From the IMG/VR virus record IMGVR_UViG_3300035070_002626, positions 186,001-250,000 of that record: a DNA stretch of 64,000 bases; one strand, written 5' to 3'. The notes under the pieces are model-generated. The model was given only the letters and a program-made list of their open reading frames with translations. It searched no databases and was not told the DNA's origin. Of the stretch, positions 1-64,000 are shown in pieces. The translations under genes were made by a program, and so were the position numbers. How positions within the stretch are numbered: position 1 is the first letter of the stretch; each line of letters begins with the position of its first letter.

Positions 1-2
1 AT

Positions 3-215
3 ATTAAAATTGACTGTGAAGGATATGAGCTATCCATACTACAAGGTGCAGAGCAAACTATTAAACATCATCAACCTGTGATTGTAGTTGAACAAAAACT
101 ACACAAAGATACCGGCATAACCAAAGAAACACAATATGGCAGTGTTGAATTACTAAAAAGTTGGGGCATGATTGAACTGGCCAGAGTGAGAAACGACTGT
201 ATACTAGGCTGGTAA
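3..215 (+). CDS. FkbM-family SAM methyltransferase, C-terminal part (truncated at window edge; absent from ORF track)
   Basis: Manual translation of frame 3: IKIDCEGYELSILQGAEQTIKHHQPVIVVEQ...ILGW*. The KIDxEGxE motif and 'P vivvE' strand are typical of FkbM; stop TAA at 213-215. Confidence 0.8.
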   Translation: MKIDCEGYELSILQGAEQTIKHHQPVIVVEQKLHKDTGITKETQYGSVELLKSWGMIELARVRNDCILGW

Positions 216-1139
216 GTGCGGTTCAAAGTGTCGATATATTTCACCATTTTGACTTTGTGCAATAGTCCAATGTGCTTGACATAAATTATTCAACCACTGT
301 TCTCTGTCCGGCATTTGAGGATTGTTAATATTTCTAGTATTATGATTTGCAACGTCCCAAGTAACTGCACTTTCTTCATTGATAAATGTTGGTACACCTT
401 CCAATACACTCAATACACTGCTCGAGCTGTTGTAAAATACCGCAGCCCTGGCGCCCTTAACATCTTGTTGAAGTGTGCGCTTGGTACTATCAACAATGTC
501 AACGTGTTGTTGTCGGCCGATTAATTCTGCCCATGGTTTGTCCATAGTACCTGGATGTGGGCGTATTTTAATAACAGTGCCAACTTGACTGCGTATAATT
601 TTTAATGTTTTTTGTAGCCAAGCTATTTGGTCAAATCCTTTAGCATTCCAGCCGTTATCACGCTGCAAGCATAATAAAATATGATCACCATAATTTTTCC
701 ACGGCTTTAATTCAAGTCCTAATGTATCACGCACCATATGCCAGTGATTATGATTGCTGTTACTGTTAGCATATTCACCTTCGTTGTAAAACACACTGTC
801 AAGGCTGTAACGCAACCACATGTTTTCGTGCTCATTGTGAAACTTAAAGCAACTTCCATCAATGCTCATAACTCTGCCGCCAATTGCCTTTTGATGATTA
901 ATAATAGCTTCTCTATGATAAATGTGCGGACCACTATAGCTCATACCGACCCACCCAATGATTACTGCTAGTTTTGCACGATGTAATTGCCGATCACGCA
1001 AATTTTCATCAACCAACACACGGGCACCACATTGTCTTGCGCCGTCTGCAAATGCTCGCATGATCTGTACTTTAATATTATGATTGCGAATCTTCGGAAG
1101 ACTGCTCAAGTACACAACAACATCATAATCCCACGTCAT
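204..1139 (-). CDS. Capsule-polysaccharide-synthesis-like (GT-B) glycosyltransferase-domain protein
   Basis: 311 aa; ILLCLQ...IKIRPHP...AAVFYNSSSSVLSVLEGVPTF resembles the KpsS/KpsC-type C-terminal pattern; paralogous to the C-half of 1136..2800. Confidence 0.55.
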   Translation of the reverse strand: MTWDYDVVVYLSSLPKIRNHNIKVQIMRAFADGARQCGARVLVDENLRDRQLHRAKLAVIIGWVGMSYSGPHIYHREAIINHQKAIGGRVMSIDGSCFKFHNEHENMWLRYSLDSVFYNEGEYANSNSNHNHWHMVRDTLGLELKPWKNYGDHILLCLQRDNGWNAKGFDQIAWLQKTLKIIRSQVGTVIKIRPHPGTMDKPWAELIGRQQHVDIVDSTKRTLQQDVKGARAAVFYNSSSSVLSVLEGVPTFINEESAVTWDVANHNTRNINNPQMPDREQWLNNLCQAHWTIAQSQNGEIYRHFEPHLPA

Positions 1140-2800
1140 CTGCTGTAGTTCTCCTGCAAAATATGCCAGGCGGTGCCTTCCTGCATTTCTTTAGGTGTAA
1201 ATTGATTGTATGCTAAATTGCAACAAAGATTTCTAACTTCGGGTATAGACGGCATGTAAGGAGTTGCAATTTTCTTTAAGTCTGTGTTAGCCAATGGCTG
1301 CGCTGCATTTGGTCCCATTGTGAACACAGGCTTTCCAAATATCAATGCTTCTACCGCAGCAATACTGTTGTAAGTTACCAAACAGTGCACATCTTGAGAT
1401 AGTGCCATTTCCATTGTGTCCACATTAACACGAGCATGTCGGCTTTGTTTTTCCCTGACTACAATAGGCCTGTCAGTGTGCTGTTTAATTTCGTTGATTG
1501 TTGTTTCTACCCATTCTGTTAAATCTACACCCCAATAAGACAGTGCTTTTTGACTAGGAGGACACAGCAAGATATTTCTCCCTGGAAGATGTCTGTTAAT
1601 TGTAACACCTGTTTTGAGAAATCTATCATCTTGGCACTGTTGGTATAATGGTGCACTATATTGCAATGCATTTTTAGTAATTCGGTGATATTTTTTATGC
1701 TTGCCGTTGCCAAAATAGCCAGTGTCAATGTAATAAAAATCTCGCTTTTCTTCTAAGCATCTATGTATTACTTTCTTTTTAGCAATACCTCTTACTACAA
1801 CCGGCACTGACAAATCAGTTAATTCTACGTGCTTGCTTGCTCCAAACACTCCGTTGGACCCTAATAAAAAACTCTCTACTATTACATCCAACTTTGATTC
1901 TCCTTTTGGTTGAGTAACGCCAGCATCAACAATGCCCATACAGCCCGGGGTATTATGAGATTGTATTATACGTTCAATGATGTTGTCCATACTGTCTTCG
2001 TTAAATATACCAAAAGGGTCACGGCGTAGTTTTAATAAATCTTTAATATCATTTCTAATGTCTTCGGGCAGTGTTAAATCACTTGCACTAATTGTGGGAT
2101 TGTTTAACGTTTCCAAATATTCGTCATGATAGGCATTCCACACATTAGCATACGCACAATCTTCATAATTTTCAAACCATGGGCCTCCTTCAGTGTAGTG
2201 CAAAAGTTTAGGGCTACCGTCACGAGGTTCTACATACCAGTCAGTTAACCAGTTCCATTCAGGGTTAACTGCGCCAATTTCTCTGTCTTTAAGCCAGCTA
2301 AATCTATGCAAGTATGCACCTGTTATATCTGGGGCGTTAACAACATCAACAGTTATTTTTTTATTGGCCTTGTGTGCGCAATTCCACACAACCATGCTGC
2401 TCCAATTTTTACGTGGATAAACTGTTTGTTGTTGCCCGTCCATCTTTACACCTTCTTTAGGAGTGTAATCATGTTGAACGCAAGTTACTGCTTTTTTAGG
2501 ATCAACTTCCTCAATGAGTTTGGCAATATCGTCCACTAGTATCATATCACTATCCATAAAGATAGCAGTACCTTTATAGTTGTTAAGTACTGGTACTAAA
2601 AAACGAGTGAACGTAAATTCTGTACTTGCAAGTTTATCAACTTCGCGACTATAAAATCCACGCATGCGCAAATCGTCTTGTTTTAGAAAGTGTATGTCCA
2701 CCGGAATAGTTGCATGTTTTAATATGCTGTGGCGGCACACGTCAGCAGCAATAGGTTCGCGACTGTCCCATCCAATGTAAATTGTAAGAATATCTTCCAT
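1136..2800 (-). CDS. Bifunctional glycosyltransferase: N-terminal GT-A (GT8/CDI-like) plus C-terminal capsule-synthesis-like domain
   Basis: IYIGWDSRE...STEFTFTRFLVP...FMDSDM (DxD)...KNWSSMVVWN...HYTEGGPWF; second half REK...HCLVTYNSIAAVEALIFGKPVF. Confidence 0.7.
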   Translation of the reverse strand: MEDILTIYIGWDSREPIAADVCRHSILKHATIPVDIHFLKQDDLRMRGFYSREVDKLASTEFTFTRFLVPVLNNYKGTAIFMDSDMILVDDIAKLIEEVDPKKAVTCVQHDYTPKEGVKMDGQQQTVYPRKNWSSMVVWNCAHKANKKITVDVVNAPDITGAYLHRFSWLKDREIGAVNPEWNWLTDWYVEPRDGSPKLLHYTEGGPWFENYEDCAYANVWNAYHDEYLETLNNPTISASDLTLPEDIRNDIKDLLKLRRDPFGIFNEDSMDNIIERIIQSHNTPGCMGIVDAGVTQPKGESKLDVIVESFLLGSNGVFGASKHVELTDLSVPVVVRGIAKKKVIHRCLEEKRDFYYIDTGYFGNGKHKKYHRITKNALQYSAPLYQQCQDDRFLKTGVTINRHLPGRNILLCPPSQKALSYWGVDLTEWVETTINEIKQHTDRPIVVREKQSRHARVNVDTMEMALSQDVHCLVTYNSIAAVEALIFGKPVFTMGPNAAQPLANTDLKKIATPYMPSIPEVRNLCCNLAYNQFTPKEMQEGTAWHILQENYSR

Positions 2801-3555
2801 TAGTCTCTTCTTTCAATGTCTTCTTCACTGAGTTCGGTACCCATCCAAACTTCAATTACTTTAGCAGTAACATTGCCGACATTAGTTGCTTTGTGCCAAG
2901 TGTGTGCAGGAATATCAATACTTTGTCCCGATGTATATAATATACTTGACTTGTCGCCATTGGCAAACTCTAAATCCATACGGATATCGCCTTCAACTAC
3001 ATGCCAATGTTCACTACGTATAAAATGTCTTTGGTCACTCAGCGGAGTTTCGGTCCCAAATGCAAGTTCCTTTACTGCCCAACCAGGGCCATTATGCAAC
3101 ACTGTGTAACTTCCCCATGCACGGTGCGTTGTAGGTTGACTCCACTCTTTGAGTATCCAACTACTGCTATTCTTTTTATCTTCGCCGCCAACACCAAATG
3201 CAAACTCTACATCCGAATAAATCATTTCTGGAATATTATCTTTAGTTCTGTCACCGCCGTTGGCAAATACAATTTTTGTTTTGTTGCTTGCTGTAGACAG
3301 CAATTGAAAAATTGCACTGCATGCTGTGTCGTCGTTGTCATTGAACCCAATAACTTCATCTACACATGCTAATTCTTTAATAATAGAACAGCGCTCTTCA
3401 AAGGACATAAAAGGGCGACCTTTTTTACGTGCGAGCCATTCATCGCTATTAACTCCTACAACAAGCTTGTCGCCAAGTTCTCTTGCTGCCTTAAAATATG
3501 CTATGTGCCCGCTGTGAAGTGGATCAAACCCCCCTGTAACTAATACTACAATCAT
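2800..3555 (-). CDS. Cytidylyltransferase (TagD/RfaE-II family) fused to cupin (mannose-6-phosphate isomerase type II C-terminal-like)
   Basis: TGGFDPLHSGH (HxGH), GVNSD, KKGRPF, ANGGDR, SSS; C-terminal RAWGSY...QRHFIRSEHWHVVEG...WHKATN cupin motifs. Confidence 0.8.
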   Translation of the reverse strand: MIVVLVTGGFDPLHSGHIAYFKAARELGDKLVVGVNSDEWLARKKGRPFMSFEERCSIIKELACVDEVIGFNDNDDTACSAIFQLLSTASNKTKIVFANGGDRTKDNIPEMIYSDVEFAFGVGGEDKKNSSSWILKEWSQPTTHRAWGSYTVLHNGPGWAVKELAFGTETPLSDQRHFIRSEHWHVVEGDIRMDLEFANGDKSSILYTSGQSIDIPAHTWHKATNVGNVTAKVIEVWMGTELSEEDIERRD

Positions 3556-3609
3556 AGTTGATATCCTTGATTTCTTGTTTTAAATGTGTCTACAGCGTGT
3601 GTTATTAAA

Positions 3610-4428
3610 TTATGCAATCCCATATGTTTCACCTTCGTGTCGCATGCCATTGAACACTGTGGTCTTAAATTTATTATTATCACTGTTTATTGTAGTAAAA
3701 AAATCTAAGTCTAGATCTAATTTTTCTATTAAATTAATTATTGCTCTTGTGTCCTTGGGCAAACACATCCCGCCGTATCCGCGTAGTTCATTGCTTACAT
3801 CAAGATACATATCACCCGCTCTGCCTGTTAGAATATAAGCATCTTTGACTCGTGTATAATCACTGTCTAACTTCTGACAGATTTCATAAAACACGTTAGC
3901 AAATGTAACTCGTGTAGCAGCATACAAATTTAGATAGTATTTGAGTATCTCAGCTTCATTTGGATTTAATTGTACAGTATGCACCGGATAATGCCCGTGT
4001 GCCTTTACAACAGTTTCGTAAACATAATTGTCTTTGGTTCCTACTGCTAGCATTTTATGTTCATTAATAAAGTCGTGTTCTGCACAACGCTCTCTTATAA
4101 ATTCTGGAACAAAACAAATCTGTCTATTTGTATATGTGTCTAGCATACTTTGTGTAAAGCCCGGAACAGTACTACTTCTAATAGCAATTATACCGTTGTA
4201 ATCTATGCTGTCTAACTCTTGTATTACACTCTTGACTATGTCAGTATTGCAGTCACCATTGGGCTTACTAGGTGTAGGCACACAAATAAATGTACACTCT
4301 GTATCTTTTACAATATTAATTGATGTATCAAATTTAGTGTCGTGCACAAATACATTGTGCCCTAGTTGCTCAAAGCCTACTTTGTTTGCTTTGCCTATTA
4401 CACCTAATCCAATAATTCCTAATTTCAT
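3610..4428 (-). CDS. ugd: UDP-glucose/GDP-mannose 6-dehydrogenase family, short form lacking the C-terminal domain
   Basis: GIIGLGVIG Rossmann motif, FICVPTP, RSSTVPG, PEFIRE, EAEILKY..N, GYGGMCLPKD catalytic Cys; only 272 aa. Confidence 0.85.
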   Translation of the reverse strand: MKLGIIGLGVIGKANKVGFEQLGHNVFVHDTKFDTSINIVKDTECTFICVPTPSKPNGDCNTDIVKSVIQELDSIDYNGIIAIRSSTVPGFTQSMLDTYTNRQICFVPEFIRERCAEHDFINEHKMLAVGTKDNYVYETVVKAHGHYPVHTVQLNPNEAEILKYYLNLYAATRVTFANVFYEICQKLDSDYTRVKDAYILTGRAGDMYLDVSNELRGYGGMCLPKDTRAIINLIEKLDLDLDFFTTINSDNNKFKTTVFNGMRHEGETYGIA

Positions 4429-5297
4429 TTTAAGTTTGCCTCAACTGTATATTTTAATCCAGCGTGTAGATCTGTAGTGGGCACCCATCCTGTTAGTCGT
4501 TGCACCTTTGTAATGTCCGGCATACGTCTGCGCACACTACCTTCTGGTGCAGGAAACTTTTTAATAGGCTGATCAACTCCCATATTATCTAGTATAATTT
4601 GTGCTAGGGTGAGCACATCAACTTCTTCGTTACTACCAATGTTAACTATTTCTCCACGTGCTGCATCTGTAAACATCAATGCTACTAGTGCATCACAAAA
4701 GTCCTTAACGTACAACCAGCTGCGTGTGTTGTCGTATCCGTATAGTTCTACGACACCTGTTTTCACTCTATCAATAAATTCATCAACAAAGTGATTAATT
4801 TGGCGAGGACCATATATGTTGTTAGGTCGTACTATAATCCAATCTAGTCCGCTTGCAATACATGCTTGCTCACCGAGTGCTTTTGAATTAGCATAGCTCC
4901 ATCGAATATTTGTAACGTCGGACACCACAATAGGACACGCTTCGTCTGTTGGTATCTTGTAGTTAAAGTAGTCAGTTGCTCCTGCAATACTTTCTGGTGT
5001 GCCAGTGTATACTATTAGCGGGCGCAACCCATCTTTGTTTCTGTAGTAGTCTAATATGTTAAGGGTAGGAATAATGTTGTCATTGATAACTTCAAACCCT
5101 TTGGTGTAAAAATCTTTGGTACTGTTGTATGCAGCAAGGTGTACAACGATATCTACTTCTGGAAATACTTTAGTTGTCTTAAGATCACCGGACTCTTTGT
5201 CCCATGCTATAATTTCACACTCTGGATGCTGTAGTGTTAATGTTTCTATAAGGTGACTTCCTATAAATCCTGATGCACCTGTAATTAATATTTTCAT
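4425..5297 (-). CDS. NAD-dependent epimerase/dehydratase (extended SDR), UDP-glucuronate decarboxylase (ArnA/UXS)-like
   Basis: ILITGASGFIGSHL, HLAA, GTPES, RWSYANSK (YxxxK), RPNNIYGP, TRSWLYVKD, RRMPDITK. Confidence 0.75.
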   Translation of the reverse strand: MKILITGASGFIGSHLIETLTLQHPECEIIAWDKESGDLKTTKVFPEVDIVVHLAAYNSTKDFYTKGFEVINDNIIPTLNILDYYRNKDGLRPLIVYTGTPESIAGATDYFNYKIPTDEACPIVVSDVTNIRWSYANSKALGEQACIASGLDWIIVRPNNIYGPRQINHFVDEFIDRVKTGVVELYGYDNTRSWLYVKDFCDALVALMFTDAARGEIVNIGSNEEVDVLTLAQIILDNMGVDQPIKKFPAPEGSVRRRMPDITKVQRLTGWVPTTDLHAGLKYTVEANLK

Positions 5298-5298
5298 T

Positions 5299-6483
5299 TT
5301 ATTGTCCGTTCATTGATACGTTGTCAAATGCTTTAAGCATTTTGTCTATGCCTTCTTTACAGTCAACAGCATGATTGCCTACCCAGAAACCATTTTTATG
5401 AATGTTTTCAGCAGCATCGTAGTTGCCAGTGGCAGTGTGTGGTAGCATTGATATTACAGGTTGAGCAAGGAAGTTTCCACTGGCAAGTGGTCTCGATTCG
5501 ACGCCTAACAATTCAAACTGTTCAACTAACAGATCACGTTTACCTTCCATGCTTCCATTGAGTACACAACCAAAACTAAACCAACTACTGTTGCCTACTT
5601 CTTTTTGTAAAGTTAAGTAACCTTTATCAGCAAACACACTCATAAAGTAATCTTTGTTTTCAATTCTCTTTTTTAAGATGTCTTCCCATTTTTTAATTTG
5701 AATACTTCCTATTGCGCCGCTCATTTCTAAAGGACGTACACTGTATCCAGGGGTTACAAATGTAAAACTGTCTTTGAAAAAGTTACCTGTCTTTTTAAAG
5801 ATACTACTATTGTCTGGCAATTCTCTACACCAACCGTGTGCTCTTAAACTTCTAAGATAATCTGCATCTTCTTGATTTTGTACGCATATCATTCCGCCTT
5901 CCATTGTTTGTAAATGGTGTGAAAAGAAAAAGCTATGACTGCCCATCATTCCGTGTGTACCGCAATATTTGTCGTTGTATGTTGCGCCCATACTTTCACA
6001 GTTGTCTTCTATTAGAACTAAATCATGCTTTTTGCAAATTAAAGTTATTGCATCATAGTCGCATGAATTGCCGCAAAGGTTAACAGGCATAATTGCAACA
6101 GTGCCTCCGTCTATTGCTTGTTCTATTTTGGTTACATCAATATTAAATGTGTTAGGATCAACGTCTACAAAATTTAAAATAAAATCATTTTGTGTTACAG
6201 GAAAATATGTTGTGCTCCATCCCACTGCGGGAACAATAACATTTGCATTAGGTTTTTTATTTAAGTTGTATTTCCATTTTAACAATGATAACATCAATAA
6301 GTTTGCTGTAGAACCGCTGTTTACCATAACAGCATCAGTTGCTCCAAACTTAGTCGCAAATTCTTTTTCAAACGCAAATACCTTGGGACCCATTGTAAAA
6401 CGTCCCGAGTCCATTACTTCTTGTATTGCAATTAGTTCGTCGGTGCCCCATGTGGACGAAGCCAGTGGATACGTTGCCTGCAT
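5299..6483 (-). CDS. colD: DegT/DnrJ-family PLP enzyme, ColD-like GDP-4-keto-6-deoxymannose 3-dehydratase
   Basis: MVNSGSTAN, IEDNCES, SFFFSHHLQTMEGG: His at the position of the Schiff-base Lys, as in ColD; RAHGW, GYSVRPLEM. Confidence 0.7.
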   Translation of the reverse strand: MQATYPLASSTWGTDELIAIQEVMDSGRFTMGPKVFAFEKEFATKFGATDAVMVNSGSTANLLMLSLLKWKYNLNKKPNANVIVPAVGWSTTYFPVTQNDFILNFVDVDPNTFNIDVTKIEQAIDGGTVAIMPVNLCGNSCDYDAITLICKKHDLVLIEDNCESMGATYNDKYCGTHGMMGSHSFFFSHHLQTMEGGMICVQNQEDADYLRSLRAHGWCRELPDNSSIFKKTGNFFKDSFTFVTPGYSVRPLEMSGAIGSIQIKKWEDILKKRIENKDYFMSVFADKGYLTLQKEVGNSSWFSFGCVLNGSMEGKRDLLVEQFELLGVESRPLASGNFLAQPVISMLPHTATGNYDAAENIHKNGFWVGNHAVDCKEGIDKMLKAFDNVSMNGQ

Positions 6484-6510
6484 AGTGAACTCCTGTATTA
6501 CAGTAGTACT

Positions 6511-6516
6511 TATTTA
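6511..6516 (-). promoter_or_regulatory. Late-promoter core TAAATA upstream of the ColD-like/SDR/Ugd genes
   Basis: GTAAATA followed by an AGGAG Shine-Dalgarno before ATG 6483. Confidence 0.5.
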
Positions 6517-6564
6517 CAGCCACTTGGCGTTAGTAAATAAATCAAAGTCTGAAAGTTGCGTTAC

Positions 6565-6912
6565 TCAATACCCGTTATTTCTTTTTACATTCCACGCAAT
6601 TGCTGTTAACAATCCCTCGGGCTTGTCATCGTTAACGACAATACGTTCTCCCATTGGCAAGTTAAACAGTATATGATCATATCGTATTCCGCTTTCCTTG
6701 AGAAAAAGTAGAGTTGCTTCTTTCCACGGATCGCTTCGAGCAGTTGTAATTACAATAACATCATCTCTAGGAATAGTGTCCCACAGTTCAACAACACCGG
6801 GCAGCAATGTATCTTGCCCATCGTCAAACAGCCCGTTGTGTTTAAATATAGTCCCATCTAAGTCAAAGAACCATGTGTGTTTTAAATTGTTACTGAGTTC
6901 AAATGGTATCAT
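6565..6912 (-). CDS. Small capless HAD-superfamily phosphatase
   Basis: FFDLDGT motif I, ITTAR motif II, terminal VNDD motif IV; 115 aa. Confidence 0.75.
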   Translation of the reverse strand: MIPFELSNNLKHTWFFDLDGTIFKHNGLFDDGQDTLLPGVVELWDTIPRDDVIVITTARSDPWKEATLLFLKESGIRYDHILFNLPMGERIVVNDDKPEGLLTAIAWNVKRNNGY

Positions 6913-8435
6913 TGTATTTTTGTTAATCCTTTGTTTAACCAGTAGAGCCCATAATAGAAACTACCAATTACACTGTCAATATCGTCTTTGGCATACCCAC
7001 TAAGTGCTAGCCAAATTAACCCGTGCAGCAATTCAATTTTTGCCACACAATCAGGTAGCAGTTCTTCGAACACACCTTCTGCAACGCCAGCAGTAGGTGC
7101 TGCAGGCATGATGATTTCACAGGTATCTTTGTCAATGTGTAGTTTAAACTTGCGCCGATTAAAGTTATCATATCCCCCAACAGCACTATAGTACACTTTA
7201 GCAAAATCATATATTGGATCGCCGAAAATACCAGGTTTATCAAAATACCCCCTGGGATCAATAAACCAAGCTTTGAGATTATTATCAATAATTGTATTGG
7301 AAAAAGTTGGATCGCCATGTATAGGAGTAAACCATGTTGTTTGTAATGCATTATTGATTTGATTCCACAAGTGCGAATGTGTACTATGAAATATATTAAT
7401 GCATTTTACACCATTGACTGTAAAACTTGCTTTATCAAATCCAGGTATGATCTTACTAACACTGTTTACTCTATTTTGTGTTTTTTCAATGTAAACACGT
7501 TTTATTTGATCATTGTTAGCAGGCTGTTGCCCTTTGCTGTGCAGGTCTTGCAGTGTGTAAATAATGTCTGCCAGCATACTGCGCTGTTCTCTTACAGTAA
7601 GATCCTGCAATTCCCACACATGTTGGCCTTTAACTCTGGACATTGTAAGATGTTGCGAGTCTACTCCCACGCTTGGTATTCTTTTAAAATCCAAATCATT
7701 GATTGCACTGTACCACGCATGCTCTTGTGTTATCAAGTGTGCATAGTCAGAATCGATTGCTTGTTTTACAACAACATCGTCTTGCACATCAACATTATTA
7801 AAGAATCTACAAAATCCTAGTTTGCTGTTGTTTGCTTCTATTGCCCCAAAGTCACCAAGTTCTTCGAGCTGGTGTTCTGTAACTGTATCAAAGTCACTAA
7901 CATTATTACTAAACCACTTAACAAACTCACCGCTAAGTGGTGGTTTTGGAAAATGCTCTTGCGTAGGGAAATAAAATATACCCGGCACACCGTTTGTTTC
8001 ACTGGGTGACTCTACAAGCCCATCTGGTTGCATACTCCAACGACAAGTAAATGCATCAGTTAAGCACACAATAGGACGATCGGCGTTATCCGGAAAAGGT
8101 GCAATATGATTGATGATCAAATCACTCCAAGTTAACAACACTGGTTCATCTTTGGGCACTGCATCTAGTGCTTGAGCAATGCCGGCACAGGTACCTGTTT
8201 CATTTGCACGAATTAATTTGTATTCAACATCAGGGCTATCAACTTGTAAATAGTTTTCTAATTGTTCATACAAGTAATCACCGATAATAATAAAACGTGC
8301 ATTTGGAAATTTGTCAAACAAATGATACAGTAAAGGCTTTCCGTGCACACTAACCAAGCACTTGGGTTTGTTCCATGTGTGATGACGCAGTCTACTTCCT
8401 CGTCCCCCTGCTTGTACTATTATATTCAACGTCAT
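6909..8435 (-). CDS. Nucleotidyltransferase fused to an APH/choline-kinase-like phosphotransferase domain
   Basis: N-terminal QAGGRGSRL...KPKCLV...WSD; C-terminal HGDPTFSN, FIDPRG, DPIYDFAK. Confidence 0.7.
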   Translation of the reverse strand: MTLNIIVQAGGRGSRLRHHTWNKPKCLVSVHGKPLLYHLFDKFPNARFIIIGDYLYEQLENYLQVDSPDVEYKLIRANETGTCAGIAQALDAVPKDEPVLLTWSDLIINHIAPFPDNADRPIVCLTDAFTCRWSMQPDGLVESPSETNGVPGIFYFPTQEHFPKPPLSGEFVKWFSNNVSDFDTVTEHQLEELGDFGAIEANNSKLGFCRFFNNVDVQDDVVVKQAIDSDYAHLITQEHAWYSAINDLDFKRIPSVGVDSQHLTMSRVKGQHVWELQDLTVREQRSMLADIIYTLQDLHSKGQQPANNDQIKRVYIEKTQNRVNSVSKIIPGFDKASFTVNGVKCINIFHSTHSHLWNQINNALQTTWFTPIHGDPTFSNTIIDNNLKAWFIDPRGYFDKPGIFGDPIYDFAKVYYSAVGGYDNFNRRKFKLHIDKDTCEIIMPAAPTAGVAEGVFEELLPDCVAKIELLHGLIWLALSGYAKDDIDSVIGSFYYGLYWLNKGLTKIQ

Positions 8436-9163
8436 ATGCTAACAATTCTTTCAGGTAACGGAATATCCCAAAGTTTGCCTTTGTTCCAGTAGTAAACTCC
8501 GTTGACCATGTCTGGGTAATTGTTGTACACATGTTGAAAACTCATGCCACTAAACACAAAACTTTCCAGCTTCCACAGTTTTCTTTCTCGCATGCAATGG
8601 AATGCAGCATCGATGTTGCGTGGAAACATAAAGTCACGCATTTCGTTGCCTGGAATTTGCGTTAGTTCTGTCCAGTCTAGAGAACTGCGAAACAATGCTA
8701 CACCAAAAGTCCAGCCTGCATTGTGTGTACTGTAAAAGTCTAAACTAAATCCATCCAACTTGTGCTCTACTAGATAGTTTTCGGCACTGTGAATTTTATC
8801 ATTGAGTGCATCCCACCTGTGCGTTAAAAACTGTGTATCGTCAGCGTCAATCATCCAGAAGTTGTCACTGTTGTCTTTGCTTAATTCAAACCCTGTCAGG
8901 TTAGCAGTTGCCATGTTGCGCTTACGGGGTTTGAGTTCTTTAAGATAACTTACTAAACTTCTATCACTAGCAACAAATTTTGTTTGCGGATAATCAATAA
9001 AACAAGTGTCTAATATTTTAGGACGACTTCCATCTTCTTCGGTTCTATCACACAATATCCAAGTTGGGTAGTCTTTAAATGTTTCTAGCCAGAAACGTAA
9101 ACAATGCACAGCATGCATGTCCATTCTGTCAATTTTTAAAAACACATTAGTTTTCATAATCAA
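8432..9163 (-). CDS. Hypothetical protein, possible GT-A glycosyltransferase
   Basis: 243 aa; FWMIDADD DxD-like motif; located in the sugar cluster. Confidence 0.4.
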   Translation of the reverse strand: MIMKTNVFLKIDRMDMHAVHCLRFWLETFKDYPTWILCDRTEEDGSRPKILDTCFIDYPQTKFVASDRSLVSYLKELKPRKRNMATANLTGFELSKDNSDNFWMIDADDTQFLTHRWDALNDKIHSAENYLVEHKLDGFSLDFYSTHNAGWTFGVALFRSSLDWTELTQIPGNEMRDFMFPRNIDAAFHCMRERKLWKLESFVFSGMSFQHVYNNYPDMVNGVYYWNKGKLWDIPLPERIVSI

Positions 9164-9170
9164 TAGTCTT

Positions 9171-9434
9171 TCATTTGTTTTCTTTTACCAAAGTATACAC
9201 TACAATTAACTGGTCAAGAATTTCTTTAATTGCAACATTTGTTAAACTTAGTTTACATATGTCTTGAAAGTCACTGTCACTTATGAATTGACCATTGGCT
9301 CTAGCAATTGCATCCGTATCTCCGCCAATGATCCAACGAGGTATAGTATTGTGCGGCGGATCTCTGTACCTAGCATATGTTATACCAGTAGCATGCTCGT
9401 ATATCAACGGCTCACCTGGAAGAAGATCACCCAC
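9171..9434 (-). CDS. Hypothetical phage protein
   Basis: 87-aa ORF in operon orientation, tightly packed with its neighbours. Confidence 0.55.
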   Translation of the reverse strand: MGDLLPGEPLIYEHATGITYARYRDPPHNTIPRWIIGGDTDAIARANGQFISDSDFQDICKLSLTNVAIKEILDQLIVVYTLVKENK

Positions 9435-9435
9435 G

Positions 9436-9684
9436 TTACTTGTCCATTAACTCTGCTTTGCGCTTTTCAATAGCTGCAAGTCGCTGTGCCTCAGCTTCAA
9501 TATCAGCAGACTCTCTTTCTGCCTTTGCTGTACCATCCCGGCCCATAAACAATAAAACGATTGCTGTGATAAGGGGTGAAATCAATAGTGCAATAAAAAA
9601 CCAAAGCCATCCATTGCGTCCCCAGTTGTTGGCCCAGTAACCTACTAAAGCCGAAAACCCTACTGCGATTAAAATAATATCCAA
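9436..9684 (-). CDS. Small membrane protein (2-3 hydrophobic helices, charged C-terminal tail)
   Basis: IILIAVGFSALVGYW...WLWFFIALLISPLITAIVLLFM followed by an acidic/basic helix. Confidence 0.65.
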   Translation of the reverse strand: MDIILIAVGFSALVGYWANNWGRNGWLWFFIALLISPLITAIVLLFMGRDGTAKAERESADIEAEAQRLAAIEKRKAELMDK

Positions 9685-9685
9685 C

Positions 9686-10048
9686 TTATATGTTTCCTTT
9701 TACTTCAGTGCCACTTGTACGTCTTACAATATCGTCGTGATTAAACTCTGCCCAGTATAGTTCAAATGCTACACCGTCTTCAAGTCCTTCGAACTGATGG
9801 ATCTTGCCTGGCTTGACTTGTGTAAAGTCGCCTGCGTTTAGAATAGTTTCATCAACTAGTCCTTGGTCATCTTGCCACACACGCACAAGCATCTGTCCTG
9901 ACTCTACATAGAAGCCGTTCCATTTAAATTGATGCTCGTGTTCACTGCATTTGTAACCTTTATTAAATTCAATGCGATGGAACTCTAATGCTCCGTTTGC
10001 ATGAATCAACTCTGTGTTACCCCAAATTTTTCCTGCTTTAATTCCCAT
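9686..10048 (-). CDS. Cupin-domain protein (possible sugar isomerase/epimerase)
   Basis: SEHEHQFKWNGFYVESG and KIHQF cupin His motifs. Start reassigned to MGIKAG at 10048, a TAATG overlap with the upstream stop. Confidence 0.7.
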   Translation of the reverse strand: MGIKAGKIWGNTELIHANGALEFHRIEFNKGYKCSEHEHQFKWNGFYVESGQMLVRVWQDDQGLVDETILNAGDFTQVKPGKIHQFEGLEDGVAFELYWAEFNHDDIVRRTSGTEVKGNI

Positions 10049-10806
10049 TACTGTTGTTCCATCCACATGTTGTTCTTGTCTAACCAAGGTAATATTAAAT
10101 CTCGTTGTCGCAGATATCCGTACTTAGATATGCTAGCTTCGGCACTTGCTGGCAACAAATCTGTATCACCAGCAAGTTTGTACAAATTAGTAGTTTTAGG
10201 ATCCATTGGTTCAATATTGCTGCGATATACTAGTGCATACATCCATGGATCATTTATGTCTTTTTTGAAAAACCCACTGCGACAGTCCCACCCACTAACT
10301 GCTAGCATGTATATCAACTGTGGCATAGTATAATGATACTTTTGCTCTAAATGAACATTATACTCAAGTATATTGAATTTTACATTGGTTGTTTGCGGGA
10401 CTGCTACAATTAACATAGCATCTTGTTCAGCAACATGCCACCAATTAGACAATGCTTCGTATGGGTTTATTAAATTTTGCAGTTGATCGTGGCATAGCAA
10501 TATATCAAACGTTTTTTTATTACTATTGAATTTTTCAATATCGTCTACACGCTGGTATGAAATGTTGTCGTGACGAGACAACAACTTATCGTGTGTATTA
10601 ATACCAACACACTTGATGTTCAACGGTTGTTGATTGTCACGGGTAACTTGGTTTGCCCACCAAGTCATAGTGTGTCCGTCAACATCGCAGCCAATGTCAA
10701 GAACTCTATTTACACTTTCCATGAAATCATCATACTCTATCATGTAAGACAGAATATTTTCAAATATATGATTGTGTTTTAACTCAATACTACTAAACGA
10801 GCTCAT
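10048..10806 (-). CDS. Class I SAM-dependent methyltransferase-like protein
   Basis: RVLDIGCD motif I, FDILLCHDQLQ, LIVAVP. Confidence 0.6.
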   Translation of the reverse strand: MSSFSSIELKHNHIFENILSYMIEYDDFMESVNRVLDIGCDVDGHTMTWWANQVTRDNQQPLNIKCVGINTHDKLLSRHDNISYQRVDDIEKFNSNKKTFDILLCHDQLQNLINPYEALSNWWHVAEQDAMLIVAVPQTTNVKFNILEYNVHLEQKYHYTMPQLIYMLAVSGWDCRSGFFKKDINDPWMYALVYRSNIEPMDPKTTNLYKLAGDTDLLPASAEASISKYGYLRQRDLILPWLDKNNMWMEQQ

Positions 10807-10855
10807 TTTCTAATCCTTGTACATATACTATATGTATCTTAACAATCAAGCAGGA

Positions 10856-11308
10856 TTAAATTTCAATGTCTTCCATCCCGGCAGTGCGAAGTCTTACAAT
10901 GTGCCCCATTTGCCATTGCTTGGTATCTAAGCCCTTCATGATTCCTAGATACCTATTGCGCATTAGCGCAACTTCATTGATCAACGTTTCGAAGTCGATT
11001 ACTTCATCTTCGCCGTCAACATATTTTTCAGCATCTCTACTGCTCAATGCACGGCCGTAGTTTTCTAGATATTTTTGAAAATGCTTGCGCCGAATCTTGC
11101 GTAGTTGTATGTTAAGAAAGTTGAGCACCGCTTCAATTTCTTGAAGCTGGTTAAAGCGATGCTCAGTAATGCCCGGTAGGGCACTAATATTCTTTTCGAC
11201 TATACCACTAACTTGGCATTCACGTTTTGCGGCAAGTATTTCTTGCTCAAAATGTGTAATAAACCCTGGAATATTTGCAAGATTTTGAGTAACACGACTA
11301 TACCACAT
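10856..11308 (-). CDS. uvsY: UvsY-like recombination mediator
   Basis: 150-aa helical protein with KYLE, EKYVDGEDEV and GIMKGLDTKQWQ; syntenic with UvsX. Confidence 0.65.
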   Translation of the reverse strand: MWYSRVTQNLANIPGFITHFEQEILAAKRECQVSGIVEKNISALPGITEHRFNQLQEIEAVLNFLNIQLRKIRRKHFQKYLENYGRALSSRDAEKYVDGEDEVIDFETLINEVALMRNRYLGIMKGLDTKQWQMGHIVRLRTAGMEDIEI

Positions 11309-11316
11309 GTGAGTTA

Positions 11317-11607
11317 TTAATACTCATCGTAGTCAAATTCACCATCGTCGTTGATTAAATCAACCATAACATCGTCGTCGATATCATCTTCGATGTCTGA
11401 TTCGTCATGCGAGCCTGTATACTCTCCTACTGCCATCTTGATAGCCCCATCAAATTTAAACGCTTCGCGAATTTCATGTTCGTCGTAGGTTTCCATTAAT
11501 GTTGCTACAACTGTTTCAGCAGCTTCGCGAATATCAGCGTTTTGTAACAAGTGACTTCTGCAATCTCTCCAAACAATTGCAGCTAACTCCAGTGGTGACA
11601 TTGCCAT
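11317..11607 (-). CDS. Acidic hypothetical protein
   Basis: 96-aa ORF with D/E-rich tail, between uvsX and uvsY. Confidence 0.6.
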   Translation of the reverse strand: MAMSPLELAAIVWRDCRSHLLQNADIREAAETVVATLMETYDEHEIREAFKFDGAIKMAVGEYTGSHDESDIEDDIDDDVMVDLINDDGEFDYDEY

Positions 11608-11609
11608 TT

Positions 11610-12704
11610 TTATACTTGTGCCTCTTCGATTGCTTGTGTTAGTTCTTCGTCTACTAGCTCATCTTCAATTACTTCGGCTAGTTCTTCTACTTTGTTAAAG
11701 TCCAACATAACTTTATCTAAACACCCGTCTTCGTTGCGTTCCCATGCCTTACGGAATTGTAGGATTTCTTCGCCGGTGCTTGTTACAAAACGCAGTCTGT
11801 TGCCTTGTTTGGTTAGCAAGCCAGTTGATTCTGCTAAGTCAACAAGTCCACTATATGGATTCATGCCTGTTTCATAAGGAATCTTAACTTGCACACTTTC
11901 AAAAGGTTTAGCATAACGTGTTTTCATAACTTTACATGCTGCACGAATACCTTTTACTTGAGAGATCTTGTTGCCATCTTCATCCTCTTTTAGTTTGAGC
12001 TTGCGCATAGCAACAACAATCGAACTTGCATAGATAAAGCCTTGCCCACCCGAGATCTTATCGTCTGGATCAAACATGTCTTGTGATGCATATGTGTGAT
12101 TGGTACACACCATGCCAACGTTATAGCTACCAAACATGTTAACAGTATTACGAACAAGTGCAGTAAGTGCCTTAGGTTTACGCCCCAAGTCACCTTTCAT
12201 GTCACCAGCTTCAAACTGGTTAACGTCAGTGGGTGTTAGCATCATGCCCAACGAGTCAATGACAAACAACACTTTAGGACGCTCACCGTCAGGCATTGCT
12301 TTATAATCTTTCATGAATGTTGAAATTGTTTTTGCAACATCGTCGATCATGCTCATTGCTAGTTTAAGCAATTTGCTTTCATCTGTGTCAACGCCTAGTG
12401 CTTGCAGCCATGCTTCGTCTAGTGCGTTTTCTGTGTCAACAAGCACAACAAAAATGCCTTGTTGCTGTGCATGTTTTACAATATTACCAGCAGCAAAATA
12501 ACTTTTGCCTGCACCTGATTCACCTGCAAACACTGTAACTTTACCCAGTGGGCAACCTTTGTGAAAGTCTCCCGAGATAAGATAGTTTAGTGCATAGTTA
12601 CCTGTGCTGATCCAATCAGTTGGATCGTTAAAGCCGATTGACAATCCGTCAATGCTTTTTGTAATGTCCTTGCGGAATTTTGAGATATCAAATGGTTTTG
12701 CCAT
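11610..12704 (-). CDS. uvsX: RecA-like recombinase UvsX
   Basis: ISTGNYALN, Walker A GESGAGKS, VDTENALD, Walker B FVIDS, NHTY, SGG, KTRYAKPF. Confidence 0.93.
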   Translation of the reverse strand: MAKPFDISKFRKDITKSIDGLSIGFNDPTDWISTGNYALNYLISGDFHKGCPLGKVTVFAGESGAGKSYFAAGNIVKHAQQQGIFVVLVDTENALDEAWLQALGVDTDESKLLKLAMSMIDDVAKTISTFMKDYKAMPDGERPKVLFVIDSLGMMLTPTDVNQFEAGDMKGDLGRKPKALTALVRNTVNMFGSYNVGMVCTNHTYASQDMFDPDDKISGGQGFIYASSIVVAMRKLKLKEDEDGNKISQVKGIRAACKVMKTRYAKPFESVQVKIPYETGMNPYSGLVDLAESTGLLTKQGNRLRFVTSTGEEILQFRKAWERNEDGCLDKVMLDFNKVEELAEVIEDELVDEELTQAIEEAQV

Positions 12705-12740
12705 ATTTTGTTGTGTCCTTGACTAATATTTCATTATCTA

Positions 12741-12772
12741 AGGGCAAGGAAAAAAGAAATAAACCTTGCCCT
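12741..12772 (-). promoter_or_regulatory. 9-bp stem-loop with U-rich loop between gp32 and uvsX (no U tract)
   Basis: AGGGCAAGG (12741-49) / CCTTGCCCT (12764-72). Confidence 0.55.
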
Positions 12773-12793
12773 CATGTAATTACCACTTAGTAA

Positions 12794-13792
12794 TTAGTTT
12801 GCAGCTTGGCGGCTGCGGATCATAGCCAGAATATCATCTGCTTTACTACTAGGCGCAGCTTCAGCTGATGGTGCCGGAGCTACTGGAGTCTCGGCTGCTG
12901 GTGCAACATCTGTCCAACCACTGTCAGTTGATGTTGATTCTGCCACAGGAGTTGCTGCTGGTGCTGCCACAGGAGTTGCTGCTGGTGCTGCACTTCCTGC
13001 TGGTGCTTGCATGCCCGCTGGGCGGAAGTATTGCCCCCAACGTTCTGCATCGTATGATTGACCGTCAACACTAGCTTCAAACATTTCCTTCATTACTTTG
13101 ATAGCCGTTTCATCTGGGCGTTTTGGTAAGAAGTCAGCCAAGTTGTACAAACCTTGCGATTCGATTGCTTCAGCTTCTGTTGCAGTAAGTGGTGTTTCTT
13201 TACGGGCCCACTTGCTTGTTGAATAGTCAGCATATCCGCCTTTGGCTGTTTTGCTGATACGGAAGTCCAGCCCACGCTCATAGTCAGTTGGAAGTTCTTC
13301 TAGTTCTGGATCCATCAACGCTGATTTAATAGTCTGGAAGATCTGAGGACCAATAATAAAACGTCGAATTGCTTTGTCACTGTTGTCATCAGAGATTGGA
13401 TTCTCACGTACAAAACCTTGCATGATGTACGAACGTTTTTTCCAATACTTACGACCCATGTCTTCAAGACTTTTGTCTTTAAACCACTGACGTACTTCGG
13501 TGAGAATTGGACAAGTTTCGCCCCACATCTCAACACATGGCACTTGTACTATAACATTCTTACTATCCATTTGACCTTTGATGCCATTGAATGGAAGTTT
13601 GATCATTGCACGTTCCATCCAAAAGAACGTATTGCCGTTATCTTCATCAGGAAGGAAGCGAAGCACTGCGCTGTCGCCTTCGTTCATATTCCAATGTGGG
13701 TAAATTGCGCCATCGCCACCGGATGACTGATTGTTGCCTTGCTTGTTGTCTGCCGCTGCAAGACGGGCGCGGATTTCTGCTAATGAAGCCAT
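12794..13792 (-). CDS. gp32: Single-stranded DNA-binding protein, gp32-like
   Basis: AVLRFLP, CVEMWGETCPIL, YWKKRSY, DYERGLDFRISK, GYADYSTSKW; Ala/Pro linker and tail DDILAMIRSRQ; adjacent to uvsX. Confidence 0.85.
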   Translation of the reverse strand: MASLAEIRARLAAADNKQGNNQSSGGDGAIYPHWNMNEGDSAVLRFLPDEDNGNTFFWMERAMIKLPFNGIKGQMDSKNVIVQVPCVEMWGETCPILTEVRQWFKDKSLEDMGRKYWKKRSYIMQGFVRENPISDDNSDKAIRRFIIGPQIFQTIKSALMDPELEELPTDYERGLDFRISKTAKGGYADYSTSKWARKETPLTATEAEAIESQGLYNLADFLPKRPDETAIKVMKEMFEASVDGQSYDAERWGQYFRPAGMQAPAGSAAPAATPVAAPAATPVAESTSTDSGWTDVAPAAETPVAPAPSAEAAPSSKADDILAMIRSRQAAN

Positions 13793-13807
13793 TTGTATTC
13801 TCCTATA

Positions 13808-13884
13808 TGCCTACGAGTAGCAACTACTACTCTTTTCATTTGCCTACGATACGCAACTACGTATCTGTGTATGCCTATATACAC
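13808..13884 (-). promoter_or_regulatory. Structured gp32 mRNA leader: three 6-bp hairpins, two with an identical UAGUUG loop and 3' GUAGGCA tail
   Basis: Stems 13815-20/13827-32, 13848-53/13860-65, 13867-72/13879-84. Confidence 0.7.
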
Positions 13885-13890
13885 CGTACT

Positions 13891-13919
13891 AGTATATACG
13901 CTTTTATTTAGTCCGTCAA
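13891..13919 (-). promoter_or_regulatory. Sigma-70-type promoter for gp32 with an embedded late TAAATA core
   Basis: TTGACG-N17-TATACT; TAAATA at 13905-13910 lies within the spacer. Confidence 0.7.
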
Positions 13920-13976
13920 GCAAAAAGGTTAAACATTGTCGAAAGAATAAACTTTGTTGATCAACTCGGCTTGGAT

Positions 13977-13982
13977 TAAATA
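13977..13982 (+). promoter_or_regulatory. Late-promoter core TAAATA, 5 nt before ATG 13988
   Basis: TTAAATA tacac ATG; no Shine-Dalgarno in between. Confidence 0.6.
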
Positions 13983-13987
13983 TACAC

Positions 13988-14563
13988 ATGACACATAATA
14001 ACATAAGCACAAAAGAAGTCAACTGTTTCGGGCAAGATGCTAAGTTCGAACTTGCTGCACCAAATCTGTGGTGGGTACATAACGCATTTGACGATGGTAC
14101 ACTAAAGTGGATGCAAAGCATCTATGTAAACATGGACAATACATTCGAAGTAACTCGTCCTGACAAACGTTTATTGCTAGCAGACGGTGCTGACAACCGA
14201 ACACTACAAGAAATTGGTCGTATGATGGTTCCAAGTCTTGAAAAAATGCTAGATCTCAAACTAAACTTAATGATTAGTAAATTCTGGCTCGACTTACCAG
14301 ACTTTGGGTGCCAACCGCATGGCGATAGTGCTGAAATTATTGTCACATTGCAAATATATATTGATGTTAAACACATCGAAGATCACCAACTTCGCATGTA
14401 CGGTGCAGAATTTATGCACGTTAATCCATCAGTTGAAGCCCCGATAATTGAAAATTGCGGATATCTCAACTTAAACACTGATCAAAAAGTACATCAAGTT
14501 ATATGCGGATGTGGTACACGACAAAGTGTAACATTCCAATACAACTTAGCTATTGATAATTAA
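13988..14563 (+). CDS. 2OG-Fe(II) oxygenase superfamily protein
   Basis: PHGD (HxD), LQIYI, distal KVH, TRQS (RxS). Confidence 0.65.
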   Translation: MTHNNISTKEVNCFGQDAKFELAAPNLWWVHNAFDDGTLKWMQSIYVNMDNTFEVTRPDKRLLLADGADNRTLQEIGRMMVPSLEKMLDLKLNLMISKFWLDLPDFGCQPHGDSAEIIVTLQIYIDVKHIEDHQLRMYGAEFMHVNPSVEAPIIENCGYLNLNTDQKVHQVICGCGTRQSVTFQYNLAIDN

Positions 14564-15113
14564 GCCACAACGTTTCTCGTATACTGTTTTCTGGTATACT
14601 GTTCATCATACCATTGAAAATACGAGGACTGTTATAATACACAATTGCACACCTGGGTTCATGTGGAACGTAAACACATTCATCAGCAGCAATTGCACGA
14701 CTAGGAGAATGATCATTTTCGCCTATTGCTGTGTTAACATCGTCTGATGTACAAAACGCATATTGGTTTGTATCGGCTGCTATTGTGCATAATGGAATTT
14801 GTACTTGAAGTTTGATATCACGATGTATACGATGCATCATAATTTTTGCATGTGATAATGTAATGTCAACATACCCAACTTGTGGCTTTAAGTTAACACC
14901 GCAAAGATCACTAAAGTACGGCGCCCAATGCGCACATATGTCATTTGGTTCTTTGGTTTCAGCCCAATTAGTAAGCAAACGATTATCATAAACCATTTGC
15001 AATTTATTGTTTTCGGCTTTTCTATACAAGTTGCGAACAAATGCATATTGTTCTTGCGGAAAGAAATCCCTGATCAACCACAACTGATCAGGGATTATTG
15101 TTTCTATGGACAT
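14550..15113 (-). CDS. 2OG-Fe(II) oxygenase-like paralogue, divergent
   Basis: Same layout as its neighbour (LWLIRDFF, IHRD, VQIPL, IRETL), but the distal His position appears to be Asn (IFNGM). Confidence 0.45.
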   Translation of the reverse strand: MSIETIIPDQLWLIRDFFPQEQYAFVRNLYRKAENNKLQMVYDNRLLTNWAETKEPNDICAHWAPYFSDLCGVNLKPQVGYVDITLSHAKIMMHRIHRDIKLQVQIPLCTIAADTNQYAFCTSDDVNTAIGENDHSPSRAIAADECVYVPHEPRCAIVYYNSPRIFNGMMNSIPENSIRETLWLNYQ

Positions 15114-15114
15114 A

Positions 15115-17349
15115 TTATCCTCGAGCTAGTGTTAATAATCTATCTAGCTCTGATTCGATCATTGGGTCACGCTCTGCTTTTAGTGCAGGTTTTCCTGTGT
15201 CAATGTCTGTTACTTCTGTCATATCTTCATCGTCGAGATCTTGTTGATTTGCTTTAGTAAGAGGCTCTTCCTGCGTCGGATCTTCATTTATGGATTCATT
15301 TGCACTAATAAACTTTTCGCCTTGTTTCTCAATCAACTTTTTAAGTGCAACTGCTCCTAGCACGAGTGCAACTGCTGCGCCAATTTCAAATTTGTTGTCG
15401 ATGAGCATTTGTGCATATTCTTCACCAATTGCACTTTTAACCCAATCCCATCCTTGATCCATATAATATGCCCCAGTTGCGCCTGCTGCAATTTTACCAG
15501 CATGTTTTTTTAGTAGCCATTTTAGTACTGGCCATGCACCTCTTGCTGCTACAAATTTAAGAACCCATACTGCTGCTGCTACAAGTGGAGCCATTTCTGT
15601 TAGTTGAGCTTCACTCATAAACGGACGCAATTCTCTTGCGCGGCTTGGGTGCTTTAACATTCTTAAGCCTTTAGATTCACGTTGTCTTATAACTTCCGGA
15701 GTTACGCCCATTGCACTTGCAACCTGTTGCAGTGTGTATTCTTTTTTAAAAGGCCCTATACCAAATCTTGCTTGTATAACTTTTTTAATTTTTACATCAT
15801 CAATTGCATCTAGTTGTGCTGCTAAAACTTTTTTTAATTTTGCACCGTCGACTCCGCTAAAATCAAAATCATCAATGGTGCCGCCAGGCATATCTACTTG
15901 TGTTGCTTTTTTGGTAATATCTTTAGCATCTACTGTATCGTCTGTTGGGATACGTACACCTTTGTATTGAGGACTGTTACCTGCATATGGCATTGCTTCT
16001 CCTAGTGGCTTAAAGCCTCTAGTACTGCCAGTTGGTTCTCCGTTTGGTGCAATTTCTCGTGTGCCACCGAGGTTGCTAAGTGGTCTAGCCTGTGGGCGCA
16101 TGCTACTTGGTCGTGCCATCGGACGCAGGCTAGTCATTGGTGCATTTTCACCAAGCTCGATGTTGAATTCTTTGAGTCTGGCTAGTACCAGTGGTCTACA
16201 ATCGGCATCGGGATTATCCAAACCCATTTCGTAAATGTCATCAAATAGTTCATCGTCGCCAATTAGTCCGTACAGTTGCTCAGTTGCAAATTCTCCAGCT
16301 GGGCCACAATGCAATGGTTCTTTCATAAGTTCAGCTAGTTCTGCCATTTGTTCTGGTGTGCCAGGCAGTGCCCATGTACCTTCGGTAATACTGTCTGCCC
16401 ACTGTTCAAATACGTCAGCTTCTTTCATGTTAGTTTCCTTTATTTTTGCTATTATTGGCAAAGCTTCTTCAATTCGACTATCAAGTGTGTTTGTTGAAAA
16501 CACTTCTCTTACCTTGTCAATGGTTTCATCAAGATCAGTAATTTCCATTGGATCCCATGATGCAAAGATATCTTTATAGCCCTTACGACTAATCATTTTC
16601 TTTGCTTTGCGTTTAAGGTCTTTATAGTGCCTAACTGCATCTTCAGCAATGCTTACTGCATCAACATTTTGACCAAACGATTTACTTTTAGTAGCTCTGA
16701 TAAATTTACTTAATGTTGCTATTTCATTAACTGTGTCACTGATGTGTTGACCAATCTGATCGTATGGATTACCACCTTCAGTTACATGCCTTGCCATTGC
16801 TTTACCGCCGCTTATACTACGGAATGGCATCTTAAATCTTTCGCCTTGACTGTTTTCAACAAACAAACTTTCAATGTTTCTAAAACGTGCTTCGCCTTCG
16901 CCTAGTTTTCTTGAATGTTTGATAATAAGCTTTGCTGGGCCTTGTTTATTATAACTAGTTTTGTTTGTACCGTTCCAGCCTTCAGCTAACTGGGCCATAC
17001 TTTTCATTGAATACTTTAATCTATTCATGTTGTTAAGGCTAAATGTATACAAGTTACGCTTTGCTATATTTCTAATAACTGCAAGAAAATCATACCAATC
17101 ACCGCGGTCATCACGCTCCATTGTGCGTCCGATACTGTCGCCGTAGTATACTTCAATTTTGTCTTCGCCGTCTATTAGAATGACTACTGTCCCGTAATCT
17201 TTGTTTTCAGTTTTAAAATTAAACGAAATCAAGTCAGCATCAGCTGCATTCACAGTAGGCTTGCCCATAGCGTTAAGTGCTTTAGGGTCAAAGTCTCGTG
17301 TTACTATTGTGTCAAAAATTTGTTGTGCTGCGTTGTTATCTTGTGCCAT
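15115..17349 (-). CDS. Large modular probable virion/internal-head protein containing a sigma-70 region 4 domain
   Basis: 744 aa immediately after the terminase; RFGIG...YTLQQVA...VTPEVIRQRESKGLRMLKHPSRARELRPFM aligns by eye to the RpoD C-terminus; modules separated by hydrophobic-x-E motifs. Confidence 0.75.
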   Translation of the reverse strand: MAQDNNAAQQIFDTIVTRDFDPKALNAMGKPTVNAADADLISFNFKTENKDYGTVVILIDGEDKIEVYYGDSIGRTMERDDRGDWYDFLAVIRNIAKRNLYTFSLNNMNRLKYSMKSMAQLAEGWNGTNKTSYNKQGPAKLIIKHSRKLGEGEARFRNIESLFVENSQGERFKMPFRSISGGKAMARHVTEGGNPYDQIGQHISDTVNEIATLSKFIRATKSKSFGQNVDAVSIAEDAVRHYKDLKRKAKKMISRKGYKDIFASWDPMEITDLDETIDKVREVFSTNTLDSRIEEALPIIAKIKETNMKEADVFEQWADSITEGTWALPGTPEQMAELAELMKEPLHCGPAGEFATEQLYGLIGDDELFDDIYEMGLDNPDADCRPLVLARLKEFNIELGENAPMTSLRPMARPSSMRPQARPLSNLGGTREIAPNGEPTGSTRGFKPLGEAMPYAGNSPQYKGVRIPTDDTVDAKDITKKATQVDMPGGTIDDFDFSGVDGAKLKKVLAAQLDAIDDVKIKKVIQARFGIGPFKKEYTLQQVASAMGVTPEVIRQRESKGLRMLKHPSRARELRPFMSEAQLTEMAPLVAAAVWVLKFVAARGAWPVLKWLLKKHAGKIAAGATGAYYMDQGWDWVKSAIGEEYAQMLIDNKFEIGAAVALVLGAVALKKLIEKQGEKFISANESINEDPTQEEPLTKANQQDLDDEDMTEVTDIDTGKPALKAERDPMIESELDRLLTLARG

Positions 17350-17354
17350 AATAC

Positions 17355-17360
17355 TATTTA
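17355..17360 (-). promoter_or_regulatory. Late-promoter core TAAATA, 5 nt before ATG 17349
   Basis: AATAAATA gtatt ATG, overlapping the terminase stop region. Confidence 0.65.
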
Positions 17361-18932
17361 TTAAAACATTGCCACAAACGGCAAAGGTTCAATTTGATCC
17401 TCTCCAAAATCAGTCATGTGTGTATCCAGTTCCTTGTGATACCCTGTTAAAATTTGCAACATACGAATAGCTAATATGGTAGACATAACCAAATCATCTG
17501 TTTCTCCTGGTTTAGCTGCATAGCTAGTGCCATGGGCTACGAAATTTTTAAATTCGCTTATCAAGCTTCTGCTACGAACTGTCATTTTGTCTGTTTCTAC
17601 AAGTGTTTTTAACTTTGCACACGCCGAAACTTTACTCTTATTGGTAGTGTTAAATCCTTTGCGATATCGTCTGCTACTGCCACTAACAACACTGTTGTCG
17701 CTTAGGAAGTAACCAGGTATGTTTTGTTCTCCGTATTGCTCAATAGTAATCAATGCAGCTTCACCTAATGTGTTGTTTTCAACCGAGTAGTATATACTCT
17801 GTGCATCTTGAACCTCATCGTTAATATGTTTAATAATATCAACTAGTATACGAATTTGGTCTGGAATAGGAGTTTTATTGTGTCGCCATTCTGCTATCTG
17901 TTCTGTTGTGTTAGCCTCAAACACTTGGATAGCACTTGGGTCGCCGCCTGTGCCCAGACTTGGATCTAATGCTACTACATAGATTCTATTTTTCTGTGGC
18001 TTTTTATACCAGCGAACTTGTCCAGTTTTGTACAACGGCTCTATACCTTCAAGGTCGATCAGTTTGGTTGGAGCAATAAGTGTTTCGTCGTTAATAATGA
18101 ATTCACAATCCATTTCTCGCCGAAAACGCTCAACTCCTAATATCGCACGTTGCTCATCTGCCCATTCTTCGTCTCTGTCAGGATGCTCGGCCCAATATGC
18201 TCGATATGCTTTAAATCCATTAATACCCAAGTCTTTGGTATTTCCAAACTCGTCTTCGGTTTTGTTTGCACCTTTCCATATGTATGCAAACTGATCCTCA
18301 TCACTATTCGGTGTACTAGTAATAATAGCTCCACCACCTGTACTCAATGTAGGCGATATACTAGTCCAAAATTCTTTAGCAATAGTAGGTCGAACAAATG
18401 CAAACTCGTCACAATATAAAAGTGTAATACTCATACCACGTCCGGTATTTTCAGTTGTTGTTTGTGCTACAATACGACTTCCGTTGTCAAATTCAATACT
18501 GCCTTTATTATAACTTACTACACCGGCTCGTATGTGATTTGGACATGCTTCATATGCATACCTTACACGTTGCATAATCTCCTGAGCACCTGCATACTTG
18601 TGCGCTGCAACAAGAATTGTACTGTCGGGCTTGAACATACCAAACCAAAGAAGATAACCAGCAGCACTTGTGCTCTTACCGGTTTGTCGAGGCATCATTG
18701 ATATTGAAAATCTGTTTTCATGATAGGTTTGAATCAAGCGTTCTTGAAATTCCCATGGATCGTATTGCATTTTTCCTTGCACAGGGTGTTGTATGAAGAA
18801 AAAGTTCTTCATAAAGTATTCAGCACCCTTTACTGGATCAGCACACAACACAAATTCTTGAATTTGCTGCTCGGTGTATTCTTCTTTTTTATGGGGACTT
18901 TTAATTAGTACCCCGTCAAGTGATTTACTCAT
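17361..18932 (-). CDS. gp17: Terminase large subunit
   Basis: MPRQTGKST Walker A, LLYCDEFAF Walker B, ITSTPN, nuclease ALDPSLG, DDLVMS; 523 aa. Confidence 0.95.
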   Translation of the reverse strand: MSKSLDGVLIKSPHKKEEYTEQQIQEFVLCADPVKGAEYFMKNFFFIQHPVQGKMQYDPWEFQERLIQTYHENRFSISMMPRQTGKSTSAAGYLLWFGMFKPDSTILVAAHKYAGAQEIMQRVRYAYEACPNHIRAGVVSYNKGSIEFDNGSRIVAQTTTENTGRGMSITLLYCDEFAFVRPTIAKEFWTSISPTLSTGGGAIITSTPNSDEDQFAYIWKGANKTEDEFGNTKDLGINGFKAYRAYWAEHPDRDEEWADEQRAILGVERFRREMDCEFIINDETLIAPTKLIDLEGIEPLYKTGQVRWYKKPQKNRIYVVALDPSLGTGGDPSAIQVFEANTTEQIAEWRHNKTPIPDQIRILVDIIKHINDEVQDAQSIYYSVENNTLGEAALITIEQYGEQNIPGYFLSDNSVVSGSSRRYRKGFNTTNKSKVSACAKLKTLVETDKMTVRSRSLISEFKNFVAHGTSYAAKPGETDDLVMSTILAIRMLQILTGYHKELDTHMTDFGEDQIEPLPFVAMF

Positions 18933-18937
18933 GTTAA

Positions 18938-18974
18938 TACTTATCTACTGTGTGTGGCCTTATGCAGTTAAATA
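18938..18974. promoter_or_regulatory. Back-to-back late-type promoters (TAAGTA on minus for terminase; TAAATA on plus for HNH)
   Basis: Minus: GATAAGTA ttaac ATG(18932). Plus: TTAAATA at 18968-74, 8 nt before ATG 18983. Confidence 0.5.
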
Positions 18975-18982
18975 CTGTTAGC

Positions 18983-19528
18983 ATGGAAAGTACATTAATA
19001 CTAGCACCCGACTACCAACCAGTAAGTTTCTTGCCACTATCAACAATTAGTTGGCAAACAGCAATTAAGTTGTTTTTCCTCGACAGGGTAACTGTACTGG
19101 AATGGCACGATGACTGGGTGGTACACAGTACAAAGTTGGACATACGAGTACCAGCAGTTGTTGTGTCCAATCGAGGATTTAAACGTTCTAGAAAAAAACC
19201 ACGTTTTACCAGGCAAGGATTGTATCTTAGAGATGTATACACTTGCCAATATTGCGAAGAAGTTGTTGGAAAAAAAGATTTAACGTTGGATCATGTTATA
19301 CCAATTAGCCGAGGTGGCAAAACAACATGGGAAAACAGTGTAACTGCATGTGGATCGTGCAACTCGAGAAAGGGCAGTGCTCTGTGGAAACCAATCAAGC
19401 AACCAGTTGCACCAGATTATTGGGATATTGCAAATCGTATTAGAAATATCCCAATGAAAATACGTCACGAAAGTTGGCAAAAATACATTGGTGCAACAAA
19501 TGTAACTGTTACTCGTCTATCTGCTTAG
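18983..19528 (+). CDS. HNH endonuclease (McrA-like, Zn-binding)
   Basis: TCQYC...LTLDHVIPISRGGKTTWENSVTACGSCNSRKG. Start reassigned to MESTLIL downstream of the promoter. Confidence 0.88.
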   Translation: MESTLILAPDYQPVSFLPLSTISWQTAIKLFFLDRVTVLEWHDDWVVHSTKLDIRVPAVVVSNRGFKRSRKKPRFTRQGLYLRDVYTCQYCEEVVGKKDLTLDHVIPISRGGKTTWENSVTACGSCNSRKGSALWKPIKQPVAPDYWDIANRIRNIPMKIRHESWQKYIGATNVTVTRLSA

Positions 19529-19646
19529 GCTGAACGTTTCTTACAAACTGCTCTGCACTGACTGCGTACTCAACCGGAGCTGGCGCAACCCTAGGAGCAG
19601 GCTTGGGGGCAGGTTGAAGCCCGCCAATTTTAATACTGTTAATCAT
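19509..19646 (-). CDS. 45-aa Pro-rich hypothetical protein (not in ORF track)
   Basis: Manual: MINSIKIGGLQPAPKPAPRVAPAPVEYAVSAEQFVRNVQPKQIDE*; start overlaps the end of the upstream ORF. Confidence 0.4.
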   Translation of the reverse strand: MINSIKIGGLQPAPKPAPRVAPAPVEYAVSAEQFVRNVQPKQIDE

Positions 19647-19794
19647 CTTCTCTCTTTACAAGTTCTATTTTAATGGCATCTTCTGCTCGTAGTATATTAT
19701 AACGCTGTTGCACATCCTGTGTTATATGATACACTAGATCAAGTTTTTGCAACTTTGCTTCAAGAGCAGGTGTTGACACATTTGATAATTGCAT
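19639..19794 (-). CDS. 51-aa hypothetical protein (not in ORF track)
   Basis: Manual: MQLSNVSTPALEAKLQKLDLVYHITQDVQQRYNILRAEDAIKIELVKREDD*; fills the gap after the nuclease gene. Confidence 0.5.
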   Translation of the reverse strand: MQLSNVSTPALEAKLQKLDLVYHITQDVQQRYNILRAEDAIKIELVKREDD

Positions 19795-19802
19795 ACATTG
19801 TC

Positions 19803-20249
19803 CTAAACTTCAACCACGCCTTCGGCAATAAGTTTGGCCCTGTTAGCCATGTGATGTTCTAGTAATTCTTCTTTGCTGCCACCCATGTAAGGAACTGCAT
19901 GTCCTTCTAGCATCATTATCTCTGTAACAGGCATTGTCCTATCCTGTGGTGCATAGTATACACTAAAGTCGCCTAGGATACGTCCAAATTTGCCTTTCAT
20001 GTCTTCGCCGTCTCGTGCTATCTGTGTTTTAAGCACAAGGTTTGGCGCTTCTAGTAGTTCTATCATACGCTTTTTTGCTGCTAATCCAAACTTTTTTTCT
20101 ACTAAATCTCTTGTGCGGCTTTCGGGTGTGTCGATACCCATGATTCTCACACGTTCATCTCTCATCCAAATACCAAAACCCAAGTCAATGTCAACATCAA
20201 CTGTGTCACCGTCAACGACATTTACCAATTTGGCCTTATATTCGTACAT
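19803..20249 (-). CDS. Thermonuclease (staphylococcal nuclease-like)
   Basis: VVDGDTVDV, RVRIMGIDTPES, KGKFGRILG, LEGHAVPY; AGGAG SD. Confidence 0.88.
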   Translation of the reverse strand: MYEYKAKLVNVVDGDTVDVDIDLGFGIWMRDERVRIMGIDTPESRTRDLVEKKFGLAAKKRMIELLEAPNLVLKTQIARDGEDMKGKFGRILGDFSVYYAPQDRTMPVTEIMMLEGHAVPYMGGSKEELLEHHMANRAKLIAEGVVEV

Positions 20250-20276
20250 GTTGTGCTCCTGTTATGGTATTATCTA

Positions 20277-21140
20277 TTAAGAAAGATCGTCGTATAAGAT
20301 GAGGTTAAAAGTGCTACTCACTAAACTGTTGTTTGTAGTACTGTATGCACGAACTTCGATGTCACAACCTGCAACTATTTTTAATGGAATTGTGTAATTT
20401 TTTGAATATGTTGTTGCACTCACTGTGATAATGTCACGAGCATTCCAAGAACCATTTCCTGCTGCATTAGGGTCACGTGTCATAAACATTGCAATTGCAT
20501 CTGTATTTTGCTTACCAGCGCCAACAGTCCATTGTGTTACATATCCGGTTTTGCCTTCAGGTATTGTGTACAATGCCATAAATGTTTGTCCACGTCCGGA
20601 TGCAGTAATGCCTACGCCGTCTAAGCCAATGATTGCTAACACTGTGCTAGTGTCATCACTGGTAATACTGATTGTTCCTTCGTTAACACCTGATGTGCCT
20701 GCTGAAAGAACCTTTACACGAAACACCCGCCTGAACGCAGCAACTGATGTACTACCAAGATTAACTATTTCTTCAATAATTGCACCTGCTTGGCTTAGAC
20801 CTTGAATTTCTACATTTCTTGCGCCTGTACCAGTTGGATTGTCTTGGACTGCACTACTAGTTACTGTTACGGTTTCCGCAGTTTCGATGTATGTGTAAAT
20901 TCCGCCGCCATCCCAGATAGTTTCTTTGTTGCTGTCAACATCTATATTCATACCAAACTTTTCAATGTAGCTTACGCCATCAACATCTCCCGCACTGATA
21001 TTGATTGCCCAACTGAATGTATCACCAGATGTTCGGAGTATAGGTTGCCCGGCGGCATTGTAATCCATTGCCTGGTGTATATCATTTAATTGATAGTTTG
21101 GATGTTGATGTACGTATGATGTAGGACCAATAATTGACAT
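20277..21140 (-). CDS. Hypothetical beta-rich protein, possibly structural
   Basis: 287 aa, G/S/T/V-rich, in a late operon. Confidence 0.5.
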   Translation of the reverse strand: MSIIGPTSYVHQHPNYQLNDIHQAMDYNAAGQPILRTSGDTFSWAINISAGDVDGVSYIEKFGMNIDVDSNKETIWDGGGIYTYIETAETVTVTSSAVQDNPTGTGARNVEIQGLSQAGAIIEEIVNLGSTSVAAFRRVFRVKVLSAGTSGVNEGTISITSDDTSTVLAIIGLDGVGITASGRGQTFMALYTIPEGKTGYVTQWTVGAGKQNTDAIAMFMTRDPNAAGNGSWNARDIITVSATTYSKNYTIPLKIVAGCDIEVRAYSTTNNSLVSSTFNLILYDDLS

Positions 21141-21144
21141 TGTA

Positions 21145-21522
21145 TTACCTCGGATATCCTTTAAATGCTATAACTGGGCTTTCGGTGTGAACACCGTCAG
21201 GTTCTCGACTGCCTGTGTGCGACCCGTCTTCTTTACTAACCATCCCAAGTGCAGCAAACGCTTTCTTTGCCATATCTCTTTCTACATCAGAGAACGGGCT
21301 AATAAGACCATCGCCGCCAATCCAACTTTCTGGATCTGGCATGTTTTCATTGTTTCCTTCAGCGTCCATTCCGGCCATGGCGATAGTAGCACGATACATA
21401 TCGTAGTAGCCTTTGCTTCTCACATGGCCAGGACTTGCTGCTTGATGCACATGGGGCGCTTTGCCTTTCCTGTGCTTAAAACGCAAGCCTCTTTCTTCCT
21501 GTAGGAATTCAATAGCTCTCAT
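21145..21522 (-). CDS. Hypothetical protein with capsid-targeting-like N-terminus
   Basis: Begins MRAIEFLQE/E. Confidence 0.55.
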   Translation of the reverse strand: MRAIEFLQEERGLRFKHRKGKAPHVHQAASPGHVRSKGYYDMYRATIAMAGMDAEGNNENMPDPESWIGGDGLISPFSDVERDMAKKAFAALGMVSKEDGSHTGSREPDGVHTESPVIAFKGYPR

Positions 21523-21812
21523 TAGATATTATAAACTCCGCTGTTTGCACTTGAAGCAGTGCCTACTTCGGCAGCTGTAGAATTACTACCAACAATAGTA
21601 AGCTGATTGCCGACACCTATATACATGTATCTTGTGTTGTTTGCAGGAATAACTATTGGCGCACTATAGATAGTGTCTGCATTTTCATTTGGCTTACCTG
21701 CAAGAATAACTTGTGCTGTTACGCTGTTACTGCCAGTTGAGATCATTGCTTTATCTGTAGCCCAGGCTTGTGCTGAAATTGCACCTGCGTATACTGTTGA
21801 TTGACTAGCCAT
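21522..21812 (-). CDS. Small beta-rich hypothetical protein
   Basis: 96-aa ORF translationally coupled to its neighbours. Confidence 0.55.
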   Translation of the reverse strand: MASQSTVYAGAISAQAWATDKAMISTGSNSVTAQVILAGKPNENADTIYSAPIVIPANNTRYMYIGVGNQLTIVGSNSTAAEVGTASSANSGVYNI

Positions 21813-21822
21813 TTATTTTTCC

Positions 21823-22749
21823 TTATGATGTAATCTTGCTTACTGGTTTTTTACTCCACATACGGCAACTCCAGTAGCCTGCTTTTGTTCTATCTTTTTT
21901 ATCTGAGCAATTGTGTCTGGCACGGAAGTTCTTACGAGCGTCTGGGTTGTCTCTGCGGATTTCCATGTTAGGATCGCCAAAGTTTACTTTTTTAACATTT
22001 CCTGTTTTAGGATCTTTTACATACACTTTAAACTTTTTAACATCGCCCCTTGATGGCTTGCCAAGCTTAACTTCACGTCCTTGGTATTTGGCTTCATTGG
22101 TTTTGCCATACTCCAAGGTTTGCATCACATTGTTAACCATTGCGCTAACATCACTTGAGCCCATTTCTTCATCATCAGCATGAAGTTCAGCTTCTTGTTC
22201 AATTGCGTCAATCATACGGTCAACACCGTACTGTCTCACCAGATCGCTAAATCCCCCCATGGTCATGAGTCTACGCTTGATAATGTCTGCTACATCGTCT
22301 GAATCTTCAACAAGTTCAAAACTTTCAGCAAGTGCAGTGTGATGTTTTTTCATATAGAATGCAGCAGTATCTTTGTTACCCATGCGTTCGTGAAATTTTG
22401 CTTGATCAGAATAGTTAGTTGTAACCTCGGCTGATTCAAAATAATTTGTTGCTGCTTCTCTACCGTGCTTTTTAATGAACTCTGCTTTACTCATGTTTTC
22501 AGCATCGTCAAGTTGAGAATCTTTCATCTTGCCTTCGGATACTTCGTCGTCGTCACTCATTGTGCAGCCGCAGCCTTCGAGCACCGATAGTCCATATTCA
22601 TCTGCTTCAATAACCACACCATCATCGTTGTGACTTGCAACATCAAACTCTAGTGCTAGTTCTTCGTTAACAACAGCGACAAATACATCGCCCTCAATCA
22701 TAAACGACTGTGCTCTTTCGCTTTCGGAGATGTATTTTGTTAAACTCAT
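21823..22749 (-). CDS. Modular hypothetical protein with a basic C-terminal domain (DUF6321-like)
   Basis: N-terminus MSLTKYISE/S; C-terminal KFKVYVKDPK..KVNFGD...FRARHNC...AGYWSCRMW. The DUF label is from memory. Confidence 0.6.
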   Translation of the reverse strand: MSLTKYISESERAQSFMIEGDVFVAVVNEELALEFDVASHNDDGVVIEADEYGLSVLEGCGCTMSDDDEVSEGKMKDSQLDDAENMSKAEFIKKHGREAATNYFESAEVTTNYSDQAKFHERMGNKDTAAFYMKKHHTALAESFELVEDSDDVADIIKRRLMTMGGFSDLVRQYGVDRMIDAIEQEAELHADDEEMGSSDVSAMVNNVMQTLEYGKTNEAKYQGREVKLGKPSRGDVKKFKVYVKDPKTGNVKKVNFGDPNMEIRRDNPDARKNFRARHNCSDKKDRTKAGYWSCRMWSKKPVSKITS

Positions 22750-24170
22750 TTTGTTTTAAACTCTTGATAAAGTGACATTAGGTGACTTTCAGTGATATCT
22801 TCAAGATTGACTGTGTTATTACCCATACCCTGCATAGCCAATGCATTGTCGCCAGGGTTGTTAGGATTAACTTGCTGCTTCTGTCTGTTAAGACCACCAC
22901 TAATTGTATTAACAAGTGTTTCGGTATCAGCTGTTGCAGTATCGTCAGCAGCATTAGCAAAATCTTGATCTTCGGCAACAGCTTCGTGTTGCATACCAAG
23001 CGAACCAAGTCCTGCTAGCTGTAGCAATGAACCAAGTTTGGCTGCATCTTCGTCTGTTGCAGTAACAGTTAGGCTTGGGCCGCTTTGATCATTCATACTA
23101 ACGTTGATATTCATACCTTCCATTAGTCTCATTGCATTTTGAGCAATATCGTTGCCTTCGTACACACTTGCATGTTTGTACAATGATTTACCGTTGCCAC
23201 TTGCATCTGTTGCAACTGCGCCGGCTGTTGTTGTTTCTTCAACTTTTTCTTCCTCGTCGACTTGTACATCATCATCTAATTTGTGTGCTGTGTCTTTACT
23301 CATTGTAGTTTTGTGTGTTTTGCCGCCAAACTCGAAATCTTTTTTACCTGCACGTGCTGCCGCCGCTGCCGCTTGATTAAATGCATTTTCGTCAATGTCA
23401 TCTTCGTTAACTGCATCTTCGTTCATGTCATTGTGTCTACGGAAGTCTGCCACGAAGTCTTGTAGTGTATCGCCATCTAGGTAGCGCACTAATTCGCTGA
23501 AGACTGGGTGAGCTGCACAGTCTAATTCGTCGCATAACTCCCAAATAGACTCAGCACTATCGCCCACTGCTTCTTCAACTGACTCTTCCCATGGTGCTTT
23601 CTTTAGAGATACTTTTTTTCTTTCTTCGCCACGCTCTGGTTCGGATGCTTTTGCTAATGCCTGCATGTGTGCACGTTCATCTTCATCTGATGATTCGCTT
23701 ACTGCATTACAATTGCAATGCTTGCAATCTGGTGGACAGTTACAGTCTTCTGCTTTAACATCACTGCCGCAGCACTTGTCCGAACAATGTGTGTCTTTTG
23801 CTTCCGCAACATCTTCATCATCTAACACTACTTCGCTTGCAATTCTACTAGCAGCAGATTCGGCAGTTTCGCTTTCGCCGGCCGCTTCTTCAATTTCACT
23901 TAGAGGCACACCTGCTAGTTCAGCTAAACGTGACATCATAGCATCTTTAAGCTCAGCTTTGATAGTCCCAGCAGTTTCTTTAACTTCTTTGAGTTTGGCA
24001 AGGTTGTCCATGCTTAGTGCAGTGTCTGCAAAAATACTGTCATCTTCGGATATAGCTTTAGTTGATTCTTTTTTGAGGTTTTCAATATTACCAGCTGTGT
24101 CACTTTCCATGATAGGAGTTTTATTAGCAACGTCTTGTAATTTTGCGAGTGTTGTGTAAATGTTGTCCAT
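22746..24170 (-). CDS. Acidic modular protein (putative internal-head polyprotein) with a Cys-rich module
   Basis: 474 aa, very D/E-rich, many V/L/M-x-E junctions; HCSDKCCGSDVKAEDCNCPPDCKHCNCN. Confidence 0.6.
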   Translation of the reverse strand: MDNIYTTLAKLQDVANKTPIMESDTAGNIENLKKESTKAISEDDSIFADTALSMDNLAKLKEVKETAGTIKAELKDAMMSRLAELAGVPLSEIEEAAGESETAESAASRIASEVVLDDEDVAEAKDTHCSDKCCGSDVKAEDCNCPPDCKHCNCNAVSESSDEDERAHMQALAKASEPERGEERKKVSLKKAPWEESVEEAVGDSAESIWELCDELDCAAHPVFSELVRYLDGDTLQDFVADFRRHNDMNEDAVNEDDIDENAFNQAAAAAARAGKKDFEFGGKTHKTTMSKDTAHKLDDDVQVDEEEKVEETTTAGAVATDASGNGKSLYKHASVYEGNDIAQNAMRLMEGMNINVSMNDQSGPSLTVTATDEDAAKLGSLLQLAGLGSLGMQHEAVAEDQDFANAADDTATADTETLVNTISGGLNRQKQQVNPNNPGDNALAMQGMGNNTVNLEDITESHLMSLYQEFKTK

Positions 24171-24181
24171 GTGTTTGTTCC

Positions 24182-24790
24182 TTAACTATCTGCTTTACCA
24201 GCGGAACTTTTCACCGTTGGAATTTTGTTTTTACCCATAATTGGGCTGTCTTTACCAGCTGGAGTATCGGTGTTGTAAACTGCTGGTGCAGTTTTACCGC
24301 CTGCAATTGTGTAATCACTTGCATACTCGTTGCCTACTACTTCACGCTGATAGGGGTCAGCACTGTAGTATTCGCTAGCTTCTTTAGACTCAGCACTATT
24401 TGGCCCGTATTCAGTACCAAGTAGCGGATTTGTTTGATCGTCATATCCATCACGCTCGTTGTCAACGCTGTCAGCATATCCAGCTTGTTGAATAATCATA
24501 TGGTTTGGATCCATACCCATTAACCTGGCAATCTGCATAATCTGTGGCGGAGTTGCTGGATAGTTAAACGATACGTCAAAGAACGACATGCCTTCGTTTT
24601 CAACACCTGGAAAATCTTGAAGTGTTTTTTGAATTGGTAATCTTTTTACATCGGACATAGTAATAACGTCAAACTGTTGAAGTTTTTCTTCTAGTGCGTT
24701 AATAAACTTTGCATCCGTATCACCGAGTATTTTGATTCTATAATCAAAAGTTTTTTTAGACTCGGTTAGATAGCTTGCGAATGATTTCAT
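24182..24790 (-). CDS. Hypothetical protein with a T4 internal-protein-like N-terminus
   Basis: MKSFASYLTE/S; own TAAATA (24812-17) and AGGGG SD. Confidence 0.6.
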   Translation of the reverse strand: MKSFASYLTESKKTFDYRIKILGDTDAKFINALEEKLQQFDVITMSDVKRLPIQKTLQDFPGVENEGMSFFDVSFNYPATPPQIMQIARLMGMDPNHMIIQQAGYADSVDNERDGYDDQTNPLLGTEYGPNSAESKEASEYYSADPYQREVVGNEYASDYTIAGGKTAPAVYNTDTPAGKDSPIMGKNKIPTVKSSAGKADS

Positions 24791-24827
24791 CTTGTTAATC
24801 CCCTATGACAGTATTTAGCCAAATATG

Positions 24828-25349
24828 TTACTTTTCGTCTTTGTCTGTGTTCAATAAACGATCTAATAGCGCATTGCGGTCCAGTATCATTCCTGTGCCT
24901 GTAGTAGTATCGTTTTCATCGTTGCTGTTAGAAGCCGCTTGGGCCGCTTTAGCATCCAATGCGGCTTTCTTTAGTTGTAAATCAACCATTTTAAGCTTTT
25001 TGTTTAACTTTGCTGTTTTTGCAGTAATAGCATGCCCAAGCATGGTACTTGCTACACTGAACACATCACTAGCCCACCGACTGTCTATGTTCATGCCAAG
25101 ATCCATTAAGTCGTCAAAGCTTTTAGTTGCCTTGTCTGACAACTCATCCATTTCTTGGTCACTAGCATCAAGTCCTCTTACTTGAGGCAGAGCAGCTTGT
25201 ACTTTATCAAGCTCACTAAGTGCATTTTGCATTACCGGCATGTTATCAGGCGTTGGATCTGGAACATTGTCGGGTACTACTTCGTTAGCAAGCCCATCAT
25301 CGGTGTCAGAATCAGGTAGTTCAAATAATTCTTCGAGTTTACGTGTCAT
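24828..25349 (-). CDS. Probable terminase small subunit (gp16-like)
   Basis: 173-aa helical/coiled-coil protein next to gp4; VFSVASTMLGHAITAK...KKLKMVDLQLKK, terminal DRNALLDRL; TAAATA 4 nt before ATG. Confidence 0.5.
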   Translation of the reverse strand: MTRKLEELFELPDSDTDDGLANEVVPDNVPDPTPDNMPVMQNALSELDKVQAALPQVRGLDASDQEMDELSDKATKSFDDLMDLGMNIDSRWASDVFSVASTMLGHAITAKTAKLNKKLKMVDLQLKKAALDAKAAQAASNSNDENDTTTGTGMILDRNALLDRLLNTDKDEK

Positions 25350-25380
25350 GCTGTATTTATAACCTTAAAACTCAGTGTTT

Positions 25381-25821
25381 TTATTTGCGTTTTTTACCTT
25401 GATGGAAAATATCATCCTCTGTAATAACTCTGAAAGTAATACCACTTCGTTTGCACCAAGCTTGTGCCGCTGCCCACTTAGCATAGTTAACAGCAACAAC
25501 AGCTTTTTCTTTATTTGATGCTTTGCTTTCAAGCACACTTTGTTTCTTGGGCTTGATTTCGATTAGTTCAGTAATAACTTTGTTGTGTCGATTTTTATAT
25601 TGTATAAGAAAATCCGGGATGTAGCGTGATTGCTTTCCAGTAAGTGGATTTCTATACGGAATAGCAAGACTTTCGCTTGCCCAACTTACAATGTTGTCAT
25701 TGGTATCGCAGAATCGCATAAATGCTAATTCCCACCCACTGCGATATTTAGGCACGCCTTTGCCTGAATATTTAGATTGATTTAGTACTGTGTAGTAGCC
25801 TTGTTGGTACTTATTGGCCAT
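25381..25821 (-). CDS. gp4: Head completion nuclease (gp4 / TnsA-like PD-(D/E)XK)
   Basis: YRSGWE, WASE, IPYRNP, RYIPDF, IEIKPKKQ, VNYAKWAAA. Confidence 0.85.
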   Translation of the reverse strand: MANKYQQGYYTVLNQSKYSGKGVPKYRSGWELAFMRFCDTNDNIVSWASESLAIPYRNPLTGKQSRYIPDFLIQYKNRHNKVITELIEIKPKKQSVLESKASNKEKAVVAVNYAKWAAAQAWCKRSGITFRVITEDDIFHQGKKRK

Positions 25822-25828
25822 GGCTTAC

Positions 25829-26188
25829 CTATATAACTATGTTGCGAGCGGCGTATTGATTTGGAGTAGCTGTAGTTGAAATACCTAGTAGTGTTGCATT
25901 ACTACGTAGATTGTTAAGATAATATGCTAACGTGGCAGTAATCTGTACTTGATTTTGATTGCTTAGGTCATTAAGAATGGTTTCAACTGGTGTGTTGCTG
26001 TCACGTGCAATTTGAAAAACATTTAGTGTGAAATTTCTAGCGGCCATTTCGTCAGCAAATATAGGAGTAAAAAAACTCAACACGACATCGTAATCGTTGC
26101 TATTAATGTTAAGTTCACGTCCGTAGAAATCGTTAAACACTCTCACAGTTGGATCTGTATTTGGATTTACATAGTTTACAGTTGCCAT
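25829..26188 (-). CDS. Hypothetical protein (tail/baseplate module)
   Basis: 119-aa ORF coupled between the tube-like gene and gp4. Confidence 0.55.
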   Translation of the reverse strand: MATVNYVNPNTDPTVRVFNDFYGRELNINSNDYDVVLSFFTPIFADEMAARNFTLNVFQIARDSNTPVETILNDLSNQNQVQITATLAYYLNNLRSNATLLGISTTATPNQYAARNIVI

Positions 26189-26190
26189 TA

Positions 26191-27405
26191 CTAGTATATT
26201 CCTCCGCCGCCATTGGTCTGTGTTGGAATAGTTGATGGACCGTTTGGGTTTATCGGATCAGCTGGTTTTAATGTTGAAGGACTGTTTTGACTGGTTATTG
26301 CACTCTGTTGACTAGCCTGGTTAGGAAACAAAACGCCTCGTGTTATGCCTGGTAGTTGAGATTTGATTGTGCTTGTTAGCATATCAATTGATTCTGTTTT
26401 GAGTATACTCACTAAATCTTTACCTTTAAATGTTTGATATGCGGTGCCGGCTCCTTGTATTGCTCCAACAACACCAGCAAGATTACCTGCACTTAAATCA
26501 GTCATAATACCCGATGCTGCATCAATAAGTCCACCGTTACCTAGTATGTTTGACGTACTACCTGTGCGAGCTAGCGGGCTTGTAACTGCATCATAATTTC
26601 CTGGATTTGCAAATGATGGTATGCCACCATCTGGTTTACTGCCTGTTAGTGCTCCGTTGTAATATTTAACTGTTTCATACTCAAAAGTAAAAGTATTTTG
26701 CATAATACCGGCATCGTCAGCATAACTGTACGTGTCATGATCAAATGAAGTAATAATTGGATTAATAAGGGTGTAGGCTGCCCATTTGTGCTGATCAAAA
26801 CCAAACACAGTGATATCACGAAAAAACGGTGGTTTGCCGCCTCTGGTGCCATCAGTGTAACTTTCGCCTATGTATCCCCAGTCGTTAATTTCTCTGTCTT
26901 GTGTGTAAATATCTCGATAGTTGTAAGGATATGCTGCACCAGGATCGACCCCTTGTGCATTTTGTCCCAAACTGCCATTGGTAACAGAGGCATCAAAATA
27001 TTTCTGGCTAGCATCTTTGTAATAGTATGCATAATAGTTGTACCACAATGCACGAGATAGGTCGCTGGCATCATCGTGCATTGTACAAACAATAGGATCA
27101 TATTCAATTTGAGTCTGAACCTTGCGTTTTCTATTGTATTGATTCATAGTTTCAACACTAAATTTATAGCTAGGAAGCTTAACTTCTTTGACTAGCAAAC
27201 TTAGGTTGTTTAAATCTTGTGTTTGGAAAACATTTCGTAGTTGAGGTATTTGCTGCACATTCAAATTGAATACAACATGATATAGGAACTTACGCCGCGG
27301 TGCAAGAGCATAACCATCGCTACGAAATGTCTTGCTTGCGTGTGTATAGTCCTTAAGGAAATCGTTACCGAAAAATCCTTTTAAGAAATCTTCACCAAAG
27401 GCCAT
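26191..27405 (-). CDS. Tail-tube-fold protein (baseplate-tube junction/initiator, gp48/gp54-like)
   Basis: LVKEVKLPSYKF, QYNRKR, YDPIVCTMHDD, LINPIITSF, FTFEYE; directly after the tail tube gene. Confidence 0.6.
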   Translation of the reverse strand: MAFGEDFLKGFFGNDFLKDYTHASKTFRSDGYALAPRRKFLYHVVFNLNVQQIPQLRNVFQTQDLNNLSLLVKEVKLPSYKFSVETMNQYNRKRKVQTQIEYDPIVCTMHDDASDLSRALWYNYYAYYYKDASQKYFDASVTNGSLGQNAQGVDPGAAYPYNYRDIYTQDREINDWGYIGESYTDGTRGGKPPFFRDITVFGFDQHKWAAYTLINPIITSFDHDTYSYADDAGIMQNTFTFEYETVKYYNGALTGSKPDGGIPSFANPGNYDAVTSPLARTGSTSNILGNGGLIDAASGIMTDLSAGNLAGVVGAIQGAGTAYQTFKGKDLVSILKTESIDMLTSTIKSQLPGITRGVLFPNQASQQSAITSQNSPSTLKPADPINPNGPSTIPTQTNGGGGIY

Positions 27406-27418
27406 AAGTTACTCCTTA

Positions 27419-28036
27419 TTAGCCGGAAACTACATCACCTAGTGTTCTACCTACGGCTGCACCTACACCGGATCCAATTGGTGTTTGTATAGCATTGTCG
27501 AAACGCATTGTCATACCAATAGTTACTGGCTCATTTGAACCATAGTTTAGATCACCATAGTTTGCTTCAGTAATAAAGCAACCATACATTTCCCATGTTT
27601 CTAGTACAACTGGTTCGCTTGTGCCGTTGCCACCATCGAGAATTTCACAACGTGTAGTGAATTTATAATCAATGCCAGAACTTGCAGAAGCTTGTTCCAT
27701 AAAGTCTAGTTGTTTCTGTAGCTGTTCGCCAATTAGTTTGCTTACGTTTCCGCCAGCATCGTCACGGAAGTTAGCACTTGTTGTAGCCCAAGTATGCTTG
27801 CCAGCTAGGTACATTCTACTGTTGTAGATCTCAATTGGAATTTCTTCAAAAGACACACTAGGACGAGTGAAATCCATTACTTGCTTGGTTAGCTCTGTTC
27901 TTGGGGTTGATACACCTAAGTTTTCAAATACCACTCTAAATCGGTATTTTAGTTTAGGCATTAACAGTCCCTGTGTCGGACTACTCTGGTCACTAGCCAA
28001 AGGCACTGTCATTCTTGATAGCGATGATACGGCCAT
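27419..28036 (-). CDS. gp19: Tail tube protein
   Basis: KYRFRV, RPSVSFEEI, YLAGKHTW, WEMYGCF, YGDLNY, MRFDNA; follows the sheath; own TAAATA (28060-65) and AGGAG. Confidence 0.85.
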   Translation of the reverse strand: MAVSSLSRMTVPLASDQSSPTQGLLMPKLKYRFRVVFENLGVSTPRTELTKQVMDFTRPSVSFEEIPIEIYNSRMYLAGKHTWATTSANFRDDAGGNVSKLIGEQLQKQLDFMEQASASSGIDYKFTTRCEILDGGNGTSEPVVLETWEMYGCFITEANYGDLNYGSNEPVTIGMTMRFDNAIQTPIGSGVGAAVGRTLGDVVSG

Positions 28037-28124
28037 TCTTTATTCTCCTATTACGTACTTATTTATCTTAATTATGTCACAAGAAAATGGAACCGAGGCT
28101 CCATTTTCATGTATTTTAATAGTA

Positions 28125-31100
28125 TTAAACAGCCGATGAAGATGCTACATTACCAGCAGCAATCTCGCCTGTGTTCTTGATTCTAACCGGAATGTAGATA
28201 AACTCAACAGCTTTAACCGGCTCAATTGCAACATCAACGTATAGTTCGTTTCTGTCAATTCTAGCTGGCGTGTTGTTTGATTCATCACAAACTACCAAGT
28301 AATCATAAAGACCACGTTTTGCAACCAAGTCGATCATCAAGCTTTCAATTGAGTTCTTGATTTCGTCTCTTGTGAGTTTATCATTTGGTTCAAACACAAA
28401 GCCTTTAGCAATAACTTCAAGTCTACCACGGATAAACGCTACTAGTCTTGCAACGTTAATTCTATCTAGTGCAGTCTCACTAGATGTTGTCTTGTTACCA
28501 TAGTTAAGTATCCCGCTACCCGGAATGAACGTAATTGGGTTAATGTTGTTCTCGTATAGTGTATCACGTAATCCTTGGCGAATTGCTGTTTGTGTAAATG
28601 CGCCTGTTTGTGCATTTACATAACCAAGTGCATTAGCGTTATCAACTGTGCCTCTACGAGTGCCAGCTGGTGCTAACCAAGGATATGCAACATCATCGCT
28701 GCGAACAACTGTGCGTAACATCATGTGCGACGAAGGAGCAACTACTACTTGACCGCTTAGGTCAGTTGTTTGACAACTTGGATAAAACACACCGTAATAT
28801 GGATCTGCTACAGACAACCCGTCGCCATTTGCATTAGTTGCCCAATTAACAATATCTGTACTATTATCTGCTAGACGCATCGGAGTGTCGCCAATGACAA
28901 ATGCTGTGTTGTTACGCTCGTTGTTTAGTGCAATCATATTGCTTGCAAGTTCTTCGTAGTTTGGACATGCAATCAAATTATACTGTCTTTGCTCTTCACG
29001 AAGTTCTTGTGCACCATCAATGCTAGATTTTAATGCAGCAACAACCATTGCTCTTACTGCTTTGCGACCTGCATACATAGAACCATCTGATTGGTTACCA
29101 CTGGCTGTTACCCAAGCGGCTGTCTCAGTTGGTAGTACATCATTTGGGAAATCAGAGTAATTAAAGTAATTAACTTCGTAGCTCTTAACATTAAAGCCAC
29201 TACGTCTGGTATTCCAAAGCAACATGCCTTCCGGATATAGTGTAGCATCCGGTGCATCAATGTCAAGATAGTCGCTTGTTAGCAAGCTCTTGATTGTTGG
29301 GATAGCATCTGTGATTGGATCAGTTGTGCCATTTGTTGCCCAACGTGCGTCCAAGAATGCAATACCATTTTGTGTTGTTTGGTCAGTGTTATCAAGTAGT
29401 ACCCACTGATCCACAGCGTTAACTGACTGCCAACGATATATTGTTGGGTAGTTGTCTAGGTCTGCGGTCGAAACCCACAAGTCACCATATACTAATGCAC
29501 TGTCGTCACTTTGTTTTGTTGGTGCAGTTACAGAAACAATTGGACCGTTTGGCGAACATGCACTTAGGTTGTAACCACGTTGATCGCTTGAAACATTTTG
29601 ATAACCTTTCCAAGCGCCGCCACTGTTAACTAGGATGTCAACTTGGTCTATTGCGCTGTAATACCAGTTTGTACCATCTACTGGATCAGTGCTTGGCGGT
29701 GTTGCATTTGCTGTATAGCTGTTAACACTTCCACCAAGTGGTTCCCATCCGCTTAGTAAAATGTCACTGTTGTTGCCAGCAGTTACACCTTGTACAGTAG
29801 TAATAAAGCCGGCATTATTTACCGGAGTACCTGTTGTATCTTTAAGAGTGATATTTCCGCCCAATGTATGTTCAATTTGAACTGCGCCAGTTGACAATAC
29901 TCTTGCAGTGGTGTTTGGAACATTGGCTGCAAGGAATGCTGTTACAAAATCTGTTGCAGTAGTACCACCTAGTGTTGCTGTTACTGCGGTAGTCATTGTT
30001 GTACTATTAGCAGCACTGGCTTGAATAGTAAACTGATCTGCACTAATAAAAAATGGAGATGTGTCATCACCAGTAATCAATGTTGCACCAGTGGAATAAC
30101 GTTCAAACACTTTGTAAGTAAATGTATTGTTTTCTTGTACATCATTTCTTACATATAGTGCGCCGATTGCAATATTTTTTCCGCCGCCTGATGGGTCAAG
30201 AGCTTTTTGTGCTGCTTGATCACTTGCATACACCGGAGTGTTTTGTGTAATAAATGTATCTGTTGCAATGTCGTATTTTCTAACAACAATATTAGCGCCA
30301 GCATTAACGTTTGTCGTTTTTGCCCAGACACTTCCTGTTGGGTGTGGTTCTGCACCTGTTGCAGCCCAGCTTGGGTTTTGATAGTGCGGCGACATTTGTA
30401 GCACAGGAGCATAATACTGGCGGGCTGTGATGCCTAGCTCAGTAAGCAACGTTGTGCTATTGCCATTTTCCACCATACAGATACCGTTGCCGTCATCTGT
30501 AGATCCGTCATTGGAGCCGTTACTGTCAATGTAAATATTTAACTTACCATTGGATACGTTGGCACTAATACCTGCAATGGCTGCGTTATTGATATCGGTT
30601 GCTAATTGGGCAACAGTTGTGCCACTTAGCGTAACTTGAACATCGTTAAGATAAATGCTTTGGGCAGTTGTAAGTGTTGGGTTAGTTGTTGTGCTTGTAA
30701 TTGAAGGCCAACTGTTTTTCCAGTCATCACTGCCGACTAGCACCCAAGTGTTAGCTACTACTGCTGGGCTACTGTCTGCGTTGCCGGCAGTTTTATAATA
30801 CACTGGGTTGTTTTTATTAGTTGCTACAACTGCATAATCTCCGATGCTGCCAATTGAATCAAGAGGTATACCGGCTGCAAGGTCGCTTGTGTTAGTAATA
30901 ACAATCGGAGTTTTAGCTGTAAATGTTTCAGTAGATTCGCTCCACTGGAATGCACCCCATGCTGTTGTGCCAGTGTCTAGCCAATATGCACCATCTGATG
31001 GATCACCTGTTGGGCGTGTTGTTGTTGCTGTTAATGCAGCCAGGTCAATGTCTGCTCTTTGTACATACGCTCTATTACTGATACCCAAAACTGAGTATGC

Positions 31101-31388
31101 AGCAAGCAATCCATATTCGTTAAGTTCGTATCCGTTAATACTTGTTCCAGCACTTGTGCTGTAGAAAAACGGTGTACCAAATGTTGCTGCTAGATCTCGT
31201 TGTGAAGTGATCAAGTAAGGTTTGTTTGCATTTGCTGCTGTGGTGCCGGCTGCTACGCCAACACCTGCTCCGCTTACTTTATTCTGTGCTGTTGCAACAA
31301 GAATAAACGGAACTGAATTAGTTGGGGCTGGAAGATAGTTACTTTCGTCGATGATTGTAACTTCTACGCCTGGAGATGTTAGTGCCAT
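28125..31388 (-). CDS. gp18: Contractile tail sheath protein (1087 aa, with large insertion)
   Basis: MALTSPGVEVTIIDES, FGTP, AYPWLAPAGTRRG, LYENNINPI, LDRINVARL, FEPND, IYIP. Confidence 0.93.
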   Translation of the reverse strand: MALTSPGVEVTIIDESNYLPAPTNSVPFILVATAQNKVSGAGVGVAAGTTAANANKPYLITSQRDLAATFGTPFFYSTSAGTSINGYELNEYGLLAAYSVLGISNRAYVQRADIDLAALTATTTRPTGDPSDGAYWLDTGTTAWGAFQWSESTETFTAKTPIVITNTSDLAAGIPLDSIGSIGDYAVVATNKNNPVYYKTAGNADSSPAVVANTWVLVGSDDWKNSWPSITSTTTNPTLTTAQSIYLNDVQVTLSGTTVAQLATDINNAAIAGISANVSNGKLNIYIDSNGSNDGSTDDGNGICMVENGNSTTLLTELGITARQYYAPVLQMSPHYQNPSWAATGAEPHPTGSVWAKTTNVNAGANIVVRKYDIATDTFITQNTPVYASDQAAQKALDPSGGGKNIAIGALYVRNDVQENNTFTYKVFERYSTGATLITGDDTSPFFISADQFTIQASAANSTTMTTAVTATLGGTTATDFVTAFLAANVPNTTARVLSTGAVQIEHTLGGNITLKDTTGTPVNNAGFITTVQGVTAGNNSDILLSGWEPLGGSVNSYTANATPPSTDPVDGTNWYYSAIDQVDILVNSGGAWKGYQNVSSDQRGYNLSACSPNGPIVSVTAPTKQSDDSALVYGDLWVSTADLDNYPTIYRWQSVNAVDQWVLLDNTDQTTQNGIAFLDARWATNGTTDPITDAIPTIKSLLTSDYLDIDAPDATLYPEGMLLWNTRRSGFNVKSYEVNYFNYSDFPNDVLPTETAAWVTASGNQSDGSMYAGRKAVRAMVVAALKSSIDGAQELREEQRQYNLIACPNYEELASNMIALNNERNNTAFVIGDTPMRLADNSTDIVNWATNANGDGLSVADPYYGVFYPSCQTTDLSGQVVVAPSSHMMLRTVVRSDDVAYPWLAPAGTRRGTVDNANALGYVNAQTGAFTQTAIRQGLRDTLYENNINPITFIPGSGILNYGNKTTSSETALDRINVARLVAFIRGRLEVIAKGFVFEPNDKLTRDEIKNSIESLMIDLVAKRGLYDYLVVCDESNNTPARIDRNELYVDVAIEPVKAVEFIYIPVRIKNTGEIAAGNVASSSAV

Positions 31389-31424
31389 GTTAATTGCTTC
31401 CTTTGTAAAAGTATTCGCTAATGA

Positions 31425-31489
31425 TATTTATAAAAATATACGAATTCCAGCTCCTTAGAGTGCCCTTTGCAAAGGTTTTAATATAAATA
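31425..31489. promoter_or_regulatory. Divergent late promoters (sheath on minus; TATAAATA on plus for 31495)
   Basis: Minus TAAATA at 31425-30; plus perfect T4 late consensus TATAAATA at 31482-89, 5 nt before ATG. Confidence 0.7.
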
Positions 31490-31494
31490 ATTGC

Positions 31495-31839
31495 ATGAAT
31501 AGACCTATATGCGCCGCATGCAACCGACGATTAGTTGCTGTTAACTATAAAAAAGAAGGCAAAACACATTATCGCACAAGATGCGATAATTGCACAAGAA
31601 GAAATCGTCGCAAAAAAACGCCTGTGCCCAGGTGGCAACAGAACGGATTTAAAAAAAGTACAACATGTGATCGTTGTGGATTTAATGCTGTTAGTGGAGC
31701 ACAGATTCTAGTATATCATATGGATGGTAATCTAAACAATAGCAACCTTGCTAATTTGAGATGTGTTTGTTTAAACTGCACAGTTGAAATTAATAGATTA
31801 GATTTACCATGGAAGGTTGGAGATCTAGTAGCAGATTAA
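31495..31839 (+). CDS. Zinc-binding HNH-like protein
   Basis: Four CxxC pairs; YHMDGNLNNSNLANLRCVCLNC resembles an HNH core whose last His is absent. Confidence 0.6.
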   Translation: MNRPICAACNRRLVAVNYKKEGKTHYRTRCDNCTRRNRRKKTPVPRWQQNGFKKSTTCDRCGFNAVSGAQILVYHMDGNLNNSNLANLRCVCLNCTVEINRLDLPWKVGDLVAD

Positions 31840-31840
31840 A

Positions 31841-32347
31841 TCACTGACTCATTAAGTGCAACATTAACTGATCTAGATTAAACTTTAAATCTTCTAGTGT
31901 GCCATTATTATCGATTGTAAAGTCAGCCATCCATTGTTCTAAACTCATTGAGTCTCTTGATTCAGGCATTAGGTATTTGCTACGATCAACCCAAATACAG
32001 TAATCAAACACACCAGTGTTTTTCATTGCAAAGAATTCACGTTTGTTGCGTAGCCCACAATAGATATCATACGCAGCAAACATTTCTCTTCCTAGAGTCG
32101 CTGCATCAGGAACATTATAATTGCAGATAGCATCATACCATTCTGCTCTGTGATTATGCCTGTCAGCATAGCACTCTTCTTCATCAGCATATCCATACTT
32201 GTCCTTTAGATCATTGTATATAAAATGTTTACTACAAAATTTCGAGCTCGATTCAAATGTATATCCATAATCGTCGCGAAGAATTTCGCATACAGTATCT
32301 TTACCGTGTCTACCGTGACCTATTACTAATAGTTTAAACTTGCTCAT
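31841..32347 (-). CDS. Deoxynucleoside monophosphate kinase-like P-loop protein
   Basis: VIGHGRHGKDT, GLRNKREF, ADFTIDNNGTLEDL. Confidence 0.7.
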   Translation of the reverse strand: MSKFKLLVIGHGRHGKDTVCEILRDDYGYTFESSSKFCSKHFIYNDLKDKYGYADEEECYADRHNHRAEWYDAICNYNVPDAATLGREMFAAYDIYCGLRNKREFFAMKNTGVFDYCIWVDRSKYLMPESRDSMSLEQWMADFTIDNNGTLEDLKFNLDQLMLHLMSQ

Positions 32348-32949
32348 ATTAACTTTAATTCCACTGTCCTATGTTTTTTACTTTGTGCAATTACATCAAC
32401 AATTTCATAATCTATCCCAATGCTGTTAAACGTATCTTGCCCGTTGCGCAAATCAAAAATTAATCTTGTGTTTTTGTTGCTGTGCTTGCGAATAAAGTTA
32501 GTGTAGGTACTCATTGGATAGTGTGCACCACAACTTTTAAAACTAAAGATTAAATCAAATATTGTAGACTTCTTTAGTTTACTACAGTTTTCAGGAGTAA
32601 GGTGTGTTCTTTGTAACTCTAGTCTATCCCATTCGGCATTTAGTTCAGCTTTGCTATGATAGTAAACAAAATTATCAGCTTGTCCAAACTTTGCGTCCCG
32701 AGATTGTTCTTTGTTGTTTTTCTCACTAACACCTTCGATTAGATAAACTTCAGTTCCGTATGCTTGTTGAAACCAAAAACTGTCGTATGCTTGGCCACAA
32801 CCAATTTCGCAACTAATATCAACTGCCTGATTGAGATATTGATCAACTATGTTCCATTGCAAACGTTTACTGTCGTTGTATTCTTTGGTTTCCCAGAGTT
32901 CCATCCAAGATTGATCGTTGGTTCCGTTTACAATTGGTATCTGTGTCAT
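32344..32949 (-). CDS. Class I SAM-dependent methyltransferase
   Basis: SCEIGCGQ motif I, YLIEG, FDLIFSFKSCGAH. Confidence 0.6.
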   Translation of the reverse strand: MTQIPIVNGTNDQSWMELWETKEYNDSKRLQWNIVDQYLNQAVDISCEIGCGQAYDSFWFQQAYGTEVYLIEGVSEKNNKEQSRDAKFGQADNFVYYHSKAELNAEWDRLELQRTHLTPENCSKLKKSTIFDLIFSFKSCGAHYPMSTYTNFIRKHSNKNTRLIFDLRNGQDTFNSIGIDYEIVDVIAQSKKHRTVELKLI

Positions 32950-33470
32950 CGTAATTTTTTAACTCCAAGGTGTGCTAGTGTTTGCTGTAGTAAATCAATT
33001 TGCCGTTTGCAATCTTCTAGTGCATGATGGCTTGCTTTAGGTTTAGGCAAGTCTGGATACAAACTATATACCGTTCTTGCATCACGAACACGCCAAAACT
33101 GCCACGGGAGTTGCATGCCATAGCTCTTGTATGCATGTTCTAGTATGTTCATATCAAACGTTGGTCCGTTTGCCCATATAAGATTACAATGAAAAATAAT
33201 TTTACTCAACTCTTCTAGTGACTGTTTAAGAGGGATGCGGCCTTCTTCACCGAATGCTTCTGCTTGTGCTTCGGCTGGCTGAGTTGCCCACCAAGCAACT
33301 GTAGCATCATCAACATCTCTGTCAGGCTGACTGTCGACATCAATCCTTGCATAATAATCTTGTGGGAGATACCCTGACCCAGCTGGATCAAATGTTTGGG
33401 CTGCGATTGTAAGCACACAGGCGTTAGGGCCTGTACCTACAGTTTCAATATCAATCATTATATCTGTCAT
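32946..33470 (-). CDS. DEDDh 3'-5' exonuclease (Rv2179c-like exoribonuclease family)
   Basis: MIDIET, TVAWW, WANGPTFD, RVRDART, HHALED. Confidence 0.85.
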   Translation of the reverse strand: MTDIMIDIETVGTGPNACVLTIAAQTFDPAGSGYLPQDYYARIDVDSQPDRDVDDATVAWWATQPAEAQAEAFGEEGRIPLKQSLEELSKIIFHCNLIWANGPTFDMNILEHAYKSYGMQLPWQFWRVRDARTVYSLYPDLPKPKASHHALEDCKRQIDLLQQTLAHLGVKKLR

Positions 33471-33476
33471 AATTTT

Positions 33477-33504
33477 AGTATAACAGATTTAACACTGTTG
33501 TCAA
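33477..33504 (-). promoter_or_regulatory. Sigma-70 promoter with extended -10, probably producing a leaderless mRNA
   Basis: TTGACA-N16-TATACT preceded by TGt; ATG 33470 starts 6 nt after the -10 box. Confidence 0.7.
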
Positions 33505-33882
33505 CTATTTTTTTGGTTTAACTGTTTTTTTAGTTCCAGTTGTGCCTTTAAGGCTACTCTTAGGCGGCTTGTATGCTTTTTGAACTTTGCCGCCGCTAGT
33601 AACACTAGACTTGCGCATCTTGTTGAGCATGCTTAATAACTTGCTTGCCGGATTTACACGTTTAGTCTTCTTGGCTTTGCGAGCTGCTTGAGCACTCTTG
33701 GTCTTGCGAGTCTTCTTCATTTGAGCTCGCTTGGCTTGATCAATCGGAGCATCGCAATCTTTTGCATTGCTAACAACACGACCGTTTCGTGGGCCGCTAG
33801 TACAACGCCATTTGGTTTTCAGTTTGTTACCTGTACGACTAAAAACCATTTCGTGTTCGGTGATAAATTCTTCTGCTCTCAT
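33505..33882 (-). CDS. Highly basic Lys/Arg-rich protein with capsid-targeting-like N-terminus
   Basis: Start reassigned to MRAEEFITE/H (TAATG overlap with the gp13 stop); K-rich tail. Confidence 0.65.
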   Translation of the reverse strand: MRAEEFITEHEMVFSRTGNKLKTKWRCTSGPRNGRVVSNAKDCDAPIDQAKRAQMKKTRKTKSAQAARKAKKTKRVNPASKLLSMLNKMRKSSVTSGGKVQKAYKPPKSSLKGTTGTKKTVKPKK

Positions 33883-34655
33883 TATCCAATTACCCAAGTA
33901 AGAGGCTGTGAGCCGTCAACATAGTTTTTAAGCTCTTCAATTTTTTCAGCCATGATAGCAGATCCCTCGGCTTTCATCTGTGCACCGTTTAGTGCAGTGC
34001 CGCCTTGTGGACCTGCAATAGTAGCAAACTTTTCTCTAGCTTCGCCGATCATTAATTTACAATTGCCAATCATATAATCCTTTATCCATTGCGAGATAGA
34101 AAAATCACTGAGTAGTTGTGCTTCGGGACGCAGATTGTAACACCAAAGTAATACAACTTCTCCACTGCCTTTGATATCACGCATTAGTGTTATCTCTTTA
34201 GATGCACTATTGTAAGTGTAATTCAAAAATCCACCAAACATCTTAGCAGTAAGCTCAACATACTGGCTATAAAAATCATAGGTAGCAAGTCCGCCCATGG
34301 TGTTACCATTTAACAAATATGTGTTAAGTGCAGCTGAACTAAATGGTTCGAACGCACTGCCTTCTCCGCCGTTGTCCCAACCAATGGTTCTTCTGAACAC
34401 TTGTCTAACAGTTTGTATTTCGCTGGGCAAGGTATAAACATTTACACCATCCTGTAATTTTAGAAAGTTGTAGCTTTCCTCAAACGCATTTTCGGCTCGT
34501 TGGCGATATGTGCCGATAGCTCGCTGATACGATGCTTCGTAGTGCTCTGCATCAAGTTCTAAGTCAATCATCCCGTCGCCAAGTTGAAGCTTTACATAGT
34601 CAATTGTTTGCTGCTTGAGCGTTTCAAGAGTTTGATTAAGTGTTACTGTTGCCAT
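33882..34655 (-). CDS. gp13: Neck protein (gp13-like)
   Basis: YVKLQLG, IDLELD, GLATY, WIKDY, GEAREKFATIAGPQGGTALNG, ending W.IG; TAAATA at 34678-83. Confidence 0.8.
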   Translation of the reverse strand: MATVTLNQTLETLKQQTIDYVKLQLGDGMIDLELDAEHYEASYQRAIGTYRQRAENAFEESYNFLKLQDGVNVYTLPSEIQTVRQVFRRTIGWDNGGEGSAFEPFSSAALNTYLLNGNTMGGLATYDFYSQYVELTAKMFGGFLNYTYNSASKEITLMRDIKGSGEVVLLWCYNLRPEAQLLSDFSISQWIKDYMIGNCKLMIGEAREKFATIAGPQGGTALNGAQMKAEGSAIMAEKIEELKNYVDGSQPLTWVIG

Positions 34656-34689
34656 TTATACTGCCGTCCTTATACAGTATTTAGCATTA

Positions 34690-35946
34690 TCACCAAGCCT
34701 TGAGTATTACTACATGATCATTTCCTCGACCGTTGTACTTTACTTCAGTAGCTTTGATGTCTTGAAAAATCTTACGACAAGCAGGTTTACCGCCCTTTAA
34801 GAATGCTTTAAGTTGTTCTGCTGGTTTGCGCAACGTTTTACTCACACTCTTACTAGGATCATACCCAATAACTGTATTGCTCTTAATAGTATACGTTTGA
34901 GTCATATCGTCTGCAATAAGATGTATCAACTTTCGTGTTGATGTATTGTACAGCCAAGCTTCGCTACCATTTACTAGTTTTTCTGCACTAACACTGGTTA
35001 ACTTTAGATCTGCAAACTCTTTAAGATACTTGAACTTGCGTACAATTTGTGCTGGCGTCTTTTGCTTGATTGCACGTGGCTTGCGTTCTACTTTTTTAAC
35101 TTGTACATAACTTGCACAGTCGGCAATTGCTTTTTCAAGAAACTTGTGTATTGCACGAATTTGTAGTTTTCCTAAATGTGCATATCCTTCTTTGAGCTGT
35201 TCGTGCATGTCTTTTTCGTGTTCGCTCATTTTCTTTAGTTTTGCAGGTGTAGGTGTATTCATCAACTCTGTTAACTCAGATAGCTGATTTTTAAGTGGCT
35301 CCGAAATTATATCAATTGTCTGCGGTGGGCAACTTTTGCTTCTTAGCAAACTCATAACTGAGAACTTTTCAGGATTTTTGTATTCACTAGCAGCAAATTC
35401 ATCAAAAAGTTCATCAATTTCTCCACCAATTTCCATGGTTTTATCTCGCATGTTTTCTTGTACCGTGCGGCGGGCAGTTTCTGGTTTAACAACTTCGTCC
35501 TCTTCGTCCAGGCCCGATGTATCAATTTTAGAAAGTGCTTCGTCAATTTTTTTGCGTATAAAAATCGAGATTGGTTGCAGGTCTCCAACAGTCCCGGGTA
35601 ACGTTTGCCAATATGCATTGTGTTCTGGATGCAAATCAGGCATACCGTTACGCAAACATCTTGTGTAGATTCCAATTAGCACAAGACCAACAGAACCGTG
35701 TTTGCGCATACGTTTAATATCGTTGTTGTTGTAGCCAGAATCTTTCATCCATTCAATTAGGTCAGGAAAAACATCTGCTGCTTTTTTATCTGCATAGTAA
35801 GAATCAAACACACGACGGCGATATTTGTGATATGCAGCACCGCTCATTTTTAGTGCATCATCCCATGCTGCATCTACTTTGCTACGCTTTCTACGAGCCA
35901 CTGGTGCTTTCTTTGGAGGAAGTTTAATACCTGCTACTTTTGCCAT
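34690..35946 (-). CDS. Large hypothetical early protein
   Basis: 418 aa; C-terminal GSEAWLYNTSTRKL...SKTLRKP resembles a conserved uncharacterised family of T4-like phages (from memory); strong promoter and AGGAG SD. Confidence 0.7.
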   Translation of the reverse strand: MAKVAGIKLPPKKAPVARRKRSKVDAAWDDALKMSGAAYHKYRRRVFDSYYADKKAADVFPDLIEWMKDSGYNNNDIKRMRKHGSVGLVLIGIYTRCLRNGMPDLHPEHNAYWQTLPGTVGDLQPISIFIRKKIDEALSKIDTSGLDEEDEVVKPETARRTVQENMRDKTMEIGGEIDELFDEFAASEYKNPEKFSVMSLLRSKSCPPQTIDIISEPLKNQLSELTELMNTPTPAKLKKMSEHEKDMHEQLKEGYAHLGKLQIRAIHKFLEKAIADCASYVQVKKVERKPRAIKQKTPAQIVRKFKYLKEFADLKLTSVSAEKLVNGSEAWLYNTSTRKLIHLIADDMTQTYTIKSNTVIGYDPSKSVSKTLRKPAEQLKAFLKGGKPACRKIFQDIKATEVKYNGRGNDHVVILKAW

Positions 35947-35970
35947 TGTTTATCTCCTATCAACAATTTT

Positions 35971-35998
35971 ATTATAGCACAACTAGTCTACGTGTCAA
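35971..35998 (-). promoter_or_regulatory. Consensus sigma-70 early promoter
   Basis: TTGACA-N16-TATAAT with TGc extension. Confidence 0.85.
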
Positions 35999-36032
35999 CC
36001 TAATCTTTTTTTGTTCTAATACAAGAAAACGG

Positions 36033-36061
36033 TTGACATTGTGATATGTTAATGCTATATT
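36033..36061 (+). promoter_or_regulatory. Sigma-70 early promoter
   Basis: TTGACA-N17-TATATT with TGc extension; A/T-rich UP-like tract upstream. Confidence 0.8.
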
Positions 36062-36079
36062 ATATATAAGTTAGCAAGC

Positions 36080-36343
36080 ATGGAGCATACAATGTTTAGA
36101 ATTCCTAGTTTTTATAAGTTTGATACTTCCTTTGAAGATGCTAAAACAACAATCTCCTGTTACGGACGTGGTGATTTACTCGAAGGAATGCAAGCAATGA
36201 ATCGTGTGTGGGACGAACATTGCGCTAGTTACACAAGTGACAATGCTCGATTTGATGATGATTCAGATTTTTACGAATTCTACGAAGCAGAAGTAAATGC
36301 TTACAACAAAGTTTACGAAACAATGCAACCACTTTTTGCGTAA
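36080..36343 (+). CDS. Small early hypothetical protein
   Basis: ORF after the early promoter; the true start may be the second Met (MFRIP), which follows GGAG. Confidence 0.65.
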   Translation: MEHTMFRIPSFYKFDTSFEDAKTTISCYGRGDLLEGMQAMNRVWDEHCASYTSDNARFDDDSDFYEFYEAEVNAYNKVYETMQPLFA

Positions 36344-36354
36344 GGAGATATAAA

Positions 36355-36759
36355 ATGGAAACTTTTACATACAGCGATGATGGTTTCTCAGACCTTCACA
36401 AAGATGTTTACGGATTTCGCCCACGTGGCATTATCCTTAGCAACTGGAACATTCTGCCACCTGCTGAAAAGAAAGTTCGTTGGGATCAACTTTGTGAAGA
36501 GCTTGAAGCAAATACTAAGTTTAAAAACGAACAAGAAGTTAAGGCAGTAGCTCGGTTTGAAGATCGGATTCAAGATGCAATTAGTCTTGGTGCTAGTAAC
36601 CGTGTTGAGGCTCTTCGCTGGATTACTGGCTCTGAAACTTTTTATCACGGACAAGATGTAGAGCATTTTGTTTGGGAGCAAGGTATTTTATTTACTAAGT
36701 ATGGTAAGCAATTAGTAAAAGATCTTTTACTAGTTGTTGAATATAAGGAGTGTGCATAA
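36355..36759 (+). CDS. Early hypothetical protein
   Basis: 134 aa; AAGGAG SD; SDLHKDVYGFRPRG motif. Confidence 0.7.
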   Translation: METFTYSDDGFSDLHKDVYGFRPRGIILSNWNILPPAEKKVRWDQLCEELEANTKFKNEQEVKAVARFEDRIQDAISLGASNRVEALRWITGSETFYHGQDVEHFVWEQGILFTKYGKQLVKDLLLVVEYKECA

Positions 36760-36948
36760 ATGAGCATGAATCACGATGCAAAGCCTATAGACGAAGAACT
36801 AGAACGTATGAAGGCCGAGTTTCTTGCTAAAGGCGGCGAAGTTACCAAAGGAAAAACCAAAGCTATGGCAAGTGAACTTGGCATCAGCAACAATACATGG
36901 AATAACAAACTGACCAAAGCTGAAAAAGATGCAAAGGCAGGTAAATGA
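36760..36948 (+). CDS. Small early hypothetical protein
   Basis: 62 aa, AAGGAG upstream; EFLAKGGEV motif. Confidence 0.6.
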   Translation: MSMNHDAKPIDEELERMKAEFLAKGGEVTKGKTKAMASELGISNNTWNNKLTKAEKDAKAGK

Positions 36949-37229
36949 TCAAGAGTTTGTTATTAATAGGAATGTTAGGATCAGCAGCTGATGCCAGAGA
37001 AGCAATAGTTATCGGTAGTGGTGTTGATGATAAAGGATTTAGGTGGTCTACTGGATACACCGATGAGTATAGTTCATGTGGTGATGTACTTGAAAAATTA
37101 AATAAAGATTTCTCAAATTTTCAAATCGAATACACTTATAATTATCGCACATACGATCAAGGATTTGTGGTATATTATACTGACAATGGTGGTACCACAC
37201 TCTGGATGTGCCATCACAATTCGTTTTAA
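36945..37229 (+). CDS. Small protein with signal-peptide-like N-terminus
   Basis: MIKSLLLIGMLGSAADA/R; ATGA overlap with the upstream stop. Confidence 0.55.
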   Translation: MIKSLLLIGMLGSAADAREAIVIGSGVDDKGFRWSTGYTDEYSSCGDVLEKLNKDFSNFQIEYTYNYRTYDQGFVVYYTDNGGTTLWMCHHNSF

Positions 37230-37271
37230 TCAATAGCATGCAAGCGATAAATACATGCAGAGGAATACTGT

Positions 37272-38597
37272 ATGCCACGCTTGAGTTTATATCGACCAAA
37301 TCGCCAAAACGATTACAAATTTATTGACCGTACTATATCTGAAATGTATCAGGTTGGCGGAGTTGATATGTTTGTCCACAAATACCTTGGGCCACAACCG
37401 CACGGCGATGATAGCTCAAGTGTTAGCGGTGGTACACAAGATGCTACACAACCGGCATACAGCACTGAATCGCCACTGTTTATCGAAGATTTATTCCTGC
37501 TTGAAAACAGAGATCGCAAATACGACGATGATGTTTACGAGATGCGGGGCGTTTACAATTCACAAGATGTTGATTTTGACTTGAGCCAATTCGGTTTGTT
37601 TTTAAACAATGACACATTGTTCATTACATTCCATTATAACTTTATGATCGACACGCTGGGACGCAAACTGATGAACGGTGACGTTCTTGAGCTGCCTAAC
37701 CTTAAGGATTTTCATCCTCTTGACAGTGGCATTGCTAAAGCAATACCCAAGTATTATGTAATACAAGATGCTTCGTTTGCCAGTGAAGGGTTTAGTCAAA
37801 CTTGGCTACCTCACTTGTGGCGTGTTAAAGCAACTCCTCTAGTTGGCGCACAAGAATACAACGATATTCTCAAAAAGCCATTTGAAGTTGACAATATTTG
37901 GGACAATGGAAATTATTACCCAAGTGGTAGTATTGTGTTGTTTGGCAATCAGTATTACCAAGCAAAGATTGACACACCAGTTGGTACCGAAATTACCAAT
38001 ACTGTGCATTGGAAAGAGATTGAGCCTAAGAGTGAACTCGCAACATTTGGTACAGTTACTAAAGATCTCGAAATCAACAATGCTATTCTTACACAAGCAG
38101 AGTACGAAGTTCCACTAAGCGGATACGACACTGTAGAGTTTTATATTGTACCTACAAACGAAGATGGTACACCTGCTGACCCTGATAGCTACACAGTTGA
38201 CGAAACTGGTATCACAGTCGACACAACAGATGTTAATGTCGACGGGCAACCCCAGTCCCCGAGAGCCAATGGATACACGCTAGGATATCTAACCGGTGAC
38301 GGTATTGCACCAAACGGATTACCAGTTACACCTGGTATCAGCTTTCCTCCTGGGCCACACGAAGGAGACTTTGCTTTGAGACTTGATTACTTTCCTAATA
38401 GACTTTTTCGCTACAACGGCACACGCTGGGTTAAGTACGAAGACAATGTAAGAACTGATCTTACTCCAGGTGCGTCAAACCAGACACTTCGTAGTAGTTT
38501 TGTTAACAATACAAACGAAACGCAAACATTGGATCGCGGAGAAATACCAGAGCGCCAGGGTCTTAACCACTTACTAAAACCACAGGCTGATAATTAA
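37272..38597 (+). CDS. Neck/head-closure protein (gp14-like) with an inserted CBM5/12-like module
   Basis: GGVDMFVHKYLG, DLFLLENRDRKY, LSQFG, GDVLELP, HLWRVK; TAAATA at 37248-53 plus AGGA SD. Confidence 0.65.
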   Translation: MPRLSLYRPNRQNDYKFIDRTISEMYQVGGVDMFVHKYLGPQPHGDDSSSVSGGTQDATQPAYSTESPLFIEDLFLLENRDRKYDDDVYEMRGVYNSQDVDFDLSQFGLFLNNDTLFITFHYNFMIDTLGRKLMNGDVLELPNLKDFHPLDSGIAKAIPKYYVIQDASFASEGFSQTWLPHLWRVKATPLVGAQEYNDILKKPFEVDNIWDNGNYYPSGSIVLFGNQYYQAKIDTPVGTEITNTVHWKEIEPKSELATFGTVTKDLEINNAILTQAEYEVPLSGYDTVEFYIVPTNEDGTPADPDSYTVDETGITVDTTDVNVDGQPQSPRANGYTLGYLTGDGIAPNGLPVTPGISFPPGPHEGDFALRLDYFPNRLFRYNGTRWVKYEDNVRTDLTPGASNQTLRSSFVNNTNETQTLDRGEIPERQGLNHLLKPQADN

Positions 38598-39985
38598 TGC
38601 AACAGTTTTTTTATGACGAGCAAATACGAAGATTTTTACTTCAAGTTACAAGAGTTTTCAGTAACTTCCAAGTTGAATACGGGCGTGACGAGTCAACAAA
38701 TGCAGCCAGCTTGTATCGAGTACCTGTGCGCTATGGCGATGCAAGTCGAAATGCAGCAACTATTATGCAGCAAAACAGTGCCAATTCTTTACCAAGCACC
38801 CCTTTAATTACATTCCATGTTACCAATTTAAACTATGCTCGTGACCGCATGCAAGAACCTTATTTTGTTGAAAAGCAAAATGTAAGGCAACGCTATTGGG
38901 ATACAGACACTGAATCATACGAAACAACCCAGGGCACAGCTTTTACTGTTGAAAAACTCATGCCTGTGCCGTACGATCTTGAAATTAATGTAGATATATG
39001 GACGTCTAATACCAATCAAAAATTGCAGTTGCTAGAACAAATACTAACACTGTTTAATCCAAGTTTGGAAATTCAAAGCACAGATAATTTTATTGACTGG
39101 ACGAGCCTTAGCGTAATGTATCTTGAGCAGGTTTCGTGGAGTTCTCGATCGGTCCCGCAGGGCACAGACAACCCAATTGATATAGCAACTCTTAGATTTA
39201 AGATGCCTATTTGGATTAGTCCACCAGCTAAAGTTAAAAAACTTGGTGTTGTTCAAAAAATTATTGCTAGTGTACTTGATGCAAATGGCGATTATGCAGA
39301 AGCAATACACAACAACGATTTGCTATTAGGAACAAGACAAAAGTTTACTCCTTACAATTATCAAGTGTTGTTATTAGGAAACCAGTTACAAGTGCTAGAA
39401 ACCAAAGCAGTAGTAACCAACAACGACGGAACAGAAGTTCCAACATCACCACCAAGTAATCTTATGTGGCACACTGTAGTTGACTTGTACGGTTCTTTAC
39501 GCAACGGCATCAGTCAAGTCCGCATCGACAATCCATACGACGATACTGTTATTGTTGGCACAGTAGCATATCATCCATCTGACGATAGATTTTTGTTGTT
39601 TACTGTAGACACTGACACTATCCCACAGAACACATTAGATGCAGTTTCATCTATAGTTGATCCTCAACGAAACGGACCAGGTGCAGGACTTGATGCTGCC
39701 GCAACTGGACAAAGATACTTGTTTATTAATAACGCAACTGGTAGTTCTAAAGGCAACGCTGCGGCATGGAGAGGAACCGATGGTGCCCCACTGGTAGCTG
39801 TTGCAAATGATATTGTTGAGTACGATGGCACACGCTGGAATGTTGTGTTTGATAGTTCAAACCCAAGCGGAGTGCAATACACAACAAACATAACCACTGG
39901 TATACAATATCGATGGGCTAACAACGAATGGCTCAAGAGTTACGAAGGATTGTACCCAGAAGGTGAATGGAGCTTGGTACTTTGA
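38597..39985 (+). CDS. Tail terminator / sheath stabiliser (gp15-like) with C-terminal extension
   Basis: FFYDEQIRRFL, RVPVRYG, MPVPYDL, LEQILTLFNP, IDWTSL. Confidence 0.7.
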   Translation: MQQFFYDEQIRRFLLQVTRVFSNFQVEYGRDESTNAASLYRVPVRYGDASRNAATIMQQNSANSLPSTPLITFHVTNLNYARDRMQEPYFVEKQNVRQRYWDTDTESYETTQGTAFTVEKLMPVPYDLEINVDIWTSNTNQKLQLLEQILTLFNPSLEIQSTDNFIDWTSLSVMYLEQVSWSSRSVPQGTDNPIDIATLRFKMPIWISPPAKVKKLGVVQKIIASVLDANGDYAEAIHNNDLLLGTRQKFTPYNYQVLLLGNQLQVLETKAVVTNNDGTEVPTSPPSNLMWHTVVDLYGSLRNGISQVRIDNPYDDTVIVGTVAYHPSDDRFLLFTVDTDTIPQNTLDAVSSIVDPQRNGPGAGLDAAATGQRYLFINNATGSSKGNAAAWRGTDGAPLVAVANDIVEYDGTRWNVVFDSSNPSGVQYTTNITTGIQYRWANNEWLKSYEGLYPEGEWSLVL

Positions 39986-40425
39986 TTAGCGCCGTTGGTG
40001 TTTGGTTTTACAGTATACAAACCAATCGGTATCTTTATTTACTACGCAACGATCCTAAAAATCCTGGATGCTGGGGGTTGCCTGGGGGTAAAGTCGAAGC
40101 TGGTGAAAGTTTAAGTAATGCTATTCAGCGAGAATGCCAAGAAGAAATTGGTATGTGGCCAGAGATAGTTAAACTCGTGCCAATTGAACAGTTTACAAGT
40201 GCTGACGAAAATTTTAGTTATCATACATTCTTTTGCTTGATTAATGAAGAATTTGTCCCTGTGCTTAACAACGAGCATCACGGGTATTCGTGGATTGATT
40301 CGGGAGTTAGACCAAGGCCATTGCATCCTGGGTTATGGACTACTATTAAATTTGAAGAAGTATTAGAAAAAATTAATACTGTAAAGAAATTTTATATATC
40401 ACAGAGTGAAACGAACTTAGCATAA
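39967..40425 (+). CDS. Nudix hydrolase
   Basis: Nudix box GGKVEAGESLSNAIQRECQEEIG; LNNEHHGYSW; LHPG. Confidence 0.88.
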   Translation: MELGTLISAVGVWFYSIQTNRYLYLLRNDPKNPGCWGLPGGKVEAGESLSNAIQRECQEEIGMWPEIVKLVPIEQFTSADENFSYHTFFCLINEEFVPVLNNEHHGYSWIDSGVRPRPLHPGLWTTIKFEEVLEKINTVKKFYISQSETNLA

Positions 40426-41081
40426 TCCCATCTTTCCACATTTCTATTATTACGCCACACGTCCGGAGTAGGAATGTTGTCGCTTACGTGCACAAACTTT
40501 ACCGCCGGGTATGTTAGCATAACATTGTTTATTTGTGATATCGAAGTTTCATCTTTTTCAAATTTAGGATTTGTGCCGTCAACACCGATTAGAAATATTT
40601 CTTTATGTCCATCAAAGCATGCTAACCAGATTGCAACCGCAACTGATCGTCCCCTATACCCGTAAGGAACAAGATAAAATTCCCCAGGGGTTGTGATACA
40701 ATTTCGTGCGTTACTGTACACACTGGTTTTTTCAGTGTATTTTTCCTTAACTAATTCATCTAATACCGGAATATCAAAGTCAACATAAAAATCACACTGT
40801 ATCTCTCTCCAAGAGTCCTGGCAACCATAACTCTGCAAACGTTTACGTGATAAGTGGCCGCCGCTATGCCTCTGTATGTGATTTTTTAGATCAAATTTTC
40901 CGCCTGCGCTTGTATAAAAACGGCTTTCGCCGTGTCCAATTACTGCGGCACGACCTGAAATGTGTTGATTTTCAATTGGGTTATCAATCCATTCACGTTC
41001 TTGATGTTTTTTACCATCTTTGATTGTGTTGCTGATAATAACAAATTCCCCATCGTAATCTGTGCGATATCTTTCAGACAT
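40392..41081 (-). CDS. Maf/DUF115 (MptE-like) Rossmann-fold protein
   Basis: AAVIGHGESR, SYGC, ACFDGHKEIFLIGVD; paralogous to 55367..55954. Confidence 0.5.
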   Translation of the reverse strand: MSERYRTDYDGEFVIISNTIKDGKKHQEREWIDNPIENQHISGRAAVIGHGESRFYTSAGGKFDLKNHIQRHSGGHLSRKRLQSYGCQDSWREIQCDFYVDFDIPVLDELVKEKYTEKTSVYSNARNCITTPGEFYLVPYGYRGRSVAVAIWLACFDGHKEIFLIGVDGTNPKFEKDETSISQINNVMLTYPAVKFVHVSDNIPTPDVWRNNRNVERWDYAKFVSLCDI

Positions 41082-41096
41082 TTTTTATTATTACCT

Positions 41097-42722
41097 TTAT
41101 ATTTTTAACACGCACTCGACTAATTTTTCAGCGATGTTTGTATTCGATTCAAGTGCAATACCAACTAAACAGCAACCAGTAAATTCTGCACTTGCGGTAC
41201 CATTGTCGCTGCAATAAACTGCATCACCTTTTTTAACTGCACCAACTACTCTAACCGGAACACGACCTTTAAGTCCAATTGCTTGCCCTTCACTGTCGCT
41301 ATTCATTAAGTATGCTGGTTCAAACGAAATAACACCAATTGCAATACTGTTTAACATAGCTGCATCAGTTTCATAATTATTATGTGTACTTACTTTCATA
41401 ACTGTACCAATTGGATATTCTTGATCAGTTGTGTATTTTTCTGCCAAGTCAGCATACTGTGCTGATGTTGATGTTGCTGTGATTGTGCCGGCACTAAAGT
41501 TGCCACTGCCATCACGTGCAACAATTGTACTTGCTGTGTTAGCACTAGTAGCATTTGATGTAACAGTAAATGTTCCACCTTCACTACTTGAACTACCACT
41601 TAACCCGACACCGCTAACTGCACCTGTTGCAACATAGTTGCCAGTTGTATCTGTTCCAAGGGCAACTGAATTGGACGCAATAGTAGTAGAAATACTAGCA
41701 GTATCTCCTGCGCTAGTAAATGTAGCACTACCTGTTACATCGCCTGTGAGAGAGACTGTAACTGCACTGCTCAAACCGCCAGCAGTACCGGTTGTATTTT
41801 GATTAAGTGTTGCCACACGTGCCGCTGCCACTGTGCCTGTGCTTATATTACTTCCATTCAACGCAGTTAAACTTGCGCCGCTGCCGCTAAATCCAGCCGA
41901 AGTCAACAAACCAGTGCTAGGATTGTATGTTAATCCACTGTCTTGTGTTACTGCACTTAGCGTGCCTGTTGTCGTCGAACCAACATAAATTAATCTTTCT
42001 GCATTAGTAGTTGTGTCACTACTTACGCTTGCGCCTCCACTTATAGAAGAAAAACTTAATGTTCCGCTGCCGTTTGTACTTAAAACTTGGCCACTTGAAC
42101 CATCCGAGGTTGGATAAGCCAACCCTGAAGCAGTTAAGTTACCAGCAATGGTTACATTACCACTTGCAGTAAGTGATGTAACTGCTGGTGTAAGACTTGG
42201 TGTGATAGTAAGTGTGTCAGTACCATCATTAGTTGTGAGTTCAATGTTTGTTCCGGCAACCAGGGTTAACGTGTCGCCGACCGCATCAGCAACAATACTG
42301 TTTTGTCCTGCTACTGCAAAAACTCCGTATGCTGCGGTACCATTCCTTGCAAATGTTAGTGCAGTTGTACCAACTGTAATTGGATCATCTGTTGTTAGTT
42401 TCCACTGAGTATCAGCATAGGTTGTACCTTCGGTGACCATAATAACTGTGCCAGCACTAATTTCACCAGTTGCATTTGCATCTAAGCTACGTGACCAAGT
42501 CCCGTTTGACCCAGATCCTAGTGTGGTTACATAATAAATTCCGTTTTGACTGCCGTCAGTTTGCCCAGTAACTAAAATTCTATCGTTAACTAATAAAGTT
42601 ACACCATCAATTACTACCGGAGTTCCGCCACTAAGTGTAATATTGGAGTTGGTCAGAGCTCTAGCAGTTTGTTTATAATCAATGTCTTGTAATTGGTGTG
42701 CCCGAGGCCTAGTTAATCCCAT
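41097..42722 (-). CDS. Tail fibre/spike protein with a C-terminal intramolecular-chaperone (peptidase G2-like) domain
   Basis: S/T/G-rich; QYADLAEKY...IGVIS..PAYLMN...GRVPVRV...GIALE. Start reassigned to MGLTRP downstream of TAAATA (42751-56). Confidence 0.7.
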   Translation of the reverse strand: MGLTRPRAHQLQDIDYKQTARALTNSNITLSGGTPVVIDGVTLLVNDRILVTGQTDGSQNGIYYVTTLGSGSNGTWSRSLDANATGEISAGTVIMVTEGTTYADTQWKLTTDDPITVGTTALTFARNGTAAYGVFAVAGQNSIVADAVGDTLTLVAGTNIELTTNDGTDTLTITPSLTPAVTSLTASGNVTIAGNLTASGLAYPTSDGSSGQVLSTNGSGTLSFSSISGGASVSSDTTTNAERLIYVGSTTTGTLSAVTQDSGLTYNPSTGLLTSAGFSGSGASLTALNGSNISTGTVAAARVATLNQNTTGTAGGLSSAVTVSLTGDVTGSATFTSAGDTASISTTIASNSVALGTDTTGNYVATGAVSGVGLSGSSSSEGGTFTVTSNATSANTASTIVARDGSGNFSAGTITATSTSAQYADLAEKYTTDQEYPIGTVMKVSTHNNYETDAAMLNSIAIGVISFEPAYLMNSDSEGQAIGLKGRVPVRVVGAVKKGDAVYCSDNGTASAEFTGCCLVGIALESNTNIAEKLVECVLKI

Positions 42723-42786
42723 GTTAGACGCAATCCTTGTTCGTTGCATGTATTTACCTTTGTAGCACACACAAGAGTTTCCAGCC

Positions 42787-42815
42787 AAAAAAATAGCAGG
42801 GCGAACCCTGCTATT
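42787..42815 (-). terminator. Rho-independent terminator with UUCG loop
   Basis: AATAGCAGGG-TTCG-CCCTGCTATT followed by a U run. Confidence 0.9.
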
Positions 42816-42835
42816 CTTAATATTTTAAGTAATGA

Positions 42836-45800
42836 TTACATCATTAGTGCTAGTACTTCGATAACGCCTTCTCCGCCTTCGTGAGCTTCGATTGCTTTAC
42901 CAATTACTGTACCCATTGCTGCATCGTTGTTAGCCATTGCACGACCATTACCAGCTGATACCATCAAGTCACCTGCTGCTACTGGACCTGTTACCTTACA
43001 AGGAACACGACCTGCTAGTGCAAGAGCAACACCTTCTTGTGTGCTGTTCATCAAGTGAGCTGGATCAGTTGAGATAATGCCTGCTACTGCACGACAGTTT
43101 TCACTGTCACATGCTGCAACTTTGCCTTCTCCGCCAAACATTACAACAGTACCTGCTTCAATGTCTGCATCAGCTGCATACATCTCTGCCAAGTCAGCGT
43201 ATTGTGCTGAAGTTGCTGTTGCTGTGATTGTACCGGCACTAAAGTTACCACTACCATCGCGGAATACAATTGTATTAGCTGTGCTTGCGCTTGTAGCGTT
43301 TGATGTAACAGTAAATGTTCCACCTTCACTACTTACACTACCACTAATACCACTACCTGATGTAGCACCTGTACCAACATAGTTACCAGTTGTATCAGTA
43401 CCTAGTGCAACCGAGTTAGCTGCAATAGTTGCTGTTAGTGTAGCATTACCAAGGTTAGTAAGTGTTGCACTACCAGTCAAGTCACCAGCAAGTGTAATTG
43501 TTGGATCAGCAGTATTTGTAGTTGCAATAGTAATACCTGAACTACCATCAAAGTTAGCAGTACCAGTTACAGCGCCACTGAGTGCAATTGCTCTAGGTGT
43601 AGTTAATTTTGCAGCACTACCAGTTGTGTTTTGGTTAAGTGTACCAACTGTTGCTGTTAGTGTAGCATCACCTAGGTTAGTAAGTGTTGCACTACCAGAT
43701 AGATCACCAGCAAGTGTAATTGTTGGATCACTTGTTGCAGTTGTTGCAATAGTAATACCTGAACTACCATCAAAGTTAGCAGTACCAGTTACAGCACCAC
43801 TAAGTGCAATTGCTCTAGCAGTTGAAAGTGTGTCAGCACTACCAGTTACATCACCTACTACGTCACCAGTCATACCAGCCGCAGTAAAGGTTGCACTTAA
43901 TGTGCCGCCTCTTGTAACTGTAACATCGCCATTTAAGGCAGTAGCAACACTAGTTGTGCCATTTTGGATCTGTGTAGCGTCAATGCCGGTTAGCTGACTA
44001 CCGTCACCAATAAAGCTGGTTGCCGCAATGTTACCACTAGCAGTTAAGTTACCAGTTACATTAGCACCGTCTGTTGTAGCAATCATAGATGCTACACCAC
44101 CAGCAGTAATGTTAACGTTACCGTTTGCACCTGCAAAATCAACAAGCGAACTACCACTTTGGATACTATCACCAGCAATTTCAACTGCGTCATCAATTAC
44201 ACCTGGTGTTGTACCATCTGGGCCAAAGAAGCCGATAGCATTACCGCCTGTGTTTTTAATAACAACGTTACCAAGTGTGATTGTACTACCTGCTAGGAAC
44301 AATTCGTTCCAGCGTTTAGTATCACTACCAAGGTTTTGTGCTACGTTTGCTGCTGGCAACAAGTTACCAGTAACTTCAACAGTTGGTGCACCACTTAGTG
44401 CTTCAACTATTGCAGTTGCATCACCGTTTGATAGAGAAACAATACTCGTTGTGGTTGTGATTTCACGAACTTCAATTGTATCGCCTGTTGCCGGAGCTTC
44501 AGTAAATGTCAATGCTGTTCCGCTAACACCGTATGCTGTAGTTGGTAGCTGTACCACACCGTTAATACTAACAATAACACTAGCAGTTGTTTGAGTTGAC
44601 TGTAGCGTAAATGCTACTGTACTATCATCACCTGAGAATGTTTCACTAGCAATAACTGTGAATTCAACACCAGCTGTTGCCCAGCTGTCATTATCGTAGA
44701 ATTCAAACTGATCCAATGAAGTATTGAAACGAATCATACCAGTTGCTGGGGTACCAGGTCGTTGTGCTGTAGAACCAACCGGAATCATCATACTTTCAGT
44801 GCCTGTTACTTTAAGCGTAGCACCTGCGGTTTGAGTAGCGTTTTCACCGATAGCAACTGTTGAAGTACCTGCATCTGCTAGTACATATGCATTACCTGCT
44901 GCGTTCTCAATGAGAACATCAACATCTTGACTGTCAGTGTTTAGTGTAATAGTTTCACCAGCACTATCAATACTATCAGTATTAACGGTAATGTTACCGA
45001 AAGTACCTGCATCTGCAAAGACACCAGTAGTATTGACATTACCTGAGTCAACATTGCCACTGAATGTAGCAGCAACACCACCTGTGATTGTACCAGCTGT
45101 TGAACTCAATGTTCCATCAGTTAGTGTACCACCTGTTACAGTACCACTTGCTGTTAGTGTAGTTGCATCAACCAATGTTGTGTTAACATTACCTGAGTCA
45201 ACATTGCCACTGAATGTAGCAGCAACACCACCTGTTAGTGTACCGGCAGTAATACTTGCAGTACCGTCTGTTAGTGTGCCACCTGTTACAGTGCCACTTG
45301 CAGTTACAGTAGTTGCATCAACCAATGTTGTGTTAACATTACCACTATCAACGTTACCACTGAATGTAGCAGCAACACCACCTGTGATTGTACCACCAGT
45401 TGAACTTAGTGTACCATCAGTTAGTGTACCACCAGTTACAGTACCACTTGCAGTCAATGTAGTTGCATCAACCAATGTTGTGTTAACATTACCTGAATCA
45501 ACATTGCCACTAAATGTAGCAGCAACACCACCTGTAATACTACCAGCATTTAGACTTGCAGTACCATCAGTTAGTGTAGCACCTTCGACAGTACCTGACG
45601 CTGTTACAGAGACAGTTGTTACATCTGCTTGTGATACAATATTACCACCAGTTACATTACCGACTGCTGTTAGTGCCTGTGCTTCAAGTGCACCACCTGT
45701 AATCAAGTTACCAGCAGTTACATTACCACTAAACGTAGCAGCAACACCACCTGTAATACTACCAGCAGTAATACTTGCAGTACCGTCTGTTAGTGTGCCA

Positions 45801-48800
45801 CCTGTTACGGTGCCACTTGCAGTCAATGTAGTTGCATCAACCAATGTTGTGTTAACATTACCTGAATCAACATTGCCGCTGAATGTAGCAGCAACACCAC
45901 CTGTGATTGTACCAGCTGTTGAACTTAGTGTACCATCAGTTAGTGTACCGCCTGTTACAGTGCCACTTGCATCTACAGTAGTTGCATTGACTCTAGTTGT
46001 GTTAACATTGCCCGAGTCGACATTACCACTGAATGTAGCAGTTACGCCACCTGTGATACTACCTGCGTTAAGACTTGCTGTGCCATCAGTTAATGTGCCA
46101 GCTTGTACTTGACCACTGAATGTAGCAGCTACGCCACCAGTTACAGTACCACCAGTTGAACTTAGTGTTCCGTCAGTTAGTGTACCACCTGTTACAGTGC
46201 CACTTGCATCTACAGTAGTTGCAGCAACTCTAGTTGTATTAACGTTACCACTGTCAACATTACCACTAAATGTAGCAGCAACACCACCTGTAATACTACC
46301 AGCATTTAGACTTGCAGTACCATCAGTTAGTGTAGCACCTTCAACTGTGCCTGTTGCAGTTAGACTTGTACCAGTAGCAGCACCAATATCTGGTGTTACA
46401 AACTGTGCACCTGCTTTAACAACAACTGCATCAGCAGTGATTGTAGTTGTAGTTTCGTCAACATTTACAGATAGCTCATTACCTGCTTTAGATAGACCGT
46501 CGCCTGCTACAATCGAACCAGCACCTGAGAACTGACTCCAGGTAATAGCAGTTGTACCCATAGTAACCGGAGCGTTTGTTGTACAAACCCAACCACTATC
46601 AAGGTATACTGTGCCTTCTTCAACAAAAGTAAACGCACCTGGAATTTCACTAGTAGGTGAACCATCCATGTCTTCTGCACGAGTTAGAACGTAGGCAGTG
46701 CCTGCGTCACCTAGTGTAGTAACAACATAGATACCATTGTTTGCGGCAGTAGCTTCGTCTTTAACGAGTAGTCTGTCGCCTTGTGCCATTACAACATCAT
46801 CTTGATCAGCTAGTGCACCGTTTGCATTACCTGTTAGTGTAGCGCCTACACCAGCTGTGCCGTTGTCGTATGTGTTAGCTGGCAGGGCAGAAGCAGTTGC
46901 GGCTCTAGTTGAACCTTTAACGTCAAGACCTTCTGCAACACTGTCAACATAGCCTTTATTGGCTGCGTCACTGTCTTGTACTGGATCTGCAAGAGAAACA
47001 ATTTTTGCACTACTTGCATCAATAACGCCTGTGCCACTTGGAAGAAGAACAATGTCTTCATTTGTGCCAGTTGCAGTAAGAGTTACCGAAGTACCTTTAA
47101 CGTCAGTTGTGTTAACCACACTAGCATTTACGTTGCCAGTTGCAGTTACGTCTAGTCCTTGTACTGTACCAGTAAATGTAGCATCGGTTCCGCCTGTGAT
47201 TGCACCAGAGTTGATACTCAATGTGCCATCAGTTAGTGTACCAGCTTGTACTTGACCACTGAATGTAGCAGCTACGCCGCCTGTTAGTGTACCAGCATTA
47301 AGACTTGCAGTACCATCAGTTAGTGTACCACCAGTTACAGTACCACTTGCTGTTAGTGTAGTTGCATCAACTAGTGTTGTGTTAACATTACCACTGTCAA
47401 CATTACCACTGAATGTAGCAGTTACGCCACCTGTGATACTACCACCAGTTAGTGTAGCAGTGCCATCAGTTAGTGTGTCGCCAGTTATAGTACCACTTGC
47501 ATCCACAGTAGTTGCATTGACTCTAGTTGTGTTAACATTACCCGAATCAACATTACCACTAAATGTAGCAGCAACTCCACCTGTTAGTGTGCCACTAGTA
47601 ATACTTGCGGTGCCATCAGTTAGTGTACCGCCTTCAATTGTGCCGCTTGCGGTTACAGATACTGTTGTTACGTCTGCTTGTGATACAATATTACCACCAG
47701 TTACGTTACCAACGGCTGTTAGTGCTTGTGCTTCAAGTGCGCCACCTGTAATCAAGTTACCGGCAGTTACGTTACCACTGAATGTAGCAGCTACGCCGCC
47801 TGTTAGTGTACCAGCAGTAATACTTGCTGTGCCATCAGTTAGTGTACTACCTGTTACAGTGCCACTTGCATCTACGGTAGTTGCATTGACTCTAGTTGTG
47901 TTAACATTACCACTGTCAACATTACCACTGAATGTAGCAGTTACACCGCCTGTGATACTGCCACTATTAAGACTTGCTGTGCCATCAGTTAGTGTACCAC
48001 CTGTTACAGTGCCACTTGCAGTCAATGTAGTTGCATCAACTAGTGTTGTGTTAACATTACCACTGTCAACATTACCACTGAATGTAGCAGCAACACCACC
48101 TGTTAGTGTGCCACTAGTAATACTTGCAGTGCCATCAGTTAGTGTACCACCTGTTACAGTGCCACTTGCAGTTACGCTAACAGTTGTTACATCTGCTTGT
48201 GATACAATATTGCCACCAGTTACGTTACCAACGGCTGTTAGTGCTTGTGCTTCAAGTGCGCCACCTGTAATCAAATTACCAGCAGTTACGTTACCACTGA
48301 ATGTGGCACTCACGCCACCTGTAATTGCGCCGGCAGTAATACTTGCTGTGCCATCAGTTAGTGTGCCACCTGTTACAGTGCCACTTGCATCTACGGTAGT
48401 TGCATTTAATGTAGTTGCATCAACTAGTGTTGTGTTAACATTACCTGAATCAACATTACCACTGAATGTAGCAGTTACACCACCTGTGATTGCACCCGAG
48501 TTGATACTCATTGTGCCATCTGTTAGTGTCGGTGCTGTAACAGAAGTACCAGCTTCGATTGTAGCATCAACGTTTAGTGCTGTTGTTACGTTACCACTTG
48601 GTGCCATGTTGACCAATGTAAGGTCTGCAACTTGTGCATCAGCATAACTTGATAGCGCAACCACGTTGCCACTTGCATCTGCTGATGTGAACCCTGCTGC
48701 AAATTCACTTGCACTTTCGTCCCAAATCCATGCGATGTTAGTTGAATCCCCACGTTCGCCAACAAAGCCAATGTCAAAAACTGGCGAGCCAGTTTGATCT

Positions 48801-49018
48801 TTAGCTAATAGCAAGATTGGATCTTCAATTAGTGTGTTTACAGTATCAAGTGTTGTACTTGTACCTTGTACTGTTAGATTTCCTGTTACGGTAAGGTTAC
48901 TACCGTAGACCAGATTATCTGCCAGCTTACCTGCACTAATACTATTATCAACTAGTTTAGAACTAGCAACGATAGCACCGTCGGTAATCTGGTTATTCTT
49001 AATTCTGGTTATAGCCAT
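42836..49018 (-). CDS. Very long repetitive fibre/virion appendage protein (2060 aa) with C-terminal chaperone domain
   Basis: About 18 TLTDGT-containing repeats in two arrays; YADLAEMY chaperone motif; GGAG SD. Confidence 0.8.
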   Translation of the reverse strand: MAITRIKNNQITDGAIVASSKLVDNSISAGKLADNLVYGSNLTVTGNLTVQGTSTTLDTVNTLIEDPILLLAKDQTGSPVFDIGFVGERGDSTNIAWIWDESASEFAAGFTSADASGNVVALSSYADAQVADLTLVNMAPSGNVTTALNVDATIEAGTSVTAPTLTDGTMSINSGAITGGVTATFSGNVDSGNVNTTLVDATTLNATTVDASGTVTGGTLTDGTASITAGAITGGVSATFSGNVTAGNLITGGALEAQALTAVGNVTGGNIVSQADVTTVSVTASGTVTGGTLTDGTASITSGTLTGGVAATFSGNVDSGNVNTTLVDATTLTASGTVTGGTLTDGTASLNSGSITGGVTATFSGNVDSGNVNTTRVNATTVDASGTVTGSTLTDGTASITAGTLTGGVAATFSGNVTAGNLITGGALEAQALTAVGNVTGGNIVSQADVTTVSVTASGTIEGGTLTDGTASITSGTLTGGVAATFSGNVDSGNVNTTRVNATTVDASGTITGDTLTDGTATLTGGSITGGVTATFSGNVDSGNVNTTLVDATTLTASGTVTGGTLTDGTASLNAGTLTGGVAATFSGQVQAGTLTDGTLSINSGAITGGTDATFTGTVQGLDVTATGNVNASVVNTTDVKGTSVTLTATGTNEDIVLLPSGTGVIDASSAKIVSLADPVQDSDAANKGYVDSVAEGLDVKGSTRAATASALPANTYDNGTAGVGATLTGNANGALADQDDVVMAQGDRLLVKDEATAANNGIYVVTTLGDAGTAYVLTRAEDMDGSPTSEIPGAFTFVEEGTVYLDSGWVCTTNAPVTMGTTAITWSQFSGAGSIVAGDGLSKAGNELSVNVDETTTTITADAVVVKAGAQFVTPDIGAATGTSLTATGTVEGATLTDGTASLNAGSITGGVAATFSGNVDSGNVNTTRVAATTVDASGTVTGGTLTDGTLSSTGGTVTGGVAATFSGQVQAGTLTDGTASLNAGSITGGVTATFSGNVDSGNVNTTRVNATTVDASGTVTGGTLTDGTLSSTAGTITGGVAATFSGNVDSGNVNTTLVDATTLTASGTVTGGTLTDGTASITAGSITGGVAATFSGNVTAGNLITGGALEAQALTAVGNVTGGNIVSQADVTTVSVTASGTVEGATLTDGTASLNAGSITGGVAATFSGNVDSGNVNTTLVDATTLTASGTVTGGTLTDGTLSSTGGTITGGVAATFSGNVDSGNVNTTLVDATTVTASGTVTGGTLTDGTASITAGTLTGGVAATFSGNVDSGNVNTTLVDATTLTASGTVTGGTLTDGTLSSTAGTITGGVAATFSGNVDSGNVNTTGVFADAGTFGNITVNTDSIDSAGETITLNTDSQDVDVLIENAAGNAYVLADAGTSTVAIGENATQTAGATLKVTGTESMMIPVGSTAQRPGTPATGMIRFNTSLDQFEFYDNDSWATAGVEFTVIASETFSGDDSTVAFTLQSTQTTASVIVSINGVVQLPTTAYGVSGTALTFTEAPATGDTIEVREITTTTSIVSLSNGDATAIVEALSGAPTVEVTGNLLPAANVAQNLGSDTKRWNELFLAGSTITLGNVVIKNTGGNAIGFFGPDGTTPGVIDDAVEIAGDSIQSGSSLVDFAGANGNVNITAGGVASMIATTDGANVTGNLTASGNIAATSFIGDGSQLTGIDATQIQNGTTSVATALNGDVTVTRGGTLSATFTAAGMTGDVVGDVTGSADTLSTARAIALSGAVTGTANFDGSSGITIATTATSDPTITLAGDLSGSATLTNLGDATLTATVGTLNQNTTGSAAKLTTPRAIALSGAVTGTANFDGSSGITIATTNTADPTITLAGDLTGSATLTNLGNATLTATIAANSVALGTDTTGNYVGTGATSGSGISGSVSSEGGTFTVTSNATSASTANTIVFRDGSGNFSAGTITATATSAQYADLAEMYAADADIEAGTVVMFGGEGKVAACDSENCRAVAGIISTDPAHLMNSTQEGVALALAGRVPCKVTGPVAAGDLMVSAGNGRAMANNDAAMGTVIGKAIEAHEGGEGVIEVLALMM
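44990..48530 (-). repeat. Degenerate intragenic tandem repeats (about 50-aa unit) in two blocks
   Basis: Recurring DNA such as aatgtagcagcaacaccacctgt and ccatcagttagtgtacc; blocks at about 44990-46350 and 47170-48530. Confidence 0.9.
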
Positions 49019-49035
49019 ATTTTTTTAATCTCCAA

Positions 49036-49183
49036 ATATTAAACCGGTTTTAATATAAGGGTATCTTCAGCTATGCTACTCACCCGCGGGCTTTCACATC
49101 GCCAGTCACTCTTACTTTAAGTTACTGAGTGTAAAAGATCCAAGCAGCATACATGCACCTGAAACTCTTATCAATGTTATTTA
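49036..49183 (-). promoter_or_regulatory. Late promoter (TAAATA 49178-83) plus a structured 5' leader of about 155 nt
   Basis: Nested complementary pairs 49066-70/49159-63, 49072-77/49146-51, 49078-82/49126-30; 8-bp hairpin 49036-43/49049-56 next to the SD. Confidence 0.5.
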
Positions 49184-49232
49184 TTGGATATTAAAAAAAA
49201 TACAGTTGCACATAAAACTGCTTATAACAGCG

Positions 49233-50510
49233 TTATACGGCGCTAATATTACCGGATAACAAAACTTTTTTCCAGTTATCTACGCTGTATACTGCTAAGC
49301 TTGGACTGCCGCCGTCACCGTCAGTGACATAAATTATCTGCCCGTTTGCAACATTAGCAATGTTCGCCGCTGTAGCTACTGTATAAGTTGGTAATTGTAA
49401 ACTTTGTACAGTGCTTATATCAGCAACACCGTTTGTTAACACTTCGATTCGATTGGTGCCGCTAATATTTGTAATACTAGACACTGTGGTAACAGCACTA
49501 ATGAATCTTACTTCAATTGTGTCCCCTGTAGCAGGAGCTTCTGTGAATGTTAATGTAGTTCCGCTAACACTGTATGCAACTGTGGGTTCTTGAATAGTAC
49601 CATTGATACTAATAATAACACCAGCAGTGCTTGATGAGGCGTTCAGTGTAAATACAGTTGTACTACTATCGCCGTTTAGTATTTGGCTGGTAATATTTCC
49701 AAATTCACTGCCGCCAACATTGTCCCAGGTAGCCCCATCATACACTTCAACAAATCCAGTTGTTGTGTTAAATCGTAAATCGCCAGTCTCTGGCGACCCT
49801 GGACGCTGCGCTGTGTTGCCAACAGCAATGCCAAGGGCGGTTGTTGTATCAATTTGTACTGTACCGTTTCCTGTGACTTCAAGAATAATATCTGCGCCCG
49901 ATGCAGATGTGCCAATAGTAGTATCTGTAATTACAAGATTACCAATTGATCCGTCTGAGCCGACACCAAATGGACCAACATATCTAGCACCTACAATGTA
50001 AATACTTTTACCAGTAACGCCTGTATCAATTTGGCTTGGAATATTTTCGCCATTGAAGTTAAGAACGCCTGCTTGATAATCAAAGAACCAACCGTCTTCG
50101 TTACCAGAGCCACTTTGGAATAATTGAGTTCCTGTACTTTGCGGAGTTGCTGAGCCAGTGGTGTCAACATAAACTTTAACAAGATAGGTTGATCCAAATT
50201 CAGTTGGGATCCAATCTGTTAAGTTGGTTTTCCATGTTTGGTTATCAGGTGCTGTTAAATCCTCAGTGCACTCAACAGTTGCAGTACCACCTGCGGCATC
50301 TTGATACACTTCAACGATACTACTAGTTGCACTTGGTTTAACGCTAGGTATTACGCCCGAGCTCTGCCATACTTTGTCCCCACGCATTAACAAAGGTGAT
50401 GGTATACTTTCGTTAAATGCTTCTTTATTTGAAGGAGGAGCAGTTTTGGCAACACCAAACCCTAGTTTTTTCCAAAGAAAATCAACTTTTGTGCTATCTG
50501 CGAGTGCCAT
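49233..50510 (-). CDS. Virion structural (fibre-associated) protein
   Basis: Contains the GxTAQRP..G.LRFN and GDSSTTVFTL...FTEAPATGDTIEVR modules shared with the 2060-aa protein. Confidence 0.65.
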   Translation of the reverse strand: MALADSTKVDFLWKKLGFGVAKTAPPSNKEAFNESIPSPLLMRGDKVWQSSGVIPSVKPSATSSIVEVYQDAAGGTATVECTEDLTAPDNQTWKTNLTDWIPTEFGSTYLVKVYVDTTGSATPQSTGTQLFQSGSGNEDGWFFDYQAGVLNFNGENIPSQIDTGVTGKSIYIVGARYVGPFGVGSDGSIGNLVITDTTIGTSASGADIILEVTGNGTVQIDTTTALGIAVGNTAQRPGSPETGDLRFNTTTGFVEVYDGATWDNVGGSEFGNITSQILNGDSSTTVFTLNASSSTAGVIISINGTIQEPTVAYSVSGTTLTFTEAPATGDTIEVRFISAVTTVSSITNISGTNRIEVLTNGVADISTVQSLQLPTYTVATAANIANVANGQIIYVTDGDGGSPSLAVYSVDNWKKVLLSGNISAV

Positions 50511-53500
50511 TAGCTTGCTACTCCTACACTAACACTGGTAAGTGATTGTCCGCTTGCTAGTGCAATGCGAACTAATACGTTGTTACCGGTTGAATTTGAA
50601 CTGTTTTCACTACCTAATGTCATAGTGTACGCAGCATTAATTGTACTACCTGTTGGTATTACATCAGCGCCAGTGAGTGCACAGCCCAATGATCCGTTGC
50701 CACCATTGCCGGTGTCGTCCCCGGGCACACCCGAACCTGCATATTGCACAGTACCATCAACCCAGCCGTTTGCAGTGCTTGCATCGTCGATAGTAGTACC
50801 AGGTGCAGCAATCCAAAGTCCAGTAATACCTGTTGAACTGTTTAAACTAATGTCAAAGTTGGCCATTGTTGCTCTACGGAATGCAAATGTAAAATATTGT
50901 GTGCCACTTCGTCCTGTGTTAAGGTCTGGACCAGATGGCAAATAGCCGCTACTAAAGTCTGTAGTAAAGTGATCTAACGTGCCCCAGCGCACAACTGCTT
51001 CTTGTGTTCCGGCAATTGTCTCTGCACCGCTCCAGGCATTGGAAGTATAATAGTTTGTTGCACTATTAAATGCAGGATTGTCTGCTGCACTCCCTAATCC
51101 AGTAATTCGCAACCCGTCGTCGTCGTATACACTTCCTAATGCATCTGCAACAGGAATATTCTGTTCATCAAATCCTGATAAACTTGCACTGTAGATTTGA
51201 ATATATTGATTAGTTATGTTTACTACACTACTAGATCCGTTAACATTGAACATCTGACTATCAACATACCCAACTGCTCTTGCGCTACCGTTTACACTCA
51301 GTGTAATATTACCCATTGGTTGCGGGCTTGCAACACCAACGTCTGCATTAACAATGCCGGCAGTAACAAAACTTGGAGTTCCGTCGATATCACTGTAGGT
51401 TTTTGTTTGTGTGTTGATAATACTGCCGCTCGTGCCCTCAGCTAATGTGCCTGTAGTAAACTGTATAGGCTGACTGGTATTTCTGTATGTCTGTCCTGTT
51501 AGGTTAGATACTTCTAATCCTTGAATTTGAATAGCAGGACTACCTGTATTGTAATACGGTACACCCGAAATGTATCTGTAAGTGCCAGCAGTTTGTTCTA
51601 CAATAACTGCATTGCCTTGCACCACTGTTGGTACATCAAACATGTCATCTTTAACAAAATCAACAAGATTAGTGTCGCCAGTTGTAGTATGACTCAATTT
51701 TGCATCGTTGTAACCTACACTAATGCCACTAAGGGCACGTTGCCACCGTGCATCAAATACTTTAGCAAATCCACTTGGGTAAGTGCTTGCACTAATTTCA
51801 TCGTGCGCATCTCCATCTGCAACAACAATCAAATCTGTGTATGTCCCTGATGCATCACCGCTGCTAGTAAATGTAACATTGCCTGCTGCTGATCCGTTAA
51901 ACTGTGCTGACAGTGTTCCTGATATAGCAGTATTTGCATTTGTAACATTGTTTGTATTAATAGTTGTAGTAGTTGTATAGCGTGTAACACTTGATCCAGC
52001 TGCAACAATGTTGCCGCTACTGTTATCCGTAGCATTGGCTGCCAACAATGGAGACGTCCCTTGACTCGAATCTGCTAAACTCAGTGTCTTGGTACTTAAT
52101 GCACCTGGTTGTGCAGGATTTGCATTAATTTGAATATAATTACTCTTGACTTCGCTATCCGATTGTGCTATAGTAGCAGGAGTTCCGTAAACATCTAGCT
52201 CAACTGTATAGTTGCCTGTGCTCGAATAGGTGTTGGTAATGTTACCATTACCAGGTGTACCAGCTCCGCTGGTAATGTTACCGGTTGTGTTGCCGTCGCC
52301 GAACGCCCAATCAAATATTGTTGCATTTTGACTGGTATTGTCAAATGTAAATAATGCTCTGTCTGCACCGTCACGATAGTCTGTAAACACATAACCATCT
52401 TGTGCATTATCGCCTGTTCTGTCACTGAGTGTAACTGCAGACCCGGTGTAGATTGCTCTCACATCTGGTTCAATTGTAATTGTAGTAGTACCACTTACAA
52501 AAGGTGAATTGGTGCTGCCGTTTCTTACTTGTAAGGTAACATCAAATGTTTGGCTCGTGCCGCTTGCTTGGTTACCCGAGCTAAGAGCAAACGTGTGATT
52601 AATAGTAGATCCTGGATTACCAGCAACTCCACTTTGTATATTAACATTAGCAACTGACCCATCATCCCATGTCCAAAGATATTTTTGCTGACTACCAAAC
52701 ACCGCAGTAGACCCTGGATCAGTGGCAACAGTGTTTGTAAATGTTACCACACCACCGGAGGTTGCTTCTTCGTTGACTAATGTAGTTGCACTAGCAGTAA
52801 ACTGACTAGTGTGATCACTGTACACACTTACTGTCCCTGGCGCACTGTATACTGTAACCGGGGTTGGTCCGGCAGTGCTTGACGTACCGGCTAGTACAAT
52901 TGTGTACTGCTCATCGCCGCCCGAGTTGGTATAGGTATTTGTAAGTGTTGTCCAACCCAATGCTGGGTTTGTATTTGCAACACCATCTCCCCAATCAAGT
53001 TCGTAACTTGATGTTACATTTGTTGATGTGTTATTAATCTCAGCTAATGCACCACTGTCGATGCTGTTGTCTGTTATAGTAAATGCCGGTACAGGATTCG
53101 GAGTGTAAAGTGTAATATAGTTTGTTCTAGTTCTAGTGTCAACTGAACCTTTTGCGCCAAGAGAAACATTTCCTTGGTAAGTGCCATCAGAGTTAAATGC
53201 TGTCAGTGACACAGTAAATTGTCCGCCAGCATCATCGTTGTACGTATGACTAACATTAAGTCCACTGGTTGATGTATTACCGTCGCCAAAGTCCCAGAGA
53301 TAGTTATCAGCAGTGCCCACTAAACTTCCACTAAATGTTACAGTTTGTGGACTTGGACCTGCAAGAGGTGTACCAGTAAATTCAACTTGGCCAACATATG
53401 TACCATTGGCAATGTTTAGTGCAACTTGGTTGAGATCATCAAGACCATCGGTTACAAACGTGTTAGTCGTCCAATCATTGTACGCTACGTTGGTTGTTAG

Positions 53501-53896
53501 ATCCCCGTCAGTTGGTGTGCCAAGGCTAATAACATTACCTGTTAGTCCTCCAACATTACTGATAGGAATAAAACTTAGAACGCCGCTACCGTCAGTGCTC
53601 AACACTGTGCCGCTTGAGCCGCCAGTGATTGTTATATCTTCAACTGCACCTAAGTTAAGCTCTGACCCTGACAGGTCGAGGTTCCCAAGATCGGACGTGA
53701 TACTATTACCGGTGATTACAACATTACCAATTGAGGCATCGTCGGGTGTTGTAATAGCATGAGTAGTCGATGTAGTGTTAACACCAATTCTGCTGTTAGC
53801 CACGTCGATGTACAACGCATCTGTGCTAATTGCTAAATTAGTGCTCCGTTGTAAATCGTTTGCTAATGCATTACCAGAAACCCGTGCAATTGCCAT
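50510..53896 (-). CDS. Large virion structural protein with PKD/Ig-like domains
   Basis: YLWDFGDG, ELDWGDG, WTWDDG, DWAFGDG PKD signatures; TATAAATA at about 53925-32. Confidence 0.75.
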   Translation of the reverse strand: MAIARVSGNALANDLQRSTNLAISTDALYIDVANSRIGVNTTSTTHAITTPDDASIGNVVITGNSITSDLGNLDLSGSELNLGAVEDITITGGSSGTVLSTDGSGVLSFIPISNVGGLTGNVISLGTPTDGDLTTNVAYNDWTTNTFVTDGLDDLNQVALNIANGTYVGQVEFTGTPLAGPSPQTVTFSGSLVGTADNYLWDFGDGNTSTSGLNVSHTYNDDAGGQFTVSLTAFNSDGTYQGNVSLGAKGSVDTRTRTNYITLYTPNPVPAFTITDNSIDSGALAEINNTSTNVTSSYELDWGDGVANTNPALGWTTLTNTYTNSGGDEQYTIVLAGTSSTAGPTPVTVYSAPGTVSVYSDHTSQFTASATTLVNEEATSGGVVTFTNTVATDPGSTAVFGSQQKYLWTWDDGSVANVNIQSGVAGNPGSTINHTFALSSGNQASGTSQTFDVTLQVRNGSTNSPFVSGTTTITIEPDVRAIYTGSAVTLSDRTGDNAQDGYVFTDYRDGADRALFTFDNTSQNATIFDWAFGDGNTTGNITSGAGTPGNGNITNTYSSTGNYTVELDVYGTPATIAQSDSEVKSNYIQINANPAQPGALSTKTLSLADSSQGTSPLLAANATDNSSGNIVAAGSSVTRYTTTTTINTNNVTNANTAISGTLSAQFNGSAAGNVTFTSSGDASGTYTDLIVVADGDAHDEISASTYPSGFAKVFDARWQRALSGISVGYNDAKLSHTTTGDTNLVDFVKDDMFDVPTVVQGNAVIVEQTAGTYRYISGVPYYNTGSPAIQIQGLEVSNLTGQTYRNTSQPIQFTTGTLAEGTSGSIINTQTKTYSDIDGTPSFVTAGIVNADVGVASPQPMGNITLSVNGSARAVGYVDSQMFNVNGSSSVVNITNQYIQIYSASLSGFDEQNIPVADALGSVYDDDGLRITGLGSAADNPAFNSATNYYTSNAWSGAETIAGTQEAVVRWGTLDHFTTDFSSGYLPSGPDLNTGRSGTQYFTFAFRRATMANFDISLNSSTGITGLWIAAPGTTIDDASTANGWVDGTVQYAGSGVPGDDTGNGGNGSLGCALTGADVIPTGSTINAAYTMTLGSENSSNSTGNNVLVRIALASGQSLTSVSVGVAS

Positions 53897-53943
53897 TTAT
53901 AATGCTATCCTCTAAATCTTATTGTATTTATACTAGTTTTGAT

Positions 53944-54378
53944 CTAGGTTCCAGGTACTGTTCCCAGCCCGTGAATTACATGAATTGGCTCAGCATCAAG
54001 CGGTGCTGCACTAAACGTAATGTCATTTCCTCCGCCAGTGATGGTATACACACCCACAGGTTGCTGATAAATGTTTGAAACAAAAGTAATAACTTGATCT
54101 TCGTTACTCACTGATGTACTAAGCGTAAATGAAAGCGTAGACCCATCACCTGTAAATGCATCAACTACTAAATTTGCTTCTCCAGCAACGCCAACTGACT
54201 TGAATACAGTTCCATCAAAATATTCCATACCGCCAGTGCTAGTGTTAAACCTAAAACTACCAAATATCGGAGCAGTAGGTCGATCAGCGGTTGCTCCGCC
54301 CGGAATAATCACACTCGAGGTGCTCGCCGGTATTCTGTGATTTTTTAAAAATTGCCCCGAGCTTGGATTAGCAGCCAT
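53944..54378 (-). CDS. Small virion structural protein
   Basis: GATADRP..GSFRFN and FTGDGSTLSFTL modules. Confidence 0.65.
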   Translation of the reverse strand: MAANPSSGQFLKNHRIPASTSSVIIPGGATADRPTAPIFGSFRFNTSTGGMEYFDGTVFKSVGVAGEANLVVDAFTGDGSTLSFTLSTSVSNEDQVITFVSNIYQQPVGVYTITGGGNDITFSAAPLDAEPIHVIHGLGTVPGT

Positions 54379-54379
54379 A

Positions 54380-54694
54380 TTAGATACCAGTATACGAAAT
54401 TACTGAATTCACTCCTGTTGCAACATTTGCAACAGCACTAATAAAATCATTGTTACCAAGCAATAGTTTTTCACCGCCTGCATATAATTGATATGTGTCA
54501 GTTGCCGTGATTTCTAATGATTTTGTAATACAATTAACATTTCCTACGCTATCTCCACTTGGGACAACATGTATATCTATACTAATAGTAGAACTAGTAT
54601 AATTTGTAAACGCTGCATATGTAATTGCACTGTTATCCGAGCTTGTGTACACTGTGGTATCTGAGTTTACAACTTCGGTTGTTTGAATTGCCAT
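54380..54694 (-). CDS. Small beta-rich structural protein
   Basis: 104-aa ORF, coupled; AAGGA SD. Confidence 0.6.
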   Translation of the reverse strand: MAIQTTEVVNSDTTVYTSSDNSAITYAAFTNYTSSTISIDIHVVPSGDSVGNVNCITKSLEITATDTYQLYAGGEKLLLGNNDFISAVANVATGVNSVISYTGI

Positions 54695-54704
54695 TTTTTA
54701 ATCC

Positions 54705-55370
54705 TTAAAATATAATGCCATAAACGATGGCCTTGCTTTTGCTTACTAGTTCGTCGGATGTGGAGCCATCAACAAAATAAACACCAGTTCCGCCACTGCC
54801 TACTGTGTTTGCATACAAAACTGTGGTATTTGCTACTGAGGCAGGGGCACTACTCTGATCAGAAAGTTGAATTGCGCCGTCAACAGCAACATTGCCAGTG
54901 GCGCTAACAATTCCTGTAATCGAAAGTGTATCAGTGGCTTGATCCCAGGTGAATTCTGCCTCACCGCCGAACGTACCTGCATTATTAAATTGGATAGCAG
55001 TATTAGGACCACCTGGTGAACCAGCTGATGCTGTCCCGATTGCATCCCAAGTGCCAGTTTCTCCGCTTGCACTAGTAGAAGTACTCAATTCCCAGCGGCC
55101 GTTATCAACACTATATCTAATTCCAGCGTAGTTGCTTGCTGTTTTGTGAGTTAATACACCTGCATTAGCAGCATAAGTTGCTGTGTTACTACTGTTTAAA
55201 ACAATAAACGGATCTGATACATTAAGTTCTTCAGTATTAATATACGTTAAGTTGCCGCTAACCACCAAGTTACCGTCAACTTCAAGAGTATCTGTATCAA
55301 TGTATACTCTGTCATCGGCATTTATTGTTTCAATATAGTAATCGCCGTCAATTCTTTTTTTTGTGTTCAT
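54705..55370 (-). CDS. Fibre-like structural protein
   Basis: VDGNLVVSGN, DPFIVLN, GGPNTAIQFNNAGTFGG; shares DP.I.L with the N-terminus of the 2060-aa protein. Confidence 0.6.
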   Translation of the reverse strand: MNTKKRIDGDYYIETINADDRVYIDTDTLEVDGNLVVSGNLTYINTEELNVSDPFIVLNSSNTATYAANAGVLTHKTASNYAGIRYSVDNGRWELSTSTSASGETGTWDAIGTASAGSPGGPNTAIQFNNAGTFGGEAEFTWDQATDTLSITGIVSATGNVAVDGAIQLSDQSSAPASVANTTVLYANTVGSGGTGVYFVDGSTSDELVSKSKAIVYGIIF

Positions 55371-55954
55371 AGTGGACCTCTAGCAGTATTTACCTTCTCT
55401 AGAAACTTGCCCATAGACATTATCCTCATATTTTGTATTTTATTAAACCTAGGCACAAATGCTGATTCTGGACCTTCTATTCTCCAGAATTGCCTGGTGC
55501 TAAAGTCCTCAGTAAGCTTGATGATTTGATTAATCCAGTTACCCGGGTATGTTGGTGGGTCGAGATCTTTTTTGTAAAATTTTGTATTTGTATAGATATT
55601 GTTAACCATACCGTTGGTAGTCCCAAGATCCATGCCAATTAAGTATATGTCACTGTGGCCGTCAATTAACGCTAAACTAGCAGCATTTGGGCCACTGCTA
55701 AATCCTTTGTAGTCTTTAGCAAGAAACCGACCACCTAAATCCACGATAGGTTTTCGGGTGTGGAATCTATGTTTTTTTGCATATCCAGAATTTTGTATTT
55801 CTTCAGCAATTGGCCTATCAGTGGCTACCAAGCAATGAGGTGTGCACTCTTGATACAATCTATTGCATCCAAATACTGTACCAATTTCCATCAATTTACT
55901 AGGATTAACTGCTAGCCTGCTTTTGCCGTTTCCTAGTATAAATGCTGCACTCAT
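55367..55954 (-). CDS. Maf/DUF115 (MptE-like) Rossmann-fold protein
   Basis: AFILGNGKSR, VFGCNRLY, LVATD, SSGPNA, IYLIGMDL. Confidence 0.55.
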   Translation of the reverse strand: MSAAFILGNGKSRLAVNPSKLMEIGTVFGCNRLYQECTPHCLVATDRPIAEEIQNSGYAKKHRFHTRKPIVDLGGRFLAKDYKGFSSGPNAASLALIDGHSDIYLIGMDLGTTNGMVNNIYTNTKFYKKDLDPPTYPGNWINQIIKLTEDFSTRQFWRIEGPESAFVPRFNKIQNMRIMSMGKFLEKVNTARGPL

Positions 55955-55987
55955 AAAAAACCCCCATTGTAGTTATTACAATGAGGG
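55955..55987 (-). terminator. Terminator-like hairpin whose U6 tract abuts the next ATG
   Basis: CCCTCATTGTA-ATAAC-TACAATGGGGG-TTTTTT-ATG (stem contains one G-U pair). Confidence 0.7.
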
Positions 55988-56009
55988 CTAGCAAGTTAAA
56001 AAATTAATC

Positions 56010-56660
56010 TTAACCGTATTGTGGGTTCTCAATCTGTACTAGATTAATAGTTGTTGTTGATCCTTCGGCACCTGATTTTTCAATTGTGTCATCAAGAACA
56101 TTAAAGTAGTTAACCAATACTTTTGCGTTAGCAAAGTTGATTGCATACTTGTTAGTCATACGCTTGATACGCACTAGAGAAGAACCTTCGTCAGCATAAG
56201 TTACTGTCATAGTATTAGCTGTTAATGCTGCATCAGCTAAATCAGCTAGTACACAAACACCGATTGTATCTGCTGTGCCTGTACCTGCACCTACACCGGT
56301 TGCTTTAAATGTACTACCAACGCCTGCATCTGGGCCTGCACCAATTGATTGCCAGTCAGTATTGCCAAGTGCTGTAATGATGTATAGATTGTCAACAATA
56401 AACGAACCAGCTGTAACGCCAGTCGAATCGCCAACTAGGTATTTTGTTGAACCTTTTTGACGAATAATATAGCCGTCTGCTTCAGCAACTGTGCCGATTT
56501 TAACACGACATGTTGTTGTTGGAAACTCTCCACTTGATAGATTTGAATTACCGCCAACTTGACCGAAGTATAGCTCGCCTGCTGGTGTACCATTTCCGTC
56601 TGGATTGTTAAAGCCAGCGTCTCTAGTATCAGAAATTTTAATTTTGAGAGGACGTCCCAT
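56010..56660 (-). CDS. Probable virion structural protein
   Basis: 216 aa, MGRPLKI...; own late promoter (56750-55) and AAGGAG SD; first gene after the capsid gene. Confidence 0.65.
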   Translation of the reverse strand: MGRPLKIKISDTRDAGFNNPDGNGTPAGELYFGQVGGNSNLSSGEFPTTTCRVKIGTVAEADGYIIRQKGSTKYLVGDSTGVTAGSFIVDNLYIITALGNTDWQSIGAGPDAGVGSTFKATGVGAGTGTADTIGVCVLADLADAALTANTMTVTYADEGSSLVRIKRMTNKYAINFANAKVLVNYFNVLDDTIEKSGAEGSTTTINLVQIENPQYG

Positions 56661-56668
56661 GTTGTTTT

Positions 56669-56755
56669 CTCCTTGTAGAAGTCCGATGTAGGTTCTAGCC
56701 TACTACGCGGATGGTGTTCCGCATAAAACGCAGTATTACGTTAGAAAAGTATTTA
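56669..56755 (-). promoter_or_regulatory. Late promoter plus structured leader with a candidate H-type pseudoknot next to the SD
   Basis: Stems 56727-30/56739-42, 56707-11/56718-22, 56688-92/56699-703; loop 56693-97 complementary to 56676-80. Confidence 0.55.
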
Positions 56756-56758
56756 GCC

Positions 56759-56787
56759 AAAAAAACAGCACCCGAAGGTGCTGTTTT
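56759..56787 (-). terminator. Rho-independent terminator of the major capsid gene, cUUCGg loop
   Basis: AAAACAGCACC-TTCG-GGTGCTGTTTT followed by further Us. Confidence 0.92.
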
Positions 56788-56823
56788 CTCTTCCCTGCAT
56801 AATACAGGTTGTAATGATAAAGC

Positions 56824-58035
56824 TTATGAGAACGAAAGGTTCTGTACAGCAATTTCACCAACATAGTCACCGGCGTTGCCGAAGGACGATGCTGTGTTTG
56901 TTAGCTCAATATAGCCATAACGTGTCATAAAGGACACTACTGGCTCAAAGCTGGACGGATCAAGAACAACGCCTGAACTCATTAGCGGTACGTATGGGCA
57001 ATAGAACGCTGGTGCGTCTGTTTCACTTGCGCCTTTGTAGCCAACTAGTACTGGAGTTGTGTCGCCTGCGTATGAGTCACAGAATACACGCATTGTGCCA
57101 TTCAATGTACCAACGAATTTAGTATTTGTTGGTGCTTCAAATGTGCCTTCTGTTGTGCGAGCAAATGCACTTGTTGTTGCACTCTGTAGCACTGTAAGTG
57201 CAGCAGGGGAAACAACAGCATAGTTGCCTGCGCCACGACGTGTACGCTGAGCGATCAAGTTAGCTGTGCGGTTGATTAGAACTGCAAGAGCTGCATGCTC
57301 GTCACCAACAAATGTTGCTGTACCTGATACTGTGGCTTGGTTGTATGTAAACTCAGTTGCTGCTAGCGAACGTAGAGAAAGTAGAATCTCTTGGTCGATT
57401 TCAGCAGTAATCTCTTGAGCAAGTGCTGCCATGATTTCAGCTTCAACGTCAATGCCGTGCATGGCTTGTGCGTCTTGTGCTGCTTCAAAAGTCCAGCGAG
57501 CTTGTAGCTTACGTGTTTTTGCTTCAACAGCTTGCTTGAGGATTTGTACGGAAATCTGACGACCGCCGGAACCTTCAAGTACTGCTGTGTTTGCACCTTG
57601 GTATGTGTTCTGTGCATTTTGTACAACGCCTGCTGTCACTGTGGACGCAGAGGAGTAAGCTTGTGCAATTTTAAATGGTGATAGAGCTTCGTCACCAGCG
57701 GCTGTACTTGTTGCGGCTGCTGAGTTATCTGTCATTGCGTTTGCATAACGAACACGTAGTGTGTGGATTTGGCCAACTGGACCAGTCATTGGCTGAACGC
57801 CGACTAGTTCGTTAGCAATAACAGTTGGCATAACACGTCTGATAACTGGTAGGATAACACGGTTAAGTGTTGCTACGTTACCGGAAGAAGTTGAACCTGC
57901 TGTTGCGTTCTCTGCCAAGTGCTTGCGAGTGTTTTCTAGGATAACACCCATTGTTGAACGGCGTGAACCTTGAAGGCCTTCTAGGAGGGCTTCCTTGGTC
58001 TCACTCCATCTGTTTTCTAGTAGTTCTTGTGACAT
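56824..58035 (-). CDS. gp23: Major capsid protein
   Basis: RRVMP..IA.ELVGVQPMTGP.GQI..LR, VEAKTRKLQARWTFE.AQD, EIDQEI, FYCPYVPL, FMTRYG. Confidence 0.96.
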   Translation of the reverse strand: MSQELLENRWSETKEALLEGLQGSRRSTMGVILENTRKHLAENATAGSTSSGNVATLNRVILPVIRRVMPTVIANELVGVQPMTGPVGQIHTLRVRYANAMTDNSAAATSTAAGDEALSPFKIAQAYSSASTVTAGVVQNAQNTYQGANTAVLEGSGGRQISVQILKQAVEAKTRKLQARWTFEAAQDAQAMHGIDVEAEIMAALAQEITAEIDQEILLSLRSLAATEFTYNQATVSGTATFVGDEHAALAVLINRTANLIAQRTRRGAGNYAVVSPAALTVLQSATTSAFARTTEGTFEAPTNTKFVGTLNGTMRVFCDSYAGDTTPVLVGYKGASETDAPAFYCPYVPLMSSGVVLDPSSFEPVVSFMTRYGYIELTNTASSFGNAGDYVGEIAVQNLSFS

Positions 58036-58056
58036 TTCTGTCTCCTTTTTCTTTTT

Positions 58057-59148
58057 TTAAAGCCCTGCTAGGCGCTTAAGATCGATAACGTTATTAGCGT
58101 CATTTGTTTGTGATCTTTGTTGTTCGGCCTTAACAGTTTTGTTACCAGTAGATTCAACAAGTGCTTCAGCTTTTTTAGTTGCTTTAGCTTCACTGAGTAC
58201 TGCTGGCAAATACTTCTCAAATGCGTTCTTTAGACGAGATGTTTGAACGTTTTCAAGAAGATTAATCATTACTTCTCTCTTTTGATCGTTAAGAGGAGAT
58301 AGTAGTTCGTCTAATGTAGCTTCCCGCTCATTAGCTTCACGAATGATTTTAATTTCATGATTTTTGCTCTCAACAAGCTTTGCGGCTTGTTTTTGAGCAG
58401 TAACGGCTTCTGCCAACTTAATATCTTTATCTTCAATAGTAGCTAATAGCTTGCGTACTTCTGCATTCTCATTGAGATGCGTGGCACCAAACTCTGTAGC
58501 ATATGCTTCAAATATACGGCGACCAAAATTGTTCTCACGAGCAACCTTGATATCCTCTTTAAGTTGACTTAGTTCTTGCGTAAGATGAGTAGCAACAGTT
58601 GTTGACATCTTTTTAGCAGATTCTTTTACAAATTTACTTTTTAGACTATCAAGTTGTCCACGTGCTTCGCTGACAAGTTTTACTTTAGTTTCAACTAAGT
58701 CTTTCTTGTCTGCTGCGAATTCCTTGATTTCTTCGGCCAAAGCACTTACAATAAAAGATTCTAGCTTACCAAAACCTTCTGCTTGTACTTTGCGATCTGT
58801 GCGTAGTTCGCGAAGCTCTTCGGAAAGTTTTGATACCATAAAGTTATTAAATTTATTAGCATTTTCTTTCATTGCTTTTGCGGCTTTTACACGGTCCTCT
58901 GCAAGCGCCTTTTTCTCTTCGTTAAGTTGAGCAATTTCTTCTTGCAGGCCTTCTGTTACCATTTTATCTAGGGCTTCTACCATCACTGTTTTATCATGAT
59001 CATAGCGTTGTGCAAACTCCTCACGAAGTTCTGCACGAACTGTTTCTTTGGTCTCATTCAACTTTGCTGCCCATTGTTCAGCAATAGCATTACGAGTATC
59101 CTCATTAACCAGGTCGCTATCTAGTAGTGGTTTAATAGCATCTAACAT
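58057..59148 (-). CDS. gp22: Prohead core scaffolding protein
   Basis: Long E/K/A-rich coiled coil between protease and capsid genes; ENNFGRRIFEA. Confidence 0.8.
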   Translation of the reverse strand: MLDAIKPLLDSDLVNEDTRNAIAEQWAAKLNETKETVRAELREEFAQRYDHDKTVMVEALDKMVTEGLQEEIAQLNEEKKALAEDRVKAAKAMKENANKFNNFMVSKLSEELRELRTDRKVQAEGFGKLESFIVSALAEEIKEFAADKKDLVETKVKLVSEARGQLDSLKSKFVKESAKKMSTTVATHLTQELSQLKEDIKVARENNFGRRIFEAYATEFGATHLNENAEVRKLLATIEDKDIKLAEAVTAQKQAAKLVESKNHEIKIIREANEREATLDELLSPLNDQKREVMINLLENVQTSRLKNAFEKYLPAVLSEAKATKKAEALVESTGNKTVKAEQQRSQTNDANNVIDLKRLAGL

Positions 59149-59157
59149 GCGATTCTC

Positions 59158-59784
59158 CTAAATCTTTAGGTCCCTAATCAAACGAGATACTTCGTCTGTT
59201 AGGTACTTCTGTATTTTGTCGTTTGACCCTGACTCCCTAGCCATTTCAAGAACCGAATGACCATGTTTCATGTTCAAAAGTCCTTCGTAAATAGCTTTAG
59301 GGTAAGCATTTGGAGCACTGGGCTGTGCGACTACATCGACAGTAACAATTTCAAAGTCACTGACGTGTCCGTTGTGTGGATCTACATTACCTGATCCACG
59401 ACTAGATACTCCCAATCGTACACCTGACTGAAGCATAGTTTTAACTAGCTCACCCATTGGTGTTGGAAGTATTTTTAGTTTTCCGTATCCATTTGGACCG
59501 TCCATCCACATACTAGTAATCATGTGACATACACGGTCTAAATTAATCTTAAGGTCATCCGGGTGATCAACTTCACCAAGGACGCTATTGCCTTCTTTGA
59601 TCTGTTCATTAAGAGTTTTAACTGCGTTAGAAATCTCACTCACAGGGTATATTCGCTCATTAGCGTTCTTAACACCACCTTGTATGCAGATGCCTTCCAT
59701 AAAGAGTTCCTTACCGTCTTTCCCTTCAACAAGTTGAATTTGTGCGGTTTCGAAGGTAAGGTTTTCTCTAAGATAAAGAGCCAT
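59158..59784 (-). CDS. gp21: Prohead core protease
   Basis: NANERIYP, LGEVDHP (catalytic His), TPMG, GVSSRGSG (catalytic Ser), DVVAQPSAPNA. Confidence 0.93.
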   Translation of the reverse strand: MALYLRENLTFETAQIQLVEGKDGKELFMEGICIQGGVKNANERIYPVSEISNAVKTLNEQIKEGNSVLGEVDHPDDLKINLDRVCHMITSMWMDGPNGYGKLKILPTPMGELVKTMLQSGVRLGVSSRGSGNVDPHNGHVSDFEIVTVDVVAQPSAPNAYPKAIYEGLLNMKHGHSVLEMARESGSNDKIQKYLTDEVSRLIRDLKI

Positions 59785-59798
59785 ACTTGGTTATCCTT

Positions 59799-60596
59799 TT
59801 AGTCAATAACGCTTTTGGTATTCACACCAGACGCTTGAGCTAGTTGCGGTTTTGGCGCAGCTTTCATGTCTGGTCTTGTTGTGTTACCTTGGTCTTGTGC
59901 TTTTGGAGCAGGACGACCTTTTTCTGGAGCAGTGTCTGTGTCAACTGGTTTTGCTACAGCACCTTTTGCGCCACTGTTTGCAGCCACAGTACTATGTGTT
60001 TGAGTACCAGCTGGTTCAGTAGTAACAGCTTTAGGAGCAGCAGTTAGGTCAACATTTTCTTCTAGACCTTCCATTTCCATGTCAACTTCGACTGTTTCGT
60101 CGTCCATGTCCATTTCTTCATGGTCATCTTCAACATCGTCGATGTCGTCGGTGTTGTCATCAACTTGACCCATGAGTTCTTCAAACTCGGACATAAGTTC
60201 GTCTAGTTTGTCTTCTAGGCCAACAACACGATCTTCAAGTTCTTCATCGTCGTCATCATCTTCAACGTCGACGTCAACCATTTCGATTTCGTCTTCATCT
60301 TCAAAAGTAACACCTTGCTCTTCGGCTTCAATTTCGTCAATAAGATTATCAACTTGTGATCCGCCAAGTTCTGACTCGTCAATGGACTCGTCCATTTTGT
60401 CATCATACTCGATGTCTTTTTTAACTTCATCACCAGCTTTTTCAGCATGGTCATCTTTTTCTGCGTCTGATTCTTCAGACATAATGTCTTCATAGATTGT
60501 TTTAGATTGCTCTACAACGATCTCATGAAAGAGAGCTTTTGCTTTATCTTCTTCGTCGTTAATAACGAATTCGATAAGTTGTTCAAATTTATTCAT
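59799..60596 (-). CDS. Highly acidic prohead core protein (gp67/68-like position)
   Basis: Start reassigned to MNKFEQLIE (GGAGG SD; TAAATA at 60629-34); AKALFHEIVVE; D/E-rich. Confidence 0.7.
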   Translation of the reverse strand: MNKFEQLIEFVINDEEDKAKALFHEIVVEQSKTIYEDIMSEESDAEKDDHAEKAGDEVKKDIEYDDKMDESIDESELGGSQVDNLIDEIEAEEQGVTFEDEDEIEMVDVDVEDDDDDEELEDRVVGLEDKLDELMSEFEELMGQVDDNTDDIDDVEDDHEEMDMDDETVEVDMEMEGLEENVDLTAAPKAVTTEPAGTQTHSTVAANSGAKGAVAKPVDTDTAPEKGRPAPKAQDQGNTTRPDMKAAPKPQLAQASGVNTKSVID

Positions 60597-60690
60597 ATTG
60601 GTTCCTCCAAAGTATGGGCTCAGTATAATATTTAACATAGAATTAAAAAACTATGCAGTTATAGGAGTAAAATGGGTAGAAAACGATAAA

Positions 60691-60721
60691 TTTATTAGAC
60701 TAAAAGAAAAAGTCTAATAAA
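60691..60721 (-). promoter_or_regulatory. 11-bp stem-loop with U-rich loop
   Basis: TTTATTAGACT / AGTCTAATAAA; loop reads UUUUCUUUU on the mRNA. Confidence 0.55.
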
Positions 60722-60724
60722 GTA

Positions 60725-60940
60725 TCACATTTGTGGCGGCGCTGGTGCATATTGTGCTTGCACCTTTTTCAGCTCTTCCTTTTTTTCATAATTTCGCATG
60801 TCATACATTTTACGCAATTTTGAAATTTGTTTAAGAGTTAGTTTAGTTTTGCGCAGTTCGCCGAGTTGCGGTGTAGAATTGTCATCCTCTACATCTTGGT
60901 ATCCTTCTGGTGCTGCTTCAAAAAATTCAAATAGTTTCAT
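60725..60940 (-). CDS. Small head-module protein
   Basis: MKLFEFFE/A...RKTKLTLKQISKLRKM; TAAATA 5 nt before ATG (60946-51). Confidence 0.7.
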   Translation of the reverse strand: MKLFEFFEAAPEGYQDVEDDNSTPQLGELRKTKLTLKQISKLRKMYDMRNYEKKEELKKVQAQYAPAPPQM

Positions 60941-60948
60941 AATAATAT

Positions 60949-61971
60949 TTATCCAAAATCTATATCTATAGGATCAATCCTTCCTGCACCTAGAACTGAT
61001 CCTTTTGAGCAGTTTCCTATACAAATGTTATGACAGGTTTTTATACTATCAAAACTATTTTTAAGTTTAAATTTGTAAAAATCTGACTGTGCAATATCAC
61101 TTATACTGTGAATATTCAAATTTATATCGTTGAGGTTGCCAATTATTTTTCTAAAAAGCCTATCAGACATTGTGTTTTTCCAAGTTGTTCCGGACGTCAT
61201 ACAGCACGGCAATACATACCCTTCATGATTTATGTACATATCCCCGTGTTGATTCCAGGAGCACTGAGGGCTTGTAAACTCGTTGATACTGTTTGCTACG
61301 CTGTGAGACTTAGTAACAAATTCTATTCCGTCTGCCATTTCTAAATCATACTGAAACTCCCCGTCGATATACACAGGCCAAATAGTAGTTCCAAAGAAAT
61401 TTCTATTAGAGTATTGAACTTGAAAGTCTATAAATCCAAGATCTTTTGCCAATTGTCTAGCTTCCTCAATTTGATGTTGATTGTGTTTGAAAACTATGTA
61501 TTTCCAAGTTGCATTTCCTCCGGCTGAAATAAAACTTTTTGCATTTTCAATAGTTTTTTCCCAGTTAGCATTTATTCTATAGATGTGATTTGTATCTTCT
61601 AATCCATCTAGTGCAAATACAACATGCACATTCTTATAGGCTGCTATCTCTGAAAACCACTTTTTATTGCGTATACTTCCATTAGTATTAATGTCAACCC
61701 GGTTGATGTCTTTAAAAAAGTCAACAAAATTTCCAATTTCAGGATTCATTACTGGATCGCCGTAATCGCCTTCAAACTTCATATATTTTAAGTTAGGCAA
61801 ATACTTTAAATCGAAATTTTTTGAAAAATTATCAAAACTTAAATGCCCCGGAGTAAGATTTTTATCTAAAAATCCATGTTCGTCAAATCTAGGACATTGT
61901 GGGCAGTGCAAGTTGCAAAAACTAGATGATTCGATTGTTAGTTGTTTAATTTTATTTAAATCTAAGAACAT
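60949..61971 (-). CDS. Radical SAM protein with a C-terminal SPASM/twitch-like Cys cluster
   Basis: CNLHCPQC (CxxxCxxC), GDYGDP, NTNGS, ALDG, YRINANW; distal C...PCC...C..C. Confidence 0.88.
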   Translation of the reverse strand: MFLDLNKIKQLTIESSSFCNLHCPQCPRFDEHGFLDKNLTPGHLSFDNFSKNFDLKYLPNLKYMKFEGDYGDPVMNPEIGNFVDFFKDINRVDINTNGSIRNKKWFSEIAAYKNVHVVFALDGLEDTNHIYRINANWEKTIENAKSFISAGGNATWKYIVFKHNQHQIEEARQLAKDLGFIDFQVQYSNRNFFGTTIWPVYIDGEFQYDLEMADGIEFVTKSHSVANSINEFTSPQCSWNQHGDMYINHEGYVLPCCMTSGTTWKNTMSDRLFRKIIGNLNDINLNIHSISDIAQSDFYKFKLKNSFDSIKTCHNICIGNCSKGSVLGAGRIDPIDIDFG

Positions 61972-62408
61972 TTGCTGTTAAACCAGTGCCACATGGGCGT
62001 ATAAAAGTCTATACGCACTTCGCCGTTAAGTCCAATAAAACCGTAAAACTCGTCAGTTAAGGTTGGACCATTTTGATTGTTGTTACTACCCACATGATAA
62101 TAACAGGGATTTCCGTTAACGTATAAATCAGTTACATCAATTTCATCAAGTACAATTTTCTGCACAATTGCATGAACATTGTAAACAATGTTGTCTTGTT
62201 CGTCAACAATTGTGTGTTCTTCAGTTTTTCCCCGCATCACTACCCGAATACATTGTTCAGTGTGCTCGGCGGTATCTTCGTATTCAATAGTATATTGTGT
62301 TACACCTTCATTAAATGAATTACTTGTAACAAGTTTATTGTTTTGGTATACATCAATAAAAATTTCCGGAACAGTTTCACTGCACTCGATATCTATTGTT
62401 GAAATCAT
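61962..62408 (-). CDS. Hypothetical protein associated with the radical SAM gene
   Basis: 148-aa ORF overlapping the radical SAM start. Confidence 0.6.
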   Translation of the reverse strand: MISTIDIECSETVPEIFIDVYQNNKLVTSNSFNEGVTQYTIEYEDTAEHTEQCIRVVMRGKTEEHTIVDEQDNIVYNVHAIVQKIVLDEIDVTDLYVNGNPCYYHVGSNNNQNGPTLTDEFYGFIGLNGEVRIDFYTPMWHWFNSKCS

Positions 62409-62411
62409 TTG

Positions 62412-64000
62412 TTATGCTAGAGGCGTTTCTGCTGCAACTGCACCAGCATCGATGTCCACATCAATTTCCTCACCGCCTGCTTCGATGTCACCGCCGGTTT
62501 CAATATCTGCATCAAAATCAGCAGGACTAACACCAACTGTGCGTAAATCTTTGCCCATTGGTTCAAGTTCACTTGGTTGTCCAGTTTCTTCACTCCACAA
62601 TTTCGAGTTTTCTTGCAACTCGTCGTCAGTGAGACCCAGGTAACGTTTCATAAGAAAACGCTTGCTCATGTAGGGAATTTGCTCTAATGTGCTAAACGCT
62701 TGCATACGAGTTGTATCAAGTTCAGCTTGGCGATAACTAGCAAAATTCTGTGGTGGTGCAAACTTGATGTTAAACAACCCACTGTCAATATTAAAGCCTC
62801 TCCAGCGCAAAAACATTTTAAATTCATCATCAAGTTTTTGACAAATTTGCTTTTGCAGTCTTTCACAATACTGATTAAATCTGTATTCTTGTATAAGTGC
62901 AGTACCAACACGCCCATCGTTCATTGGGCGATCACTGTCGTCTGGGCCAGTTGGAAGGTAACTGCTTGGAACACGAAGTCCTCTGCACATCTTGTTGTTA
63001 AAGTATTTTAAGTCATCAATTTGACCTAAGTTCTCGCCGCCTGGAAGTGTTTCAACTTTAGAACCACGACCTTCTGCTGTTTGTGGGAAGAAGTAGTCTT
63101 CGTTGATTGACAATGGATTGTATGTAGTATCCATTGTAGTACCAGCTTGTCCGCCTTGTTGATTAGGAATACGTCTTTGGTGCACTTCATTTTTAACACG
63201 TTCAACAAACTGCATAGCAAGGTGACTTGGCATGTTGCCTACATCAATATAGAATACTCTGCGCTCTGGTGCACGTTGTACACGATAGATTAGAATCGAG
63301 TCTTCAAGTAGTTCTTTTTGTTTGAATACTTTGAAAATCATTTCAAGTATACTTTGACTAAACGGCCAATAAAAATCCAAGCCTTCACTAAGTCCAAGGT
63401 GAACTATGTTTTTAGCATCAATCACTGTTTCGTTTATAGTGTGTTCAAATCTACTTTGTCCACCAGCAAGAGGCGCATTTGGGATAGTGTAGTTTGAATT
63501 TGATCCACCGCTGCCCCCAATTGACCCTGCATTAGGATTTGATCCATAATCTGTAGTGCTTTTAGGAGCAATGCTTAAATTTTGAAAGTTGGGATTAATA
63601 TCACGAATAACGTATTGTTCGGGTTTCTTGCCTTCGTTTTCGTTAACAATAACTCTTACTACTTTGGTCATGTCGACCCAGTATAGTTCAAAGGTTTCTG
63701 GATCTCTAACAAAAACCTGATCGCCGTACTTCAACGTGTTTCGGAAGAGACGGAATATGCGTTGATCAAACTTGTTGAGTTTAGTCCACTGTTGTAGTTG
63801 TTTTCTAATAATCTCAATTTCGTTGTTTGTAGGAGTGTCAGCGTAATCAACTTCAAACGGTGTGCCGTTGCTTTCATTGGTTTGTGTTGCAAACTCAGCA
63901 ATAATATCTAAACACGCATTGATTTCACTGTCACAATCCATATTTTCATATTGATTATAACGTTCAATTCTGTTTGGATGTCCCGAATACACTTCTGGCA
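62412..64000 (-). CDS. gp20: Portal protein (N-terminus beyond the window edge)
   Basis: LLEDSILIYRVQRAPERRVFYIDVGNMP, EDYFFP, GRGSKVETLPGG, YFNNK, LRVPSS. Confidence 0.95.
   Translation of the reverse strand, partial: PEVYSGHPNRIERYNQYENMDCDSEINACLDIIAEFATQTNESNGTPFEVDYADTPTNNEIEIIRKQLQQWTKLNKFDQRIFRLFRNTLKYGDQVFVRDPETFELYWVDMTKVVRVIVNENEGKKPEQYVIRDINPNFQNLSIAPKSTTDYGSNPNAGSIGGSGGSNSNYTIPNAPLAGGQSRFEHTINETVIDAKNIVHLGLSEGLDFYWPFSQSILEMIFKVFKQKELLEDSILIYRVQRAPERRVFYIDVGNMPSHLAMQFVERVKNEVHQRRIPNQQGGQAGTTMDTTYNPLSINEDYFFPQTAEGRGSKVETLPGGENLGQIDDLKYFNNKMCRGLRVPSSYLPTGPDDSDRPMNDGRVGTALIQEYRFNQYCERLQKQICQKLDDEFKMFLRWRGFNIDSGLFNIKFAPPQNFASYRQAELDTTRMQAFSTLEQIPYMSKRFLMKRYLGLTDDELQENSKLWSEETGQPSELEPMGKDLRTVGVSPADFDADIETGGDIEAGGEEIDVDIDAGAVAAETPLA

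Follow-up and report, generated by a model that had tools for sequence, protein, structure and literature searches.

Mosaic proteins with putative T4-type prohead protease motifs at their module junctions in an uncultured marine jumbo phage

An uncultured marine jumbo phage known from metagenomes only (genome of 299,910 bp with 342 ORFs), which is related to PA5oct and RaK2-like phages, probably packages numerous small proteins in the form of a few precursors, which its own T4-type head protease would cut apart inside the capsid. Three of its genes, g308, g474 and g744 (308, 474 and 744 aa), encode late structural-operon proteins in which conserved ends surround a variable string of domains of ~30-130 aa, and every junction in them has a motif of the T4 gp21 cleavage type, [V/L/I/M]-x-E with A, S, G, D or T as the next residue. 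Comparison of orthologues shows that the three proteins are mosaics of mini-domains with separate histories, which have been exchanged at these junctions.

Gene setting and head protease

The features of the window (the whole stretch of 64,000 nucleotides that was analysed) on which the argument draws are as follows; a slash marks the position after the motif Glu, and the strict motif is defined in the next section.

59158..59784, minus strand: prohead protease, T4-type (Peptidase_S77; Pfam PF03420, E 5.5e-26)
58057..59148, minus strand: scaffold protein, top motif enrichment of the genome, C-terminus LKRLAGL
56824..58035, minus strand: major capsid protein, gp23-type (Pfam Gp23, PF07068, E 3.6e-99)
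25354..25361, minus strand: T4 late-promoter consensus TATAAATA
24182..24790, minus strand: g202, conserved protein with one N-terminal site, LTE/S
22746..24170, minus strand: g474, mosaic polyprotein with a conserved leader (22 aa), a segment (aa 43-123) that is also conserved, four modules that vary and a C-terminal domain common to orthologues
21823..22749, minus strand: g308, mosaic polyprotein with leader 1-9, N-domain 10-72, variable slot 73-105, conserved helical part 106-219 and basic C-terminal module 220-308
21522-21812, minus strand: g96, small conserved gene, no strict motif
21145-21522, minus strand: g125, small conserved gene, no strict motif
15115..17349, minus strand: g744, conserved N-domain (aa 1-~310) and conserved C-terminal tail around variable cargo

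The S77 protease also matches T4 gp21 (structure 5JBL, E 3e-14), and its gene adjoins the scaffold and gp23-type capsid genes of the same genome, which is one mark by which substrates of T4-type proteases are recognised. Motif sites are found in the scaffold at LAE/A 245, LSE/A 318 and LVE/S 258 and 330, and its C-terminal LAG motif is kept in PA5oct and Vibrio phage 2.275.O. In the capsid protein, aligned to mature T4 gp23, the candidate propeptide sites are ILE/N (32-35) and LAE/N (40-43), the second of which has its counterpart in LVE/N in PA5oct and LME/S in the Vibrio phage.

An earlier note on this DNA had described the span 21145-24790 as a run of polyproteins, a description that holds for g308 and g474 (and for g744, which lies outside the span, beyond the terminase gene) and is overstated for the rest. 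As polyproteins g125 and g96 were rejected, having zero strict motifs and conserved orthologues that are collinear in relatives (66-85% identity), as was g202, which has a single N-terminal site and no motif enrichment; in L043 a g125-like segment is fused to a g308-like protein. The late-promoter consensus lies just upstream of the tightly packed series g173-g202-g474-g308-g96-g125. Four copies of it occur in the window, which is chance level. Of these, three are on the minus strand, each a short way upstream of a gene start on that strand (g173, the sheath gene and a gene for 1128 aa), and the one on the plus strand is followed by a small ORF of its own strand; the match counts as weak evidence.

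Motif frequency and exchange of modules

Motifs were counted in the strict form [LIVM]-x-E-[SAGDT] in all 342 ORFs, with expected counts and z values taken from composition-preserving shuffles. The four highest z values are those of the scaffold (15 motifs against 3.5 expected, z 6.3), g474 (14 against 4.0, z 5.2), g744 (13 against 4.6, z 4.0) and g308 (7 against 2.1, z 3.7); the comparison with shuffled sequence that the earlier note had proposed therefore puts the motif well over chance, and g744 does follow the same pattern as it had claimed. Decoy motifs (a P1 Asp, the motif in reverse, altered spacing and a polar P3) show no enrichment in g474 and g744, with an absolute z of at most 1.9, and within 1.3 for the Asp, reversed and other-spacing decoys. 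In these two proteins the enrichment thus depends on Glu and on the spacing, whereas g308 has a z of 2.2 for the Asp decoy. The same statistic applied to T4 gives z 5.1 for gp22, 3.3 for gp21 and 2.5 for gp68, with neck, tail and terminase proteins near zero, and in PA5oct it gives 3.5 for the scaffold gp330, 3.5 for gp278 and 2.6 for gp281, with adjoining genes near 0. A hydrophobic-x-Glu motif that is both above chance and conserved, a second mark of protease substrates, is thus found in g474, g744 and g308.

All the sites that the earlier note had listed for g308, g474, the capsid protein and the scaffold were found where it had placed them. In g474 these are IME/S 20, ISE/D 40, VAE/A 121, VSE/S 157, VEE/A 198, MNE/D 249, VNE/D 254, VYE/G 336, LME/G 349 and ITE/S 459; LME/G and ITE/S are present and yet less likely to be junctions, as they fall within predicted folded elements. 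The best-conserved junction of g474, VEE/T at 310-313, was absent from that list. In g308 the sites are ISE/S 7-10, VSE/G 70-73, YFE/S 103-106, LAE/S 140-143, LVE/D 146-149 and TNE/A 217-220. The segments and motifs that concern us are:

24105..24170, minus strand: g474 leader, aa 1-22, ending IME/S; kept in all orthologues, next stretch variable
23907..23927, minus strand: LAELAGV motif, g474 aa 82-88, of the form L-x-x-L-A-G-[VIL] found at the scaffold C-terminus
23694..23801, minus strand: eight-cysteine module, g474 aa 124-159, flanked by VAE/A and VSE/S
23571..23693, minus strand: g474 module aa 160-200, ending VEE/A; alignment starts and ends cluster at ~160-165 and 195-200
23403..23570, minus strand: g474 helical module aa 201-256, ending MNE/D and VNE/D; pLDDT 86-93
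23235..23402, minus strand: g474 module aa 257-312, helix/β-hairpin/helix, ending VEE/T; pLDDT 91-95
22749..23234, minus strand: g474 conserved C-terminal domain, aa 313-474, C-terminal in most long hits
23007-23027, minus strand: second LAG motif, LLQLAGL, in the g474 C-terminal domain
21826..22092, minus strand: g308 basic module, aa 220-308; net charge +17, pI 10.4; matches phrog_7595
15649..15786, minus strand: sigma-70 region 4 helix-turn-helix module, g744 aa 522-567 (Pfam PF04545, E 4.3e-8, over the curated cut-off)

The orthologues of all three proteins keep their ends and have their middles swapped. The search with g474 returned 651 mosaic hits, and in the orthologue alignments E123, E200 and E312 are invariant around the swapped middles, with E312 identical in 93% of those alignments that reach this residue. 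The C-terminal domain is common to orthologues of 339-585 aa at 67-73% identity, the helical module aa 201-256 stands alone in many hits, and the module 257-312 has a different place in the chain of orthologues L004, P0006 and P0007. The AF2 model of g474 (pTM 0.30) consists of confident islands with low-confidence linkers between them, and seven of the 14 motif Glu are among the residues with pLDDT <50, which make up 22% of the chain (binomial p = 0.02); residues 19-24, at the end of the leader, are also below 50. The eight-cysteine module is found in >25 viral contigs, inside unrelated proteins, and the large contigs with such proteins encode S77. DNA of other marine viruses matches it at nt 23694-23804 only, that is, between its two junction codons, and orthologue L004 has a different module in the same slot.

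Similar exchange is seen in the other two proteins. Orthologues L036-L041 of g308 differ through insertions, every one of which is a module with its own hydrophobic-x-Glu motif. The sigma-70 region 4 module of g744 sits between LGE/A (449-452) and MSE/A (578-581) and is missing from orthologues L007, L008 and L010, and in relatives of g744 the cargo slot is occupied by a LysM domain, by the Cys module or by both.

Strains 98-99% identical have clean g474 insertions of 65, 36 and ~100 aa at E200, E306-312 and E251, the first of them, at the VEE/A junction, in a strain 98% identical, and in a minor natural population variant aa ~196-257 are replaced by eight codons ending VKE/A, which restores the junction. 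Identity across aligned homologues is 74% for Glu within the motif and 42% for Glu elsewhere (Mann-Whitney p = 1.7e-4), and the junction Glu is conserved while adjacent residues vary. Flank logos of unique contexts have a hydrophobic P3 in 18 of 22, 24 of 26 and 25 of 27, and a P1 Glu in 21 of 22 (upstream of the Cys module) and 26 of 27, these being the counts of the two upstream sets; the downstream set is anchored on its first Glu. When a module moves, its P3 and P1 residues move along with it, so that their conservation may be partly inherited and not selected for cleavage. Orthologue comparison thus bears out the unrelated mini-domains of the earlier note, and gain and loss of modules, in orthologues and near-identical strains alike, falls on the hydrophobic-x-Glu junctions.

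Leaders, free-standing modules and virion location

A short N-terminal propeptide ending in the cleavage motif, a mark of T4-like capsid-targeted internal proteins, is found in g308 (9 aa, ending ISE/S), g202 (10 aa, ending LTE/S) and g474 (22 aa, slightly beyond the T4 range of 10-19 aa), and small related proteins have MKIN-type leaders. The g474 leader is a candidate capsid-targeting propeptide. A possible second link to the core is the L-x-x-L-A-G-[VIL] motif, which has only four occurrences in the 342 ORFs of the genome and is present in 37 of 150 g474 family hits against 0.5 expected.

The basic module of g308 is found in at least 599 viral contigs, and as a free-standing ORF in protease-less podoviruses and one archaeal spindle virus. 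Among 14 complete genomes compared, it is its own ORF in 10 of 10 that lack S77, eight of the ten beginning MA-x-Y or MA-x-D at the module N-terminus, and is embedded behind a hydrophobic-x-Glu motif (of a leader or of other modules) in four of four that are S77-positive; Fisher p is 0.001 for these genomes and 0.013 in a conservative 18-genome table, both values coming from few independent lineages. The exceptions are an S77-negative 83-kb genome (L090), 95% complete, with a short leader ending FSE/S before the basic module, and two S77-positive genomes in which a fusion protein begins with the module. Genome comparison thus supports an association in which the polyprotein or leader form goes with genomes encoding a T4-type S77 protease.

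These observations bear on the suggestion that the proteins stay intact, the motif being an uncleaved linker or domain boundary and recombination joint, and whole polyvalent proteins being at work and perhaps ejected. Such packaging has precedents in N4 vRNAP and several polyvalent proteins, which are packaged unprocessed (PMC5512222), and it would fit with motif residues that are inherited along with modules and with the similar leader in one S77-negative genome. We nevertheless consider it unlikely, as the signal in g474 and g744 depends on Glu rather than Asp and on the exact spacing, the scaffold and the capsid propeptide bear this motif too, its sites overlap with low-confidence linkers, and the free-standing copies in protease-less viruses begin exactly at P1'.

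A link to the virion is provided by PA5oct, in which virion detection by ESI-MS/MS is annotated for gp278 (homologous to g744 residues 89-303), gp282 (the g202 homologue; BLASTP E 9e-14) and gp281 (the counterpart of g474 by position), which speaks for presence in virions only and concerns PA5oct and not the source phage. The BLASTP comparison of g474 with gp281 is not significant, and the two have only position and short motifs in common. A further virion-detected protein, PA5oct gp333, sits between portal and protease and starts with an MKIN-type leader ending in hydrophobic-x-Glu, as do the small Cys-module proteins.

It could be argued that g474, g308 and g744 are disposable core proteins, a kind of accessory scaffolding to fill or shape the prohead, with sites that serve for shredding before DNA packaging, as in T4 gp22, gp67 and gp68, so that no module is delivered. 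They are acidic like scaffold proteins (g474 strongly so at pI 4.3, as is g308 at pI 5.1), their motif density is at scaffold level, the LAG motif is common with the scaffold C-terminus, and in T4 most core fragments exit the head (PMC9026906). This is improbable in our view; the modules are conserved, fold independently and are also kept as free genes in protease-less viruses, which is not expected of filler, the cargo slots hold functional domains (sigma-70 region 4, LysM), and mass spectrometry of mature PA5oct virions detected the relatives of these proteins but not the scaffold. It is very improbable that these are non-virion proteins, such as cytoplasmic precursors of small peptides (e.g. 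Cys-rich and natural-product-like) or early factors served by another protease, with their location among structural genes incidental, for whilst the eight-cysteine module and short leaders are superficially like precursor peptides and podoviruses have the same modules amid series of small hypothetical genes, g308, g474 and g744 are tightly packed with kept synteny in the tail-neck-terminase block, their PA5oct counterparts are virion-detected, no modifying enzymes were found nearby and the LAG motif is common with the scaffold.

Known systems and the proposed route

The closest parallel is T4, in which the internal proteins IPI, IPII, IPIII and Alt and the core proteins gp22, gp67 and gp68 are processed by gp21 at (L/I)-x-E, with the cut after Glu, and short N-terminal propeptides direct cargo to the core before being cut off, the cargo being ejected with the DNA (PMC9026906). 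The likeness extends to the S77 protease, the hydrophobic-x-Glu motif, short N-terminal leaders, multi-site core proteins and cargo that varies between phages, and the motif statistics of T4 gp22 and gp21 resemble the values for g474, g744 and g308. However, T4 cargo consists of single proteins, each behind its own leader, whereas here several unrelated mini-domains share one precursor with the motif at each joint, in three carrier families with conserved ends, and P3 is more often Val or Met than in T4. No Pfam or PHROG family match links g474, g308 or g744 to IPI, IPII, IPIII, Alt, gp67 or gp68, and the resemblance, as judged from sequence, would be one of mechanism and not of ancestry.

The polyvalent proteins of phages and conjugative elements (Iyer et al. 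2017) also combine several domains, have their genes among those of the virion and are predicted to be packaged and then delivered with the DNA, release of their domains by proteolysis having been proposed; they carry large enzymatic domains (methylases, ADP-ribosyltransferases, ParB-like nucleases, primases) and usually their own metallopeptidase (PMC5512222, where MuF head proteins are also mentioned). With at least six segments in g474, at least five in g308 and at least four in g744, the present proteins fall within the 2-15 domains among virion genes by which that class is recognised. They differ from it in that their modules are of 30-130 aa and almost all without a Pfam family, and that release would need the head protease in trans; Pfam finds none of the enzymatic repertoire or peptidase in g474, g308 and g744, its sole hits being sigma-70 region 4 in g744 and, among relatives, LysM or DUF3008.

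In phiKZ, 201phi2-1 and SPN3US, whose head and inner-body proteins are processed by a prohead protease, many head and ejection proteins are cut after Glu, with long propeptides cut at several sites and some fragments kept in the head (PMC10052503). These are likewise jumbo phages with Glu-directed prohead processing, but they have another P3 preference and an unrelated lineage and capsid gene set, and their substrates are paralogous ejection proteins with one mature part and not mosaics of exchangeable mini-domains. In MuF (SPP1 gp7-like) head proteins a conserved carrier is fused to variable C-terminal toxin domains that are exchanged between phages; unlike g474, g308 and g744 they have a single C-terminal cargo domain, with no module chain and no prohead-protease junction motif.

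In the route that we propose for the three polyproteins, the precursors would enter the prohead core via their short N-terminal leaders and/or the scaffold-like L-x-x-L-A-G-[VIL] motif, and the S77 protease (59158-59784) would cut after the junction Glu in flexible linkers and free the mini-domains. Acidic linker pieces would leave or remain as internal peptides, whilst folded and basic modules may remain with the DNA and enter the host alongside it, the candidates for delivery being the basic g308 module (pI 10.4) and the sigma-70 region 4 module that g744 carries. We infer targeting, cleavage, retention, injection and effector function of the modules alike. If this reading is true, this phage would have the T4 internal-protein system in polyprotein form, with swappable modules and the protease motif at the joints.

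Genome setting of the candidate polyprotein genes

The viral contig, of which the window covers bases 186001-250000, is a single sequence of 299,910 bp and belongs to an uncultured marine jumbo phage found repeatedly in metagenomes from seawater and estuary. Its minus-strand set includes a gp23-type capsid protein, a T4 gp21-type prohead protease (Peptidase_S77, hereafter S77), the scaffold, the terminase and a 1087-aa sheath, and by capsid protein its nearest cultured relatives, at ~61-66% identity, are Sinorhizobium phage Phosso, Vibrio phage 2.275.O, Pseudomonas phage PA5oct and RaK2-like phages. Three minus-strand genes, named here by the length of their products in amino acids, encode candidate mosaic polyproteins: g474 (22746-24170), g308 (21823-22749) and g744 (15115-17349). 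Other features are as follows.

18950-19528, plus strand: HNH endonuclease, the sole plus-strand gene in the structural block
19803-20249, minus strand: staphylococcal-nuclease homologue, within the structural block
25381-25821, minus strand: TnsA-like endonuclease N-domain protein, within the structural block
25354-25361, minus strand: TATAAATA, T4 late-promoter consensus, directly upstream of g173, a gene in the same tight run
31425-31432, minus strand: TATAAATA, T4 late-promoter consensus, directly upstream of the sheath gene
53925-53932, minus strand: TATAAATA, T4 late-promoter consensus, directly upstream of a 1128-aa gene

The HNH endonuclease and the TnsA-like gene look like mobile endonuclease insertions. 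The placement of TATAAATA, taken by itself and with a total in the window no higher than chance expectation, suggests T4-like late promoters.

The junction motif and the modules it separates

The earlier note had divided these proteins at hydrophobic-x-Glu junctions (φ-x-E; a slash marks the candidate cut, with P3 and P1 upstream of it and P1' the first residue after), and every junction site that it listed is present at its position. When [LIVM]xE[SAGDT] was counted in shuffles of each of the genome's 342 non-overlapping ORFs, the four top z-scores fell to the scaffold (15 motifs against 3.5 expected, z 6.3), g474 (14 against 4.0, z 5.2), g744 (13 against 4.6, z 4.0) and g308 (7 against 2.1, z 3.7), the motif frequency in the three candidates being well above chance. 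Decoys with Asp at P1, a reversed motif, spacings of 0 or 2 or a polar P3 were all at or below expectation in g474 and g744, where the motif excess is specific; in g308 the Asp-at-P1 decoy was slightly up (z 2.2). Applied to T4 as a positive control, the test singled out gp22 (z 5.1), gp21 and gp68, with neck, tail, terminase and Hoc proteins at about zero, and of 16 structural-region proteins of PA5oct it picked out only the scaffold gp330 (z 3.5), gp278 (z 3.5) and gp281 (z 2.6). Enrichment was absent in the shuffle test from g173 and from the conserved neighbours g125, g96 and g202, and the proposed "run" of polyproteins therefore has to be redrawn: g308 and g474 stay, g125, g96 and g202 leave it, and g744 belongs to it from across the terminase gene.

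The segments of g474 and g308 do behave as genuine modules. Queried with phmmer against 1.84 billion representative proteins, g474 had 651 matches, almost all local, with alignment ends clustering near residues 118-124, 160-165, 195-200, 247-256 and 300-312. An 8-Cys segment (g474 aa 124-159, the Cys module) recurs in dozens of otherwise unrelated proteins, including small proteins with a 9-20-aa leader, g744 relatives and g308 variants, and the basic C-terminal module of g308 (aa 220-308) is found in at least 599 viral contigs. The AlphaFold2 model of g474 (pTM 0.30) consists of islands at pLDDT 86-95 with segments below 50 between them, and 7 of its 14 motif Glu residues lie within the latter, 22% of the chain in all (p = 0.02); for g308 the model, from an alignment of 7 sequences, is too poor for use (mean pLDDT 43.8). 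No intragenomic paralogues of the seven proteins studied were found at E ≤ 1e-3, which argues that the modules did not arise by local duplication.

Annotation searches added little. Neither megablast nor tblastn matched g474 to any of 50,697 phage records, Pfam and PHROGs searches with whole proteins and ten excised modules returned only sigma-70 region 4, phrog_7595, phrog_1245, phrog_13484 and phrog_351, and the ESM Atlas gave viral hypothetical clusters only. Foldseek of the g474 model against BFVD found only uncharacterised phage proteins with TM-scores <0.15, as is expected of a beads-on-a-string model.

Exchange at the junctions and association with the prohead protease

In g474 orthologues the N-terminal 22 residues, the block surrounding an LAELAGV motif and the C-terminal 160 residues are retained, with the middle swapped. 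Proteins sharing the C-terminal domain at 67-73% identity range from 339 to 585 aa, and E123, E200 and E312 are invariant columns of the orthologue alignment. The clean insertions come from three strains 98-99% identical to the window: 65 aa at E200 flanked by duplicated ESV(D/E)E/AVGDS junctions, a 36-aa Cys-rich piece ahead of EEKVEE/T, and ~100 aa at E251 right behind MNE/. Orthologues of g308 likewise vary by inserts, every one carrying its own φ-x-E (LNE/D ... LDE/D in L039, VNE/D ... LSE/A in L036). Gains and losses of modules break at the φ-x-E junctions. In metagenomic contigs over the region, DNA of other viruses matches nt 23694-23804 alone, that is, the Cys module from junction Glu codon to junction Glu codon, and a minor g474 variant has eight codons ending VKE/A in place of aa ~196-257. 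Identity across homologues is 74% for motif Glu and 42% for other Glu (p = 1.7e-4), and flank logos from unique contexts give V/L/M/I at P3, E at P1 and A/G/S at P1'. Such strain-level turnover of cassettes points to an arms-race function.

The basic module tends to be carried differently by viruses with and without S77. In all ten complete genomes that lack the protease (pelagiphage and roseophage podoviruses and siphoviruses, and one Nitrosopumilaceae spindle virus) its ORF starts at or near the first residue of the module, eight of the ten opening MA-x-Y or MA-x-D, whereas each of the four complete S77-encoding genomes (HTVC008M, C48C1, Flavobacterium phage immuto and Melnitz-3) has it after a leader or other modules ending LEE/A, LTE/A, LDE/G or MME/S. 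Over these 14 complete genomes, which represent few independent lineages, the association has a Fisher p of 0.001, and a conservative table with large IMG/VR contigs added gives p = 0.013. Exceptions are two S77-positive IMG/VR contigs, where a fusion protein begins with the basic module, and IMGVR_UViG_3300025018_002598 (83 kb, 95% complete), S77-negative with the module behind an 11-aa leader ending FSE/S; the latter phage may use another Glu-specific protease. For the Cys module, the two largest contigs with proteins that contain it encode S77, and in 5/5 contigs examined CheckV completeness implies genomes of ~350 kb.

In the podovirus Roseobacter phage CRP-6, gp55 (L117:535-1224) has a g308-type basic module N-terminal to an XkdF-type putative phage serine protease domain (PF14550, E 7e-18), a fusion that independently ties the basic module to head-maturation machinery.

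Virion counterparts, candidate targeting signals and the proposed payload

PA5oct has the same gene order as here (tail tube, neck, gp283, gp282, gp281, terminase, gp279, gp278). Its gp282 is a homologue of g202 (E 9e-14), gp278 is a homologue of g744 residues 89-303, and gp281 is the counterpart of g474 by position; BLASTP of g474 against gp281 gave no significant match, the two having in common only a KVEE/T-x-(S/A)-G-A motif, a C-terminal GDNAL...FK ending and LAG motifs. The proteins gp278, gp281 and gp282 are annotated as virion-detected by ESI-MS/MS, an annotation that the PA5oct scaffold does not carry; this establishes presence in PA5oct virions, and the PA5oct paper gives no cleavage analysis. 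A RiPP-like reading is improbable, since modifying enzymes are absent from the neighbourhood and virions contain the counterparts in PA5oct. The carriers may be disposable core proteins, they may be virion proteins of the polyvalent type that are left uncut, or they may be non-virion proteins. The evidence best fits a polyprotein form of the internal-protein system of T4, in which the carriers of this phage would be packaged and cleaved and their parts retained in the head and injected; what the analysis establishes is the cassette architecture, the junction motif, exchange exactly at the junctions and the association with S77.

In T4 the gp21 cut follows the Glu of L/I-x-E, short propeptides direct cargo to the core and there are multiple cuts per core protein (PMC9026906). 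Two candidate targeting signals may be recognised here. The first is L-x(1,2)-L-A-G-[VIL], found only four times in the 342 ORFs: once at the scaffold C-terminus (LKRLAGL, 58060-58080, minus strand; RRLAGIK in PA5oct and KIAGIRK in Vibrio phage), once in a protein outside the window, and twice in g474.

23907-23927, minus strand: LAG motif copy in g474
23007-23027, minus strand: LAG motif copy in g474

It occurs in 37 of 150 g474-family matches against 0.5 expected, often with φ-x-E no more than 9 residues past it, and going by its sequence may be a core- or capsid-binding or targeting signal. The second is an MKIN-type leader, which in PA5oct gp333 (L120:2422-2643) ends ITE/G; this 73-aa protein, encoded between portal and protease where T4 carries genes 67 and 68, was detected in virions by mass spectrometry. 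Leaders of this type stand ahead of the Cys module in many small metagenomic proteins and on a 66-aa ORF of this phage outside the window (about contig 65300-65500, minus strand), and in this clade they probably correspond to the capsid targeting sequence of T4.

The capsid sequence after LAE/N (aa ~43-56; 57880-57920, minus strand), N-A-T-A-G-S-T-S-S-G-N-V-A-T, is similar to that of g474 after VEE/T (aa 313-325; 23196-23234, minus strand), T-T-T-A-G-A-V-A-T-D-A-S-G, and also to PA5oct gp281 and several small module proteins.

Some of the cargo can be named. In g744 one module is a sigma-70 region 4 helix-turn-helix (15649-15786, minus strand; PF04545, above the curated cut-off), missing from the orthologues L007, L008 and L010, and the N-domain of this carrier has the PA5oct homologue detected in virions; the module could be an injected factor aimed at host RNA polymerase. 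In the g744-family protein L007:2295-4166 the cargo slot holds a peptidoglycan-binding LysM domain (PF01476, E 2e-15) and, after it, the Cys module, and in the large relatives DUF3008 is the only further module type with a Pfam match. Judged from their domain assignments, sigma-70 region 4 and LysM would suit proteins working at or after entry. High pI values mark the C-terminal module of g308 (10.4, strongly basic) and the segment of g744 with the sigma module (about 9.5), the remainder being acidic. T4 has basic internal proteins and acidic internal peptides, which this split recalls.

A more far-reaching idea, which we think somewhat doubtful, is a library of mini-domains traded among marine viruses, kept as free genes by small phages and even an archaeal spindle virus and delivered ready-made by T4-like and jumbo phages with S77. 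On this idea cassettes, each with its own protease site, would be inserted in a few capsid-targeted carriers, the head protease would release the mini-domains inside the capsid for co-injection, and the cleavage motif would act as a universal adaptor by which any small domain could be plugged into the virion payload. The nearest systems are the capsid targeting sequence and internal proteins of T4, the polyvalent proteins described by Iyer et al. (PMC5512222) and, in phiKZ-like phages, head proteins that are cleaved at multiple sites (PMC10052503). Chains of exchangeable mini-domains with prohead-protease sites as joints have been described for none of them, and we found no account of such polyproteins in the literature searched.

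Should cleavage at the junctions occur, a changing set of small proteins could be packed and renewed by means of a single head protease and three carrier genes; the set might include a sigma-factor fragment, the peptidoglycan-binding domain of relatives and metal- or DNA-binding peptides. A design rule for foreign cargo in T4-type capsids would also be suggested, namely leader, then module, then φ-x-E. Furthermore, hundreds of unannotated mini-domains of marine viruses would gain a testable context, and the internal-protein concept of T4 would be extended to a polyprotein strategy that is elsewhere typical of RNA viruses.

What the first reader, a model, noticed from the sequence alone, without database searches (positions are those of the whole stretch)
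56661..56755. Candidate H-type pseudoknot 1 nt upstream of a Shine-Dalgarno in a late leader
Seen on the mRNA after TAAATA: hairpin AACG/CGUU, hairpin GCGGA/UCCGC, then S1 GUAGG/CCUAC with loop C-UAGAA, a 7-nt linker, UUCUA (complementary to the loop, giving a 5-bp S2), C, and AAGGAG. The geometry (L1=1, S1=5, S2=5, L3=7) is that of a classical H-type pseudoknot. Inference: a translational operator or ligand/protein-responsive switch controlling the first gene after the capsid terminator.
Basis: partly seen in the sequence, partly recalled or inferred. Interest (0 to 1): 0.6.

Follow-up and report, generated by a model that had tools for sequence, protein, structure and literature searches.

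The report
Known phage leader RNA, different pseudoknot
The flagged stretch is a copy of the orphan "freshwater-2" RNA motif, sitting at the front of a late phage message just after the capsid gene; the proposed pseudoknot is not kept in relatives, but a different one that covers the start codon is.

Summary
The element is a full-length member of Rfam RF02980 (freshwater-2, cis-regulatory; 62.3 bits, cut-off 49.9). It lies in a 300-kb phage with a T4-type capsid gene. The order is capsid gene, terminator, late-promoter-like TAAATA, three hairpins (P1, P2, P3), SD, then a 216-aa protein of unknown fold.

About 300 related leaders were collected. P1-P3 covary strongly. The proposed S2 pairing (P3 loop UAGAA with linker UUCUA) does not:
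- No compensatory change was seen.
- 14 loop G-to-A variants and 30 linker CU[C/A]CU variants all leave mismatches.
- Half of the family lacks that linker yet keeps the loop.

The 3' side of the P2 loop, (C)CCA, is complementary to UGG(G) of AUG-GGN. When codon 2 is GCN, the loop carries GCC (10 of 23 leaders against 0 of 187, at least five lineages).

My best reading is an H-type pseudoknot of P2 with the start codon that controls translation of the gene after the capsid. The ligand or partner is unknown.

The parts
56824..58035 (-). Major capsid protein gene (403 aa, Gp23 family), the gene upstream of the leader
   Evidence: Pfam PF07068 E 3.6e-99. phrog_138 major head protein E 4.5e-103. 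The nearest cultured relatives are jumbo myoviruses: Phosso, fHe-Yen9-04, PA5oct, RaK2 and Atu_ph07.
56759..56790 (-). Intrinsic-terminator-like hairpin after the capsid gene (14 bp, UUCG loop, U-run)
   Evidence: MFE fold. Weak matches to the terminator parts of sRNA models.
56750..56755 (-). TAAATA, a T4-type late-promoter-like -10 word
   Evidence: Present within 50 nt upstream of P2 in 151 of 152 related leaders. 13 of the 41 TAAATA words in the window lie in the 3.6% non-coding DNA just before genes. Its role as a promoter is inferred, not shown.
56658..56743 (-). Rfam RF02980 freshwater-2 match, model positions 1-84 of 84
   Evidence: 62.3 bits against gathering score 49.9. It is the only hit over the cut-off in the 299,910-bp genome.
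56727..56742 (-). P1 hairpin (AACGU / GCGUU), predicted to lie at or near the 5' end of the late transcript
   Evidence: Four of its five pairs show changes on both sides in 74 leaders.
56704..56725 (-). P2 hairpin (UAUGCGG / CCGCGUA, loop AACACCAU), with an invariant U.G wobble
   Evidence: 100% of cells paired. Pair 7-25 is GC 56, AU 17, UA 16. The outer pairs were fixed by my search pattern for part of the sample.
56711..56714 (-). CCAU at the 3' side of the P2 loop: proposed 5' strand of the start-codon pseudoknot
   Evidence: Complementary to A56660-G57 (AUGG). CC lies 0-2 nt from the P2 3' strand in 170 of 193 leaders. It covaries with codon 2.
56688..56703 (-). P3 hairpin (GUAGG / CCUAC) with conserved loop C-UAGAA-(C), 56693-56698
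   Evidence: All four consensus pairs covary. The loop is CUAGAAC in 103 of 152 instances parsed as a 7-nt loop, and in 16 more parsed as CUAGAA because the last C pairs, as in the window. The only common variant is G to A.
56675..56687 (-). CUUCU (56677-56681) is also an anti-SD-like word.
   Evidence: S2 is not kept. CUUCU:AGGAG is pairable in 74 of 74, and the only change is U.G to C-G. The hairpin is worth -2.2 kcal/mol here.
56669..56674 (-). Shine-Dalgarno AAGGAG, followed by the spacer AAAACAAC
   Evidence: Invariant in the family. The same SD and spacer type occurs on other late leaders of this genome.
56657..56660 (-). AUGG: start codon plus the first base of codon 2, proposed 3' strand of the pseudoknot
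   Evidence: G+4 is invariant (no ATGH leader in IMG/VR).
56010..56660 (-). Regulated gene: a 216-aa all-beta protein of unknown function, with conserved N-terminus MGRP(L/I)K
   Evidence: No Pfam or PHROG match. AF2 model pLDDT 85.7. No convincing fold match. No homologue in 50,697 phage records. A capsid gene lies upstream on the same strand in 144 of 175 testable loci.
55959..55989 (-). Terminator-like hairpin after the regulated gene
   Evidence: Consensus scan: 13 pairs followed by a T-run.

Best explanation
The stretch is a member of the freshwater-2 RNA family (Rfam RF02980). Here it can be placed for the first time in a genome context. It is the 5' leader of a late transcript of a roughly 300-kb phage with a T4-type capsid gene. 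The transcript would start a few bases after a TAAATA late-promoter word that follows the capsid-gene terminator. The leader precedes a conserved head-module gene of unknown function.

The leader folds into three hairpins. P1 is variable in sequence and 5'-terminal. P2 has an invariant stem sequence. P3 has the invariant loop CUAGAAC.

The 3' part of the P2 loop, (C)CCA, pairs with UGG(G) of the start region AUG-GGN. This gives an H-type pseudoknot: S1 is P2, S2 is 3-6 bp, and L3 holds P3, the linker and the SD. The pseudoknot buries the start codon.

I infer that this fold sets or switches translation initiation of the gene after the capsid. I also infer that the invariant P2 stem and P3 loop nucleotides are contacts for a tertiary fold or an unknown trans factor.

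Shown: family membership, P1-P3 covariation, synteny, promoter-word conservation, and loop/start covariation.
Inferred: transcription start, pseudoknot formation in vivo, repression, and any ligand.

For: Membership: 62.3 bits, full length.

Context:
- Capsid gene and terminator upstream.
- Capsid homologue upstream in 144 of 175 loci.
- TAAATA in 151 of 152 leaders, enriched before genes in the window.

Hairpins: 100% paired P2 and P3, with many double changes.

Pseudoknot of the P2 loop with the start codon:
- CC lies 0-2 nt from the P2 3' strand in 170 of 193 leaders.
- At least 4 Watson-Crick bp to the start region occur in 102 of 193 leaders, against 34 +/- 5 (maximum 48) with shuffled loops.
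- GCC occurs in the loop in 10 of 23 GCN-start leaders against 0 of 187 GGN-start leaders, Fisher p 3e-11 uncorrected for descent.
- The GCN lineages have different nearest GGN relatives. Five of them carry the complementary change: L021, L139, L191, L341 and L393/L406. In L393 two adjacent pairs change, UCC:GGA to AGC:GCU.
- Swap test: 8 of 16 GCN combinations fit their own start better and 2 fit worse; 69 of 107 GGN combinations fit their own start better and 0 fit worse.
- Tool counts on A3: pair 20-84 is CG 54 and GC 4; pair 19-85 is UA 13 and AU 11.
- 19 of the 29 leaders without CC in the P2 loop belong to one subgroup that instead has a strong SD-masking hairpin, CUCCU(N4)AGGAG.
Against: - The pseudoknot hypothesis was found in the same data that support it.
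- Its register slides by one base between lineages, so column counts show only 58-66% paired cells.
- In the window alone, the 4-bp match is reached by 13% of shuffled loops.
- Four GCN lineages are not compensated (L154/L362, L199, L355, L382), and 29 leaders lack CC.
- S2 is short (3-6 bp) and L3 is long, so stability is marginal without help.
- No pseudoknot-aware folding and no probing data were available.
- The RNA-library contigs cannot show a transcript start.
- No regulator or ligand is known. The regulated protein has no known function, and no cultured phage carries the element.
Confidence: 0.55

Rival explanations
1. The P3 loop UAGAA pairs with linker UUCUA to give a classical H-type pseudoknot just upstream of the SD, and this acts as the operator or switch.
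For: There is 5-bp Watson-Crick complementarity in the window, with plausible geometry (L1 1, S1 5, S2 5, L3 7). A 4-bp AGAA:UUCU potential is present in 62 of 74 type-A leaders. At least 4 bp occur in 44 of 52 type-A combinations against 32 +/- 3 after shuffling. From memory, the loop CUAG fits a YUNR U-turn word.
Against: No compensatory change exists anywhere. There are 12 disruptive cells in the core, and the fifth pair is present in 29 of 74. 14 distinct YUAAAAC loops all sit with CUUCU. 30 distinct CU[C/A]CU linkers all sit with loop A. No CUU[AGU]U or C[ACG]UCU linker exists in IMG/VR. Type B lacks the linker but keeps the loop, with 22 of 65 against 18 +/- 2.5 expected by chance. The duplex is worth only -3.0 kcal/mol.
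Confidence: 0.12
2. SD masking. In type-A leaders the linker CUUCU (CUCCU in one subgroup) is an anti-SD that pairs with AGGAG in a small hairpin. It may compete with the SD-like P3 loop (AGAAC, or AGGAGAAC in the subgroup). This may act together with the P2/start pseudoknot.
For: CUUCU:AGGAG is pairable in 74 of 74 leaders, and the only change turns U.G into C-G. The hairpin is -2.2 kcal/mol in the window and is part of the local MFE of the type-A consensus. The CUCCU variants fold at about -14 to -15 kcal/mol together with P3, with the SD masked. The mean probability that GGAG is unpaired is 0.43 in type A against 0.64 in type B.
Against: The SD is invariant, so no two-sided covariation is possible. 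Six CUACU variants put an A.G mismatch in the helix. Type B has no anti-SD (12+4 of 65 reach 4 bp or more, against 12.7 by chance). It is not part of the RNAalifold consensus. The hairpin is weak in most members.
Confidence: 0.25
3. No pseudoknot at all. The three hairpins are a 5'-terminal stabiliser against 5'-end-dependent decay, and/or a sequence-specific binding site for a phage or host protein. The P2-loop CCA is a protein contact.
For: P1 starts about 6-10 nt after TAAATA, so it would be 5'-terminal. Other late leaders of the genome also carry one 5' hairpin. The P2 stem sequence and the P3 loop are invariant beyond what pairing needs.
Against: It does not explain why the loop base next to CC changes to G exactly when +5 changes to C, in several lineages. 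It does not explain why three hairpins of this kind occur on one gene only.
Confidence: 0.22
4. A put-like RNA. The nascent promoter-proximal hairpins act on RNA polymerase to read through the terminator-like site after the gene (55959-55989).
For: The position is promoter-proximal, and a terminator-like site follows the gene. Homologues of the next gene follow in 104 of 146 loci.
Against: The element is fixed tightly to the SD and AUG; in type B the linker is only 0-8 nt. It covaries with the start region. No evidence was found for this function.
Confidence: 0.04

Closest known systems
Rfam RF02980, freshwater-2 RNA motif (Weinberg et al. 2017, Nucleic Acids Res 45:10811, PMC5737381)
   Same: Full-length match above the gathering score. 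It has the same three hairpins, conserved P2 stem, P3 loop CUAGAAC, SD and AUG. It is upstream of a protein with no known domain.
   Different: Here the motif has a genome context: a 300-kb phage with a T4-type capsid gene, the head module, a late-promoter word, and marine samples. The Rfam model ends at AUG and shows no pairing of the P2 loop with the start region. I could not read the paper's supplement or the seed alignment, so I cannot say whether the authors noted such a pairing.
Translational operators that are pseudoknots involving the ribosome binding site: E. coli rpsO (S15) and alpha-operon (S4) leaders (from knowledge of the literature)
   Same: In those cases a hairpin loop pairs with sequence at the start codon, so that the SD and AUG lie within an H-type pseudoknot upstream of the regulated gene.
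   Different: They are bound by the encoded ribosomal protein. Here no binding protein is known, S2 is shorter, and L3 contains a further conserved hairpin (P3). Membership cannot be claimed.
Phage T4 gene 32 leader pseudoknot (from knowledge of the literature)
   Same: It is a phage mRNA leader with an H-type pseudoknot used for autogenous translational control.
   Different: From memory, the T4 pseudoknot lies well upstream of the start codon and nucleates cooperative gp32 binding. Here the supported pairing includes the start codon itself. No sequence similarity was found, and no Rfam hit other than freshwater-2.
SD-sequestering hairpins of riboswitch expression platforms and RNA thermometers
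   Same: Type-A leaders, and above all the CUCCU subgroup, can mask GGAG in a short hairpin.
   Different: This is absent from half of the family. No aptamer-type ligand pocket or temperature dependence has been shown.

Membership tests
Rfam RF02980 freshwater-2 | Covariance-model score at or above the curated gathering score (49.9 bits) | tested here: met
   62.3 bits, E 4.4e-07 over 64 kb, model 1-84 of 84.
Rfam RF02980 freshwater-2 | Three consecutive hairpins followed by an unpaired tract with SD and AUG, upstream of a protein-coding gene | tested here: met
   cmscan alignment, MFE fold, pair counts, ORF 56010-56660.
Rfam RF02980 freshwater-2 | Occurrence in freshwater metagenomes only, with no classified organism (as I recall the family description) | tested here: not met
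   This copy is held by marine and seawater runs of 17 studies and lies in a phage genome. This is a description of where the motif was found, not a structural criterion, so it does not affect membership.
   UAGAA:UUCUA, L1 1 nt, L3 7 nt in the window. Chance is about 2-3%.
   0 compensatory and 12 disruptive cells. 14 and 30 further uncompensated variants. Absent in type B.
H-type pseudoknot of the P2 loop with the start codon (proposed here) | The pairing is maintained in relatives, with compensatory changes | tested here: inconclusive
   Support: GCC loops occur only with GCN starts (10 of 23 against 0 of 187), in five lineages, with a double change in L393. Against: four uncompensated lineages, a sliding register, and a post-hoc test.
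H-type pseudoknot of the P2 loop with the start codon (proposed here) | Physical formation of S2 (probing, structure) | not testable with these tools
   No pseudoknot-aware folding or probing data were available.
Autogenous translational operator (rpsO, gene 32 type) | Specific binding of a regulatory protein to the leader, with repression of translation | not testable with these tools
   No candidate binder was identified. The product of the regulated gene has no recognisable RNA-binding fold; the best match is Z 4.0, small SH3/Tudor-like barrels.
T4-type late promoter (TATAAATA) | A conserved -10-like word at a fixed short distance upstream of the transcript start of late genes | tested here: inconclusive
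   TAAATA is kept in 151 of 152 leaders and enriched in front of genes. The transcript start was not mapped, because the RNA data are contigs only. The presence of a gp55-type sigma factor in the genome was not tested.

The most novel reading that the evidence does not exclude
The orphan freshwater-2 motif is a translational operator of phages with T4-type capsid genes, including jumbo phages. Its core is a pseudoknot between the P2 loop and the start codon of a head-module gene. The invariant P2 stem and P3 loop form the docking site for a trans factor, possibly the unassembled gene product or a phage late regulator. This would couple synthesis of that protein to head assembly. One sub-lineage has replaced start-codon masking by SD masking.
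Probability: 0.3. Interest if true: 0.65.

Novelty: new member of a known kind. Interest (0 to 1): 0.5.

Why it matters
As far as I can find, freshwater-2 has been an orphan motif since 2017. No organism, no function and no informative neighbour gene were known, and no later paper mentions it.

This window and about 300 related loci tie it to one setting: the late leader of a conserved gene in the head module, downstream of a T4-type capsid gene, in uncultured aquatic phages of up to 300 kb or more.

That gives three things:
- a concrete, testable mechanism, namely start-codon masking by a loop/start pseudoknot;
- a natural set of variants for testing it: type A, type B and the CUCCU subgroup;
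- a cheap marker for head modules in phage contigs.

It also shows that the pairing that looks most obvious in a single sequence is not the one that evolution keeps.

Tried and rejected
1. uORF. The conserved AUG inside P2 and the stop-like P3 loop triplet (UAG, UAA or UGA) are in frame in the window (9 codons). The frame is not kept in the family (0:87, 1:38, 2:61). Rejected.

2. Linker GGAC pairing with GUCC of codons 3-4, as in the MFE fold. More than 20 type-A leaders use AGACC and have no partner. Rejected.

3. Mutual-information scan of linker and loop columns. The only strong signal links linker U-to-C with loop C-to-G. It belongs to one related group and is not an antiparallel pair. 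Not evidence.

4. Cultured relatives (Phosso, Atu_ph07, Vibrio phage 2.275.O). They have no freshwater-2 hit and no homologue of the 216-aa protein after the capsid gene. There is no tblastn hit in 50,697 phage records.

5. Function of the 216-aa protein. Pfam, PHROGs, a PDB profile search, Foldseek against PDB, VIA wide, BFVD and the ESM Atlas (by features and by shape) gave only uncharacterised viral proteins or Z 4 or less.

6. RNA evidence. Six metatranscriptome runs hold parts of the stretch, but only as contigs, and one contig spans the terminator and leader. There is no transcript start and no proof of transcription.

7. Paper supplement. Not held, so the original description could not be read.

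8. Search for leaders with a second codon not starting with G. None exist, so that pseudoknot pair cannot be tested by natural variation.

9. Host. Only two real hits in 185,579 species genomes, both on short contigs of MAGs, one labelled Candidatus Pelagibacter. This is a hint only.

Full report
**What is there.** The genes of this part of the window are on the minus strand. Read on that strand, the order is as follows:
- a 403-aa gene, 58035-56824;
- a 14-bp hairpin with a UUCG loop and a U-run, 56790-56759;
- TAAATA, 56755-56750;
- three hairpins;
- a 13-nt linker;
- AAGGAG, 56674-56669;
- an A-rich spacer;
- AUG at 56660, opening a 216-aa gene, 56660-56010.

The 403-aa protein is a Gp23-type major capsid protein (Pfam E 3.6e-99; phrog_138). 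So "first gene after the capsid terminator" is right.

**What it is.** A scan of the whole window against Rfam gives one hit over threshold. It is RF02980, freshwater-2 RNA, type Cis-reg, at 56658-56743 on the minus strand, with 62.3 bits (gathering score 49.9) and the full model 1-84. The model consists of three hairpins followed by an unpaired tract that ends in AAGGAGAAAAcA-AAUG:
- P1;
- P2, with the conserved stem UAUGCgG/CcGCGUA;
- P3, with the loop cUAGAAC.

The motif comes from Weinberg et al. 2017 (PMC5737381). The main text does not discuss it, and the supplement is not held. No other paper in the library mentions it.

The window is part of a 299,910-bp virus record, estimated 86% complete, and this is the only hit over the cut-off in it. 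The nearest cultured capsid genes belong to jumbo myoviruses: Phosso, fHe-Yen9-04, PA5oct, RaK2 and Atu_ph07.

**Related leaders.** Three kinds of search gave about 300 distinct leaders:
- a protein-based search with the 216-aa product, 80 loci;
- pattern searches that fix only parts of P2 and the SD;
- targeted variant searches.

Four points follow.
- The leader always precedes a homologue of the same protein (N-terminus MGRP(L/I)K).
- A capsid-gene homologue lies upstream on the same strand in 144 of 175 testable loci, 85 nt to about 2.4 kb away in all but one locus (4.4 kb).
- TAAATA occurs within 50 nt upstream of P2 in 151 of 152 leaders.
- In the window, 13 of 41 TAAATA words lie in the 3.6% non-coding DNA, mostly 10-42 nt before a gene start. 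The one at 56755 has an unusually long 95-nt leader.

TATAAATA is the T4 late promoter (established knowledge). The promoter role here is an inference, because the transcript start could not be mapped. Other late leaders of the same genome have TATAAATA or CTAAATA, a single 5' hairpin and AAAGGAGAAAYAAAAUG. The SD and spacer of the Rfam model are therefore generic for this phage's late genes, and the specific part is P1-P3.

**Two subtypes.** Type A has the linker AUYGGRCUUCUNN before the SD. The window belongs to it, and it has 75 distinct leaders. Type B (71 distinct leaders) has a short linker of 0-14 nt without that word, mostly 3-8 nt. Both types keep the P2 stem sequence and the P3 loop. 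The loop is CUAGAAC in 103 of 152 instances parsed as a 7-nt loop, plus 16 parsed as CUAGAA because the last C pairs, as in the window. The only common variant is G to A.

**The hairpins are real.**
- On 74 type-A leaders (alignment A1), P2 and P3 are 100% paired.
- All four P3 pairs and four of five P1 pairs show changes on both sides.
- On 89 leaders of both types (A3), the result is the same.
- The outer P2 pairs were fixed by my patterns for part of the sample, but they are also invariant in the protein-based sample.

The complementarity exists in the window. It is reached by 2.9% of shuffled linkers. In the family it is not maintained.
- In A1 the pair A-U 67-80 never varies.
- Pair 66-81 is broken in 7 leaders (CUCCU).
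- Pair 65-82 is broken in 5 leaders (loop G to A).
- The fifth pair, 63-86, exists in only 29 of 74.
- There is no compensatory change in the core.

Targeted searches sharpen this.
- 14 distinct type-A leaders with loop YUAAAAC, in different P2/P3 backgrounds, all keep CUUCU.
- No leader with CUU[AGU]U or C[ACG]UCU exists in IMG/VR.
- 30 distinct leaders with CUCCU or CUACU all keep the loop A that would have to change.
- In type B the loop is conserved although there is nothing for it to pair with. At least 4 bp occur in 22 of 65, against 18 +/- 2.5 by chance.

It cannot be excluded as a weak, lineage-specific contact.

**What the linker may do instead.** CUUCU is also complementary to AGGAG (C-G, U-A, U.G, C-G, U-A).
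- This pairing is possible in 74 of 74 type-A leaders, and the only change (U to C) improves it.
- The hairpin is worth -2.2 kcal/mol in the window and is in the local MFE of the type-A consensus.
- In the CUCCU subgroup, the MFE fold of the P3-to-AUG segment is about -14 to -15 kcal/mol and masks the SD.
- The SD is invariant, so no covariation can exist. CUACU variants break the pairing, and type B lacks it.

I keep SD masking as a partial, non-exclusive rival.

**A different pseudoknot.** The 3' side of the P2 loop carries CC, usually CCCA or CCA, 0-2 nt from the P2 3' strand in 170 of 193 distinct leaders. It is complementary to U+2 G+3 G+4 (G+5) of the start region AUG-GGN. In the window, C56714-U56711 (CCAU) can pair with A56660-G56657 (AUGG).

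At least 4 Watson-Crick bp occur in 102 of 193 leaders, against 34 +/- 5 (maximum 48) when the loop letters are shuffled.

The decisive observation is covariation with codon 2.
- Of 210 distinct leaders, 187 start AUG-GGN and none has GCC in the P2 loop.
- 23 start AUG-GCN, and 10 of these have GCC. A further 4 of the 5 GCU starts have AGC.
- The GCN lineages have different nearest GGN relatives by protein similarity.

Loop and start sequences in the GCN lineages and in their nearest GGN relatives:

| GCN lineage | Loop : start in that lineage | Loop in nearest GGN relative |
|---|---|---|
| L021 clade | UUGCCA:UGGCAA | CACCCA |
| L139/L367/L422/L456 | GCCA:UGGC | (distant relative only) |
| L341 | GCCA | UUACCCA |
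| L191 (type A) | GCC | CCC |
| L393/L406 | AGC:GCU | AAAUCCAA (UCC:GGA), two adjacent double changes |

Not compensated are L154/L362, L199, L355 and L382. Three very divergent leaders (L205, L451, L212) also lack the pairing.

In a swap test, 8 of 16 GCN loop/start combinations fit their own start better than GGA, and 2 fit worse. Of the GGN combinations, 69 of 107 fit their own start better than GCA, and none fits worse.

The tool counts on A3 show the same. In one register, pair 20-84 is CG 54 and GC 4, and pair 19-85 is UA 13 and AU 11. In the register one base over, pair 19-84 is CG 16, UG 10 and GC 4.

The geometry is that of a classical H-type pseudoknot:
- S1 is P2.
- L1 is the 5' part of the loop.
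- S2 is adjacent to the P2 3' strand.
- L3 is P3 plus linker, SD and spacer.

19 of the 29 leaders without CC in the P2 loop belong to the GGAGAAC/CUCCU subgroup, which has the strong SD-masking hairpin. This would make sense if both devices occlude the ribosome binding site. It may, however, reflect a single evolutionary event.

**Limits.**
- The P2-loop/start pairing was noticed in the same data that support it.
- Its register slides, so only 58-66% of cells pair in fixed columns.
- It is short, and in the window alone it is unremarkable (13% of shuffles).
- G+4 never varies.
- No pseudoknot-aware folding or probing was possible.
- Metatranscriptome runs hold the leader only as contigs, which show neither ends nor strand, and one contig spans the terminator and leader.

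**The regulated gene.** The 216-aa protein has no Pfam or PHROG family. A confident model (pLDDT 85.7, pTM 0.81) is all-beta.
- Foldseek against the PDB gives nothing (E above 0.3).
- VIA-align gives only small SH3/Tudor-like barrels at Z 4 or less.
- BFVD and the ESM Atlas give only uncharacterised viral proteins.
- There is no homologue in 50,697 deposited phage genomes.
- The closest cultured jumbo phages have neither the motif nor the gene after their capsid gene.

Its position suggests a head-associated protein, but that is inference only.

**Mechanism I commit to (confidence about 0.55 for the whole statement).** This is a late-transcript leader of the freshwater-2 family. Its P2 loop pairs with the start codon region, and this pseudoknot, together with the invariant P2 stem and P3 loop, governs translation initiation of the gene after the capsid.
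- Shown: membership, hairpins, synteny, promoter-word conservation, and loop/start covariation.
- Inferred: transcript start, formation in vivo, direction of the effect (repression), and the existence of a trans factor.

By analogy, drawn from the literature and not tested here, it works like the rpsO or alpha-operon operators, in which a loop/start pseudoknot encloses the ribosome binding site. It works less like the T4 gene 32 pseudoknot, which from memory lies well upstream of the start codon.

**Other ideas rejected.** A uORF from the conserved AUG in P2 to the stop-like P3 loop triplet is in frame in the window, but the frame is not kept. Pairing of linker GGAC with GUCC in codons 3-4 is not kept either.

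**Verdict.** The element is a new member of a known but uncharacterised RNA family.

Noticed in passing
window 55900-58100: Despite the family name 'freshwater-2', this phage stretch is held by seawater and marine metagenome runs of 17 studies, and in part by 6 metatranscriptome runs (contigs only).
   Followed up: partly
L582 (8.1-kb contig of a MAG labelled Candidatus Pelagibacter sp. TMED203) and L569 (1.4-kb contig of a MAG labelled uncultured Rhizobium): These are the only true leaders among 51 pattern hits in 185,579 species genomes. Both sit on short contigs of metagenome bins. The Pelagibacter bin is a weak hint at a host, not proof.
   Followed up: partly
L124:459-549 and L124:1641-1733: One viral contig carries two different copies of the leader about 1.2 kb apart, so it probably has two tandem paralogues of the regulated gene.
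   Followed up: no
window 56695-56724 (-): The conserved AUG inside P2 and the P3 loop triplet (UAG here; UAA or UGA in variants) form a 9-codon frame in the window. The frame is not conserved in the family (0:87, 1:38, 2:61), so there is no uORF.
   Followed up: yes
G000:C1:144379-144455 and 163756-163865 (outside the window; L082, L083): Other leaders of the same genome show TATAAATA or CTAAATA, one 5' hairpin and AAAGGAGAAAYAAAAUG. This looks like the generic late-gene leader of this phage, and it explains the weak sub-threshold freshwater-2 hits.
   Followed up: partly
window, e.g. 53930, 34683, 31430, 28065, 25359, 24817, 17360, 6516 (-) and 13977, 31484, 37248 (+): TAAATA words are concentrated in the few intergenic gaps, 10-42 nt before gene starts. 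13 of 41 lie in 3.6% of the DNA. They are candidate late promoters.
   Followed up: partly
window 56681-56687 (-) against 56654-56660 (-): The type-A linker AUCGGAC differs by one base from the start region AUGGGAC. This may be a remnant of a duplication or a decoy. It is unexplained.
   Followed up: no
L103, L119, L148, L193 and about 20 further loci: One subgroup has the P3 loop GGAGAAC (a copy of the SD word AGGAGAA), the linker CUCCU with a strong SD-masking hairpin, and an A-rich P2 loop without CC. It is a variant design of the same leader.
   Followed up: partly
window 58057-59148 (-): The 363-aa gene before the capsid gene (phrog_10922, unknown function) matches in position genes annotated 'Rad50 ATPase' in Phosso and Atu_ph07, and 'coil containing protein' in Vibrio phage 2.275.O. 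It is probably the scaffold protein, and the Rad50 label is doubtful.
   Followed up: no
window 55959-55989 (-): A strong terminator-like hairpin (13 pairs plus a T-run) lies directly after the 216-aa gene. The leader and gene may therefore form a monocistronic late unit.
   Followed up: no
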